Positions 1 through 64,000 are shown, counted from the first letter of the stretch. The stretch is 64,000 nucleotides of DNA from Anthoceros angustus (GCA_010909165.1 MU008150.1:496001-560000), one strand, 5' to 3'. Made by a program: numbers and translations. Notes: generated from the sequence alone by a model not told the origin.

Positions 1-299
1 AGTACAACTCGCACATGGAGGGTACGCCCCGGCTCCCGTTCGAAGGAACCACTGGTAGACACCCGTGGCGGTTAGGATGTGCAGCCAGTAGTTTATGCCC
101 CCTCCTGTCCCAACAACCACATACACATTTAGAGTGAGCACCCACTCACCATGCAGGCAGAAGCTAGGGACATGAGCATCCTCATCCAGAAGCCGCAGCA
201 CATTACGCCCTTCTGCTAAAGAGGTCCTTACCCTCTCCGCCCGTGGACAGTCCTGGACTGGCTGCTCCCTAGAATCCGGGGGAGTTGCATCCCCTCCTA

Positions 300-2818
300 C
301 AGCGCTCTTGACGGTGGCTTCCCCCACCTCGGGTCTTTCTTCCGCGACAGTGGCCGTTTTAGCCACCGTGGTGGCTGCTTCCTCAACGGTGGCTGTTTCA
401 GCCACTGCGGTGGCTGACACTATGCCTTTATTTGGCCTGCCGGTCTCTCTCTTGACCCTGGCCCTAGCCTCATCTCTCTCCCGCTTATACCTTTCCGCTA
501 GTTTTGAACTTCTCCGTAGGCGCGTCTCCACTGTTCTGGATCACAAATTTCATTACGGGCTCCTCAATCGTAGCATGCGCCCCTTTTACTTGGGTCACCA
601 GGGCCTCCTGTTGGGTGGACATAACCCTCAGCTCCTCCTGTATCTTGCTTAGTGACTCCTCACACTCCCGCCTGCGATCCTCTGCTGCCTTTTTCTCACT
701 CTCCACTCCCTCCAACTTTTCCTTGAGCAGCTTCTCTTGCTGCCCCTGCGCACTAAGCCAGGTGAGAGCCATAGCTGCCTGGTCGAGAAGATCCGACTGG
801 GTTTGAGTCATTGCTTGAAATCCGGGTAGATCACCAAATTGGGGCTGTTCCATTTGTGATGGCTCCACATCGGGGCCCCGTGCTCAAGGCCCCTTGCCAC
901 CACCACCCGGTACGGGCCAAAGGAGTATCCCCAAAAATGTCCTTCAACTCCGGTGAGAACCCTGCTGCCGGAGTTAACCCTTCCTCCCCTACGAGTTGGT
1001 TTGCAACTGCCTCCTCATTCGTAAAAAACTCCCCTAACAGTTGCGACTCGTCCTCCATACCAGCAGAGGGGATAACCCACCGTTTTCCTTTTGCCTTCCC
1101 CTCCTTCTCCCGTGGCTCTGCCGTTGTCTTCGACCTGGTGATCCGGGGTGTGGTTGTGGGCTCCTCTCCCACTGCGACTGTCTTCCCCTTTTTGGTCGAC
1201 CCCTGTCTAGTCGCCACCGCCTTCCTCTTCCTGCTCCTTATAACCTCTCCCCCTTCATCTGAATCTTCTGGTGCCGCAAATTCCCAACTGCTGGAGTCCT
1301 TTCCCGAATCTTCCTTGGACTCTTCTTCTACCTTGAGCTCCCTCACCGACTTCCAGCTATGGAGGGCGGACACAATATTAATCTCCAACTTAGTTAGGCA
1401 CTTGGAATACGCAAACACATGAATCAAGAAGGGCGAGATCGAGAGGAGAGGAGGAGAGCAAATTCGCCCTCTCTTCACATGCTCTCTCAAAAATTATTCT
1501 GTCCCAGTCAATCCGCGTGACCTTAACTACTTCATGGAGGAAGACCAGGAAGTGTGGCCAGCCCCAGATGAAGTGCTCGTTCCTCCTCATCCTCCTTCAG
1601 GAGGTTGTGGTGCCCCCAAACATGTAGAATGAAAGGGGACAGCACTGATGGGGGAGGCCGCTAGTTGCGCAGTTTCCGAGCCTCCTGTCCTATCCAGGCG
1701 AAGATGATCCGCCCCCAGTCCACCCTCTTACCTCTCATGAGGGCGTGCAGGAGATAAATCTCCTAGGTGGGCCACCTTGGTGAGCATGTTCCAATGGACA
1801 ATAATCTTGTACCGCCTCACCCGCCTCGGTCCACATCGGCTACCGTTGGAGGACCTATGGGCATCCTGCTTCAAAAGGGCGGCTTTCGCGGCTTCCAACT
1901 TCCCCCTCCCCTTCAGGGGCTCCGACACCACTCCCAGAGCTTCCTCCGCGGGCGGTTGCTAGCCATAGGACCTCCGTTGTCTAGGGCCTACGGTCCTCCC
2001 TCATACTCTTCGATCGGACGGCTCTGCTCGCCGCCGCCAGCATCTTTCTAGCATAATCCCGGACTAGGGCCATGCTATCGTCGTCGAACCGCATCACCGG
2101 AAGATGTCTAGGTACTACTCTGGGCGAGCTCAGCTGCCTCCTCCTGAGCTAGGGGCGGTAGGGATAAGCGCTTGGTGGCGATGTTCTTCTCCACCGATTA
2201 CCATAGCTCCAAAACCTCCGCTACCTTCTTGAGGCCATGTTACTTTCTCGCCTTCTTCTGCTGGAGTAGCCAACTTCACTGCGAAACACAAAATCCACTT
2301 GGCTAGCCCCACGAGTTGCACTGAGGCGAGTTGGTGGGTCACCCATCCATTGTTAACCCCGCACCTCGGGCTTCATGATTCTGCTTCTGCTGCAACTGAA
2401 AATCTTCTTCCTGTGGGGTCAAGCACCAGACTCCCATCTTCCGACCCCTCGCGCCCATACACGGCCCGGAAGAGTTTTAGGTCCCAATTTTGCAGCCTAC
2501 GCCTCATGTCAACCTCCTGCGACAGCGCTTCAGTGCGGCGGGCACTCTGCACCAATGCCTGGGACTAACGTAACACCATTTCTTCTCCATGAGCTCAATC
2601 CCAACTCACCACAAGGCACAAGGAGCTCTAACCTTCCGATGGTCCATGTTGGGCCCTGCGTGAGTAAGGAATCTCTGCGCTCGGCGCCATCTCTTCCTTT
2701 CCGCTCTGGTGGTTCAAACTCCTCTGCTCTACCTCCAATCCGATCTAGGAGGAAGTTCTCCTTGAGCTCCACGACCACCTGCTCCACTTTCAGGTCCAGA
2801 CTTCCACGCTCATAGCAC
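300..2818 (-). pseudogene. Decayed extra ORF (distal part) in the 3' region of a Gypsy element: charged/low-complexity and coiled-coil segments
   Basis: Minus-strand ORF pieces 2530-2787, 2373-2555, 2130-2342, 1390-1590 (WPHFLVFLHEVVKVTRIDWDRIIFER), 831-1490 (acidic/basic, RKRK) and 485-868 (coiled coil). The frame runs through the Copia insertion site when the element and one TSD are removed (LVGVGYERGSLDLKVEQ). Confidence 0.6.
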
Positions 2819-3065
2819 TGTAAGGGTATTAAAGCCCAATGTGTAGACTAATACACTTGAGTCTAAGTTGGAGTGTCGATTAAGTATCATTAGTTTAGCT
2901 AAGCTAATCACTAGGAAGCTTCTTGTGCTCCTTCAGCTTCTTGAGCTTCTAGGGAGCCCTATTGGAGGTATAAATACCCTCAAGCCTCATCTCAATGTGA
3001 GAGAGCTACTCTTGCCTCCTCCTCTCCTCTCCTCTTTCCACCATCATGGCTGCCACGATCCTTCA
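2819..3065 (+). repeat. 5' LTR of the Copia element
   Basis: TGTAAGGGTATTAAAGCCC...ACGATCCTTCA, direct repeat of 7504-7751, contains TATAAATA. Confidence 0.95.
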
Positions 3066-3114
3066 AGCGGTATCGAGCCTTGGTTTGGTTGTGTTGTGAT
3101 GCTAGAATTTTCTA

Positions 3115-3785
3115 GGCTGCGAGGCGGCGGCTCGTGGAGTGCAGTGATCGGCGCGGTGAGGCTGCGCGCCCGCGGCGAGCCGTGGCGGCGCGTGGCGCGA
3201 GGCCGGCGGCGCGCGCGCGCGGGCAGCCGCGCGCACAGCGAGCGGCGCAGGCCAGCGCGGCGGCGTCGCGCAGGCGCGGCGCGGCGGCGGCGCGGCCGGC
3301 CCCGGCCGCGGCCGCCGCGCGCGCCAGGCGCGGCGCGGGCCAGCAGGCGTGCCCGGCGCGCGGCGCTGGCCGCGCCACGCGAGCCGCGGGCGCGCGCAGC
3401 CCGCGCCGCGCGCCGGCCCATGAGCGCGCCCAGCCGCAGGCCTTGGCGCCAGCCAGGCGGCGCCGCGGCCCGCCGCGCCTTGCCGCAGCGCGCGCGGCCG
3501 CCAGGCTTGGCGCGCGGCGCGCGGCCGCGCCAGCGCCGAGCGAGCCTTGCGGGGCGCAGGCGCCGCGGCTGGCCGCGCGCCGGTAGCGCGCCAGCCGGCG
3601 GCGGCGCCTTGGCAGCGGCAGGCCCATGCGCCCGCGTGGCGTGCGGTGGTGGCGCCGCGCGGGGCGCGTGCGCGCGGCGGCGCGGTGCGCGCGGTGGCAG
3701 AGTGGGTGCGGCAGTGCGGCGCGGCGGCAGGCGGTGCGGTGAGCGAGGGCGCGGTGCCGCGAGTGAGCGAATCGATCGGCGGATT
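3115..3785. other. Extremely GC/CpG-rich low-complexity tract in the Copia 5' leader
   Basis: Almost pure G/C (GCGCGGCGGCG...) between PBS and gag; produces spurious Arg/Ala ORFs in all six frames. Confidence 0.85.
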
Positions 3786-6700
3786 ACTCGGTGGAATAGC
3801 GGCACAAATACAGTCGGTGGTATTTCTTCTTTGACTTTTTAACAAGGCGAGAGTGTTTTATCGTATCGATTTTTGAGTCATGATGTCTTCATCATCGAGC
3901 GTCATGTTCAATATCGAGAAGTTAGATGGTACTAACTTCCGTTCGGAAAGAACAAGTGTATAATGTTCTAGTAAAAGCGGATCAAGCCCATAAAGTTGTT
4001 AGGCGTCAAACGGATAGTATGACCGGGATGAGTGGCGGGACTGGATGAGCTTGCTAGATCTACTATCATGCTAACATTGTCAAAAGCAGTGTACTTCAAT
4101 GTGAAAGATAAGACCACGAGTTACGGTGTGGCGGTATGTGACTGTATGAGAAGCAAAGTGCGGCTTCTCGGTGTATTGGTTGAAAACGGTGGTGGACTTG
4201 AAGATGAAGGAAGGGACGAGGATGTCCGATCATCGAATGATTTCAATACCATCTCAGTTTCCGATGAGCTATCGTTCGAGGAAAAACGCCGAGTTGGGGT
4301 TTACCGGTGCACATCATGGTGAGAGGGAGGTCCAATGCGAAGGAAGCAACAGAGAGGAAACCTCCGTAGCAAATCTCATAATCGTAACAAGAATGTGGAG
4401 TGTCACTATTGTCACAAAGGGTCACTTCAAAGAGAGTCGAGAAGTTCAAAAGGACCAAGGAAGAGAAGAAGCGGGGCGACAAGGCGACTTGCATCGAGTT
4501 GGAAGAGTTAAACTACATTGAGGACGGAGATGTCCTTATCTCTACTTGAATCTTGCACAATTAACTTGAGTGGATAGTCATTTATTACGCAATTGGATAA
4601 TTGACTGCGGTGCATCTTTCCATGTTACTCATAGAGAGTGGTTTAACGTATGATGCTACAAGGAAAGGATCGTTAGGCTTGGAAATAACTATGCATGCGG
4701 ATCGCGGGCGTGGGTGATGTGCAACTCAAGTTTGACAACGGATCTTCATTCATCTTTGAAGGGCGTTAGGCATGTTCGAAGTTGACAAAGAGCATGATTA
4801 GCGCGAGACGGTTGGATGATCTTTGGTTACCATCTTTGGTTTTGGGGATCACTCTTGGAAGATCTCCAAAGGTTCTCTTGTGTTAGCTCGTGGATCGGTG
4901 GCACTTTGTACTCACTTGGTAAACCTTTATCAAAGATCATGTGATCGTGTGACGAGCAGCAAATGTTTCCTTGTGGCATTGCGGTTAGGACATATGTCTC
5001 GAAGGGAATGAAGGTTTTATCTCGTTACGGTTATATCCTGTTCTTAACTTCTAATCTCTCGATGTGTGAGCTTTGTTTATATGGGAAGCAGACAAAATCA
5101 TCACATCGAACACGAGGTAAAGTAGAAGTAAACCTCTTGAGTTGGTTCACGATGATGTATGTGGACCTATGCCTCTGCATCATTAGGCGGTGCCTCTATT
5201 TTGTCACTTTCATAGATGATTTCTCACGCAAGGTGTGGGTTTATCCTTTGAGGAAAAAGGATGAAGTTCGGTGTTTGAAATTTGTCACCCTTGTAGAGAA
5301 TCGATCATGATTGAAGTGTCTAAGGGCGGATAATGGTGGCGAGTATGTTTCAGCTTTCGGTCATTGATTCCAAGGGAATCAAAAGAATTATTGCCGTATA
5401 CTCCTCCACAAAATGGTGTGTGGCGGATGAGCAGAACCATTCGAGGAGAGGATCGTGGTTTTGTTGTCAAACTCGGATTGCCTAATGGGTTTTGGGCGAG
5501 CGATGTCTGCAGTTCATCTTATTGATCTCCTAATAAAATTTGAGCGAGTTCGAGGAGCTATAGTGCGGAAAGAAACCATCCTACAAGCATCTGAGTGTTT
5601 GGGTGAGGCATCTTGCCATGTTCCAAAGAGTTTCGGGACAAGTTGGCACCTAAGTCCAAGAAATGTATTTTTCTTGGCTATGGTGATTACGGTGAGATGG
5701 GATACCGTTTGTGGGATCCGAGGCTAGAAAGGTTGTTCGTACTAACGGCGTGTTCTTCAATGAGAACAAGATGCGAAGCCTACTCCAAGCGTGGAGGTGC
5801 GAAGGGTGATCTTCAAGAAGATGGACATGATCATCATGGGGTTGATACGTGGTAATGCGGGAGCACATTCCTCCACCTAGATGAACCAAGAGTCGAACAA
5901 GCTCCTATAGAGGTGCACAGTGCCCGTAGGTCGAGGCGGGGATTACCACCTCGGGGTATGATCCATCTGGATTATGTTATCTTGATTGTGGGAACCCTCT
6001 TCTTACAAAGAGGCTCCATCAGCGAGTAACAAAGAGAAGTGGGAGAAGGCCATGCGATCGAAATGAATTATGCATAAGAACCAAACTTGGGAGTTGGTTG
6101 TTGCCTAAGGATAAGAAGGCACTCTGGCAAATGGGTGTACAAGATGAAGGTCATACTTGATGGCAAACCAAAGTACAAGGCACGATTGGTTGCTAAGGGT
6201 TTCAAGCAACAACGGGCATTGACTTTGATGAGATTTTCTCACGGTAGTCAAAATGACAACTTTGCGATGTGTTCTTGCTTTGGTTGCGAGGATGATATGG
6301 AACTTATGCGGATGGATGTCAAGGCGGCATTCTTGCATGGTGACCTTCAAGAGGGCGTCTACATGCAACCGAAGGTTTTGTTGAGAAGGGCAAAGAGCAT
6401 CGGTGTGAGTTGAGGAAGAGCCTTTATGGTTTGAAGCAGGCACCAGTGGTATCACAAGTTCCACTCATTTATGCTTTCTCAAGGCTACAAGCGTGGATGA
6501 GGATCATTGCCTCTATCTGAAGCAAGCTAAGGATCAAAGCTTGCTCATTTTGATCCTCTATGTGGATGATATGCTAATTCTTTGGGAGCGATCTTGATGA
6601 GATTTGTTGAAGTCAAAGTTGAATGCTCACTTTGAAAAGCAGACTTGGGAGGCGAGCCATATACTTGGCATGCGTGTCGTCGGAGCAGACATAAGCGTGC

Positions 6701-7503
6701 TTTATTTGTCTCGAGACGGAATACATTGAGGTGCTTCAACGTTTCAACATGGAGAAGGGAAGCCATTGGGTACTCCATTGCCTCCATATGTGAAACTTTC
6801 AAGCGCGGATTGCCCAAGCTACGAGGAGGACAAAAGCTGAAATGGAGAAGGTCCCATACTCATCAGTAGGGAGTTTGATGTATGCAATGATTGCTACACG
6901 TCACGACATTGCCTTTGCGGTGGGAGTGGTTAGCGAGTTTATGTCAAACCACGGCAAGAAGCATTGGGAGGCGATAAAAGGAGTTATGAGGTATGAATGG
7001 TACAAAAGCTTTGTGCATATGTTTTGGTAGTGAAGATGCATGTGGTTGGGTACGGATCTTATGAGGATATGGACAAAGGAGGTCCACATCGAGTTATGTC
7101 TTCACGTGCCTTTGGAGGCGATCTCATGGCGATCTCGTTTGCGATCGTGCATTCGCTATCTACCAGGCCGAGTATGTTGCGACAGCGGGGCTTGCAAGGA
7201 AGCCATATGGCTTGCTCGTTTAGTGGGAGACTTGGGGATCAAGGTTGTGCCGGTGTTGCATTGTGATAGCAGTGCTATCAATTGGCAAAGAATCCGATGT
7301 TTCATGCGAAGACTAAACATGTGGATGTGTATCACTTCATTCGAGAGGTGTTGGACGACAAGAGGTACAACTTGTCAAGGTTCACACCAGAACCTGAGAT
7401 ATTCTTACCAAGGGACTCTCTACGACAATTTGCACAAGCTCGGACGATGGGCATGAGATAGTCCATTCTTCCACGAAGGTAAATTGGCCTTTAAGTGGGA
7501 GGT

Positions 7504-7751
7504 TGTAAGGGTATTAAAGCCCAATGTACTTAGACTAATACACTTAGTCTAAGTTAGGTGTCGATTAAGTATCATTAGTTTAGCTTAAGCTAATCACTAG
7601 GAAGCTTCTTGTGCTCCTTCCTAGGAGCTTCTTGTGGAGCTTCCTAGGAGCCTATTGGAGGTATAAATACCTCAAGCCTCATCTCAATGTGAGAGCTACT
7701 CTTGCCTCCTCCTCTCTCTCCTCTTTCCACCATGGTGCCCACGATCCTTCA
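7504..7751 (+). repeat. 3' LTR of the Copia element
   Basis: Direct repeat of 2819-3065; differences are mostly small indels. Confidence 0.95.
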
Positions 7752-9050
7752 TAGCCTACACCCACCAATTACGCCCAGCGTGCTGGGGTTCTCTTCCCCG
7801 CCCGCGCCCGCCCGCATTGCGCACCCGTGCTCCTACCATAAATGCACACTTGCACTGTAAAAGGAAACCCTCGTTCCTGATGTGGCTGCATGCGCACGCC
7901 CTTCTCTCAACTCCGCTTAAGGTCACCTTGATCACCGACTTGACTCACTCGCCCCTTGAAATCTCGCAGACCCCCGACCAGTGCGGTCTTCTCCCGATTC
8001 TTACCTGCTCACTCCTTTATCGGCACCGCTACTAGGGTTGTTAACTCCCCCTGGCCTGTACGACCCATACACGGCCACCGTTGTGGAACTAGCCACCTCC
8101 CCACTCCCCTGCGCCACTGTTGCTGAATGCTTGAGTTCTTTAGTGCACCAACCACCTTTCCCTCCAGACTTATGCCCGTGTTGTAACATGTCCATAGCCT
8201 TCTCAAGCAGCTCATGACACTTCCTATTCTCCTTTTTCTCTTCTCCTTTCTCCTCAACCTTCCTTTCAAGCTCCATGATTGCAATCCCCTTTTGAGCTTG
8301 GGCTGTCCAGCACCCTAGATCAGTCCTTGCATCCCTATTTTCCAATTCCTCAAGTTCCTGCCGTGGCATAGTGAAGTTTTTAAAGCATTCCTCTATCATC
8401 TCCAAGTTGACATAGGCCCAATGGCGACCATACATCCATTGCAATTGTATGTCATGGCTCCCTAGCAACCATCTTGCCCTTCTTAGGTGCAGGCGCTTTC
8501 ACCATCTTGCCCCCTTCAAGATAATTGCACAAACAAGACAAGCTTGGGCACGCCTACTTGCTCGTTTCTACCTAGTTGTCACTCAGCTTCTACACACAAT
8601 TGCAAGCTTTCTTCACTCGCCACACAAAATCCACCAAGAGAGAAACTTCAGCCCTTTTCCACTTACTTCCTCTTCACTCCACAGTCCCATTTAGCTCAAA
8701 CTTGATGTCTTCACAGCATACAGCTCCTTGTGCGCCCAGATCCCTCACTTGCAAGGTTCTAGGCACAAAAAATTCAGCGCCGCTGCCCTCTTCACAGTTG
8801 TGCTTCAAATCCCTTCACACACAACTCCTTATGCACGAACACCTCCTTCTCCTTGCACACACATGGGCACCGCGTTCTCACCAAGTCCTTGCCCTAGCTT
8901 TCCCTTGCATGCACAAGCTCTTCCTCGCGATTCCTCACAGGCTTCTTGGGTGCCACTCCCTACATACCTAGCTTGCATGGCCCTTTGGTAGTAATAGTGA
9001 AACTCCTGGATATAGGCCGTTGATTCCTTGCCATGTGGCACCATTTCCAC
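7752..9050 (-). pseudogene. Decayed extra ORF (proximal part) downstream of Gypsy pol
   Basis: ORFs 8829-9050 and 8001-8468 (E/K-rich, ELERKVEEKGEEKKE) on the same strand as the integrase; continues at 2818. Confidence 0.55.
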
Positions 9051-9199
9051 CGTCCTCTATTTAGCAGCCCTACTTGTTAAAAGCACCCTACACTACCTAC
9101 CTTACATATTTATGTTCTATTATTCCTAATATATCCTATTTATCCACAACCTTGCATATACAGTCCTTTTTAACAACTTCCTAGGTTAGAACCTGCCTA

Positions 9200-9660
9200 A
9201 TTTGGAAAGCTTGCTTCCCAAGGTATCCAAGTAGGGTGTCGCACCCCACTTTCGCTGCCCATAGGGAATCCTCTCCACTCCCTACGGTAGGGAGACCTCT
9301 CCACTCCCTACATCCTATCTATGTATGGTCAACCTTATGACCCTACGCCTCATCTATGTAGGGTCACTCTTGCTACCCTACGTTCTATCTACCCGTCCAC
9401 ATGCCTCATCTATGTAGGGTCACTCTTGGCACCCTATGCCTCATCTATGTAGGGCTAGCTTTTGACACTCTATGCACTCGCTTAAACTGTCCATGTAGGG
9501 AGCCCCTCTTCATTCTTGTAGGGCCAGCTACCACCCTACACCTGTCCCTCGTAGGGTGCATCTCCCTATGGTAGGGAGTGCCATGCCCTATATCTATAGG
9601 ACAAGTGTCTTTCCCTTGTGTAGGGGCTGTCTCCCCCACATCATTCACACTCGCTTCCTC
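9200..9660. repeat. Array of GTAGGG/CCCTAC direct and inverted motifs between Gypsy pol and the extra ORF
   Basis: Repeated CTCTCCACTCCCTAC and CTATGTAGGGTCACTCTTG units with many inverted CCCTAC/GTAGGG pairs. Confidence 0.6.
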
Positions 9661-9892
9661 CCTACATGCAACTCCCTTCCTGCATGTTTGCCTCTACCTA
9701 GATCTCTACTTGCACTCACTTAATTGCAAGTAAGCTTCCACAAAGAAATGCCTAGCAATTCCTTTGGCACTTTTCTGAGTTCGTTTTGATCCAAGTTTTG
9801 TCAACTCTAACCAAAAAAAATAAAGGGCCCAAAGTTTTGCATTTCACATGCTCCCCTCCTCACTTTTTACGTCCTCGCAAACAACCTACTTC

Positions 9893-10134
9893 CTACGGTA
9901 CAAAGTACTTCTTTACTTTCCATCCATTCACCCTAGTAGGGAATGGCTCCCCGTCTAGCTCCTTCAATTGCACTGAGCCATTTTTATACACAGCCATGAC
10001 CTCATAAGGTCCCATCCACCTCAATCTAAGCTTCCCTGGGAAATCCATATAATGGCTGTCATAGAGAAGAACCAAATCCCCGGACACAATAGCCGCCTGC
10101 CTACGTAACTTCCCATCATGTCTATCCTTCCTAA
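9893..10134 (-). mobile_element. C-terminus of a Ty3/Gypsy (Tat/Athila-like non-chromovirus) integrase
   Basis: GDLVLLYDSHYMDFPGKLRLRWMGPYEVMAVYKNGSVQLKELDGEPFPTRVNG (GPY/F module); truncated by the TIR element at 10135. Confidence 0.9.
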
Positions 10135-12719
10135 AACACGATAATTTTGCAAGGGGGGAAATATACCCGATGGGGGTTTACTGGCTTTTATCCTTCGAAG
10201 AGGGTTTCTGATAGGTCTAAAACTAGCCTGTCATGGCATGCTCTAAAAATTTATCACAAAATCATGGTGTCACACCATTGGTTGCATTGTTTTCATGAAC
10301 GGCTGAGGCATGTGAAGGGTTTAGGCTTTCCACAACACATCGCATAATTGAACCCACGTGGTTGACCATTCTTGGCGGTGTTACGCACATAAATATTGCC
10401 TTTCAACTAAGGCGCTATGTAAAAACACCAAAAGAAGACCCGAGTAGTCGTTGTATACTACACTTTGGGCATATGAGGGAAAGGGCGCCGGCCGGCGCCT
10501 TTCCCCGCATACCTCCGGAGAGTTTGGGGTTTAGGTCAAAGTTCCTAGTCGTCGTTCTCACTTCCCACGCAGACAATGTCCTTGTGTGATAGATAGAGTA
10601 CGACGACATCGGATTCAGTTGATATGCAAATGGAACCCTCTTCAAGAAGCACCTTCATTCGATTTTTACCGCACATGGTTGTCACCAAGAATCAATGCCG
10701 CAAGCCCTTGTCACAAGGTCATGTTTCCATTTGCATTCCACTACATCGGGTGGGGCAGAAGTCCTTCAAAGCAAATGACCGCCCTCTGGGGAACACAAAG
10801 GCCTTGTACTTCATGCACACTATTTCAATACCATACAAGTTAACCAAAATCAGAGCTGTTTTAAAATATTTTTAAAATATATAGAGTAAGTGGGATTAGT
10901 TCCCCTCAAAACCACGGCCCAAACCTCAAAGTAATGTTATGTTCCACATTTTGTATTAACATGCCCATATATTCTTCGAGAACGTTGCACATTGTACAGA
11001 TCTGAATTAATGAAAGTAAGTTCATAGGTTTTTCGAAAATGGGTGCAATCGTGGCATGAGAGAAGAATTTCAAAATACGCATCCATAAAGAGGATGCCGG
11101 GCCGGCGGCCGCCTTCCCATGCATGCCTCCCATGGCTCCCCCATGCATGCCTCCGCCGGCCGGCCGGCCCCCCATGCACGCCCTCCCCATGGGCGCCGGC
11201 CGGCGCCCTCCCCATGCACGCCCTCCCCATGGGCTGCCTTTGATAAAATAAATAGCGGTTCAAATGATTTGTGGCTTGGGGTGGTTACTCAAGTGGTTTA
11301 GTAGTAGGTCGTGAGGTCAATTCCTCTACTCCACACACACCAACTTGCCTTTTTAAGGGCATCCTTTAAATTAAAGGATTCTGTCCTTAAGGACGCATTC
11401 ACGAGTCCTTATTTTGGCCATATAGTTAAGAATTTGTAGTTTTAAACCCAAAATCATAGCAAATATCTTTCAATCGTTGATTGCGAGTTTAAAATTACTT
11501 GTAATATTATATTAATGGTCTCAAATTATAAAAGAATCAAAATGGTGAAGAGAGCTACGGCTCACTCAAGTTTCTTCCATTTTATGGAGCTCATTGAAGG
11601 CCGCGACCATTGTATTGCAGAGGTCATAGCTCTTGGGCATGTGCTTCAGTCCTGGACACCATCTTTGCGATCGACCAAGGTTGTACATTGTGATTTGACA
11701 TGTGAAAGATGTCATATTTTGCTCATTCAATTTGAAACATACATTCAAATGGTTGAGGGAATGTGTTACTTGTTTGATAAAGGCAATGATTCAAACCCGT
11801 GAAAGCCAAAACCCAGCACGTGAACGTCCTCGTAAACCAAAATAGGCTACGACCACACCGCCACACGCTTACGCAAGTGCTTGACGCAGTTGGGGAGAAC
11901 GCCAAGTCCATGGGCAAGAACAATGGTTTTGATGACTGGGAGCATGTGGAACTTAGAAGTGGTCATACATTGGCTCAAGGCCCGTATGAGTTGGTGACCA
12001 TGAGTCCCCGCCGCCATGCTTTTAAAGTTTACTGTTTTGTCGATCGTTGTGGACGCCGCCATGTCGGCGTTCACACACAACTTCGGTTTTGTTTCCAAAG
12101 TATAACCATGTTTAGTTTTGATATGAATTTATTGAATGGTGTCCATGAACACATCACGAGGGCGCTGGCCGCTCTAGATAGGCTCTCTATCATGTCAATG
12201 GAAAGAATGCAGACTTTCGATTGTGGATGGAATAAAGAGGCTAATGTCATTTTGAAGACCTGGGGTTTAAATCCTCTTTTAAGGACTGTGTCAATTTCAC
12301 GAAGGGATCTTCCATAATTATGGTGTTGGTGGAACGAATCGTAATTTAGCAATGGTGTTGGATTCGATCCGCTCAGCAATCGGATGAGTCACAACGTAGC
12401 CATATTCCTCCATTCTAAAGTAGACAGACTCAAAACATTGGATTGACGGTGAAAGATCCATTTTTTGTGGTATAGATAGTCCACAAGAGTTCCCACAAAA
12501 TAGTACAAGGCTTGAGTGTTGTGATAGATCGGCCGCCGGCACCACGGGTCATTGAGGCAACCGTAAACATTTGATGTAAGTGTATGTACCCTGTGAATGG
12601 GGTGATGTTTTAACTCGACGTAAAAAGGCTATTTTTGGACTGGGCAGTGTTTGGTCAAGAGGATCCGACCCCAAAAGAAGAGGGTTTGTATATTCCCCCC
12701 CTTGCAAAATTATCGTGTT
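10135..12719. mobile_element. TIR DNA transposon, copy 1 (AACACGATAATTTTGCAAGGGGGG termini)
   Basis: About 30-bp near-perfect inverted termini at 10135 and 12719; internal GGCCGGCCGGCGCC array at 11090-11240; decayed protein-like frame 11560-12600 (-); sub-terminal similarity to 56982-58627. Flanks CTAA/ACAA do not match. Confidence 0.85.
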
Positions 12720-12766
12720 ACAAGCAGAAAATGAAACAGGCAACAAAACAAAAGACAATTACTTAC

Positions 12767-14156
12767 TGTACAAACTGTCCGCACGAATCTGATGAAAATG
12801 AGAAGACCCTGATAAGAAGGTTATGTAACTCTTCCCCACCTTGGACTCCAAACTTGTTCATGCAAAAATATGCACACCTACAATACAATTTAGGCATTAG
12901 AATTTCAGACGTAGCCTAGGATCAATGCAAACCAAAAAGAACAAAAGTACCTTTTTTGAGCCCCACGACCAAATGAACATTGATGATCTCTATGGGAAAG
13001 AATTCGTCGCTCATCATCATCCGAAATCAACTTAACCTCCTTTCGACATGACACAATCTCGAGGTCCTTGCTGATTTTCATGGATGCAACAAGAGCTGCC
13101 TGGGCCCCATGGAAAATCCCGTGAAGCATGTTTATCAAAGGAATGTCAGAGCCGGCCCAGCTCTGGTCCAGAATGCACTTCCTTGTTAAAATTCGGTTAA
13201 AACCCCGGAAGAAAGACATCAGCCTGCACATGGTAAAGTCATTATCAGCAAGTAGTTAAACTTAAAGCAAACTGAAAAGCAAACAACTTACGTTTCTGGA
13301 GAAAATCTGGAGTTGTCTTTCAGGTTTCGAACTTGATGGAAAAAAGGTATCAGAATTAGGTTAAGATCCTTATGCGGAATATCCTCAATAGCACTATCCC
13401 AACCCCTGACACCACTCACTTTCATAAAAGCCTTGACGACTTCGGCACCAGTTATTCTGCCGTTTAGACCTATCCTCCCCACCACTCAAAGCATCATTCA
13501 CAGCTCCCTCGGGGACTGAGGGGTCAAATCCCTGCTCTCTGAAGATTACTTCATTATCAATTTCTTCAATACCCATAGCAAAGTCATCTTGAGGACCAGC
13601 ACACTTCAGCCTTTCAAACATATCAAGGACTTCTTGATCAGGGATGACTTGGTCAGGAACCGGAACAGGCATGGAAAACTGGCCAGCCTGTATTGCATCC
13701 TGTTCAACACGACGTAAATCCCTAGACTGCAGACATGCTTTGGCAGCGCTCACAACCATGGGATCGTCAGTTATCAAAAATCATTCTCCCCACAAATGCT
13801 GGACCCCTCTCTCGAGACCTTTGGGACATAGTTAGTAATCTCTGCAAGAGGACCTTCAACCAATGCCACAGTCAGTGTCCACCCTTCTCCTCTTCACAAA
13901 CTTCAAGCCAGGCATCCTTATTGGATGAGAAGTGCCTTGGCGGTTTAGGAATGTTTTTTTTAGGAACTAAATAAGTTCCTTCACTGTGCACCAACACACC
14001 ATCAACTTTACCATCATCCTGCAGGGGATGAGTTGCAGTATGGGGAACTGCGGATTTGACACGTTGTCTTGTGTACGGCTTAGCCATGACTTCGGCCAGG
14101 GACCCTTGCTTCTTTCCCGATCCAGCAGGCCCAGTGGGTTTCCTTTTAGGTGCCAT
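12767..14156 (-). pseudogene. Crypton-like (DUF3504-type) tyrosine recombinase, spliced, 3'-truncated
   Basis: Exons ~14156-13292, 13223-12951 and 12877-12767 with GT-AG junctions. They splice to MAPKRK...KDLNLILIPFFHQVRNLKDNSRFSPETLMSFFRGFNRIL...FHGAQAALVASMKISK...VKLISDDDERRILS...GAQKRCAYFCMNKFGVQGGEELHNL, matching the DUF3504/Crypton pattern (FF.EVR.KDG..Y.P.SL...FGLRGGEEHR.L). Stop and frameshifts in the N-terminal part. Confidence 0.75.
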
Positions 14157-14249
14157 CTGCAAAGACACAAGAGCGTCAGTGTGATCAAAACAGAGCAAAA
14201 CATCCGGAACCACTTGATTAACTTGAAAAAACCAACATGAAGAAACTTA

Positions 14250-16750
14250 CATGGCATTTAAAACTTCCAAATGAGAACCTGCTGAAGGGTCTAAAAGTTG
14301 ATTATAACACAATCGAAAAGAAGGACAGGGCTGTGGGAGATATGGCAGAGACACATCCTTTGATCTAGACATTGTTAGATTTTGAGATCCCCTCCACTTT
14401 AAGTTAGTGAGAACATATACTTCCATTTCAAACAAAGCCCACTTACTTCCTGAAACAAAAAAAAAGAGCTTTCTGGCAACTGAAATATTAATGACACAAG
14501 AATATAGAATGTTAGCCCGACAATCGAGCCTTGAAACGTCTGAACACAGAGAAAATCAACGAAACTTCAAACTCAGGCAAAACGGTTATCCTGATTCATA
14601 GACAGACCAGAATTAGAATGTTGGCAGGCCAGCCCTTCACACGATAAACTGTTTTGCCTACACAGAGGAAAACAATCGTAGTGAGAAGCAGACATTATTC
14701 TCCCTTAAACCACCAAGAAACTGAAAGATACAATAAACAGAAAAACACAACTGTTAGATATCGCATATACAGATCACATACCAAAATCCTGAAGAACACC
14801 CCTAACAATTTTCTGGATGATGTGCGAGGTTGTCTGCAAAAAATGCCAAGAAAGAGAATAAAAATCAACAGATCCCTAAAAACATGCCGTACGACTAACG
14901 TAGCAGCACCATAGCAGCACAATTCGGACCCAGGCAATAGGAACCTTGACAAGTACTAGTAATCACAGAGAAGCAAAGGGCACCAAGCAGATAGTCAACA
15001 ATAATAACAGACACAGTTAACAATGAACACAGCAACAAACACAATCAACAATGACAACCTCAAAACAAAATGAAATAAACAAGAACAAAATGTTAGACAA
15101 AGCGAAAACAAAAACAAACACACAAACGAATCAAGCACAAACGCGACCAAGACTGTGACTGATAGGAACAAAAAAACAGAAATATAATAACTTCCCCAGA
15201 TAGGTCGGATAGAGAAAAACAGTAAGCGCACACATCAAGACAGAAAACACAACAGACAACACAACACACATACAGATCATAAACAGACAGCACGGATAAC
15301 AGCAAAAACCAGAAAAAACAACCAAAGAGACATGAAATTACACCAACAAAAATCAGACCAATGGAACTCAACAAACCAAATACACAAATAATTGTCTGGC
15401 ATAGACAGTGTGATCAAGTCAATCGAATGAAAGTGACAATACCTTCAAGGTGTTCTGCCCAATGGCGACGATATTTGCTTGAAACAGCGCAAGCACTTCT
15501 AGATGAAAACACAAGAGCGTAAGACGGCAGAACTGTATGACAAACGAACCAAAAAAACTAACGTAAAGTGGATTACCTGTACGAATGACTTTAGAAGCGT
15601 CATGCAGAATTTTGTACAAATTTCGTTAATATTTGCCGCAAAGAGACAGTGGTAAGACAACCACGTTTAAGACAGAGCACTTTGAGAAACAGAAGCTAAC
15701 TAAGTACAGAAGCAAACAAAATTTCCAAAACACGCAGGAAATACCAGTCGAATTTGTAAACCAAACGATCTGATGCCTTCTGCATCATAAGGAGACAACA
15801 GCACAAGTGTTATTACTCAGCAAAAAGGAAAACAGCTGCAATGGAGATAAAAGATAAGACCAAGCAGACACGTAAGCTAGACGAAGACAAACAACAAAGC
15901 GGACCAAGACAGCGCATGATCAACTTCGACGATAGCAAGAATCTGAGAGAAAATCAAAACAGGGACATATGAGACACAGGACAAATCCGACGACTAGATA
16001 TTACTCCTGTCAACTGAGGAGGCACTTCACGTGTGAGTCTTGAACGTTTTCAAAAAAACAAGACACAATGGTGAAGTGTAACAGCACAGAAATTAAGCAT
16101 TCGAGGCCAAAAGACCACAAGAAACAAGCACTGAAAGACAAGACTGACACGAAAACACAAGTTTAAACAAAGCGCAAACAAAACTGAGCTCACCGTTAGA
16201 ACAACATGGCAGTGGCTATGAGCTACAAAAATTAAGACAAAGAAGAAAGAGAGACGGACGAGACTAGGCTGAACGACAATGAACACAAACAGAACCTTCA
16301 AAACAAAACAACAAACAAACAGGTCTACCCTAAAGGCCGTGACACCCTGCCAAGGCTCCTAGCCCTTCGACCCGAAACAACTTTGGAAGCAACCCCTTGC
16401 CCCTCGAACAAGAACCGAAGAACAAAATAACCTAATTCTTCGAAACATGAATAGCCCTTGGCCTTCGGACAACAACCTAAGCCTACATTCGTACAGACAC
16501 AAACTTAAAATAACAGATATATGCCTCATTGAATGTTGAATCACAACAAGAAAAAGGGAATCAGGAAGAACAGAAAAACGAAAAGCAAAATGCTAGACTA
16601 GAGCGCCAACAAAAACGCAACCACTTACCAACTAAAGAAGTGTCCAGATCAACCTACTAAAACCAAACATAACCAAAAACACCGAAAAGCAGGCACGGCA
16701 CTGGCATAAAGAACGACGAGGTGCACAGAAAAAGAAGTGAGAGAATAAGT
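14250..16750. other. Non-coding, strongly strand-biased (CA-rich on +) tract, probably intronic leader of the minus-strand gene
   Basis: Few G on +; only spurious F/V/C/L-rich ORFs on -; ends at a TTGCAG acceptor just before the MAPKRK ATG. Confidence 0.55.
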
Positions 16751-16790
16751 ACTAAAACAGGTCAAGACCTTTTAAGAAGCGCCTTGATAG

Positions 16791-17450
16791 CTACCGAAAA
16801 CACCTTGGCACAAGATGTTTCAAATGAGCTCCTTCGGCTTCCACATGAAATGAAAGAACGCATCTTGAAGTAGTGGTTGGCGCAGTCAAAAAAACTATCC
16901 TTGTAAAAAGTTTCCACTTGAGGTGAGCAATCTTATCTGTCCTCCAGCCATTTCGCGTCTTCGCGTCCACCCCTCCTATGAGCATGCTGAGAGCTTCCTC
17001 GGGAAGGTCAGCCACCACTGCCCTTTTTCCATCCTCATTCCTCTCGGTGGGAGCCACACCATCACTTTCGCTCTCTGGCCTCCCATATACCTTACAAATG
17101 TGCTGGACAGTCCATCCCTTTGGATCTGTCCGCACGCTCCTCTCCTCCATGTTCTCCTGCTTTCTCCTCCGTCGATTCGAGCCGCCAGCAAGACTCGACC
17201 AACTCCACATTAGAATAGGCCCAGTGCCTATCGTAAACCCACTGGAGCTGCACATTGTCGTTAGCAGCCCACAGTCAAAAATCCCATAAGTCTCTGGAGG
17301 AGACTTGCACGCTGAAACATAAAAAACCCGGCCCCTCCTTCTCGGCCAGGTCTTTCTCGGGCTTCTCCTTCGCCGTTTTCTCCTTTTTCTTCTCCCTTGC
17401 TGACAAGCTCGCTCCCTCCTTGCTGCTGGACGTCTTGCGCACTCCTCCAA
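16791..17450 (-). CDS. Unknown protein fragment (basic N-terminal part plus a globular-looking part)
   Basis: 219-aa ORF (GWTVQHICKVYGRP...VVADLPEEALSML...WKLFTRIVFL); no family recognised. Confidence 0.3.
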   Translation of the reverse strand: MEECARRPAARRERACQQGRRKRRKRRRRSPRKTWPRRRGRVFYVSACKSPPETYGIFDCGLLTTMCSSSGFTIGTGPILMWSWSSLAGGSNRRRRKQENMEERSVRTDPKGWTVQHICKVYGRPESESDGVAPTERNEDGKRAVVADLPEEALSMLIGGVDAKTRNGWRTDKIAHLKWKLFTRIVFLTAPTTTSRCVLSFHVEAEGAHLKHLVPRCFR

Positions 17451-19901
17451 GACTATTGCGCGTCTTCATCTCCTCCTTCCCTCCTGCTATACAGTCCGTC
17501 TTCCTTTCAAAACAAGGACCTTTCCTCCTTCAGCGGACGTTAGGAATTCCTCAACCACCGAAGGCTAAGGACGAAATTTTCCGCTGTTCACTAATTGCCA
17601 AAGTCCAAAGAAGAAAAATCAGCAGACATGCACAAGGGTCAGTCCGCCGCCACATCGCAGCCCTAACCTGCCGCCGGTCCGTCTTCCGCCTGTCCGGAAC
17701 CCTCCGAAGGCCGAGGACAGCGCCTGATTTCCTCCTCCGAGCGCCAAGGACGATTTTGCTATATATGCATGCATGCGCTCCCTCCTTGGTGTTGTTGCGC
17801 CTCTCCTTCCTCTCGCGCACCCGTCATCGCTCCGCTGCCACACCTCCAACCCTTGCGCTTATCGCGCTTATGCTACCGCTTGAATTGCGAAGGCTCCCTT
17901 GCGCGCGTGTCCTCCAGCTAGAGTAAGAGTCTTACTCTGCTGCATGTTCGGGCTGGCTGGACTAGGGAGTGACCTGGCGCCGCTGCCCCTAGGCCCGGCA
18001 CCAACCCTCCTTTCTGCAGGTTCGGCCTTCCTCTTCGCGCTTAAGTTTTTCCAACCCTTTTGTCCGAACCTCCCATCCGGACCTCCGTCCTTTCTAGCCG
18101 TTGGACCCGTTTTTAGGTCTGTTTTTCCTCCATTCCATCCGTCCAGTCGGGGGACTGCAAATCTATCCGCCCGCTTCTCAACTGGCCACTCTTCGTTGCT
18201 GTCTTCCTGTCAGCAATCTCTTGATGAGAAAAAGAAAAAAAAGAAACCTAACTAATATGAACAAAATTAGGAGACATCCGCCTCTCTTCTAAACGTGGAC
18301 CCAAAATTTGGTGTTCCACATAACACCTAACCTACTTTCCGAACCTCTTAACGGCAGGGTGTAAAACGAACCTGCTGGCCAATAAAACACGCCACGACGG
18401 ACTCTCGAAGCATCTGGAACCCTAACTCGAGTATTTCGCGCCTACGCCTCATACCTACCTTCTATTGCCCACCACGCCGTCAGTCCGGTCCCTCACTTTC
18501 GCCTACCGCCGACGCGCAGCTGGTCCTCACTTACCGCCCTATCACGCACATGCCGCGGCTAGGTTCTTCTCTACCCACGCCCTACCGCCCACCACGCCCG
18601 GCGTGCTGCCTCGTTTTCTCATTCACGCCCTTTGCCCACCTCGGCCTGCCTTCACCCACGAACGCCTACGCCCACCACGCCAGTCATATCTATTCTGAGT
18701 GAGTCGTGTTCTCCTTTGTCTTTTCGGACTGGAGCCCAACGTCCGCCCTCAGCAGCATCCGCTCCGATCGTCAGCCACCGCCCCTTGGTTCCTCGGGCCC
18801 AGCTGTCCAAGTACTCACTCTGTGGCTACTGCCGACCTCAGAGTTGAAGAGCACGTTTACAAAAGACGGTTGCGCGATTAGCAAGAAGGGTCAGAAAACT
18901 TCGCTGCCAGTAAGTTAGCGATAGCAACGCCTTTAAACATGTATGGCGTCTTTGCCTTTGTCCCTGTGCTCATGTTTTGTTCTTTCTTTACCGCAGGGAT
19001 ACCTCACAATCAGTCTTCAATCTTCCAAGTTTTCAGTTCAAATCTTGACCCTTGTTTTTTCCACGTGAGTCCGTTTTTCCATCGGTAGCATCGTTTCTTT
19101 TAGTTCATTTGCAGTCCTTCGGTACCTTCCGTTGTGTTACAGTCCTTATTTCGTATTGGTTGCCAACAGTTACCTGCAATCTTTCATTCGGTACCTTTCG
19201 TTGTGTTACAGTCCTTATTTCGTATTGATTGACAGCCACTCTGAAGATTACGTCCTCATAACTCTGTCTGTCACTTTAGCACAACTAAACTGTCTGACTA
19301 TACAAGGACTACCACACTTCGAACACGTCTGTCCAGGTCTGTCCAGGTCAATCACGAAGACTTCCTTGAGCGTAAGTTGTTTCAACTTGTTCTATTTCGT
19401 CAGAGTCAGCTGGAAGCTTGCACAAATCAGAAGCTTAAAAGCAAACTTCTTTGCATGCACTTTCTGATAGCAAGTAACTGCTTGTGTTCGCTTGCCTCTG
19501 AGTGCATACGAGAATTTTTGTATTAGTTCTTTGGGTTTAGCAGTCTTCGTTTGTACTATCTTGAGCGTACATCCTACTGACACTGTCCTCTCTACAGGAT
19601 CAATTCCTTTGACTCACAATACAAGAACTCTCATTCTTCAAACATCGTGTCTGTCAAGAAGTCCCTTATTAAGCGTAAGTTGTGTTTCTTTTGCTTTTGC
19701 AGTAGCAGTAGTCAACGGTTCAACACCTTGCATGTAACTGCAGCCGCATCCAGTTGCCGTTGGAGAGTGTTACTCGCAACTTTTGCCGCCACCGCGCGGA
19801 GTCGCATGTACGCTGCCGCTGTTTAGAGCTTTTCAACTTTATTTAGTCCATTCAGTTTTATATACATTTCTTGAACGCCAAAAATGTTACCCCTTTCAGA
19901 A

Positions 19902-21400
19902 TGGATTCGGAGAACGAAAGCAACGATGAGATGGTAGACATCGAAGAAGGTAACTGAAATTTTTGTCTGACGCCCAATCGTCGTCTGACGCTCAATTTTT
20001 GTCTGACGCTCAATTTTTGTCTGACGCTCAATTCTTTTGTCTCTATCTAACACAGTGATTTTGACAGAAAGCCACCACGAAAGTGCAGAACCAACGAACG
20101 TTGGCAGCTGGTGGTCAAACAATGTTCGCGCCCATGGGGATCCAGGATATGCCACCAAATTGGAGTTCGAAATCCCACTCCTTGAAATAAGAAAAATCGT
20201 GGAAAAAGGTACATTGTTGAATTATACTACAGTTGAAAACGGAAATGCAAGAGTGTTTGTACGATGTAACTAACTTTATGCAAGTTTTTCAGTCCTCACA
20301 GAGCACACCATGTTTACATCTATGGACAAACAAGACTTACAGCTCCTTTGCTAGATGCCTGCTCAATTGGACAAGATAAAAAAGGTACAGAGTTTCTCCC
20401 CGGCTCCATAAAATTCTTTTCAGCATGGATGTGAAGTCTAATTTGTAATAGTTCACATGTACAGGATATCAAAAAGAATTTACGAACAACAGCACAGTTA
20501 GAGTTGGAGACAATGACTCTAGTCAGAAGGTTTAACGGGCATCAAATCTCAATTCAATCGATACTAGAGGTAACTAAACAAATGCATTTACAATATGTAG
20601 TATTGTAACGCTAATTTTATTAACAATTCACATGAGCGTCATGTAATGCTTGCTAAAGAAATCAAAGACAAAATATAGGACCTCGACAACAAAATCAACA
20701 AAACGGACATCTCACATCAGGTTGGTCAAAACAATCATTGAAGTCTAATATCCTGGACATGACAAAATTGAAGTATAATATCCTCTATTTAACAAAATTC
20801 TCCATTTTTATAGGAAAAGAAAATGAAAATAGAGGAGTCTGAAGACAATGCTCCAACTTATGGCCCTTCAAAAGAATTCATTGAATTTGGAAAATGGATG
20901 AAAAACTACCAGTATCCACCGATTTTCCAAGATTTCAAGAACAAATATGTTCCCATATGGGAGCATAGTCTTAAAGACCCAGTGCAGCCAATCCTCAATC
21001 CAGATGGGTCTACAGCAACCTTTGAGCAGTATATAGAGATTAAAAAAAGTAAGTATCTTTGGTTTTTTTTAGTTTATAAATTTTATTTATGCTTAAATTT
21101 CCCATATTGTGACTTGTAGAGATATCTAAAGCCATTCAAAATAAAGAGTTGAAAATTACAGACCTGTTGGCTCTAATGGAGGATCCAGAGACGACAAAAA
21201 ACATCCAGAAGGTATTTTCCTAAATTTACAAGTTATATTTCTCAAATGACATTTCTAACATCTGCCCCTTATTCAGAATTTAAAGTCACACTTTCGCAGT
21301 GTGGGGAACCTTCACAGCACCTGCATAACGTTAGTCAGAAAGGTATTTACCGAGCAGGACGTACTTCGACTTGAAATGGAGGTAACTTACTAACCTGTTG
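19902..21400 (+). pseudogene. Multi-exon gene of unknown function (acidic N-terminus, coiled-coil-like), inactivated
   Basis: At least 8 short exons with GT-AG introns: MDSENESNDEMVDIEE / SHHESAEP...KIVEK / VLTEHTMF...LC*MPAQLDKIKK / DIKKNLRT...SILE / EKKMKIEE...IEIKK / RYLKAIQN...NIQK. Probable 5'UTR exons at ~18.7-19.07 kb. Confidence 0.6.
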
Positions 21401-21814
21401 CACCTTCGTTTGTAGTTATCCGAGAAACAAACGGAGTTGTTTGCACTATTTGAGGTTAGTATATTAAATTGCTTGTTCTCAATTTTATAAAGAGTAATTA
21501 CTAACAAATGAAATTGCTTGTAGAAATATTCACATCTGGACGAAATCTTTAAGATGATAAACTTTTTATCTGGACCGTACAACGAGCAAATGAGAAGAAA
21601 CTCCAAAGACTACGCACCACCAAGATCACCTGTTTACACCCCGTCAACCCCAATAGAATATGACTTCTGAATCACACATCGTAACTCCCGTAAAATAGTC
21701 AGGTTAAAAATTGCTGGGACTTTTATGAAGCGATAGCAGACATCGAAACTTTTACCACACAAATTATATGAAAGATAGAGAAAGGACAGTTATAAGTTAG
21801 GCAGCAGCTCTGAG

Positions 21815-22694
21815 CGGAGATGCACTCGCTATGGCCTCGGTGCGAGTCGAGTGGCGCGCTGCCCTCGCCCACCTCGGCCGCCTTGCGCCGCAGCGTTGGA
21901 ACGCGAACGCTAGCGCTGCCGGCGGTCTGCTCTTCCTAATACATTAACCTCAACGGTTATGTGGAAGCGATTATTGCACATCGTGCTCTAGTAGTTATAA
22001 CCGCCATGAGTGCATTGTATAAATAGCCCAAGTGCTCATCAATAAAATATCCTTTTCTTTATGGTATCGAGCAAGCAAGTCCGCTTTGGCTCTCAACGCC
22101 CCGCGGCTTCCAATACCCACCCGGCATGGAGCGCGCCCGGAGCAACGGCAGCGGACTTCATTGATCCTGAGTAGGCTACCATGCCTCGGCGGCGCACCCC
22201 ATCGAGTTCGCCCAAATAGAACGCCGACCGCACATACACGCCGCCATGGACCAACTCCACCAGAGTGTATCTGCTGCATGGGAGACACTTTTGTCATCCG
22301 ACCCAATCCTTCACTAGAAGTGAGAATTTCATCAAGAATCCATGTAGTAGACTCCTACCGCTCAGAAGGCAACCTCTCCAGGTTCCGTAATCCCACAACC
22401 TCTTCCGAGGATTATCTTAAGAGTCAATTAGTACTAATCAAATCGCAGATGGAGGCACTCGCCATGGCCTCGGTCGAGTCGAGTGTTGCCTCGGCCCACC
22501 TCTCGCCTTTGCGCCAGGAACGAACGGCGTTGCAACCTCGTTACCGCGACGCCTCCGCGTCTGCTCTAATACATTAACCTCAACGGTTATGTGGAAGCGA
22601 TTATTGCGCATCGTGCTCTAGTAGTTATAACCGCCATGAGTGCATTGTATAAATAGCCCAAGTGCTCATCAATAAAATATCCTTTTCTGCTTTA
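21815..22694 (+). repeat. Tandem duplication (~630-bp period) of Copia LTR + PBS + leader
   Basis: LTR copies 21945-22061 and 22575-22694, each followed by TGGTATC(A)GAGC and the same leader. Confidence 0.85.
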
Positions 22695-25600
22695 TGGTAT
22701 CAGAGCAAGCAAGTCGCGCCCCGTTTGGCCTCTCGAACGCGCCCCGCGCTTGGCTTCCAATACCCACCCGGCATGGAGCGCGAGCAACCAGCGACTTCAT
22801 TGATCCCGGTAGGCTACCATGCCTGGGCGCACCCCATCGAGTTCGCCCAAATAGGAACGCAATCGCATATACCGCGACCGTAACTCCACCAGTGTGTCTG
22901 GTGCCACGCTGAGACACTTTTGTCATCCGACCCAATCCTTCACTAGAAGTGAGAATTTCATCAAGAATCCACAGTAGAGACCCTACCGCCACCGCAGCGG
23001 CAACCTCTCTGTTCCGTAATCCCACAACCTCTTCCGAGGATTATCTTAAGAGTCAATTAGTACTAATCAAATCGCAGATGGAGGCACTCCTCGTCGCCAT
23101 CTCCAACCTGCCTGTACACACGAACACTGAATCAAATGCATTGTGAGTAGGCGAATGCCTAATTTCGACCCACTAGGTCAGCATACTACAAAATTGCTTG
23201 CCAGGAGACTTACCCGTCTTGCACAACGTCCAACTATGGCTCAAATTGTAAACACCACTAAGGTAGAGTTTAGAGATCGAGATCGCTTCACAGGAAGCGA
23301 CTATGACATCTAGCAGATGTGCATCACTGCGCTGCTGGAGGAGCATGACCTCATGGGGATAGTCGACGGCACTATAGCCTAGCCGGTCACCACATCAAAC
23401 CCCAAGAACTCCACTGACCATCGCCTTGACCAGAAGGACAAGCAGCGCAGATCCTCATCTTTGCCATCGACAAAAGTATGATGCAACATACCAGTGGCCA
23501 AGCCACTTCTAATGCCATTTGGACAACATTTAAAGACATATTCCAAGCACAAAGCAGCATGTCTTTAATCAACACCACAAGGCAGTTCTATTCCTTGAGA
23601 ATGAAGGATTCCGATACCGAGGAACATCACGTGAACGTCTTCAGATCGCTCAGAGCAAAACTGGCTTCAGGAGGCACCGTTATTTCAGAACTACAAGCCG
23701 CAGTTGCACTACTAACCTCCTTGCCGCCTGCATATAGAACCTTTATCAGCGGATAGAATTCGGCCATACGTGCAGCAATCCAAGCAACTGCAGCAGGACA
23801 GCAGCCTGCTTATACCTTCACCGAAGTGGTTGCAGCCCTTCTCGAAGAGGAGTCCAGCATATCTGTCAATCACAAGGCAGCGCCGTCAAGCACCCATGCA
23901 ATGTTCACGGCGAGAGGTCGCGGCGCCAGGAGAGGAGGCGGCCGCGGATACTCCCAAGGACGAAGGCCCTCATCTCAACCATTCTCCGGCGGTAACACGC
24001 AGCCCGACAAGAGGACCAAGGGCCCGTGCAATTGGTGCCGAATCCCCGGGCACTACGAGAACGAGTGCAGAAAGAAGCTTGCCGGCGAGCCACGCCGTGA
24101 CGCACCTCGCAATGAGTCACATTTCACCAGCGTTAAGTCAACTTCACCTACATCTATGCTAGTCAGATGTCCGACGCTACTGTGATGTACTGCAATGGTT
24201 CCTAGACTCTAGCACAACCATATCTCATAGCAGAAGGAAGCTTTTGAGTCTTATCATGATTCACCAAAGACATCGACGTCCTTCTAGGAGATGATAGTTC
24301 TCGCAATCGCAGTAATCGCAACGCCTCCGTAGTTATCAAATGGTGAAGATCTTCTCATTACTGGAGTCCTGCACGTTCCCAGCATGACAAAGAACCTGCT
24401 ATCGGTACGCAAATTGGCAACTGAGCACAACCTGGTGATCACATTCCAGGGTAATCACTGTCTCATTCACAAGCTTAACGATCCTTCTAAAACAACTCTT
24501 GCACATGGCCTTCCATACAACGACTTATACCTCTCAAATATCCAGTCTACTTCCTTGCTGGTCGATGCTCAAAGATCAGGTCCTAAGTCTTTATCCAAGT
24601 TTGATTCTCTCCTTTGGCACTGCCGAGCCGGTCATATGAGTGCTCGCTATCTCAATTCCATGTCCAACGCAGCCACGTATCGAGACCCAATCTTAGCCAA
24701 GATATCCTCAGATCTGTACTGTGAAATTTGCCAGTATACCAAGCTAAACCAATTGCCTTTCAATGATCCCTTACCTACAAGGGCAAAACGCCTGCTTGAA
24801 GTCGCCCACTGATATCGGCCCCATGAGCACATCCTCCTTTGGTGGCCATTCCTATTTTCTAACTATTCTGGATGAATGGAGCCGGTATTGCCACATATAC
24901 TTTCTCAAGCACATGGACCAGGCCCTTCAATGCTTTCAAGAGTTTGTGACACTAGCAGAACGGCACACAGGACTTCAAGTCAGCACTCTTCGCACAGACA
25001 ATGTTGGAGAGTACATCAGTCACTCCTTCCAGGAGTACTGCACATCCAAAGGGATAAACCGGCAGCTCACAGTCCCATACACGCTAGCACAAAATCCTTT
25101 TGCAGAAAGACTTAATGATCACCGGAGATATCTCTCTACTCAAGGCGTGTGCCTCACATAAGGATATTGGTCAAGCCGCTTCGATGACCCACTACATCAA
25201 AAATCGATCACCAAGGAGCTTCCAAATATTACGCCATATGAGCGCTGGACAGGACAGAAGCCCTGCATATCTCATCTCCGTATCTTCGGCTGCCCAGCAT
25301 TCGCCCATATTCTAGATGACCTGCGAACGAAATGGGACGACAAGAGTAAGAAGCTGTTGTTTATCGGCTATTCTGACCAATCTAAGGCATACAGATTAGT
25401 TGACCCCTCTACCCGTCAGGTAACCTTATCACGCAGTGTACATTTCCATGAAGCAACTCTGCTCAATACTTATCTGCAGTCGGTGTCCACTTCCACACTT
25501 CTTCCTGCTCCCAGCATTTCTGGCCATTCACCTTCTTCCCTTTCTGACCTTGAGGGGGAGACATACAACCCCACAGACTATGAGTTTGTTGATGATATGC

Positions 25601-27487
25601 AAGGTCAGACAGGTAATCCGGTTCCACCACAACCACAAGCTGCACTTCCAGCCCCAATTCAAGCACCTGTCCAACCCGCACCATTCCAACCACGAATAGG
25701 TCACCAACTAATCAACTTCACCGCCTCCTATGCCTCCGACTAGAATGACATACCTGAACCACCTATACCACGAGCCCGTCTCAGAGATCCACCACCGCCC
25801 CTCCACGATCCCATTGGAAGGATCCACCATATCAGCCTGGAGACTCCCTGACTTCCAAGAGCAACACTGATCTAGCTCCAGCTCCCGAGGGCATGCAACC
25901 ACAGCACACTCATCAGATCAACGTGGCTCTACACCAAGCTATGTCAGCTATTGAAATGCACGACGTGCCTCAGTCAATTGAAGAAGCTTTCAAGTCCCCT
26001 GAGTGGACTGCAGCAGCTAAGTCGGAGTATGACTCACTTATTGCCAACAAGACATGGATACTTACCAAATTACCACCAGGCCGCAAGCCAATATCCTGCA
26101 AGTGGACATTCAGGAGAAAATTGAATCCAGACGGTACTGTATCAAGGTGCAAGGCAAGGCTAGTCGCCAGAGGCTTCAGCCAAGTTCCTGGCTTCGATTA
26201 TGAGGAGAATCGACTCTGTACGTCCAAATCCACATCCATCGATACTTGGCCCGCAACAACACCGCCTAGACATCCACCAAGTCGACGTAAAGACTGCTTT
26301 TCTATATGGTACACTCAATGAAGACATTTACATGCTCCAGCCCCCTGGTTACATCAAGGACAACAAGAAGGTTTGTAAGCTCATGAAATCTCTACTGGAC
26401 TCAAACAAATCATTGCTGTATGGAACGAAACCAGACCAGACGTGGTCCGCTTTACCTCTAGTCGATCCAGCTGCCTACCTTCTTAGACAGAAAGAGCACT
26501 TTGTCATTATTACCTTGTACGTCGACGACAATTTCATCTTTGGAAGCTGTTCTCAGATCATCCAGCATGTCAAAGATTTACTTGCCAAGGAGTACGAAAT
26601 TGTTGACATAGGCCCTCTTAAGTATGCCCTAGGCGTCCAGTTTGAGAGAAACCTAGCAGACCATTCCTTCTTCATTCATCAACAACATTATGTAGACCAG
26701 TTGTTGGACAGGTTTAACTTCAAAGATGCCAGACCTGTTACCACACCCATAGCTGCAGGTGAGAAAGTGTCAGCAGAAGACTGTCCAGCCACACCAAAAG
26801 AAGTCGAAGAAATGAAATCCATACCCTATAGTGAAGCTGTAGGCATTCTGTTGTATAAGCATTCTGGACACGTCCAGACATCTCCCAGGCTGTGAACATA
26901 GCATCCAGATATCTCTCCAATCCTGGTAAGGCCCACTAGATATGTGTCAAACGAATCCTTAGGTACTTGAAAGGAACTGCATCCCTTGACTTTCCTATGT
27001 GACAGAAAAGAAGCTCAGACTACATGTTTTTCGGGACAGACCGGCCGGTGATCCTCGATGCAAGAAAGTCGGCTTCAAGATAATGCACCACGATCAACGG
27101 CTCACTTGTCTCTTGGGCATGCAAGAAGATGCCGACAGTATGCCTCTCATCCACTCAAGTAGTACCGCAACTTCCCGGCAAGAAAAGAAATTCTCCGGAT
27201 ACGGGGTTCCACGTAAGGCCAACGAGGAGGCGATCACCCATAGTACTGCGCGACACCGCCTATCGCCATGACTCTCAACCCTGTGATGCATGCTAGGACC
27301 AAGCACGTCCAGATACAACACCACTTCATCTGGCAAGTTGTGAGCAGCAAGCAAGTCACGCTTAGCTATGTCGCAACTGAGGAGAACACCGCCGACCTGC
27401 TAACCAAAGGACTCTCAAAGGCACCTCACGAGCGGCATGTGCAAGCAATAGGGTTGATAGCACGAGAGACTTATCATGGAGGGGGAG
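22575..27487 (+). mobile_element. Second Ty1/Copia element with a short (~120 bp) non-canonical LTR; no LTR directly after the PPT
   Basis: PBS TGGTATCAGAGC 22695; gag (RDRFTGSDYDI*, zinc knuckle CNWCRIPGHYENEC); GAG-pre-integrase (LLWHCRAGH); integrase (YFLTILDEWSRYC); RT (CKARLVARGF, VDVKTAFLYG, LYVDD); RNase H (HARTKHVQIQHHF...ADLLTKGL); PPT-like GGAGGGGGAG at 27478-27487. Confidence 0.92.
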
Positions 27488-27975
27488 CCAACTTCCGGCT
27501 CCAGGCAAGGGACACTGAAGACTTCCACAACTCGAGCTGCTGGGTTTCTGCGCAGCTCAGCACGCAACTTGGCGGTGGAGTGACAACTTTGTTTGCCGAG
27601 CGAGCAGTGGAACTAAAATTGTGTTACAACACAGCAGATGATCGGGTTGTTTCCCCCTATCAGAAGCCCCTAAGACTCTTGAAGAGGTTGATTCAGCTGT
27701 GTACATTAGAGGGAGATTGGGTGCCGGACGGGTGCGCAGGATCGGGATCTGGTATGATAGCAGCTGTTCAGTTATGCCGTAATGTCATTTCTGTTGATGT
27801 GGATCCCAGGTGTGCTCAATTCATGGATCTTCGAATCAATTCCATGGACAACTGGCCGACGGAAGAGGAGGAGGTAGGCGAGGAGCCTGGCTATGGAGGT
27901 GGCAAGACGTTCAATAAGGAGCCCATGGTGAACAACATGGCTGGTGCCCGGGGTTCATATGTGTCGTTGAAGTAG
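27488..27975 (+). pseudogene. C-terminal half of a beta-class N4-cytosine/N6-adenine DNA methyltransferase (N6_N4_Mtase-like)
   Basis: SPYQKPLRLLKRLIQLCTLEGDWVPDGCAGSGSGMIAAVQLCRNVISVDVDPRCAQFMDLRI matches the HPTQKP..LL.RLI...T..GD.VLDPF.GSGTT..AA....R..IG.E pattern (motif X/I); acidic tail; in frame with the upstream RNase H. Confidence 0.85.
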
Positions 27976-29309
27976 AGACCAACGAGGAAGCCGGAGACCA
28001 AAGGTCATATGGCATGTGGTGAAGCAGCTGCAGGCAACAACCCAATGGTCCTTGGGGATGCGGAGCAGCAAGTGAAGGATGCAGAGGAGCCCCCTCATGC
28101 GGGTTGGCTTGACATGGTGGGGATGTAGGATTGGAAAACTTTGCTCCACGATCGAGGTGTGTCGTGTGACGGTGGATAGGCTACGTGTTTGCTCGAGATT
28201 CGGTAGGAGAACGGTGTGGGTCTTAAGCACCCACAGCCGGTGGTAGCTGGCACTTTGGTCGAACGTGCATGCAAGCAGGCAATGAACACAACAAACACAT
28301 CAAAGGTCAAGGTCCTCGGAGGCATTTAGACAACCAACACGGTCTTGATGGAGCACGCAAGCCAGGAAGCATGGGAGTGGTGCCGATTCCGGAGAATGTG
28401 TTCAGCAGTTGCTTGACGTCGGTTATTTGATGAGCGAGATCATGGGCGTCTGTTGCTACACACAACCAGTAAGGTATGGATTTCATAAACAACGGACCAC
28501 CAATTTCCGCGATGGCGCGTCCACTCTGCAAGACAAAGCAGAATGTAAAGTCGCGGCCTCGTCTGGGGCCTCAACGCCCCCAGTTGATTTTTTTTCGGGG
28601 TAGTGGAGGTGAATTTTTAGAAAGAGAATTGACCTTTTGGTCATTGTTTTACTCAATATAGTAAAATTTATTACAATACAGTAGAAAACATGCCAGGTGG
28701 GGTGAAAATGATCTACCATCAAGGTTGAAAGCAGGGCACTAGAGTAGAAAAAAATGACCACCAAGTGAATACCAGGTGCATCTAGTAGAAGCTCATTCTA
28801 GAAATCCCACCAAAATCGCTAACCTGGCAAAAACATTTTCTGTTAAGTAATGTTTATGCGGATCCAGGATATACAAAAAACCAATAAGGAAACCTTTTCT
28901 TTGCAGAGTTTCCTGTATATCCAGAATGGCATGCATTCCTGCCAATCCTAATCCATCTCCACCAGCGGCCCAAAGACGGACACCTGCACAGCCCGGACGA
29001 GTGCACGCGATTGAAACTTAAAAGCAAACAACTGGCCAGCAACAATTTCAAGTAATGAAGAGTAAATACCAGAATAGATTGAACTCTGCTTCAACAACAA
29101 TGAAACCTACAAACAACGAAAATTAGCACCCAAATAGTAATTAGGCTGATACTAGAAAACACTGGGAATAATCATAACAACAAATACTTAAGCAACGATA
29201 CTCACCTTATTTTGGGAAATTGACTGTACAATTATGCAGATTGAAATTGTAATTTTCACGACTACTTGGCTTGATTGGCACTTGTCCAGCATTATCATAG
29301 TTGGCAAGA

Positions 29310-30250
29310 AATTGATGGACGTGGGTAGACAAGGCCAAAAAACTCAACCTCATCCATATTACACTGGCCAAGCATTTGCACTATGAGACATTTGAAGAGG
29401 TTCAGGAACGATATCCCGATTACTGCATGGTGAATCAAATTAGTAACTTCTAGCCTGCCTTCAAAAATCTGGTCAGTCCTCGATGAACACTTAGCTATAC
29501 CCAAATCAGAGTTTCTCTCTTGTGGTGCTTCTTGTCCTTATAAGTCATGGAAAGTGGAGGCCTTAACACCGTACATTCGAATAGTAGAACGTCCGGTAGC
29601 ATTTGACTGGTGGGTTGTGTCTTTCATGTCTGCAGCGTGCCAACACTTGCCTTGAGTGGGGTGCCCTACCTGAGAACTTCAAGGAGCACATGTTCAAGGC
29701 CAGAGCTTGGAAGCAGATGGAGGAGTCGCAACGTGCCTTGAGATCAACCACATCGAGGATCGATGACCATCGTGAAACTCCAAGCCGAAAAACCCAAAGA
29801 AGGGTCGGGATCTGTGACAACATAGTGAACATGGCCCGGTTGTAGAGCCTCGATCATGCTTTGTTGTTAGACCTCCCTAAAGGCTTGGATCTAGATCCCC
29901 AATCTCGAGAGTATGACACAAGATTTACCAAGGCAGAGTTTGAAGGGGTCATCATGCAGTTGAAAGGCATCACCACATCCCAGGTATTTCGTATTGTGGT
30001 CTTCCATTCTCCGGATGACACATCTATGGTGAGAGAAGTGCTAATGGAAGCGTGTAGGGGTGCTGTGACGACATGTTACTGACATAAAATCAATGTGACA
30101 GCATTGTCAGAGGACAGGCTGTACGATGTAGGGGACTTTTTCACTTGCGCTGCTGGAAGCTTGGATAAGGATTGTGTGCCTCAACCGTTTGTACTCAGAC
30201 AAGCATAGGGAATCGAAGCCATCTTCGACATCATTTAGGGCACCCGAATG
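29310..30250 (+). pseudogene. Decayed ORF ending in the N-terminal (motif IV) half of a beta-class DNA methyltransferase
   Basis: LLDLPKGLD...EYDTRFTKAEFEGVIMQL...FRIVVFHS...CY*HKINVTALSEDRLYDVGDFF resembles DPPYG...WD...VF...W.K.N...L...E. Upstream protein-like frame WTWVDKAKKLNLIHITLAKHLHYETFEEVQERYPDY; stops and frameshifts. Confidence 0.6.
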
Positions 30251-30352
30251 AGGGGAGTGTTGTGACCCATACCGGTAGCGGCACATTAGGGCACGCTTCA
30301 CATGCGTGAGCAATAAATAATTATTAAATGTGGTAGATAGCATTTACTGCAT

Positions 30353-30474
30353 TAACCTCAACGGTTATGTGGAAATAGTTATTGCGCACATCGTGCCTAG
30401 TAGTTATAACCGCCATGAGTGCATTGTATAAATAGCCCAAGTGCTCATCAATAAAATATCCTTTTCTGCTTTAT
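30353..30474 (+). repeat. Third copy of the short Copia LTR (solo LTR or displaced 3' LTR)
   Basis: Matches 22575-22694; flanked by TGCAT on both sides (30348-30352, 30475-30479); no PBS after it. Confidence 0.85.
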
Positions 30475-30489
30475 TGCATCTCACTTTAG

Positions 30490-31190
30490 AGGTAAGAGAC
30501 TCAATCGCTGAGTTGAGAAAATGAGTTCCCCTATCGCTCATCAACTCCAAAGGACACCCATACCGAGTTATGATGTTTACAAAGAGAAACTTTGCCACTG
30601 TTGGCGCATCATCGTTTTTTGTTGCTTCGGCCTCTACCATTTTTGTGCTTGTTGCTTCGGCCTCTACCATTTTTGTGCTTGTTGCTTCGGCCTCTACCAT
30701 TTTTGTGCTTGTTGCTTCGGCCTCTACCATTTTTGTGCAGTAGTCCGTAGCCACCAAGATATATTGCTTCCTTGTCCATTTTGTGGGTGGCTTGATGGGA
30801 CCCACAAAGTCTATGCCCCACTTCTCGAAAGGTGCCAAAGGTAGGATATAAGTAAGAGGCCATTATGTTGACAAAGTTGGCCTCCCAACCCATTGGCACG
30901 CATCACACCTCTGAACAAAATCCCACACATCCCTCTGCATCGTGGCCTACCGAAAGCCTGCACCTAGGATCTTCTACATGGTAATTTGTACCGAATAATG
31001 GCCTCCGGCTTCTTCTGCATGCAAAGCTTCTATGACGAGAGTAGCTTCCTTCTCTTCCAAACATCGTCGGATCTTCTCACATGGACCAAGCTTGGATAAG
31101 ACCCCATCTCTTAGACAATAAGGCAGTTTTGTGAAGAAAAATAACACGCCCTTCCCTCAACAAACCATCAAGCATATCCCATGCTCTAAG
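30490..31190 (-). mobile_element. Gypsy integrase fragment (H2C2 zinc region + rve core) with an in-frame 30-bp x4 tandem expansion
   Basis: [16 protein letters not shown]...YILVATDYC([10 protein letters not shown])x4...[11 protein letters not shown]; repeat units start at 30621, 30651, 30681, 30711. Confidence 0.9.
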
Positions 31191-31269
31191 AATCTTCGTA
31201 CCTCACCTTTTAGCAAATACCGTGGACATGGGAGTCCTTCGAACTGTCGGCTATTGCGTTATCAGCAAA

Positions 31270-32179
31270 CCCTATCCTGCATGCACGCTTGAAACATATC
31301 GAGATTCAATTTCATTACATCCGCCAGGCTGTCCAGCAAAGGATTATCCAGCTTACCTATGTCCCTACAGCCCAGAATGTGGCTGATTTGCTAACAAGAG
31401 GACTCTCCAAATTATTGCATGAGCAACATAGGCAGTCGCTGGGTCTAATGGAAACAGGGACTCATCAGAAACCTGCAAGCAGAGCTGATGCTGCGGGTTA
31501 GCAGCCTGGCAGCGCATACACTATGTCCCTTGGAGCAACAACACACACCAGCGCACACATCAGCTACATGCAGCTGCTCCCTGGATGAAGCCTTACAGCT
31601 ATAGCTAGTCGGCAGTAGTAGCATGTTACCTTCTCAACAGTCGTCAGGCAAGCGTTTTTGAAGACAAGCAGAAGCTCTTGGTCTGTGATGGACGGATCCT
31701 TGCGGGTCCTAGGTCTCTGCTTCTTCACATCAGGCACGAGTTTTGACGGCATCCGAGTTTCCATTTTCCTCACCGTTTGTTCTTTGGGGGGGCCTGGTCT
31801 CGCAGCGGCAAGCGTGTTGCGCGCTCCGCCCCGACGCGATTAGACCTATGCAATTTTTAGCACCGCGATTGCGAGCTCCGGGGTGTGCGCAGTGTTTTTC
31901 AGCAGCGCGTTCGCCATTCAGCTCAGCAATCACGTACAGCGACAGAGACTATGTGTGGACGCGATTTCGCTTTAAAGTTCAGCCATAGAAGCTGCCGCGT
32001 CCTATCTTATCTGGCTTATTACCAAGTTCAGTGAGAGGGGGTGTTAGATAATATCCTTTATCTTCATCCAGCCCTAACTTGTCATAATCTACGACACGTT
32101 ATTATCACTTTAGTTTTTAGGGCATGAAACGGTTTGTCGGTTCACACATTTTCTTGTACCACCTTGAGACTCTTTAACA
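31270..32179 (+). mobile_element. 3' end of a third Copia element (RNase H, 3'UTR, PPT, LTR)
   Basis: KHIEIQFHYIRQ...ADLLTRGL; PPT GAGAGGGGG at ~32033; LTR TGTTAGA...TTTAACA 32042-32179. Confidence 0.8.
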
Positions 32180-33004
32180 TCATTCTTATGCGCGCAAGTT
32201 GCTTGGTGTGTTCTCTGCCTGGGTCCCATGTACAAGTTTTTCACCCCAGAACGCTGAATTACTCATATTGAGTCGTTCAGCTCACGTTTCGGGCTCCTGA
32301 CTTTGTCTTTACACACGGGTGTCACTGGGAACCTTTGAGAGATGTCCGCGGCAGGGGTCTGGACATGTCAATTTTTACAACACTTCAGTTCATTCTCCAT
32401 AGCTCCGGAGCTTATCTTGCCAGACAGAGTTTCGGACCCGGGATTCCCCCCCTCTGGATTGCCCGGGCTCACCACCAGTACGTGAAAGACACTGTATACC
32501 AGTCACTAGAATGGCAGAAGTGGCGGACTCTTTGCTCTTTCTTTACATTTTGCTGCCGCTGGTGCGTGCATCTCAACCTCAGAAGCAATCACTGCTCTGA
32601 AGCGCACTTTTACCAATACAGATGTGTTTTCCGACAAATTTGAAGGAGCAAGGCGTGTGCACATCACCAGCTATGGTATCTTGAATCGACTGCAATGGCC
32701 CAGCTTGATGCGGGCTCCTGCATCTCCATCTCCTAGTCATGGTAAGGTGCGATCTTATCTTGTGGCCAAAGTAGAGGTTTTTAAGGTATCTAAGCCTGTG
32801 AGATGAACATCTCATCTCCTGCCGTCCGAGAGGTTTGGCTACCCTGCCTGGAGCCGGATGAGGGGCTCATGGGGACAGGCCACGGTACGCTCCCACAGGC
32901 TGCAGGAGTGTGCAACGAGTCAACCAGCTGAAATTATAATTCCAAGGACTTGCAGCTTGGAATACAATATTGGATTTTGAACTGCTTTGTCATCCGAAGA
33001 TCGC

Positions 33005-35101
33005 TTAGTAGAGCTGTGCTGGTAAGCGAGGAGACGGAACTGCTACCAGTGGCTGCTTCTTGCGAACTGTGATACCAGAACTCTCCGACATGTCCAGGTT
33101 CTCTGGAGTCACGCCTTCGGGTAGGTTCCAGTTGAAAGATTGCACCAGTCTTCCCACGGTGTAGTGGACAGTCAAAGCTCCCAAGGTGACGCCCTGCCCA
33201 TGTGCAGCAATGAACCTAAAGTCATCAAGGGAAGCTTTTGCACGACTGCAGCCTAGCCTGCCATATAGACGAGTAAAACAATGGGGGATTTCTATGTCAC
33301 AAGTAACATGATGTACCGGGCAACGACGTCTTCCTGCACCGAAGGGAAGTAGCTGGTAATGTGCGCCTCTGAAATCCACTTCGCTGCATATCAAGAGTTT
33401 GCACGTCGTCACGATGAATGTCTGCAGCAAGAACAGACAAAACTGTCTCTAGACTTGTAGAGCCCAAATACCTGTTGATGAATCTGTCAGGATTGAAATC
33501 CAAGGGCCGGTCCCAAACGTCTGGATTTCTGGCCATTCCCCAGGCATTGACGTACAGCATTGTGTTGGCAGGAATGTCGAAGCCAGCAACCTGGCAAGCC
33601 TCGGAGGCGCAGTGGGGAATAAGCAAAGGCACAGGAGGATGTAAACGGAAAGTCTCCTTCACCACCGCCTGAAGGTAAGGGAGATCAGGGATATCGGCCT
33701 CGGTGACCACCCGATCCCTCCCCACCACAGCATCCATCTCTTGTTGGGCGGTTTTCAGCTGCTCTGGATGTTTCAGCAATTCTGCCATAGCCCACTCAAT
33801 GCTGAGCATGGCGGTGTCTGTCCCGGCGTCGTACATAGTCTAGAGAGCACATGAGCCATATTAGTTGACACTCATGTATGACTTTGTTCCTGAACACGAT
33901 GACAGAAAGCAGCCCAGCTGGATTTCGAGTCCTGGGACCTGCTACTGCTTACATTGAGGATGCCTTTCATCTCGTTGTTTGTCATGGTGCCTGCTCCGTT
34001 CTCTCCCGGCAAACTGAGAAGAACGTCCAGGACATCCCGAGCTGCTTCAGCACCTGGCTCTAAGGTTCGCAGGTACTGCCGGTGCTCAGCTATGACCATT
34101 TCGTAGAAAGCATCCAGTCGTGCATGGGTTGCTTGCATATCACTCTTAGTCCTGATTAGTCCGTCCAAGAAGCCCAGATAGGGGACAAAGTCTTCGAAGA
34201 GGGGAGACAAGGCCAGCCGGAGAACTTCTTTCACCAGAACCTTGAACTCTTCTGCCTGCAGGCACAATCTCCAAGATCGTTTCCAATTTACACAATCTTC
34301 TCTTCTCTTGCTACCTTGTCAACTACGAGAATTAAATGAACATCCTCACACAAACAAACCAACCTGCTCGGGGTTCGAGACGAAGGACTGGTCGGACTCC
34401 CGCTCCGCCTTCGCTCCGTATGCGAAGAATCTCTTGCTGAAAATGGTTAGGGTGCTGACGTTAAACAGAAACAGAGCCACCTTGTCATGGATGTTGATGC
34501 AAGCTTGCTTGCCCGCTTCAGTCCCGCCAACTTCGTCCAAAATTGATCTCACCATGCCAGCAACTTCCTCCTTTCTCACAACCTGCGACTGCTGCACTCG
34601 CCTGGGGCTGAGGATATGCGTGGACAAAATCGACAGCAGACGCTTCGTGTGTTTGTTGTAGGGGCTGAGTGCCACAGTGTTTTCCTGGAAGACAAGGTAC
34701 TTAGAAGCACCAGAGACGGGCCGTGAAGAAAAGATGGCGTCCCGCTCCTTGAGAAACTCCCGTGCCATGTCGGGGGAATCGATGACCACGGCCAGCCGCG
34801 ACCCCATTCTGAAGCTCACCAGAGGGCCGTACTGCCTGCAGAGATCGAACAGGACCTGGTGAGGCAGCTTGTGGGGATTGGCGAAAATGGGCACCAGGCT
34901 TCCCAGCACAGGCCATCCTCGAGGCCCAGGAGGGAGCCTGGGTTTCCTGCTCACCGACTTCCACAGAATGGTACACAGAATTGCAGCCCCTGCCAATCCT
35001 GCCAACACGAGCTGCCATGTCGCATTGCTGGAGCTCCAAGAGGAAGTGGCTACGGGTCTGAAAAGAAAACGGAGGTGCCCATCTGCACGGAAGCCCGCCA
35101 T
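33005..35101 (-). CDS. Cytochrome P450, CYP71 clan (A-type), 5 exons, ~554 aa, apparently intact
   Basis: Exons 35101-34364, 34255-33953, 33839-33472, 33383-33317 and 33193-33005, all GT-AG with consistent phase. TM anchor + PPGPRGWP, AGTDT, KETFR, PDRF, heme motif FGAGRRRCPG. Confidence 0.93.
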
Positions 35102-35249
35102 GGGGCCGGCCCGGCTCCCGACAGACACTAGGACCGTTTCCACTTCTCCGGGACCGACCCTTGGATTTCTATTTCCTTCCTGGCTTATCTGTTAAATTAA
35201 GTAGTGTCAACTCTCCGAATTAGGAGAAACACAACAAATTCCAAGACCT

Positions 35250-35425
35250 CTCTATTCCGACAACCAAGGCGCTATTTCACTCATCTACAATCCCAAGTTC
35301 CATGCGCGCACCAAGCATATCAAAGTATAATTTCACTTTATCGGAAAGGTGGTCAAGGACAGTAAATTCGATATCTTATATTGGCTGACGGAGTAGATGA
35401 CAGCCGATATCCTTACCAGTTCAGT
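35250..35425 (+). mobile_element. Copia RNase H remnant
   Basis: AISLIYNPKFHARTKHIKV*FHFI...TADILT. Confidence 0.75.
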
Positions 35426-37199
35426 TAAACACCAACAACATTGCGCATCCATGGCGGTTCAGTTCAGTTCAGTTAAACAGCGTTTCGCCTCACGCTATTT
35501 TACATAACATTTCACGCTCACATTAATCTATATCCTGAACATTCACATTATTATCCAAGCAAGCTGGAGACATGCTCTATTTGAACAGTGTCAGTGCGAG
35601 GTTCTGTTCGCGCTAGGCCATAGTGCACCATGGCCGTGCGTGAGGGGCCACGAACCCATGATAGGAATCTTGCCAGATATAGCGACACGATGGCCTCAAT
35701 ATTGCCGTGAACCAAATCGAGTTGGCCGGGTTTCTTTTTTTCCATAGTTCGGATGTTCCACAGGAGACGTTGTCATGAAGGCCACTATGTGCCACTGTAA
35801 TTCGTGGAGAATCTTCTCGGCACCAAAATTTCAATTTCCCGCTCATCACGAAACTCGTTCTATGTTACTACAAACCAAGGAATGTTTCGGAGATGACATT
35901 GTATGTATTGGCAACCTTGTTTAGGGTGTACCAGGCTTCCTTGCACGAGTTCACATTACGTGAGACAACCTAGTTAACCAAAGAAGAAAGGAAACTAGCT
36001 GCTGCTCAACATACGAAGGAGTAGTACCTTATACTAAAGCTATAGTTCGTGAAAGTGTGTTGAAGAGAATACATGCAATTCTTGTGAAACTAGTACTTGT
36101 GCTAGTCATAAATCTTGATCTCTCTAAGGAGGAGCTGAAAAGGGAGAGGGAACATGAGACATCACACATCAAAATCGTAGCATTTAACAAAGAAACATAA
36201 CGTCCACGAAAGGTTGCAGGCCAGCATGGAAGTTGTACGCAAAATTATTTAAATATATTGGGCGAATAAGCTCTCGCACATCTGGTTGAAGTAGTGAATG
36301 CCATAAGGGAAGCACTATATCATAAGATGTTGACAAGTGGTGCGAAGATTAGAACCAAAGAACTTCAAGCACGTGTAGCACGACGAGAATCGATTGGCTT
36401 TCCTAGTAGTTGATTATGGCTCATCTTCACCCATAAAAAGAAAGCAAGTACAGGGGATGAACTCAACAACACCCTTTGACTACTCTATCCAAGAGTACTA
36501 CGGCGGGATTCGCTATCAACCCTGTCACGCAAGGAGTCGAAGAGCTGAAGGAAAAGTTGGTGAAAGGAAGCAAAAGCTCGCCAAAACCTGAAGATATAAC
36601 AACGTTTGGGTAGAAAGGGGTTTCTCCGATAATAAGGGGATTTGGCTAAAATCCCGTCTTTTCTTAGGCAAAAACGCCGCGGCGGGATGTTTTCCTGGTT
36701 TTTAGCATGTACACTCGGCTTGGAATAGAGTGATCAATTCTAGGGTGCCCCATTCTGCATGTTTTGACCGCTAGCGTATCTCCATGCACACGTAAATGAG
36801 CCATTTAAGAAGGTGTAAATGCAATGAAATATCTGTTTTGATAGGTTTTTCAGCATGTCTCCATGTCATCCAAAACGTGGGGTTTGCTCGGCCGGCTTGC
36901 CTCGGATATGAGTGCGCACTCACGTTCCTCATCTGAGACAATTATATATTGGTCGCTGTCCAGAGAATGATTAACATATGATATTCTTGGACAGATGAAG
37001 TTTGCAAATCAACTGCAATGCAAAACCGCTATTTTTCAAATATAGGTGCTACTCCTTGGTGGTGTGAGAATCATCTCTTCCATCTACCTTAGGGATCGCA
37101 ATTATAGAGGACAAACGGCCATTCTGCCGTTTTTTTCCGTCTAGTCCGTCGGATGCCTGGTTGGGGGCTCTCTTCAAACATGCCTTCAAAAACCCCGAT

Positions 37200-39040
37200 T
37201 GGGTTAGGATCTCCAATACCTCGTCCACGTGTCTGTCTCGCAATTGGTCCAGAACTAATGCTTTGGCCGACATGGACTCGCGGATCATCCTCAACTCGAA
37301 CATGGTCTTAGGTTTTAATATCATTGACCATGACATCATTCTGAAACGTTTCTCCTTGCGCCTCAAGGTGGTGGGTTGGGCCCTTATCGTTATTCCCAGC
37401 TTCCGCACTTTGCATATGGTGGAGTTTAAATAGCTTGGTCTTTATGAGCTCTTGGGTTCTCACATAAAGCGTGCTCTCTCGCGTCAAGGCAAATCCAAAT
37501 GAAAGAATAAAGGTCTTCGCCAGCACAAGGCGATCGAGATGCTTTGAACGCTTCCTCCTTTGACGTAGAGCATTCTTGTCCACACAGTTGGGTGGCAAAA
37601 TCTCTTCGGGTATATAACCGCCTTCAAATGCATTGCTATTCTCCGTTACCCACCATTGCACAACAAGGTACGGTTCGTCACAACTGAAATCTAGGTTCTC
37701 CACCTCTGCAACCCAAAAAGGCCTATTTTGGTCATCCGCCTGACATGCAACGGTAATCATATGGCCACGCTAGATCTCAGCCACATCTCCATCTAACCTT
37801 GCTTTTTCCCTTGCCCTTGCTCCCTTCGGAATATAATTACCAAGGTACATCTGCCTGGGCCCTACGTTCTTTGATATTGGAGCCGGGAGAAGCAGAACAT
37901 CTGGCACAAGGATGGTATCGCTATTTCGCTCAGCCTCTACCCGATTGTACCATTGCCATGGTATCTCTAGCTTATGGTCGACTCCACTAGAGATCTTCGC
38001 ACAAATCAGAGCTTGTGACTCCCAAAAGCCGTTCCACCATACCTTATCGGCACTGGTAAGGTACTTCTGCATCGGCTCTTCGAGTGCCTTCCTGATGCCC
38101 TCCAATGATCTATGAGGGTTGGGATCTTGAGCTTTCCCATGTACTTACAGTGCACACAGAGATGCCCCACAGATGGGGGTTTCTGGGATGAGGCGAATAA
38201 ACTCAAGTCCCTCATCGGGTTCCCAGTGAGGCGTGGTTGATAAGTATTTGCCTCGAAGCACTACAACCATTGCCCCGCCTGCGCGTTCTCTCTCGTGATT
38301 TTAAATTGATGTTGATAACTGTGCTTGTTCAAACGTCCAACTGCAACATCCCGTGCCCCCCTTTCACCCATCCCAGAAGGCCATACATACCTACGGAAAT
38401 CGGCAACCCTGGTAATCACTTTCACTTCTGGATTTTGGGTTACGCTTGTTCAATAAGCGTCATCAGAGTTGGTAGCGACATCACCTTCTTATGCCTGAGA
38501 CTTTTTGAGAAACAAGAGAACATTTGATCCACTAAATCTTGGGTGTGCCCTACAAGAAGGAATCCAACTTTAACCTTCTCGAATACCCGCTTCGTCACCA
38601 GCATACTCAGATATGCAAACAACAGCATATTCTTGTTCCCCCGCGCGGTGTTGTCCAATTGAAGGTAAAAGGTCATTGGCAAGACACTGTCATAGTTGAG
38701 TATAATATCTTGAATAATATATATCGTCAGGTTGGCATCATTGCGGATGCTCGGATAGTTGACATACACCTTCGTCTTCATAATATTATTGTATACCAAA
38801 CAACCAACAACATGAACACAAATTAACCCATCGGCGAAATCTTTTGGAGGCCCTATGAAGTGCGGGAGCTCTGTCTTGCTCTGGTCCATTCCATCTATGG
38901 CAATTCCAATATATCGGCTGGGTTGTCTCGCGCACTTTAGCCGATGCTTCGCTAGCTTCAGTCGCTCTTGTTTAATTGAACTCTATGCGACCGCAGTTCT
39001 CTCTCCAAACGTTCTGCCAAAGATCCATGACGATGTGAGA
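37200..39040 (-). mobile_element. Sola-like (DUF7869-type) DDE transposase pseudogene
   Basis: IAIDGMDQSKTELPHF...YLQLDNTARGNKN...GFLLVGHTQDLVDQMFS; downstream ORFs with RPFWVAEV...VVQWW. Termini not identified; GCGCAC-rich tract 39050-39350 upstream. Confidence 0.75.
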
Positions 39041-41954
39041 TTCTGAATTTGCAGAGGGAGAGTATAAGTACCTGCGCGCCCTTGTGCGCGCACTTGTGCT
39101 CGCATCAGCCCAGTGCGCGGACTAGGGCCCGCACTGGGTCAGTTCACGCACAAGTGCGTGCACTTGCGCGCACACTTGCTCAGCGCGCGCACCAGTGCTC
39201 ACACCGGGTAAGTGCGCGCACTTGCCCGATGCCCGCACCGGTTCGCGCACTTACACACGAACCTATGCGCGCACAAGTTCGCGCATTAGTGCTCGCATCG
39301 AGCACGTGCGCGCACCCAGTGCGCGCCCAAGTCTGCGCACTTGTGCGCGCATATTATAGTGTATTCTTGGGATATTTCCAGCATATGGTGATGCCAATAG
39401 GATATCTTAGGAATATGCCGATGCCAAGGGCTAGTATATATAGACGATCATAGCATATTTGATTTGTTTGCTTGGTTATTTGTTGAGGAAGTGCTTATAT
39501 AAATGCAAGTGCTTACCTCATGCAACAAGCGATGGAACTTCCGGCCCTTTTGAGGAACCCTGGGACACTTGGGAGCTAGTCACTCCTAGGACTTCGGGGA
39601 GTCCCGAGTTGCGCACCGATGGGCGCGCACCTTGGGACTCCTCCCGGCGCCCCTAAGACCACCAGGACTCTTGACGCACTTGGGAGTTAATTCCTCGAGA
39701 AGACCCAACCAACTCAAATCGAGTCTCGAGGTATAGTTTTGACAACCTATATGAGGAATTTTAAATGAAAAAAATTAAGATTTTTGGGTCTTCTTGGGCG
39801 GAATTGTGCGCTGAAATTTCCAGCGTAATTTTTGAAAAAAAAATTAAGTGGACAATGTTACATTAAAATGAGCAAAACGAGAGTCCATTATTGGGAACGG
39901 TGATACCACAACGGCCCAGTCGGCTACCCCTATTAGTCAACCGTGCACACACACCTTTCTTCCCCTTTCATCGAATACTCGAGTATTGCGTGCATGCGCT
40001 GGGGTTTTGTTAGTCGCGAGTACCAAATACTCAGCCATTAGGCACTTGAGCGTTCTTACAATCTCACGCATCCATGGCCACTATTGTAACTATCTTGTAT
40101 ATTGGTCGTGCAAATGGTGCGTATCTTAGTATCCCGAGTCCCCATTTTGGAAATGGGAGAAACCATACCACATGAAGAAAGCCCCATTGCTTACGACTCT
40201 TGCTACGTGTTGGTCGACATTGATTCCTTGGCTGCAGGTGGCCACGAGTAGTGCACCGTTTGGGGGCCTCCTTTGCATGTGAATCCCCGGCCTCGCATGC
40301 GCACACAATTGCACCTTTTGTCAGATGAATTCCGCTAGTAGCGCTTACATACCACTCCATGGTGGCATAGGTGCTTGGTATTTTTTTGCGAGGAAAACGC
40401 TCTACATTATAAGGGATTGCTATTAGATATTACAATAATACAATTGGAGACTCCGTTTCCCTAGGATCTGGATAGGACCATTCTGAGAGAAGGTTGTCAT
40501 CAACACCATGCTCCAACGTATCTTGTGCGATGCAAAATAGCTTGGCCTTGAACTTAAGCAAATGACATAGCAAACATCAAATTGAACTTATCTGGTTGAT
40601 GGCGACATGAGTCCATGATGTTCCACATATATCAGGCATTGACAAATTGAAAAAGGAGGATGGTAAAGGGCAAAAATAGCTTATGTCGTACAAGGGACAT
40701 CGCTTGTCTTGTCGCCTGAATAAGAAAGAAGCCATCCACAAGAGAAATGCCAAAAGGGGGAGCCAGCACGCTCAACAGCTGGAGGAAGCGCACCATAGCC
40801 CACTTTTGCAGCCCCTGCAATGCCAAATCCCAGTGGCATGCCTCCACCTACTTTGCCGCTAAATGGGCCACAATACAAAATTGCCTCAACTAGCGTTAGA
40901 GCTCTGAAATGTGGCAACTCAGCAAACTCAACAGAATTTCATCAATTCCACCCAACAGGCCCCGCAAGTAGTCTCAATGCTAACACCCTTCAAAAAACAC
41001 ACTTCCTGCAACAAGAAGCCTAGAAAGAAGGCGATGAGAAACCAACCCTGTGTCCACCACAAAGCAATCCCCAGAGACTGCAATTGGTGGAGCCGGTTAG
41101 CCTGCATTGGTGCTTAGTGGCTCACGATGCTCATTCAGCATTAGATTGAGCAAACAGAATCGGTCAAAACCCCATTGTTGTCGAGCGTTGGTACCGCAAG
41201 CTTTGTCGCTTTTAAAGAGAATTTGGTGTATTCTTCAAACCCGGATTTTCCTCTCATGCTTCAAATAATATTTGTCAAAGGTTAAGGACATATTTCTCCT
41301 TGGAGCATAGTACGTTCATCATAGCTCAAAGGTATAAGTACGGTCCCCCATCCTAAAAGTAAACGCAAAGTTTCTTGTTTGCAACGTTCCAAGCTTGAGA
41401 GACAACTGCTCCATGGTCACATGGATGCCTGGTATTGTTTTGCGAGGAAAAATGGTCTACATTATAAAGAACTACAATATGGTATTACAATGGTACACAC
41501 TACTAGAAAAGGTGAGTTAAATATTGATATTGTATTGCTCCAAGGTGTAACATCATTTGCTTTTGGTGGGGCACGTGGTGTTGCACTCGTGTTACAATTG
41601 TGTGACATGAGTGTAACATAGGGCCAGGGTAGGCATGGTGCCATTGCGTTAGATAGTGTTCCTGGCCCGGCGGCACACTGGAATACACACGTGCGGGAAG
41701 GGCACTCTTTATGGGAAAAAGGTATGCACTGCGGTAGTCAATGAAGTCCCCTTCGACAACATCCCCTCAAGTCTACCTTTGTCTTTCCAACTCGGGAATA
41801 GCCCAGCTTTGAAGGATGTCTGGCACACACCTTTGCCTCTCGTCATCTAACGATGGTTTTGAAGCTTGAAGTTTGAGGTCTGCCACATAGCAGGCCGACG
41901 CCAGCGTCCTTGCAACACCCATGACTTCGTACTCATCTTGTTTGAATATCCGAG

Positions 41955-42242
41955 TTTAGGGTTTAGGGTTCTAGAGTTTTAGGGTTCAGGGGTTTAGGGT
42001 TTTAGGGTTCTAGTGTTTAGCGTTTAGGGTTTTAGGGTTTTAGGGTTTTAGAGTTTTTGGGTTTTTGGATTTAGGGTTTAGGGTTTTGGGTTTGGGGTTT
42101 GGGGTTTGGGGTTTGGGGTTTGGGGTTTGGGGTTTGGGGTTTGGGGTTTGGGGTTTGGGGTTTGGGGTTTGGGGCTTGGGGCTTGGGGCAGGGGTTTGGG
42201 GCTTAGGGTTTAGGGTTTAGGGTTTAGGTTTTAGGGTTTAGG
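41955..42242 (+). repeat. Interstitial telomeric array (TTTAGGG, TTTTAGGG, TTTGGGG variants)
   Basis: Direct reading; TTTGGGG block at about 42090-42175. Confidence 0.97.
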
Positions 42243-44221
42243 TGCTACAAAGGGACCAGAAATATTCGTTGACACCTTTTTTTCACACTCACACTTTTGT
42301 TGGTTTACTTGTGTTGAGTGTCTTGGTTCTCTTGCATGTTTTGCTGCCTCCACCTTGGGCAATGGATCCAGTCTCATAGTTTATGTTCAACCCCAATGTG
42401 CCTCATCAATTCTTGGTGGCAAGACTAGCTATATGGGACACTCGACCATTTTCACAATCTGCCGCAAGATAGTCGCCATAGTGGCCATCGATGTGTGGGA
42501 GTATGAGAACCCTCAGTGCTAAATGGTCGAGTATTGGGTACTCACAATTGAGAACCCTATCTTGCGCAATACCGATTATTTGGCGGACGGGGAAGAAAGG
42601 TGCATGTACGGGCGCACAATTGAATGCACCCTCCAGGAGGGGGATGCACACAAGTCAGCTGAGATAAGAACTCCACAGTTAAGTAGCCTGCAGGTGGATC
42701 TGTACCAGGATAAGGTGCCATCCCCTTAGTGGTTTGAAAGATTTGTAGATTGTCGCACTATGTGGGCGCACCGGCCTCCCTTGTGCGAGGTCTACGATGT
42801 GAGATTTTCTACTTGATAATGATAATGATAGGTGTAGCCGACGATACGTTGTAGTTAAACCGTTCCCAGCAGTGACTGGTGGACTCTCGTTTGCTCATTT
42901 TAATGTAACGCGTTGCCCAATTAGAACTCTTGTGTCCCCGGCAGCCATAATTTTATGGATAAACTACTCCTCTGTTTTCAAAAACCTCAAAGCCAACATT
43001 TTTAGTTTTAAAAGGGTTGTTGCTTTTGGCCCATCTCCAAAAGTGGAGTGTGTCACTACTCCTAAGAAGACCTTTTAAGGGGACCAAATGTGTAACCATG
43101 CTTGTCAGATCAACCTACTTGCGCGATGAAGAATTTGGAAAGCATAACGTGTAAAAGTTTTGTGCTTGTGGATATTCGATATCATTAATAGAAATATCCA
43201 TTATCAATTGTACTTATAAGATTGCTGGCTTTTGGGCTTCCTTGAATCCGAATTGGAGCGGTGTTGGCCAATGTTTCTTGATGAAAAGGACAAGGTTCCC
43301 AACAAGAAGCCTAGAAAGAAGGCGATGAGAAACCAACCCCGTAGTCCACCACAAAGCAATCCCCTTGACCGCAATTGGTGGAGTTGCTACCCGCATTGGT
43401 GCTTAGTGGCTCACGATGCTCATTCAAAGACAGATTGACAAATGGTAATCAACAAAACCCCATTGTTGTCGAGCGTTGGTACCGCAAGCTTTGTCGCTTT
43501 TAAAGAGAATTTGGTGTATTCTTCAAACGGATTTTCCTCTCATGCTTCAAATAATATTTGTCAAAGGTTAAGGACATATTTCTCCTTGGAGCAGGCACGT
43601 CATTAGCTCAAAGGTATAAGTACGGTCCCCCATCCTAACCTCAAGTTTCTTGTTGCAACCTCCAAGCTTGAGAGACAATCGCCCATGGTCACATGGATGC
43701 AGTATTGTTTTATGAGGAAAATGGTCTACATTATAAAGAACTACAATATGGTATTACAATGGTACACACTACTAGAAAAGGTGAGTTAAATATTGATATT
43801 GTATTGCTCCAAGGTGTAACATCATTTGCTTTTGGTGGGGCACGTGGTGTTGCACTCGTGTTACAATTGTGTGACATGAGTGTAACATAGGGCCAGGGTA
43901 GGCATGGTGCCATTGCGTTAGATAGTGTTCCTGGCCCGGCGGCACACTGGAATACACACGTGCGGGAAGGGCACTCTTTATGGGAAAAAGGTATCATGGT
44001 AGTCAATGAAGTCCCTTCGACAACATCCCCTCAAGTCTACCTTTGTCTTTCCAACTCGGGAATAGCCCAGCTTTGAAGGATGTCTGGCACACACCTTTGC
44101 CTCTCGTCATCTAACGATGGTTTTGAAGCTTGGAAGTTTGAGGCTGCCACATAGCAGAATAGGCACTTGACGTCCCTTGCAACACCCATGACTTCGTACT
44201 CATCTTGTTTGAATATCCGAG

Positions 44222-44432
44222 TTTTAGGGTTTTAGGGTTTAGGGTTTGGGGTTTGGGGCTTAGGGTTTAGGTTTTAGGGTTTTAGGGTTTAGGGTTTAGG
44301 TTTTAGGGTTTAGGGTTTAGGGTTTGGGGTTTGGGGTTTGGGGTTTGGGGTTTGGGGTTTGGGGTTTGGGGTTGGGGTTTGGGGTTTGGGGTTTGGGGCT
44401 TAGGGTTTAGGTTTTAGGGTTTAGGGTTTAGG
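44222..44432 (+). repeat. Interstitial telomeric array (TTTAGGG, TTTGGGG variants)
   Basis: Direct reading; same flanks as the first array (ATATCCGAG / GGTGCTACAAAGGG). Confidence 0.97.
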
Positions 44433-45534
44433 TGCTACAAAGGGACCAGAAATATTCGTTGACACCTTTTTTTCACACTCACACTTTTGTTGGTTTACTT
44501 GTGTTGAGTGTCTTGGTTCTCTTGCATGTTTTTGCTGCCTCCACCTTGGGCAATGGATCCGAGTCTCATAGTTTGCGTTCAACCCCAATGTGCCTCATCA
44601 ATTCCCTTGGGTGGCAAGACTAGCTATATGGGACACTCGACCATTTTCACAATCGGGCTGCAAGATAGTCGCCATAGTGGCCATCGATGTGTGGGAGTAT
44701 GAGAACCCTCAGGTGCTAAATGGTCGAGTATTGGGTACTCACAATTGAGAAACCCTATCTTGCGCATGCAATACCGATTATTTGGCGGACGGGGAAGAAA
44801 GGTGCATGTACGGGCGCACAATTGAATGCACCCTCCAGGAGGGGGATGCACACAAGTCAGCTGAGATAAGAACTCCACAGTTAAGTAGCCTGCAGGTGGA
44901 TCTGTACCAGGATAAGGTGCCATCCCCTTAGTGGTTTGAAAGATTTGTAGATTGTCGCACTATGTGGGCGCACCGGCCTCCCTTGTGCGAGGTCTACGAT
45001 GTGAGATTTTCTACTTGATAATGATAATGATAGGTGTAGCCGACGATACGTTGTAGTTAAACCGTTCCCAGCAGTACTGGTGGACTCTCGTTTCGCTCAT
45101 TTTAATGTAACGTTGCCCAATTAGAACTCTTTGTGTCCCCGGCAGCCATAATTTTATGGATAAACTACTCCCTCTGTTTTCAAAAAACCCTCAAAGCCAA
45201 CATTTTTAGTTTTAAAAAGGGTAAAATTTGTTGCTTTTTTGGCCCATCTCCAAAAAGTGGAGTGTGTCACTACTCCTAAGAAGACCTTTTTAAGGGGACC
45301 AAATGTGTAACCATGCTTGCTGTATCAACCTACTTGCGACGATGAAGAATTTGGAAAGCATAACGTGTAAAAGTTTTGTGCTTGTGGATATTCGATATCA
45401 TTAATAGGGGAAATATCCATTATCAATTGTACTTATAAGATTGCTGGCTTTTTGGCTTCAGCTTCCTTGAATCCGGAATTGGAGCCGGTGTTGGCCAATG
45501 TTTCTTGATGAAAAGGGACAAGGTTCCCAACAAG

Positions 45535-46330
45535 ACTCCTCATCTCCATTGATACACGTGAAACCTTTGGTGCCGTCGCTTGGAAAGTCTTCAAAATCCG
45601 CTACTTCTTGACCACGGTAATGCATATGACTCAACGGAAGTTCCGTCATAGGAGCTGCAATCGACGCTGTGTATAAGATTGGTACCAAAACCACATGAGG
45701 AACGTACTAAGTGCTCGCGCATGCATGACTACTAGGACTTATGTTTGTATATGATCATCTTTGTAATTTCTGGCTCATACCTCGTGAGTGGCGTGGTCGT
45801 TTGAAACATGGGGAAACAATGGTCTCCTTTGCAGACATCCGAGTGACACTGCACAACCAGCGCCATGAACAAGTTGGCATGTGCAAATGAATCGATTGGA
45901 ACAAGCTGGCCAAATTCAAGCGTCACTCCATGTGCAGCTAGCTAGAAGTAAAGCATGACTCCCTTTGCATCCCTCTCGACAACACATGAAAAATTATGTA
46001 TAAGATACATATATATCAAGGTACCTTGAGGGCAAGACATTGATAAGCTCTCTTGATTTCTTGCTTAGAAGCGCCGGAAAGCAGGCCTAGCTCTTTCAAA
46101 GTGTGAGCTGCATCACGGTAGGATGTCTTTGACGTAGTTGCAACAATCTTGCACCCCTTCTATTGCTGCCCTTACGATTTGTGCCCCCACAAAGGGACAA
46201 GGCCTTCAAAGTCAATTTTTGTCCGCAAAGGGATGTCTACAACGCTAATGCCAACATTGTAGATTGGTGTGAATTCCCAACTTGTTGCAGTTGGACACAC
46301 AATGTACTGCAAATGATGCGCTTTACAATG
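45535..46330 (-). pseudogene. J-domain (DnaJ type C, chloroplast DJC65-like) gene fragment
   Basis: ELGLLSGASKQEIKRAYQCLALK / intron / CHSDVCKGDHCFPMFQ resembles the J-domain LALKYHPDVC.G, with HPD degenerate to HSD; truncated at the telomere-bearing unit. Confidence 0.6.
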
Positions 46331-46762
46331 TAATGCGTTTACCCTACCTTTAGCTGCCTACCTATGTATTGCAAAGTGAGACCAAGGTCCAAAGAAGAAG
46401 AAAAAATGAACCTATCACTGGAATAATTTACAACATTTCAAGGCCCCGGGAGATATCGTCCACGATTGCTTGCAGCTTAATTCTTTGAATCAATTTGTAT
46501 CGCTGAAGTCTGTAACTGCCCGTCAATGCCGCTCGGGTGAGTTGTGTATTGTTCGTCTCAGGAGGCCGGACCATTTGGGAGCGCAACCTAGCTTGATGCA
46601 GCGAGAGCACAAGTCTTGACCAATATCACATGTAGCATGTACCGTCCCAGGAGTCTTGACACACGTGAGTGTCCCATCCCAAACGTGTCGTGTATCGGGA
46701 GTGTTTTGTCCCGGGAATCCTGGCGCGAGCAATTGTGCTGTTCTGGGACCCTCGAGTACATG

Positions 46763-47045
46763 GAGTGTTCCATTATGGGACTCATGGTGCGCGCAACAGT
46801 CGTATCCCAAGACTGTCGTGTACGTGTCACGAGTGTTCCATTATGGGACTCATGGTGCGCGCAACAGTCGTATCCCAAGACTGTCGTGTACGTGTCATGA
46901 GTGTTCCATTATGGGACTCATGCTGCGCGCAACAGTCGTATCCCAAGACTGTCGTGTACGTGTCATGAGTGTTCCATTATGGGACTCATGGTGCGCGCAA
47001 CAGTTGTATCCCAAGACTGTCGTGTACGTGTCACGAGTGTTCCGT
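46763..47045. repeat. Minisatellite, 68 bp x4 plus a partial copy
   Basis: GAGTGTTCCATTATGGGACTCATGG...CGTGTCAC at 46763, 46831, 46899, 46967, 47035. Confidence 0.95.
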
Positions 47046-47183
47046 CTCGGGACTCCTGACACGTGCTAGTAGAACGTAACTTATGAAGGCTCCACATAAG
47101 GTATAAAAATATAGATCACCTAAAACCGGTTGCTTACATAGGACTTAAGGCCTCCTTTGGCTTTAGCTTCCACGGACTGAATA

Positions 47184-47425
47184 TTTCAACTAAATTTTAT
47201 AGCTAGTGACCATCTAGCAGCATAATGCAATTGTAATGACTTCGTTTCAACTAAATTTTATAGCTAGTGACCATCTAACAGCATAATGCAATTGTAATGA
47301 CTTTGTTTCAACTAAATTTTATAGCTAGTGACCATCTAGTAGCATAATGCAATTGTAATGACTTCATTTCAACTAAATTTTATAGCTAGTGACCATCTAG
47401 CAGCATACTGCAATTGTAATGACTT
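47184..47425. repeat. Minisatellite, 61 bp x4
   Basis: TTTCAACTAAATTTTATAGCTAGTGACC...GACTT at 47184, 47245, 47306, ~47368. Confidence 0.95.
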
Positions 47426-47599
47426 CGGTTCTCATACCACGTGGTGATATACATCAACATCATACATCACTAGCGGCATGACACTGCCCTCGCATTCCAC
47501 ATAAACAGGGATGGGTGCATGGGCCGATGTAGACCCTATGCTAGCATCGAGATCTCGAGCTGGTGTAAACCCTATGCTAGCAACAGGATCTCCATTTCA

Positions 47600-47830
47600 C
47601 CGCCCCACTCCGTGCTCCTCTTCATAACATGCTTCATTAAGTCCCCTTGATCTTCAATTCGCCGCTCCACTCCGTGCTCCTCTTCATGGCATACTTCGTT
47701 AAGTCCCCTTGATCTTCAGTTCGCTGCCCCACTCCGTGCTCCTCTTCATGACATACTTCGTTAAGTCCCCTTATCTCCGGTTCGCCGCCCCACTCCGTGC
47801 TCCTCTTCATGACATACTTCGTTAAGTCCC
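47600..47830. repeat. Minisatellite, ~62 bp x4, adjoining sequence related to the telomere-bearing unit
   Basis: CCACTCCGTGCTCCTCTTCATGACATACTTCGTTAAGTCCCC; 47870-47915 matches CTTTGTCTTTCCAACTCGG at 41776 and 44041. Confidence 0.9.
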
Positions 47831-47989
47831 CTCGGAGTATATCCCCTTGGACTATATCCCCGTAAGTCTGCCTTTGTCTTTCCAGCTCGGCAACAACCCC
47901 TTCGAAGGACACACGAAAATCCAAATGTGGGCCATGCTGTACAATGTGATTACATTTGAGCTAAAAATTTTAATCCAGGTAATCCCGAA

Positions 47990-49610
47990 CTAGGAAGGAA
48001 TACACGAGGCCGTCTATGTCTGTCCACCAGCTCTGGCATGGCTGCTTCCACGCCCTGATTTTGATTCTCCTCGTCTGCATCTCTTGGGCCTGCTCCCACA
48101 TCTGGGTGCTGGTGTATATCTTGGACATGGACACGTGAGCTGCCGCATCCTTGTTGTCAAGCTTCAGGGCTTCATGGAAAGCATGGCATCACACCTCCAC
48201 GTTGCCCCACTTTCGACAAGTGCCCAACAGTGTATGCCAAACTGCGGCATCGGGCACGACAGACATTGTCCTTCCCAGAGAACTTTGCTTCATCCAGTTG
48301 GCCTGCAAAACTTAGGAGATCCACCATGCATGTGTAGTGCTCCACCGTGGGTCTGATGCCGTAGCCTCTCCTTATGGCATCAAAGTGCTCTTGCCCCTGG
48401 TTCACCAGACCTGTATGGCTTCATACTGTTAGCAAACTGAGAAATGTTGAGCCGGTTGGGCTCATGCCATTCTCTCTCATTTGTTGATAAAGATGAAAGA
48501 CCACTTGACTGTCTCCTTGTCGAGTATAGCCTGCAATCAGTGCATTCCAGGCCCCCACGTCTCTCTCCTGGAAAGTGTCAAAAACCTGCTGTGCCTCCCC
48601 CATGCTGCCACACTTCCCGTAAATGTATATCAAACTGTGGGCTACAATCACATCAGCTTCAGCTCTTGTTCTTTGATCTGTGCGTGAAGCCGCCTGTCCC
48701 AATGACAAGTATGGCCTGCTTATACTGTCCAAGTGTAACATAAGCTGAAATCATAGCAGACCACGTGAAAGCGTCTGGTTCCTCCACCATGTCGAAAACA
48801 TTCACACCTTCTTGCAACCTGCCATGAGAAGCATACATCCGAAGAATGTGATTGCACAGGAACGTATCCCACTCAAGCCCCTTCTTCACGCTGAGAGCAT
48901 GCACACGGCGTCCCAGAGGCAGATTCCTCTTAGCCACACATTCCCTTAAAACCACATGAAGGAGAGACTAGGAAATACTACACTCTGCCTGCACCAGTCC
49001 TCCGAGACCCTCAACGGCCTCAGCGATCTGCCCCTGCAGACATAGCCTCCTAAATATTTCAGCCATCACAGCCCTGCAAAGATTACCATATTCCGGCACA
49101 CTCCAGCTGCACAACGGCCCCCCATGCAAATCCAGAGCAGCCAGCTGCGGATCCACCCAAGCTGGCTTTGAGACGTTGTCCACCCAGAGGACCTCCTGGG
49201 ACTCCTTTTGCCGGAAGTCAGGCGACCGGGAGCTCCTCTTATCATGCCTGTTATCCCACCAAAGCGTGGGATCCAGAAAAAATCGTTGCCAGAAGAGCTC
49301 CTGGCGTCTATCCTGGCTGGAACATCCGTCTCCAGCCAGATCTCCTCTTGGGCGAGGTCCCATTGTTGCACAGGTGCTGCACCTCGCAGCTTCCTTGCGT
49401 TCCGACAGCCGATTCTTGAAACCCAGGTGGGCGGGAGCTCTCCCTACAATCCCTGTAAACCTCCAGCCAACCATGTCTGGCAGGGGCAAGCCTGGAAACT
49501 ACGCATCGACGAGGAGGCTCTAACCTGCAGCTCATCATCAGGATCTGTGGGTGGCGACCGTTATCAGCTTGAGAAGCAGACTTGCCTGATTGTGTGGAGC
49601 ACGCCATAGA
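47990..49610 (-). pseudogene. PLS-E+ PPR pseudogene with a complete N-terminal OSB-type PDF motif
   Basis: WQRFFLDPTLWWDNRHDKRSSRSPDFRQKESQEVLWVD...PAWVDPQL, then L-S-P motifs, an internal deletion, S1-P2-L2-S2-E1-E2 and WKQPCQSWWTDIDG; several stops. Confidence 0.9.
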
Positions 49611-49899
49611 AGACACCGGCCAGAGAAGACAAGGTTCCTCGTGGATATGTCGTTCATCCGACATAGACTGAGCCCTAGTAGGCTAGCATTCTGAAGTGAG
49701 GCCTTCGTTGCACCGACAATGGAGATGGTTTGTGCTTCCAAGTCTTTCAGAGAGCAGAACGTGAAAGGCTGCATATTTTGCTGGCAATTCTTCGAAATTT
49801 TCGATAGTGTCTCCGTCTTCACAGTTGATGCAACAAGATGGATGCATCATACTAATCTGCTGAGTTCGTCGATGCTTCGATTGATTGCAGTTGAAGATT

Positions 49900-52287
49900 A
49901 TGGTTTCCATGCTTAACAAATTCCAGCCCCTCTATGGACACATCCAACCTGAAGACACTCCAAATCTTCTGCGGGAGAAAAAGAGGAGGAAATTTGGTTG
50001 TGTGATATGTGCAATGCATACTGGGACCGAGCGCTTGTGGCTAGACAGATTGTCCAAGCCAGTTTCCGTGGATGCGGAGCTGGCTGCTGTGGATTTACAG
50101 ATGGGGCGTCATGGCGCTACATCCAAATGGGATGGACGTGAGCCTGCAAGATACGAAAGGAGAGTGTCGGGTGAAATGGTAAGGAAGCTATGTGAGCAGG
50201 GGCAGGTTGCTGAGGCCGTGGAGGGGCTGGGAGTTCTGGTGCACGGTGACGCTCTTGTTCCCCAATCTCTCTTTTACACTGTGCTGAAGGAATGTGTGGC
50301 TAGGAAGGATTTGTCTCTGAATCGCCGTGTTCATGCTCTCATCGTGAAGGAGGGGTCTGAAGAAGACACGTTCCTGTGCAACCACATCTTGCGAATGTAT
50401 GCTTCTCATGGCAGGTTGCAAGAAGCTATGGATGTGTTCAAGAGAGTCTCCAAACCAGATGCCTTCACGTGGTCTGCCATAATCTCTGCGAATGTTAAGC
50501 AGGGAGAGGATAAGCAGGCCATAGAGCTATATCATCGGATGCGGGGGTCGAGTGTGAAGCCAGATGGGCATGTTTTTGTTGCAGCCCTTCAGGCTTGTGC
50601 GAGGGGAGCAGACCTGAAGTCTGGGCAGGAGGTGCATGCTGATGTTGTGGCTACTGGCGTAGAGCGTGATTTGTTCGTTGGAAGTGGGTTGGTGGACATG
50701 TATGCGAAGTGTGGCAGCTTGGAAGACGCTCAAAGAGTGTTTGACTGTCTTCCTCAAAAAGATTTGGTAACTTGGAGTGCCATGATAGCAGGATATTCCC
50801 AGCAGGGCAGGGGGCAGGAAGCCCTTACTCTCTACAGGGCTATGCATGAAGCGGGCGTTGTAGAACTCGATTCTGTGACATTTGTGTGCGTCCTGCAGGC
50901 TTGTGCCAGTGTGGGTACTGCGGCTTTGGAGCAGGGGAAGCAGCTTCATGCACAGATTGGAGACCTAGGACTTCAAGCTGATGTCTTCATAGCCAGCAGT
51001 TTGGTGAATATGTACGCAAAGTGTGGCAGCCTGGGTGATGCCCAAAGAGTCTTTGACGGGCTTCCTCAAAAGGATATGGTGACCTGGAGTGCCATGATAG
51101 CAGGATATGCGAATCAGGGCATGGGGCAGAAGGCCCTTGATCTGTACAGGGATATGCAAGAAGAAGGCATCATTGCACTCGATTCTATGACATTTGTGTG
51201 CCTCCTCCAGGCATGTGCCAGTGTGTGCAACTCGGCCTTGGAGACGGGAAGGCAGCTTCATGCACAGATTAGGGAACAAGGACTTCAAGATGATGTGTTT
51301 GTGGCCAGCAGTTTGGTAAGCATGTATGCCAAGTGTGGCAGCTTAGAGGATGCTCGGGCCGTGTTTGACAGCCTTGGTGAGAAAAATGTGGTGACCTGGA
51401 GTGCGATGATAGCAGGATATTCCCAGCAGGGCATGGGACAAGAAGCCCTTGGTCTTTATAGGGCTATGCAACTAGAAGGGATTGTTGCACCCAATCCCGT
51501 GACATTTGTGTGCCTCCTTCAGGCTTGTGCAAGTGTAGCAGCCTTGCATCTGGGAAGGCAGCTTCATGCACAGATAAAAGAACAAGGGCTTCTAGGGGAT
51601 GTGCTTGTAGCAGTCAGTTTGGTGAACATGTATGGAAAGTGTGGTAGCATGGTTGATGCACGTCAGGTTTTTGAAGCGTTAACAGGAAGAGATGTTGTTG
51701 TCTGGAATGCACTGATTGCAGGGTACACCAATCAAGGAGACAGTGAGGAGGTCCTTGATCTGTTCCTCAGAATGGAAGAGGATGGCATACAGCCAGATAG
51801 CATCACGTTTCTTAGCGTCCTGACAGTATGCAGTCATACAGGTCTAGTGCACAAGGGGCGAGAGTATTTTGAGGCTATGACCCGACAGTATGGCATCACT
51901 GCCTCCGGAGACCACTACACATGCATGGTGAATCTCCTGGGCCGTGCAGGACACTTGGACGAGGCACTAGCTTTAGTAAGGACAATGCCTGTACAGCCCG
52001 ATGCTGCAGTTTGGCACAGTCTGTTGGGTGCTTGTCAAAAGTGGAGCAACGTAGAGGTGGGACGCCATGCGTTCGAGGAGGCAGTAAAGCTAGACAGGAC
52101 AGATCCCACAGCACGCGTGTTGATGTCGAACATAAACACCAGTGCCCTGATGTGGGAGAGGGCACAGAAGTTGCATGCGGAGAGAATAAGAATTAGGGCA
52201 TGGAAGGAGCCAGGCCAGACCTTGTGGACAGACATGGATGGACTGGTCTACAGCTTCTTGGTTGGGGAGAACAAGCACCCAAATTGA
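49900..52287 (+). CDS. PLS-class PPR protein (about 17 PPR motifs + E1/E2/E+, no complete DYW), candidate organellar RNA-editing factor; N-terminus uncertain
   Basis: Single long ORF with repeated P-L-S triplets (VTWSAMIAGY / TFVCLLQAC / SLVNMYAKCG), P2-L2-S2, E domains, ending WKEPGQTLWTDMDGLVYSFLVGENKHPN*; half PDF motif TGTERLWLDRLSKPVSVDAEL near the start. Confidence 0.92.
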   Translation: MVSMLNKFQPLYGHIQPEDTPNLLREKKRRKFGCVICAMHTGTERLWLDRLSKPVSVDAELAAVDLQMGRHGATSKWDGREPARYERRVSGEMVRKLCEQGQVAEAVEGLGVLVHGDALVPQSLFYTVLKECVARKDLSLNRRVHALIVKEGSEEDTFLCNHILRMYASHGRLQEAMDVFKRVSKPDAFTWSAIISANVKQGEDKQAIELYHRMRGSSVKPDGHVFVAALQACARGADLKSGQEVHADVVATGVERDLFVGSGLVDMYAKCGSLEDAQRVFDCLPQKDLVTWSAMIAGYSQQGRGQEALTLYRAMHEAGVVELDSVTFVCVLQACASVGTAALEQGKQLHAQIGDLGLQADVFIASSLVNMYAKCGSLGDAQRVFDGLPQKDMVTWSAMIAGYANQGMGQKALDLYRDMQEEGIIALDSMTFVCLLQACASVCNSALETGRQLHAQIREQGLQDDVFVASSLVSMYAKCGSLEDARAVFDSLGEKNVVTWSAMIAGYSQQGMGQEALGLYRAMQLEGIVAPNPVTFVCLLQACASVAALHLGRQLHAQIKEQGLLGDVLVAVSLVNMYGKCGSMVDARQVFEALTGRDVVVWNALIAGYTNQGDSEEVLDLFLRMEEDGIQPDSITFLSVLTVCSHTGLVHKGREYFEAMTRQYGITASGDHYTCMVNLLGRAGHLDEALALVRTMPVQPDAAVWHSLLGACQKWSNVEVGRHAFEEAVKLDRTDPTARVLMSNINTSALMWERAQKLHAERIRIRAWKEPGQTLWTDMDGLVYSFLVGENKHPN

Positions 52288-52542
52288 ACACTTTCCCAAT
52301 GCATTCCACCCAAACCTGAGAGTTTCCTTTGACTGTCAATACAATCGGAAGGAGGGATGTGAATTACCACGCAGTCTTTCATGTTGACATATGTCATGTG
52401 AGGACACTCTCAAGGTCTCCAAGTCCCTTCTTCTTTCAATCCATTGCTGTCGAGGTTTCATGACATTCTTGATCAAGATTCAGGAACTCATTTGACCTAC
52501 ATAAATCCGGCGAAAACGAGCAGCTTGTAACGGGAGGTGGAG

Positions 52543-52590
52543 GGTTTAGGGTCTAGGTTTAGGGTTCAGGACTATGGGCTTAGGACTATG
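52543..52590 (+). repeat. Short degenerate telomere-like tract
   Basis: GGGTTTAGGGTCTAGGTTTAGGGTTCAGG. Confidence 0.6.
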
Positions 52591-54112
52591 CACCCGAGAC
52601 GAAGACGTTGACCTCGTTCTGTGGGACAGCTATCGGCTCATTCGTGCTGGAAGCCTATTTGGATTCGGGAGCCTACCATTTGAACACATTGTGCAAGACT
52701 CTGCCTCCGGGTGCTCGGATGCGTGCCCGCAGTTCAATTACGCTTGGTGTGTCCTGGGAGGCAGGACACCCTGTGCCCCGTTTGCTGGTGACCGGGAGCT
52801 AGCATTGTGAGTGAAAACTGCAATGTGAGAGCTCGGCTTTGGTAGCCGGTATTGTAGAGCCGTAGTGAGCTGATCCTTGGTTTGATTGTACTGGCGTGGT
52901 GTGTGAGATGAGGCGGGCGCCAGCTCCCCCATGTAGCTCTGAGTTTTGTGGAAGAATGGGTGGGCACAACAGATCCGTGGGGCAGTAGGTCAGACAGGGG
53001 GGATGTTTAATCCGTACGCCAAGATTTTGTCGATGCAAGTCTCCTCATGGTCCGCTGCAACTAGATTCAACCTTGTGGAAGAAGGTTTCGGTGTGGGTTT
53101 TCTCCACTCCACAATTTAAGCAGCGAGCCAGGATTTGTTGGGCTCCCTGTCCTCGCACCTATGAAAGCAACAAGGTTAGCTTTGCTCTGAGCCTTGTTGA
53201 AGAAAGGGTTGCTACATTGACAAGATTTCTGGGCAGATGGAGGGATACGTGTATGAACTCTAAACTTCAACCAGCGACCTGACACTTGGTCTGTACATTC
53301 AGAGGGCTGGATATTTGAGGGAGCGAGCGTGTGTTGGGTTTGCATGTAAAATTTGTGATTCAACCGTAACATGTCGGATGTCTAAAGTCTCTCTATAGAA
53401 AAAAGTGAATCTTCGTCATTTTATCATGTTAACTCTTGAGTATATGTTGGGAGCACCTTTACATGGTGGTGTGATCCTATATTACCTTTACGTCCTTGAG
53501 TAAGTAAGGGTCTTGGATGTTGAGTTGCAGCAGTTGGATTTTCGCAGGAGTTGGAGGCAAGACCTTGTTGACACGGCCAACTCGGTGAAATCAGGGGTGC
53601 AACACACTGTTTGCGGACAGGAAGACGGTCATGTGAGAGTCCATGAGAACGCTGAGCTACGAATTGTTGAGCAGGTCTGTGTCACACCCACCCCCTCCTT
53701 TTTCCTTGGGGACTCGTCTGTCAACTGCAGTTATGAAACTGGATTCTGTTATGTGCATTTGAAAATGTGGCCTCTATCCATCTTGCCATGTGATTCTCTG
53801 CAAGTGTATTGGTCATTGGATCCGTGTATGCGTATGGTACTTTTAGAAGCTGCTCAATTTCAGTGTTTTCGATGAGATCTTTGGCTCCATCTTAGTAGAC
53901 AAGGAAGTACCTCTTTCTGGAGGCATACATCTGAACCCTTCAGTCCTCCATTTTCTGCACGGGTTTAGGGTCCCAGGTCCTTTAGTGTCCGCCTTGTCTG
54001 GCATGTGGCTCCCATGTTTGTCAAGTCTCACTGAAATCCACTTCGGTTCCACTTTGCTGTGAATCAGGCCAGAGTTTACCAAGCAACCACTGAAGCATTC
54101 CCCTCATTCTGG

Positions 54113-56660
54113 TGACTTAGAGTTCGCCGCCACCGGAAGGAGTTCACAGTAGACAAGTCGCAGGAAACACAGATCCTACGACTGCTCTATTGTAACCTCC
54201 TTCGGGCGGCCGCGAACCTCGAGAAATATTACTGACGAGTAAGACGCCCAGCGGACGATTTTTCTTTTTGTGTGTACGAGAGGCAACTTGACTCTTTCTA
54301 GTTTTACTCACTGTTTCCTAGCGTCTTTCAGGTTTCACTGTGCCCAGGCCATGCGTCTCTTCATTTCTACCAGTATAGGGGGGCCGAACAATAGGTTCGG
54401 CAGGTAAGTAGGATTCCCGTTTAAGGGTGTGTACAGGTTCCGTGTCTCCACTCTTATAGTAGCAGAAATAAAGAATATTATTTTAAATATATAGAAACTA
54501 CTTCAAACTATATAGAAACTATTTCAAACTCTAGTTGCCCTAATAAATATGAGCTACAAGGGCCTTGTCTCCATTGCTTGTTGTTCTCTTGTCTAACACA
54601 AAATGCTTTTCAGCCTTCGTTTGTCATGGTTTCAAAGCTCTAAGTGCCTATGAGTATGCCTATGGTTTCAAAGCTCTAAGTGCCTATGTGCATGCCTATT
54701 TCTCTGAGTGTGTTGAAGCTTGTGTGTTACCCAGAGTGTGTTGAAGCATCTATGGTACTCGGAGCTATTGAAGCATCTATGCTACATCTATGGTACTCGG
54801 AGCTGTTGAAGCATCTATGCTACATCTATGGTACTCGGAGCTGTTGAAGCATCTATGCTACATCTATGGTACTCGGAGCTGTTGAAGCATCTATGCTACA
54901 TCTATGGTACTCGGAGCTGTTGAAGCATCTATGCTACATCTATGGTGCTCAGAGCTGTTGAAGCATCTATGCTACATCTATGGTACTCGGAGCTGTTGAA
55001 GCATCTATGCTACTTGACGTGAGTTAAGGAGAAGTTTCCTCAGTGTGTTGAAGCATCTATGCTACTTGACGTGAGTTAAGGAGAAGTTTCCTCAGCGTGT
55101 TGAAGCATCTATGCTACTTGAAGTGAGTTAAGGAGAAGTTGAAGCATCTATGCTACTTGAAGTGAGTTAAGGAGAAGTCGTTTGGCTATGGCTTGCCCTT
55201 GAGTACTCTTGTATGGATCAATTCGTGGGCAGTCGCTCTTGGACTTCTTGCAACGGGATTGTTGTGAGTTCCTTGGGCAAGATGAAAGCTAAGAGTAGGT
55301 TGCAACTTAGGCTTGCGCTTCCCGAGATCAGAGGCAATAGATTGGTCAAATTTGCAAGTGCACGTAGGGGAGACTGAGGTTGTGCTAACCCTATAGGCCA
55401 AGCAACAAACCGACAGAATCAAGAACATTTTGCAATTAGAATTGAGTCTCTTGTGGATCAGGTTATTATGGGGACAATATGTTTTTCTGAGGCTCTCACT
55501 ACTAAGGAGATGGTGGTTGCAACACCCAACTTGAGCCCCAATGGCAATGCTTGCATCCTTCCTACTATAATATTACATGGAGGCGAGAGGCTATTCATTT
55601 TCTTTGTCATTAATCTTTGCATTCTAGTCATTATGATAGTATGCAATGAACTAATATTTGCTCCAAGATTAGAGGCGGTATTAAGCCCAAGAATAGACTT
55701 GCCTCTTCCTTAGATGTTGATGAAGATGATGTCATTTGAGGTAAGCACTTGAATTCATATATGCACTTCCTCGACAAACAACCAAGCAAAACAAATCTAA
55801 CACGCAGATGTATAGTTGCAAACCAATCCCCACGATAATGTGAGACTCAAGTCAAAACATTATCATTAGTAGGACTACATATGTATGCACCTCTTGTAGT
55901 GCATTGTGCACAAAACCAATCTTCCTGAAATGTCGTCAAGAGGTGGTTGAACAAAACATGCGGTATCCCCTATTGCAATCACCACAAGAGAGGCATCACA
56001 TCATCATCATCAGTACGTCCACAAACCTGACACTCCAAGTCTTTGGGTGGAGCCACATTGTAGGCCGTGAAGTTGAGGGTCCAAATTGGGTAAGTGGCAT
56101 GGTGCGAGTTCTTGAGGTGATCCTTCCATCTTCGCCATCGATACTTCAAGCTCAAGCACTCCATCTTTGCCTACTCGCACGACTGCAAGATGACTCGGGT
56201 GGATACCTCCAAGGTGTTGCCTCGCTTCCGGCGTGTAGACATAATCTCCAACTTCGAACTTGCGCACCTTGGGTTTCCATGTCCCTCCTCTTGTGTAAGC
56301 ATAGCATAGTTGATCCCTGTGTTGCGCTATGGGGAGGTTCTCCATTGCCAGGCATGATCCGTTGAAAGCTCACCGCCTTTCCGTGTGTCTCGAGGCAATC
56401 ATCCTGATTGCAATCCAATCGGGTGCTTGTAGCCTTGCTTGCCTCATGGCAAAATGGTTGTCGCCATACAACAAGTAGTATGGCGAAAAATTGCTCAAGG
56501 TCGCTTGATTGCTCACCCTGTACCCTAGCACTAAGTATGGCATCCCTTCATCCCATGTCTTCGGGTCATTTGTGAGACAATACTTTCGCAAGGCCCGCTT
56601 GAAAGTCTGCACCAAGCGTTCAGCAAGTCCATCGGCGCTTGTTCTCTTCCGGCCTGCTGC
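54113..56660 (-). mobile_element. 3' part of a Gypsy element: integrase core, C-terminal PHD finger, repeat-rich 3'UTR and probable LTR ending at 54113
   Basis: DGLAERLVQTFKRAL...FSPYYLLYG; KFEVGDYVY; LAPCHLPNLDP; PHD-like ECQVCGRTDDDDVMLLC..CNRGY..FC...WFCAQC (55900-56035, frameshifted); TGACTT terminus at 54113. LTR extent uncertain. Confidence 0.8.
54739..55178. repeat. Compound minisatellite (38 bp x7, then ~52 bp x3-4) sharing the core TTGAAGCATCTATG
   Basis: Units at 54749, 54787, 54825, 54863, 54901, 54939, 54977; then 55014, 55066 and two shorter copies. Confidence 0.95.
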
Positions 56661-56689
56661 TATGGGGCCTCCATTAACGACCCTGGGGC

Positions 56690-59050
56690 CCACTTAGCGC
56701 GTTGTCCAATGGCTGGACAACGTATTGCTACACACGACGCCGTCCGAGGCATCATGTTCTCGATGGCCAAGAAGAACGGTTTCTTCCCTTTCGAGGAGCG
56801 GCAGTATACTCTGCCCAATGGCGTCTCGATCAGAGCTGACCTTTTCTTGACGCGAGGGGACGAGGTCTCGGTTGCGGATGTGGTTATCACTGACCCAACT
56901 AGAGTTTCTGTTAGTGACCATGTCATCATCAACCCTCAGGTTGGGTGGCGGAATGGAGCGCAACTAAGAACATTTACAAGTAACATGATAATTTTTGAAG
57001 GGGGGGAATATAGTAACCCCCTTCGGTCGAGACAGCACCCCCTTGTCACGAAGAACACCTTTCCTAGAACAGCATATCTACCCTACTTTGATAATGCGCA
57101 CACCCCTTCTGAGGTCATACCTTTGATAAAAGATGCACTTTCAAGTCTACACCCGAGAACTGGAGCACAGTAGGGTGTGGGCCCATTTGCGTTTTAGTAG
57201 AATGCGTAGAGGGCTGCCATTTTCATATGTTTATTACAACCGAAAACTTTTACTTTCAAGTGGTGGAACACAATGAAAACAATCTGTACTGTGGAGTTTC
57301 ATTTCAGTGGTCGTGAGAACATTGCAACAAACAACTGGTAAAGGAGGAAGTGGTCATCAGCATCGACAATAGCCATTGAAGAGTGCGGCCCGGCGACTCA
57401 TCCATGCCTTGCAACTAAGTCAAGTACCACCGCCATATTCGAGGTGGTCCATATTGTCCTACCGAAGTTGTCGTTCTCCTCCATTGCTTGCCTCTTCAAT
57501 AGTATCATTCTTGCCTTGATCCATGCCATGCCGGGCCGGGCCGGCGCCCATAGGCAAGGCATGGCGTGTGCGCCGGCCGGCCGGCGCCCATGGATAGGGT
57601 GGTGTAGGGAGGCGCCGGCCGGCCGCCACAGGCAAGGCATGGCGTGTTGGAGGGCGTGCGGCCGGGAGGCAAGGCATGGCGTGTTGGAGGGAGGCGCCGG
57701 CCGGCCGCCCACCCTCCGCGCACCACCCGTAGGCCCACCGATGGGTGGCGGAGGGAGGCGCCGGCCGGCCGCCCACCCTCCGCGCACCACCCGTGGGTGG
57801 GCAAACGGGTGGTGCGCTGGCGAGGGCCGGGCCGGGCGCCGCCTCAAACACCACCCGTAGGCCCACCGATGGGTGGCGGTGTGGAGGGAGGGCGCCGGCC
57901 GGCCGGCGCCCTCCCTCCGCGTGCCCATTGTGGTCCTCCTTTCCACGCACCCCCTGTACGTGGCACTTCCATCGAAAATTCAGTAGGCTAACCTTAGAAG
58001 CAAATGCCGTCTGAAATCGAGCCAGCATCTGGTCGGTCGAGTGTAGAGGGTACTCCTCCCGGAATCATCTGTATGCGGTGGACAAAAAAGCGATAAGGGA
58101 TAAGCTCTACGAGTTGCATGGCTTCATACAACCTGCGAGTCAAAGTGCCGCTAAAGATAGTGATGACAATGCAGGAGAAGCTGGACCAAGTGATGACGAA
58201 GGATTGAACTCTGGGGATGAGTGAAACCGAAATCTCGCTTTTTCCTGTGGTCCCGAGTTAATGTTGTAAGTCCGTTGTCATGTTACCGTGTTAGGGAAAT
58301 ACCCTGTCCGTGGCTTTTGTGGTGTCATAACAAAACCACATTTTCCTCCCAAAACTGAGTTTACAGTCGTTCCTTCCCGGCAGGAACGGCCTTCCTCACC
58401 ATTCCTACTTTGCATTATTTCCCTAGGTTCGAGTTTGCGACTACCATTCGACACAAACATTGCTGGATGGAAAGTAGTAACTTCACTGGGTGACACCCTT
58501 TTTTTCGGAGCTGTTTTTCGCAATGCCTTCAAAACGCTATTTTAGAGCCCATCAAAAACCCTCTTCAGAAATTATTTGCGGAAAACCCCCTTCGAGATTA
58601 TTCACCCCCTTCAAAAATTATCATGTTAAGTACAGGCTCATGCAGCAAGGTCACATTTTCATCCCCCCTTGCTATTGAAACCCATGGTTCCTTGGGTAAG
58701 GTTTTTTCTCGTTTTATCAAGGAGTGCGCAAGGGCCTACCACAACGATAGGGGCGGGTTTAGCCTCCCTCTTTCCAGTGTCGTGGCATATTTCACGCCAT
58801 GGGTTTCCATCGCCCTGCAAAGGGCGTTGGCTAGCGCCATCTTTAGGACGATCACGAGTGTTGGAGACGCCGCATCTGCAACACCAGTAGTAAGTCGGCC
58901 CTTCCCTATCTCAAACGGTGACATCTTGGGGCCGGTTGGGGGTTATAGGGTAGATTAGTGTGGGGGTACGCCCCCCTGGCTTGGGGCCCCGTCATGGGTT
59001 GTCCCCTTTCGCCTCGGGGTAGGTGGGATTTCCCAATCTCGTTCTTTTTA
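56690..59050 (+). mobile_element. 3' end of an RLE-type (CRE/R2-group) non-LTR retrotransposon, split by a TIR element
   Basis: HLARCPMAGQRIATHDAVR (CCHC), RADL...DVVITDPT, then after the insert KYR...FIPLAIETHGSLG...VSIALQRALASAI (PD-D/ExK nuclease). Confidence 0.85.
56982..58627. mobile_element. TIR DNA transposon, copy 2 (non-autonomous), with 4-bp TSD AAGT
   Basis: AACATGATAATTTTTGAAGGGGG inverted termini; AAGT at 56978-56981 and 58628-58631; excision restores the LINE KYR frame; GC-rich GGCCGGCCG array 57520-57920. Confidence 0.92.
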
Positions 59051-59185
59051 TAAAGTCTCCACATTCGCCTGACTTAAGGAGCAACGACGTCCTTTTTATA
59101 AAGTCTCCACGTTCGCCTGACTTAAAGGAGCAACGACGTTCTTTTTATAAAGTCTTCACATTCGCCTGACTTGAGGAGCAACGAA
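59046..59185. repeat. ~50-bp tandem repeat x3 at the LINE 3' boundary
   Basis: TTTTATAAAGTCTCCACATTCGCCTGACTTAAGGAGCAACGAC. Confidence 0.85.
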
Positions 59186-59639
59186 GAGCACAGGCTACAC
59201 AACGGAGTATGCCGCGAATCGTAATGAAAGCATTGCTATGGCAGCAAGGATGAAATCCAATTTGGTTTTTGTGAGCTCATGAGCTCACCAAAATTGAAGT
59301 GTGCCGCTATTCGTGTCCCACCAGGTATTTAGTAAAAGGCGAAAGAATAATTGATTTGACTTGACCATGCGACTCCAATAGGAATCGGAATGAGTAAGTA
59401 GTGAGAAAGAGGCGACTAAGACACAACCGGCAATATGGGATAAATATAATGTGTGCACGGAACGGACTTCCGCCCGGTCTCATGAGCAGAGGACAAATCG
59501 ACTTCAGAGTGGTGGAAGGACCAGGCTTTGAACTGCTACATGCTTCAGATATTTGCTGAATCGATGGACAGTGGGTTGTCTATTTTTGAAGCCGAATTGG
59601 CTGGATAATTTTGTGTTCCTCGACATAGATTTTGCATCG

Positions 59640-60540
59640 TGCTCCAGTTGCCTTGAGCGTCTGTACAGGGATATGTAAGAGGAAGGTATCGTTGCACCTG
59701 ATGCTGTCACAATTGTGTGCCTCCTGCAGGCATGTGGAAGTCTGGGCCCACCTACTTTCGATGACGGGAAGCAGCTTCATGCTCAAATTAGGGGACAAGA
59801 GCTTGAAAAGGATGTATTTGTAGGCATCAGTTTGGTACATATGTGTGCAAAGTTTGGCGATGTAAAGGATGCTCGGAGAGTGTTTGATGGCCTGGTTCAC
59901 AAGAACGTGGTGACATGGAATGCTATGGCTGCATATGATGTTGTGATGCTTGTGTCTGTCTTGCAGGCATGCGCAAGTATTGGCACGAAAGCTTTGGAGA
60001 ATTAGGGAAAGCAGCTTCATGTGCATATTAGAGACCGAGGGCTTGAAGTTGATGTTCGTAGCCAACAGCTTGGTAAACATGTTTGCAAAGTGCGGCAGCT
60101 TGGAGGATGCCCAGGGCATGTTTGATGGACTCGGACAAAAGAATGTCGTCACTTGGAATGCTATGATTGCAGGATATTCCCAGCAGGGTATGGGGCGGGA
60201 AGCCCATCTCCTTTACAACGCCATGCAAGAAGAAGGCATCGTTGCACCTAGTTCTGTAACATTTGTGTGCCTCCTGGAGGCATGTGCAAGTTTGGGCACC
60301 CCAGCTTTGGAGACAGGAACACACCTTCATGCACAAATTAGAGAACAAGGACTGCAAGCTGATGTATTTGTCGCCAGCAGTTTGGTGAACATGTATGCAA
60401 AGTGTGGCAGCCTAGAGCATGCTAGGGACATGTTTGACAGACTTGTGTGGAAAAAAATGTGGTGACATGGAGTGCCATGATAGGAGGATATTCCCACCAG
60501 GGCATGGGCCAGGAAGCCCTTCATCTCTACAGGTCCATGC
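59640..60540 (+). pseudogene. Degenerate PLS-PPR fragment paralogous to 49900-52287
   Basis: FVANSLVNMFAKCGSLEDA...VTWNAMIAGYSQQG...TFVCLLEACAS; stops and frameshifts; no E domain. Confidence 0.9.
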
Positions 60541-62427
60541 AAGCATGTCAGCGTGTCAACAAAGTCGGCGACGGCCATCAAACCCTAATGCTACGAATTT
60601 TTTTTTGAGACATGCATTCTGTACACCGGAAGGAGGATTTGGAGAATCGTTGTTATACTTGCAACACTCCGAAACTGTCCGGCATATCGAAACAAAGTTT
60701 TCAATGGGACTGTATGTTCTTGAGAGATTTTTTCTAGAGAGATTTTTAGAGCTGAGCATTCGGTACACCAACTTTTAGCTCCAAAAAATGTTTTCCATCT
60801 CAAAATGCTCTCATTTTAGAATTGAGCATTCGATACACCAACTTTAACTCCGTAGTGATTTCCATCGCCCAAAACGCCCTCATTCAAATTTCCAGGGATT
60901 TCATTGAGAAGAATACTCGCAATCCAAATCTCTAAACCTTGAATTCCAGCATCCGAGATGTAGAAGAAGAAGAAGAATTGTATTTAAGTCCACTAAGGAC
61001 GGATTTTCGTCATGGGACTGAAATATAGCAACTACATAGATTGCGATAAAATGGTTTGGACGAATGCAAAGGTAAAATTCAAACAAGATAAATAATCTTT
61101 AATTAATCAACAGTGTCAATGAAAATACGTGAATGAGGGCTAAACACCACCAATTCATCCTTACGAAAGAAAGTCACTTGACCTAGAGCACGAGCAGCTC
61201 TGAAAGCGGGTAACTTCTCCTTCTTAGTCTTCCATTGCAATGGTGTAAGATCCTAATTGATGTATAACTGAGTTGTCCGTAACATAGACCTAGCCATCAT
61301 AACCTGGAGGCAATAATCCATAGAGTGAAAAGTCCTAATCAATATGAGCTCTCTATCAGGATCCTTTCCAAGCTAGAAGGCTCGAGGAATGACCACATCG
61401 ACCTCTAGCCAATTGAGAAACTCTTTTGCAGCCACAAGTGGTGCAACAATATCATTACCAAGACCAAAATTTCTCAAGTTCAAAATACGTTGAGCATGGT
61501 CCCCGTCGTCTCAGAAACAATTTCCGATATTATGTTACCACCGGGATAAGAAGAAGCAAGGGATCATTAAACACTAGGAGGTTTTTACCAGTAAGCTTCT
61601 CAAAATATGTAGATTAAATTTATTCCATTGAAGTGAAATAATCTCGAAATATGTAGATTAAATTTATTCCATTGAAGTAAAATAATTTTTCAAATTCATG
61701 GCTTTCTTCTGTATAGTTCGTGAAGAAACTTCATTTTCTAACTTCATTTTGTAACTTCATGTGGGTTAGCGTTATTAAATAAAGTAAGGAAAGTAAGGCA
61801 TCAACCTTGGAGATGCTTTGTACTCATCTCAGCGGTCGGGGATGCGGGCCAGCTGTTCCCGCTGTTGCAGAGAGGGAAGTTGCTGTTGTCCGGCAACTGT
61901 GGTGTCAATGCCAGTCAAGCCGCGCGTGTCAGTTGTTCAGTTGAGCGAGCAAATAGAAACAATCGGTGAAAGTGGAACTTCGTGTTGGTGGTACGGTTTC
62001 AGAGCAGGTAGAAGCAACGTGACGCACTGATGATGAAAATTGCTTGGATTTTGCTGCTGCTTGTCGCATCTTGCACATGCGCCTGGCACCGTCCCTGCTG
62101 TCGATCAAACGTCCACACCAACTCCTTGACTGTTGAAGGAAGTCTCAGATGCCGTCTGCTTTGAATCAACAAACGACATTGTTCTAATTCCCTTCAACTC
62201 CCCAAGCACGTCCGGAAGTCTCCCTTTTCCCAGCTACCGACATTGTGAGCCCGGACATCTCCTTTTCCCAGCTACCAACATTGTGTGCAATGCAGCGGAA
62301 TAGACATGCTTAGAGAAGCCGTTTGCAAGCCAGGAGCTCTGGCTTTGTTTTGTCGTGCACAAGACGCAGATGTCTTAAAACCTGCTGAATAGGTGAGGGA
62401 AGAGACAGAAATCGGGCATTACAGAGA

Positions 62428-63617
62428 ATGGCAGCTCGCAGATCCGGCACGGTTAGGTGCGACGAGCTCGTCCTTGTCTTGCTGCTCTTCAGGTTGCTCT
62501 TTGGAGCTGAGGGCCAGGCTGTGCCGGCGGCCTGCCCGGCCACCTGCACGGATGCGCAGGCGTATTTCATTGCCAGCCCGACTGCCCCTTCTCCTTTCAC
62601 TTTTGGAGCGATTGCCAACAACTTCAACATCGCCGTTGTGGATCTGGCGGGAGCAAACAACGAGGACTTGACAGATCTTTCGACAGTCGGAGGCATTATT
62701 GTGCAGGCCTCTGGAGAAGTGCGAGTGCCCCTCCCGACCTGTTCCTGCAAGGGAGGGGTATACACCGCAGACAATGTCACCTACACGGTGCAATCTGGAG
62801 ACAGCCTGTCCGCCATTGCGTCGGTGACCTATGGCGGACTCGTTATTTACCAGGACATAGCTACCGCGAACAACATCGGCGATCCTTCCCTGATAGAGGT
62901 GTGATGTCCACTGGATGCGGTTTGGAAACCTTGCTTTCGCTTCCATCTCTGACACAAGGCTCTGGATCCGATTTCTCTGCTCTGTTTGTGCAGCCTGGAC
63001 AGCAGTTCGTCATCCCTATTCCTTGCACTTGCGTGGCACGGCCTGAAACTCCGCCCGCAGTGGCTCTGTCCTACGTGATCGTTCTCAACGACGACTATAC
63101 TCTGGTTGCGAGCAAGTTCAACACAAATGCAGATGCTGTTGTGTCACTCAACCCTTCTGTGAATGCTTCTGCCCTGGTTGCAGGCCAAGTGATCGAGGTT
63201 CCTCTTCCTGGTAAAATCACAACGCCAACGTAGCAGTCATACAAGACAGACTCCATGTGATGCTCCTTTTCCTTGATCTGACATGGAACTGACAAGATGG
63301 TGTTTGATTCATCCATCCTGTACACTGTCAGCTTGCTCTTTCAATCTGTCAACTGGGAGTCTCCTGGTGGCCTACGATGCCTACACTGTCACTGCAGGCA
63401 CCTGCGTGCAATGCAATTGCAGGGCTTCGGAGTCAGGGGATCCTACTGGCGAATGTGTGCCATTCCCGGCCTCCGATTCCTGCTCCGCCAGCTTGACGTG
63501 CCCTGGCACGAACCTGACCATCGGGAGCTCAATTACAGTACAGAAAACGGCTTCCTCCTGTGAGGTCACCACATGCTCATACGACGGATACTCCACTTCG
63601 GCAGGCATACTCACCAA
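62428..63617 (+). CDS. Extracellular LysM-domain protein (LYM1/LYM2/CEBiP type), exons 1-3; 3' end not resolved
   Basis: Signal peptide; CxC-separated LysMs (YTVQSGDSLSAIA; LSYVIVLNDDYTLVASKF); Cys-rich C-terminal domain (TAGTCVQCNC...CSYDGY). Exons 62428-62898, 62994-63210 and 63332-63617, GT-AG with consistent phase. Confidence 0.9.
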
Positions 63618-64000
63618 GTAAGTAACAAGTCATGTGCTGCTGGACGGTAGTACTGATGGTGCCTTGCCCAGCTACTCAACCTATGCATGTCATGCCCGTG
63701 ATGCTCTGCTTGCAACTTGCAACTGGCATTTACAGCCACTGATCGATGTAACGTGTCCTGTCGCTGGTGGTGCAGAGTGCAGAACGAAACCGTGACTGGA
63801 ATCTGTTCAGGTGAGAATGCCAGACCTAGAACCAACAGGGCATGCCAGCTTGCGTATGGGTGCATACAGTGTGCATTCCGTGATATGTCAGGTCGGGGCA
63901 GGACACGGCAGGGCATGAGTGTATGGTTGTGTGGTGACGTCTTGGATTGACAAGTCTGTGGTCGTGCTTGATGCAGAGATTGCAACACCCCCGCCTCCTC

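Follow-up and report, generated by a model that had tools for sequence, protein, structure and literature searches.

Cryptons feature neither TIRs nor LTRs, and their ends are flanked by short (4–6 bp) direct repeats (PMC13465315). Records of them come only from animals, fungi and stramenopiles (Kojima and Jurka 2011, PMC3212892); proteins carrying DUF3504 are widespread in Opisthokonta (2026 Glomhopper paper, PMC13465315). CryptonA elements (PMC3212892) and Glomhoppers, the Glomeromycota subfamily (PMC13465315), have a single recombinase gene, in which introns may occur, and no reverse transcriptase; the plant family described here is built in the same way. As in the plant family, most genomic copies of CryptonA and Glomhoppers are truncated or decayed (PMC13465315). 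A 2022 review of land-plant transposons makes no mention of Cryptons, and leaves out DIRS elements because they are known from green algae only. In a 2015 survey, Crypton is among the superfamilies reported in all the groups studied, and mentions at the annotation level therefore exist. No description of a land-plant Crypton was found in the full-text literature on Crypton combined with moss, fern, Marchantia or Physcomitr-, in line with the earlier note on this DNA, which knew of no well-characterised example.

The window, that is the whole stretch of DNA analyzed, measures 64,000 nt and comes from Anthoceros angustus (GCA_010909165.1 MU008150.1:496001-560000). The part studied spans positions 12767–14156, and the gene is on the minus strand. 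The locus holds a copy of an intron-containing tyrosine-recombinase gene, dead and truncated to the 5' half; the gene belongs to a family present in multiple copies in a land plant. It is a fossil, with no function of its own. The copy probably derives from the single gene of a Crypton-like, and in particular CryptonA-like, DNA transposon which has multiplied in a land-plant genome. The earlier note had seen in it a decayed copy of an unannotated Crypton-type lineage of land plants, and this reading is supported by the recombinase features of moss relatives, the multi-copy status, the retention of introns and the lack of a reverse transcriptase. The segments of the gene, and the elements which flank its truncated end, are listed in Table 1.

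Table 1. Segments of the recombinase gene copy and adjoining elements, numbered from the first nucleotide of the window
Feature	Position	Strand	Description
Exon 1, piece A	13875..14156	-	ORF from ATG 14156 (MAPKRKPTG..., 94 aa), stop at 13874-13872
Exon 1, piece B	13777..13872	-	32 open codons in another frame, flanked by two 1-nt deletions relative to sister copies
Exon 1, piece C	13403..13774	-	Open frame ITDDPMVV...ESEWCQG, upstream of the putative recombinase fold
Exon 1, end	13292..13401	-	Start of the putative N-terminal (core-binding-type) domain, ..IEDIPHKDLNLILIPFFHQVRNLKDNSRFSPET / ..WDSAIEDIPHKDLNLILIPFFHQVRNLKDNSRFSPET
Intron 1	13224..13291	-	68 nt, GTAAGT...CAG
Exon 2	12951..13223	-	Rest of the putative N-terminal domain plus linker, LMSFFRGFNRIL...ISDDDERRIL...GRGAQK
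Intron 2	12878..12950	-	73 nt, GTAC..TAG
Exon 3	12767..12877	-	Start of the putative catalytic domain with box I; RCAYFCMNKFGVQGGEELHNL..., box I KFGVQGGEELHNL
Intron 3 stub	12720..12766	-	47 nt; the gene stops here
Non-autonomous TIR element	10135..12719		Inverted ends of ~30 nt, GC-rich core; adjoins the intron 3 stub
Ty3/gypsy-type integrase, C-terminal fragment	9896..10134	-	..GDLVLLYDSHYMDFPGKLRLRWMGPYEV..; weak Pfam match to SH3_Tf2-1 (E 0.12)

The peptides quoted in the earlier note were all found on the minus strand. The three exons, separated by canonical GT-AG introns, splice into one open peptide of 192 aa. Stops are present inside both introns 1 and 2, and neither length is divisible by three. 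The last residues of exon 1 (..CCAGAAAC) are followed by a GTAAGT donor, which sets the boundary at 13292. A perfect consensus donor (GTAAGT) closes exon 3 in phase 2, so that the apparent stop after ..GQFVQ just marks where intron 3 begins.

An exhaustive phmmer search with exon 2 against 1.84 billion representatives gave a single match, the protein P0001 (E 5.8e-4); tblastn matches of the same exon have E values of 6e-13 to 2e-11. Through P0001, a small group of unnamed proteins was reached; a hypothetical protein from Ceratodon purpureus, a moss, is the sole named member. The remaining relatives reside in plant-like contigs, where chalcone synthase and ankyrin/PGG genes are neighbours. The three window pieces tile colinearly on the moss proteins in the alignments. 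Matched to an HMM made from moss sequences only, the spliced 192-aa peptide reached 78.2 bits, with E 6e-17 when scaled to 1.8e9 sequences; the highest score among 2000 shuffled peptides was 8.8 bits. The alignment, which at the end of exon 1 starts at profile position 25, is ungapped through both splice junctions, and bears out the three spliceable exons of an intron-containing recombinase proposed earlier. Introns 1 and 2 are absent from the moss genes; intron 3 is found in them at the same codon position and in the same phase, after ..GFLR. Profile searches with alignment A1, as searches with the moss C-terminal exon, retrieved further moss-like fragments only, and no relative was confirmed in the metagenome loci scanned. 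Piece C (..NNWCRSRQGFYESEW..) gave the impression of corresponding to the W..R.R..F..W helix of the moss proteins, but its homology to the moss N-terminal extension was not significant in an HMM test. Weak tblastn matches at 60616–60765 were rejected as chance, as inspection showed no recombinase-like frame.

Several paralogous copies coexist within one moss-like assembly, and share a colinear block of ~3.5–4.5 kb. The copies on contigs L007 and L008 have about 72% DNA identity. For the moss copies in general the figure is about 70%, and protein identity exceeds DNA identity. The L007 relative (L007:6001-8264, ena:ERZ25073694:ctg132379) is apparently intact, and lies 5 kb from a chalcone-synthase gene. 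It features an exon for the N-half, an intron of ~110 nt, and an open exon of ~520 codons which starts with YDETSSKNHK.. and contains ..DITNKSGRVTSITRM.. and ..TTGHRNLKTLNRYD.. Its catalytic residues are R (codon CGA), K (SKN), KxxR (NKSGR), H (TGHRN) and Y (RYD). A lysine at the position of the first histidine is known also in type IB topoisomerases. L007 is the best candidate for a functional Crypton-like recombinase of plants.

The C-terminal exon of L007, that of the L008 paralogue and the P0012/L009 lineage match profiles of tyrosine integrases only, and always in the catalytic C-terminal part. PF00589 matches the moss C-halves with E values of 3e-5 (24.3 bits, slightly short of the gathering score, 27.1), 2.7e-4 and 4.2e-4. 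Other matches are to the PHROG families phrog_1 (integrase, E 1.6e-8) and phrog_216 (E 4.5e-7), and to archaeal XerA in NCBIfam (E 1.9e-4); no non-integrase family was found at E <0.01 in the profile searches with the moss C-half. Sequence searches of the PDB with the moss relatives returned Tn1549 Int and XerA only, at non-significant levels, with K/H, R, H and Y lined up. The protein-language-model neighbours of both halves are clusters of eukaryotic recombinases (scores 0.94–0.97, family consistency 8/10 and 10/10). Among them are DUF3504/QRICH1 and DUF3504/Phage_integrase clusters from cnidarians and molluscs, NDC10_II, DUF3435, and unnamed diatom clusters. ESM Atlas was uninformative for exon 2 (best score 0.65). 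AlphaFold2 models of the N-half and C-half were poor (pLDDT 50 and 48, respectively), and a fold search with one such model gave TM values <=0.32, which are meaningless.

By these profile and neighbour matches, the moss family appears to be one of tyrosine recombinases. The window fragment would therefore be the N-terminal domain, plus box I, of a moss-type enzyme. Its predicted recombinase identity rests on transitive homology through the moss relatives, as no profile of Pfam (searched with five separate ORF pieces), NCBIfam or PHROG matches the window pieces themselves. The earlier note had assigned the gene to DUF3504, and this assignment was not upheld. PF12012 did not match, at E up to 10, any of the five separate window pieces, P0001, or the C-terminal exons of L007, L008 and P0012, nor, at E up to 1, P0002 and P0003; these searches covered separate window pieces, single exons and the proteins P0001 to P0003, and a weak match of the whole domain in the spliced protein could have escaped them. 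The family has been kept out of DUF3504 on these profile results, because PF12012 never matched; the matches are to general tyrosine integrases only, and come through the moss relatives.

Sequencing runs were located through the neighbouring PPR gene, as none was listed for the element itself. This gene (49885–52287, plus strand) is intron-less, and encodes an 800-aa PLS-class PPR protein with an E motif, typical of the organelle RNA-editing factors of land plants. Two cytochrome P450 exons (PF00067, E 1e-43 and 1e-18) lie at 33297–35143 on the minus strand. About half of the sampled words of the PPR gene occur in organism A, the source of X1, a related public DNA run. In the interval 12400–14400, 167 short contigs from X1 align at 90–99% identity. 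They show numerous variant letters and indels, and as many as 13 different contigs cover one site. Their summed depth, which does not equal the true copy number, is 200–700 across 12802–14074, against 0–35 in the flanks. Such a pattern points to a diverged repeat family, not to the single-copy host gene which, according to the earlier note, would have spoken against an element. From the copy number we infer that the element has been mobile. The X1 depth falls to zero above 14074, and places the 5' end of the element somewhere above 14074–14156. The region directly upstream of the start codon (14000–16000) has a strongly A-rich plus strand (AT skew 0.38), and contains no ORF of note. No contig from three RNA runs maps to 12400–14400, which is not proof of silence.

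The frame opened by the ATG at 14156 shifts at 13873, and again at 13777. Behind 13873, an extra G is present in 5 X1 contigs, exactly at the point where the frame of piece A gives way to that of piece B; an extra G behind 13777, found in 7 contigs, puts pieces B and C into one frame. Pieces A to C would therefore be one ORF in many sister copies, from which the window copy differs by two 1-nt deletions. A third frameshift probably occurs in exon 1 near 13402, although the HMM test of piece C gave no support. The copy is dead, and more decayed than had been noted. The Arg of box I is encoded by CGA or AGA in the moss relatives, and is replaced by Gln in the window copy. The codon is CAA, as read in the earlier note. 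Its origin from CGA by deamination is plausible, because relatives have CGA, and the observed/expected CpG ratio is 0.46 in the element versus 0.70 in the window. The residues following box I have been lost by the truncation at 12767, and the catalytic set is consequently incomplete. The parts containing K, HxxR, H and Y are absent from the whole window, where tblastn with the moss C-terminal exon found nothing. Decay marks also many of the moss copies. A moss-like copy on contig L001 (4729–4758) shows the same CGA to CAA change in box I, evidently independent, and two in-frame stops in the catalytic exon; L006 is truncated, and L008 and L009 carry stops or frameshifts.

According to the earlier note, the catalytic half had been cut off by the TIR element. 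This half is missing, and the TIR element is real, its arms (10135–10166 and 12688–12719) being 97% complementary, which is not expected by chance. The gene ends, however, inside intron 3, 47 nt before the element, and a gypsy fragment lies beyond it. A second copy of the TIR element, located at 56981–58628, is 1.65 kb long; its TIRs measure 30 nt, and its GC-rich core is similar. The two copies have terminal repeats AACAYGATAATTTT..AAGGGGGG and a core of GCCGGCCGGC repeats. The 1.65-kb copy may be flanked by a 4-bp duplication (AAGT). No target-site duplication is recognisable at the 2.6-kb copy (10135–12719), which joins two unrelated sequences. The gypsy integrase fragment starts exactly at the far TIR boundary, and is not part of the recombinase gene; the possibility that the rest of the gene is found beyond the TIR element was rejected, as the fragment occupies this side. 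Since the fragment lies on the far side and a target-site duplication is missing, the TIR element is not a simple insertion into the recombinase gene, and the truncation involved at least one more insertion or a rearrangement. Short tandem or direct repeats are found at 9262–9454, just beyond the gypsy fragment. Elsewhere in the window, a Copia-type reverse transcriptase ORF (26200–26895, plus strand; RVT_2, E 8e-28) precedes an ORF with a DNA methylase domain of the bacterial N6/N4 type (27268–27975, plus strand; PF01555, E 6.5e-10).

In the model which we favour, the intact gene would encode a Cre-type tyrosine recombinase, made by a long N-terminal region, a helical core-binding domain with a KLDxxxYPPxSL-type motif, and a catalytic domain equipped with the box I Arg, a hairpin Lys, KxxR, GH and Tyr. 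With no RNA intermediate, such an enzyme would cut the element out as a circle and put it back by site-specific recombination, and introns would persist in genomic copies for this reason. The window copy would have been silenced and have decayed. The box I Arg may have changed to Gln through a CpG transition, exon 1 was broken by the 1-nt deletions, and a rearrangement involving the TIR element and the gypsy element may have removed all that followed exon 3.

Alternatively, the locus may be a pseudogenised paralogue of a host gene family domesticated long ago, as ZMYM/QRICH1 in animals, and not a transposon copy. We hold this to be unlikely. The moss copies are old, as indicated by the level of DNA identity and by the higher protein identity; one of them has open exons, and an intron position and phase are common to the moss genes and to this plant, which speaks for a host gene. 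Against this stand the many diverged X1 copies confined to the element, and the broken state of most copies (those in the window, L001, L006, L008 and L009). The intact gene, moreover, keeps its catalytic residues, unlike domesticated DUF3504 genes (PMC13465315). The lack of RNA contigs over the element points weakly in the same direction. Chance resemblance of short ORFs to recombinase motifs, which might be invoked as no curated profile matches the window pieces and the Atlas search with exon 2 was uninformative, hardly deserves consideration. It had already been refuted by the moss HMM test (78 bits versus <=8.8 bits for the 2000 shuffles), and three pieces colinear across GT-AG junctions, as the intron position and phase common with moss, also speak against it.

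A fragment of a DIRS/Ngaro-type retroelement, or of an integrated virus-like element using a tyrosine integrase, seems even less probable than a host gene. Tyrosine recombinases are found also in DIRS, Ngaro and polinton-like elements, and retroelement debris does adjoin the fragment; the debris, however, comes from a gypsy DDE integrase, which is unrelated. Genomic copies keep their spliceosomal introns, and neither intron-less nor intron-skipping joints were seen in the DNA run X1, which argues against an RNA intermediate. No reverse transcriptase, RNase H, methyltransferase or capsid gene adjoins the recombinase gene in the window, in L001 or in L007. Host-type genes are found within about 2–5 kb of the gene in both contigs (~1.8 kb upstream and 2.5 kb downstream in L001). 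The only RVT_1 ORF, in L008, is on the opposite strand, ~3 kb upstream, and outside the block common to the copies. Box II is followed by GH, which is found also in CryptonA, and not by the W seen in the DIRS elements of the published alignment. The motifs, the retained introns and the recombinase-only architecture, with no reverse transcriptase, agree with a CryptonA-like DNA transposon.

As to the origin of the family, land plants might have a CryptonA-like lineage of their own, ancient and transmitted vertically since before mosses and the lineage of this plant diverged, or might have received it by transfer from arbuscular-mycorrhizal fungi, in which ~1,800 CryptonA copies are known; the proposal is tentative, and on balance doubtful. 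Vertical inheritance is suggested because intron position and phase are shared. The plant lineage may still be active in some bryophytes, as one moss-like copy has open exons and all catalytic residues. An ancient plant lineage, if confirmed, would carry the DUF3504/CryptonA clade outside the opisthokonts, the group from which it is described. For the annotation of plant genomes, a CryptonA-like recombinase family, intron-bearing and multi-copy in mosses and in a non-seed land plant, would mean an additional transposon class. It would explain orphan hypothetical proteins such as that of Ceratodon purpureus, and would allow vertical inheritance of Cryptons to be tested against their transfer between fungi and plants.

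Among described systems, prokaryotic recombinases of the PF00589 type (Cre, XerC/D, XerA, Tn1549 Int) align with the C-terminal motifs of the moss relatives at R, H and Y, but similarity is marginal (E 3e-5 to 0.5). Unlike them, the plant genes are eukaryotic, contain introns, and have long additional regions at both the N and the C terminus. DIRS1-like and Ngaro elements share with the plant family a tyrosine recombinase with an N-terminal domain of the core-binding type. They feature, however, RT/RNase H, terminal repeats and an RNA route, in contrast to the plant family, which has no reverse transcriptase, keeps introns, and carries GH. CryptonS, CryptonF and CryptonI, found in stramenopiles, fungi and insects, respectively, are recombinase-only DNA transposons like the plant family, but differ in the context of box I. 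In the published alignment these groups, as DIRS, have a Trp (G-x-W) where the plant family and CryptonA have a His (GH). Diatom clusters are among the best language-model neighbours of the moss N-half, and one of them structurally resembles a diatom protein bearing GCR1_C, a domain not found in the plant genes.

The proposed likeness to CryptonA rests on the architecture, on the protein-language-model neighbours, and on a comparison of motifs made by eye with the alignment of Kojima and Jurka (Additional file 4, PMC3212892), which provides a lead and not a statistical test. CryptonA motifs are exemplified by L-R-G-N-T-E-H, G-R-E-Y-L-E-F-S-E-R-Q-T-K-T, TN-H-S-A-R, and S-G-H-R-N...Y (PMC3212892). 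In the plant family, box I reads F-x-I-R-G-N-S-E-L-H (F-G-V-Q-G-G-E-E-L-H in the window copy), and the other motifs are G-R-G-F-L-R-Y-D-E-T-S-S-K-N, W-Y-K, TN-K-S-G-R, and T-G-H-R-N...R-Y. The plant family differs from CryptonA in the first His of HxxR, which is a Lys (NKSGR), in the host, here a land plant, and in PF12012, which recognises no piece or relative. By eye, the two appear to have in common a box I of the type F-G-x-R-G-x-x-E-H, the motifs G-x-x-[YF]-L..E..K-[TN], W-[YF]-x, TN-x-S-x-R and GH-R-[NS]...Y, and H rather than W before the Tyr.

Follow-up and report, generated by a model that had tools for sequence, protein, structure and literature searches.

A split and permuted PF01555 methyltransferase-like gene adjoining a decayed Copia element in Anthoceros angustus

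The Copia element and its LTR copies

The window analysed here is a 64,000-nucleotide stretch of Anthoceros angustus DNA (GCA_010909165.1 MU008150.1:496001-560000), and it contains a decayed Ty1/Copia element on the plus strand between 21.8 and 30.5 kb. The 5' end of this element is present in two tandem copies (21819-23089, plus strand) with a unit of ~633 bp; the units (21819-22460 and 22452-23089) are 83% identical, and each comprises ~120 bp of upstream sequence, an LTR, a primer-binding site (PBS), a leader and the start of gag. LTR copy a (21942-22061, plus strand) is followed by a tRNA-iMet PBS with a 1-nt deletion (22062-22072), and LTR copy b (22572-22694, plus strand) by an exact canonical Copia PBS, TGGTATCAGAGC (22695-22706). 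A preliminary description of the locus had reported a 120-bp LTR; the LTR is present, but its length is about 123 bp, and the 633-bp tandem duplication provides two 5' copies.

The gag-pol region (23143-27470, plus strand) is broken by frameshifts and stops into many ORF pieces. Copia pol is recognisable by RVT_2 at 26200-26895 (Pfam PF07727, E 8e-28) and by an RNase H tail that ends near 27465 and carries an A-D-L-L-T-K motif at its C-terminus; the best match of the Copia RT ORF in the protein collection is 43% identical. Just past the end of pol lies a polypurine tract (PPT)-like sequence, GGAGGGGGAG (27478-27487, plus strand). No LTR follows it, and a search for an LTR remnant downstream of this tract found none.

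A third LTR, copy c (30350-30473, plus strand, 124 bp), is 93-94% identical to the other two (aligned spans 21942-22058 and 22572-22701), which bears out the earlier statement that a copy of the same element's LTR closes the region. The methyltransferase piece described below ends on this side exactly at the first base common to the three LTR copies. The 144 bp in front of copy c (30206-30349) have no assignment and do not match the sequence upstream of the 5' LTRs. Purines make up 52% of their last 29 bp, which does not amount to a PPT; the only purine tract is the one at the pol end, 2.85 kb upstream of copy c. The 5 bases outside the LTRs, compared for a target-site duplication, do not match, a comparison that is confounded at the 5' end by the tandem duplication. 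A degenerate PBS after copy c was considered and dropped, as its PBS and leader similarity was not significant against shuffled sequences.

Beyond copy c, and abutting it, lies a truncated integrase (rve) fragment of another retroelement (30490-31100, minus strand), within which a 30-bp repeat occurs 4-5 times (30589-30768). Farther on, at 31289-31501, lies an isolated piece of Copia RNase H. With copy c next to a truncated, inverted integrase and this stray RNase H in the vicinity, the region is a mosaic of broken elements. The continuation of the truncated integrase was sought upstream of the Copia element and not found; flank continuity therefore cannot prove a single insertion. The DNA beyond the LTR-to-LTR span is unrelated on the two sides.

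Two halves of one gene in reversed order

The interval between the pol end and copy c contains two halves of a methyltransferase (MTase)-like gene of the Pfam family PF01555. Directly after the PPT-like tract, as had been noted, the RNase H frame continues without a stop into the SAM-binding half. The ORF that joins them (27268-27975, plus strand) runs through the purine tract at 27478-27487 and matches PF01555 with E 6.5e-10 (39.8 bits against a cut-off of 26.7). The C-half as a whole (27544-28062, plus strand) corresponds to residues 217-382 of P0001, an intact relative, and has a stop at 27973. Its P-Y-Q-K-P and D-G-C-A-G-S-G-S-G (motif I, G-x-G-x-G) motifs align with those of the relatives. 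The stop-free run-on from RNase H into the MTase is in itself unremarkable: it concerns ~35 codons in one of three frames, a chance of ~6% by our own estimate.

The C-half is followed by a spacer (28063-29330) that has no recognisable homology on either strand; its ORFs have no Pfam match, and it shows no homology to the flanks of the relatives. Next comes an upstream exon of the MTase gene, exon A (29331-29471, plus strand), which is conserved: it is 57-59% identical to the corresponding exon, located ahead of the main ORF, in two relatives' loci, L001 and L005. It has an in-frame stop at 29451. It ends at a phase-0 GT-AG intron (29472-29635, plus strand). The GT[AGC]AGT donor occupies an identical position after exon A in the window, L001 and L005, and in both the window and L001 the AG of the acceptor is followed by an identical CGTG. 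These conserved splice sites show that the gene contains a spliceosomal intron of phase 0, which the window copy has retained. Exon A and the intron (29331-29635) thus belong to the gene and extend it beyond what was first described.

The N-half (29636-30205, plus strand) corresponds to P0001 residues ~13-206 and has in-frame stops at 29843 and 30080. It is the decayed half that had been seen about 2 kb after the first, with motif IV, here D-L-P-K-G, at 29870-29884. At 30080 a TGA replaces the W of the W-x-K-x-N found in relatives. Together with the stop in exon A (29451), this makes 3 in-frame stops in ~400 codons, a decay comparable to that of the Copia pol.

The family assignment of the two halves was obtained in different ways. 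When both were searched against PF01555, as had been proposed, the C-half matched (39.8 bits), and the N-half alone had no Pfam match. The N-half does match the intact relatives by tblastn (P0001, E 6e-41; P0003, E 7e-35), and it matches P0012 (E 6.5e-7), a protein that spans the whole PF01555 profile; P0012 and P0014 are the links that place this half in the family. In the tblastn alignments, P0001 residues 7-204 fall on 29618-30190 (E 6e-41) and residues 218-382 on 27577-28062 (E 1e-47). The order in the window is therefore reversed: the half with motif I (27544-28062) comes first and the half with motif IV (29636-30205) second, 1.6 kb away. Relative to P0001, the gene carries a single cut at residues 206/217, in a linker that is variable and rich in Ser and Gly. 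The halves have changed places, so that no enzyme can be made from the window copy.

Family HMMs find exactly one N-half and one C-half in the 64-kb window, and no second MTase fragment. A weak exon-A-like match at 58064-57462 (E 0.055) was disregarded. The interval between the pol end and copy c amounts to a single gene copy of a PF01555 member of eukaryotic, intron-bearing type, and contains no working gene.

An arrangement of this kind could be an artefact. The region contains the three LTR copies as well as the 633-bp tandem duplication, and a misassembly at repeated LTRs or at tandem gene copies might have produced the swap or one of the junctions. We regard this as very unlikely. No internal repeat able to bring about a false join is present in the C-half, the spacer or the N-half, the flanks of the junctions of the MTase piece share no sequence (neither overlap nor duplication), and a false join at an LTR would not place a spacer between the halves.

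Relatives of the gene

A HMMER search with the C-half as query against 1.84 billion representative proteins gave 1075 matches at E <= 0.001, 11 of them at E <= 1e-10. The best five relatives (P0001, P0002, P0003, P0004 and P0007) lie on separate contigs of the Logan assembly SRR33208241. Their DNA is ~67% identical to the window, so they come from another organism or are old paralogues. In P0001 (446 aa) and P0003 both halves are contained in one uninterrupted ORF, and the single-ORF loci that carry both halves are L001 893-2248 and L002 2135-3136. Motif IV precedes motif I in one polypeptide in the relatives. P0001, P0002, P0003, P0007 and P0012 also score above the PF01555 gathering cut-off.

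On the contigs of the five closest relatives (1.9-8.3 kb), no Copia proteins were found near the gene. A word-indexed protein search returned 27 candidates for the C-half, none of them significant, and only P0001 and P0003 when P0001 was the query. Two further family members, P0013 and P0018, are proteins of the fern Adiantum nelumboides. A metagenome scan with the family alignment gave one weak locus. The family is eukaryotic and intron-bearing.

Predicted fold and catalytic motif

The AlphaFold model of the intact relative (P0001:60-350; pLDDT 82, pTM 0.83) predicts the fold of a beta-class amino-methyltransferase. Foldseek matches this model to beta-class DNA amino-methyltransferases with E values from 1e-12 to 1e-9; CcrM, M.BceJIV, M.MboIIA and M.RsrI are the top matches, and M1.HpyAVI, the bdelloid N4CMT and M.PvuII are also among them. 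Sequence matches to solved structures cover the SAM-binding half only. The label "bacterial-style" given to the gene earlier is thus apt for the fold, whose best structural matches include CcrM and M.MboIIA, but not for the gene, which is eukaryotic and has a conserved spliceosomal intron.

Motif IV departs from the bacterial pattern. In the alignment, most bacterial and phage rows read D-P-P-[YF], whereas P0012, P0014 and the fern proteins P0013 and P0018 read D-[IFA]-P-Y, P0001, P0003 and P0007 read D-L-P-R-G, and the window reads D-L-P-K-G. The window sequence differs from the catalytic consensus (D/S/N)-P-P-(Y/F/W), and a basic residue replaces the aromatic one. Because motif IV is D-L-P-R/K-G and not DPPY, DNA N6A/N4C activity is at most putative for this branch; for the window copy it is impossible. 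The name "N4C/N6A DNA methyltransferase", which the locus had first received, is accordingly not supported by the motif.

Compared with the beta-class PF01555 enzymes (CcrM, M.BceJIV, M.MboIIA, M.RsrI and M.PvuII), the family described here keeps P-x-Q-K-P and G-x-G, and its intact members likewise order motif IV before motif I. It differs in having D-L-P-K/R-G and spliceosomal introns, and the window copy in being split, permuted and stopped. MpDN4MT1a/b of Marchantia and the bdelloid N4CMT belong to the same Pfam family. The N4CMT structures 8s9m, 8s9n and 8s9o are among the fold matches to the P0001 model, but sequence similarity to N4CMT is marginal (E 0.47). The Marchantia 4mC writers (MpDN4MT1) have the TSPPY motif typical of N4C enzymes (bioRxiv 10.1101/2021.02.12.428880). 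In contrast, the family described here is without TSPPY, and its window copy is dead.

Transposase-like neighbours

More distant members of the family travel with transposase-like genes. On its metagenome contig, the 789-aa relative P0014 is placed 4 kb away from a 580-aa transposase-like protein of the DUF7869 family (PF25273). The window has a close homologue of this neighbour (E 3e-49; Pfam E 2e-38) on the minus strand at 38440-38982, ~8 kb from the MTase pieces, and beside it an array of GTGCGCGCA-type palindromes, to which the window has 13 matches where 0.25 would be expected. The MTase pieces are separated from the DUF7869 element by a P450 gene that looks intact (33005-35143), so no linkage between the two is established in the window.

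PF01555 accessory genes have been described on Plavaka DNA transposons of red algae (bioRxiv 10.1101/2025.02.11.637652). In Bostrychia and Chondrus the PF01555-domain gene, PAG2, is carried by cut-and-paste elements that also have a ParB-like accessory protein and inverted-repeat arrays (bioRxiv 10.1101/2025.02.11.637652). There is a likeness, in that P0014 neighbours a DUF7869 gene and that the window has both a DUF7869 gene and a palindrome array. However, no SET domain, as in the PAG2 SET-domain fusion, was seen here, and the MTase fragments of the window are not linked to a transposase, to inverted repeats or to ParB-like sequence. The N-terminal regions of P0014, P0018 and P0019 have no match in the window, no ParB-like sequence was found on the contigs of the closest relatives, and the ParB-like nature of the P0014 N-terminus was checked and not confirmed. 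Literature searches found no paper that mentions DUF7869 and none that combines PF01555, ParB and transposon.

These neighbours bear on the possibility that an MTase-carrying DNA transposon with two tandem MTase genes inserted between pol and the 3' LTR and then lost all but the inner half of each gene. The DUF7869 gene and the palindrome array 8-9 kb away favour such an origin, as does the published Plavaka precedent; we nevertheless consider it unlikely. No terminal inverted repeats were found at or near the ends of the MTase piece, the piece contains no ParB-like or transposase sequence, and the intervening P450 gene looks intact. In addition, trimming to the Copia boundaries on both sides would have to be a coincidence.

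Origin of the arrangement

The position of the gene had suggested two readings in the preliminary description: a Copia lineage with an MTase as cargo, or recombination between the Copia and a separate MTase-bearing element or gene family. The evidence fits the second. The locus is probably a fossil methyltransferase-like gene of a transposon-associated kind, whose rearrangement was a one-off. A single large coding exon has been cut once in the variable linker (P0001 206-217), and its back half now stands first; we read this as a DNA-level rearrangement in transposon-dense DNA and not as cargo of the Copia RNA cycle. Two routes may be envisaged. A Copia element could have inserted into the linker, followed by (tandem) duplication and deletions; alternatively, a unit-length piece of a tandem or circular MTase locus could have been joined in. 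The homology, the cut, the swap, the stops, the intron and the lack of a PPT are seen directly in the sequence; the order of events and the one-off nature of the arrangement are what we infer from it. The GT-AG intron is still in place and reads in the direction of Copia transcription, which supports the fossil reading.

Several features count against the fossil reading. The piece starts within ~80 bp of the pol end and ends at the LTR start, and the DNA outside the LTR-to-LTR span is unrelated, as it would be in a mobilised composite element. Both cut ends lie in the same linker, which independent breaks would produce in ~1 in 10 cases by our own estimate. Moreover, under each DNA-level model that was built (linker insertion with tandem duplication, a unit-length piece of a circle or tandem array, and a nested DNA transposon that was then trimmed), the 3' LTR behind the purine tract must have been lost in an event of its own.

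The same features speak for cargo, that is, for a Copia sub-lineage that picked up the 2.85-kb piece and has since retrotransposed with this passenger between pol and the 3' LTR; read-through where a Copia sat inside a tandem methyltransferase array is one example of a source. The piece, on the same strand, has the pol-end purine tract on one side and an LTR copy on the other, with unrelated DNA outside, and its ORF is in frame from RNase H. There is also precedent: the capture of C5 methyltransferases (DNMT) by retrotransposons of charophytes and dinoflagellates has been published (PMC5890265). The DIRS1 polyprotein contains an inactive methyltransferase domain with degenerate catalytic residues (PMC4738411). 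In these systems, as here, methyltransferase-fold sequence adjoins a retrotransposon pol. The DNMT and DIRS1 domains, however, are intact, recurrent parts of their elements and belong to other methyltransferase classes, whereas the gene here is broken and permuted.

Cargo is nonetheless an improbable account of the locus. With the halves swapped and interrupted by stops, nothing functional would be carried. The sense-strand GT-AG intron is kept, and passage through RNA tends to remove one. A replicating composite needs a PPT beside copy c, where none is present, and the 5-base LTR flanks, with the 5' end confounded by the tandem duplication, show no matching target-site duplication. Were replication to use the purine tract at 27478 as its PPT, the insert would also have been placed in the 5' LTR, which lacks it. 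Finally, the closest relatives have no Copia neighbour. A stronger form of the idea, in which a Copia sub-lineage transduced a unit-length piece of an MTase locus, still spreads and would express an RNase H/SAM-half fusion, appears even less probable. If true, this would make it the first plant LTR retrotransposon with a passenger of the amino-methyltransferase fold.

Significance

As a dead, scrambled fragment, the window copy itself matters little. It does illustrate that a methyltransferase adjoining a Copia pol is insufficient to call cargo. It is also a further record of a poorly described eukaryotic PF01555 branch, which has introns and a D-x-P-R/K-G motif replacing DPPY. This branch is multi-copy in the SRR33208241 sample, has kin in a fern and includes a distant member linked to a transposase-like gene.

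Copia and other retroelement sequences

The 5' end of the decayed Copia element (LTR, PBS, leader and gag start) is present as a 633-bp tandem duplication (window 21819-23089). Three copies of a motif of ~16 nt, GCAG..GGAG..GCACTC, lie at its boundaries, and on this sequence pattern the duplication is suggested to have arisen through unequal exchange at a short repeat. Beyond LTR copy c, the third LTR copy of this element, lies further retroelement debris. The truncated integrase fragment that abuts it contains 4-5 copies of a 30-bp unit (30589-30768), which add a repeated peptide to the integrase reading frame. An isolated C-terminal RNase H fragment from a different Copia family (31289-31501, + strand) follows 0.8 kb past the LTR copy. 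Also surrounded by transposon debris is a multi-exon, seemingly intact cytochrome P450 gene (33005-35143, - strand; PF00067, E 1e-42 and 1e-18).

Transposase-like genes and short repeats

Upstream of P0007, one of the closest relatives of the window's methyltransferase gene, two tandem paralogous ORFs without assigned function occupy L004 3361-4050 and 4534-5091; their sole match is a faint one to Helitron_like_N (E 0.0085). The window itself carries a transposase-like gene with a DUF7869 domain (37049-38982, - strand; PF25273, E 2e-38), to which further ORFs at 37049-38105 probably belong. It matches (E 3e-49) the DUF7869 protein adjoining the methyltransferase gene of a more distant relative, P0014, on metagenome contig L006.

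The stretches 39857-40097 and 42465-42909 contain inverted repeats, spaced ~2.4-3.0 kb apart, with lengths of 20-51 nt and a complementarity of 80-100%; these possibly represent the termini of a small non-autonomous DNA transposon. Short GC-rich palindromes based on GTGCGCGCA are clustered at 39073-39362, immediately adjoining the DUF7869 gene, and at 46787-46999, with a single extra at 35303; the 64-kb window holds 13 exact matches against 0.25 expected. These clusters could serve a DUF7869 DNA transposon as arrays of binding sites, or could form its subterminal repeats.
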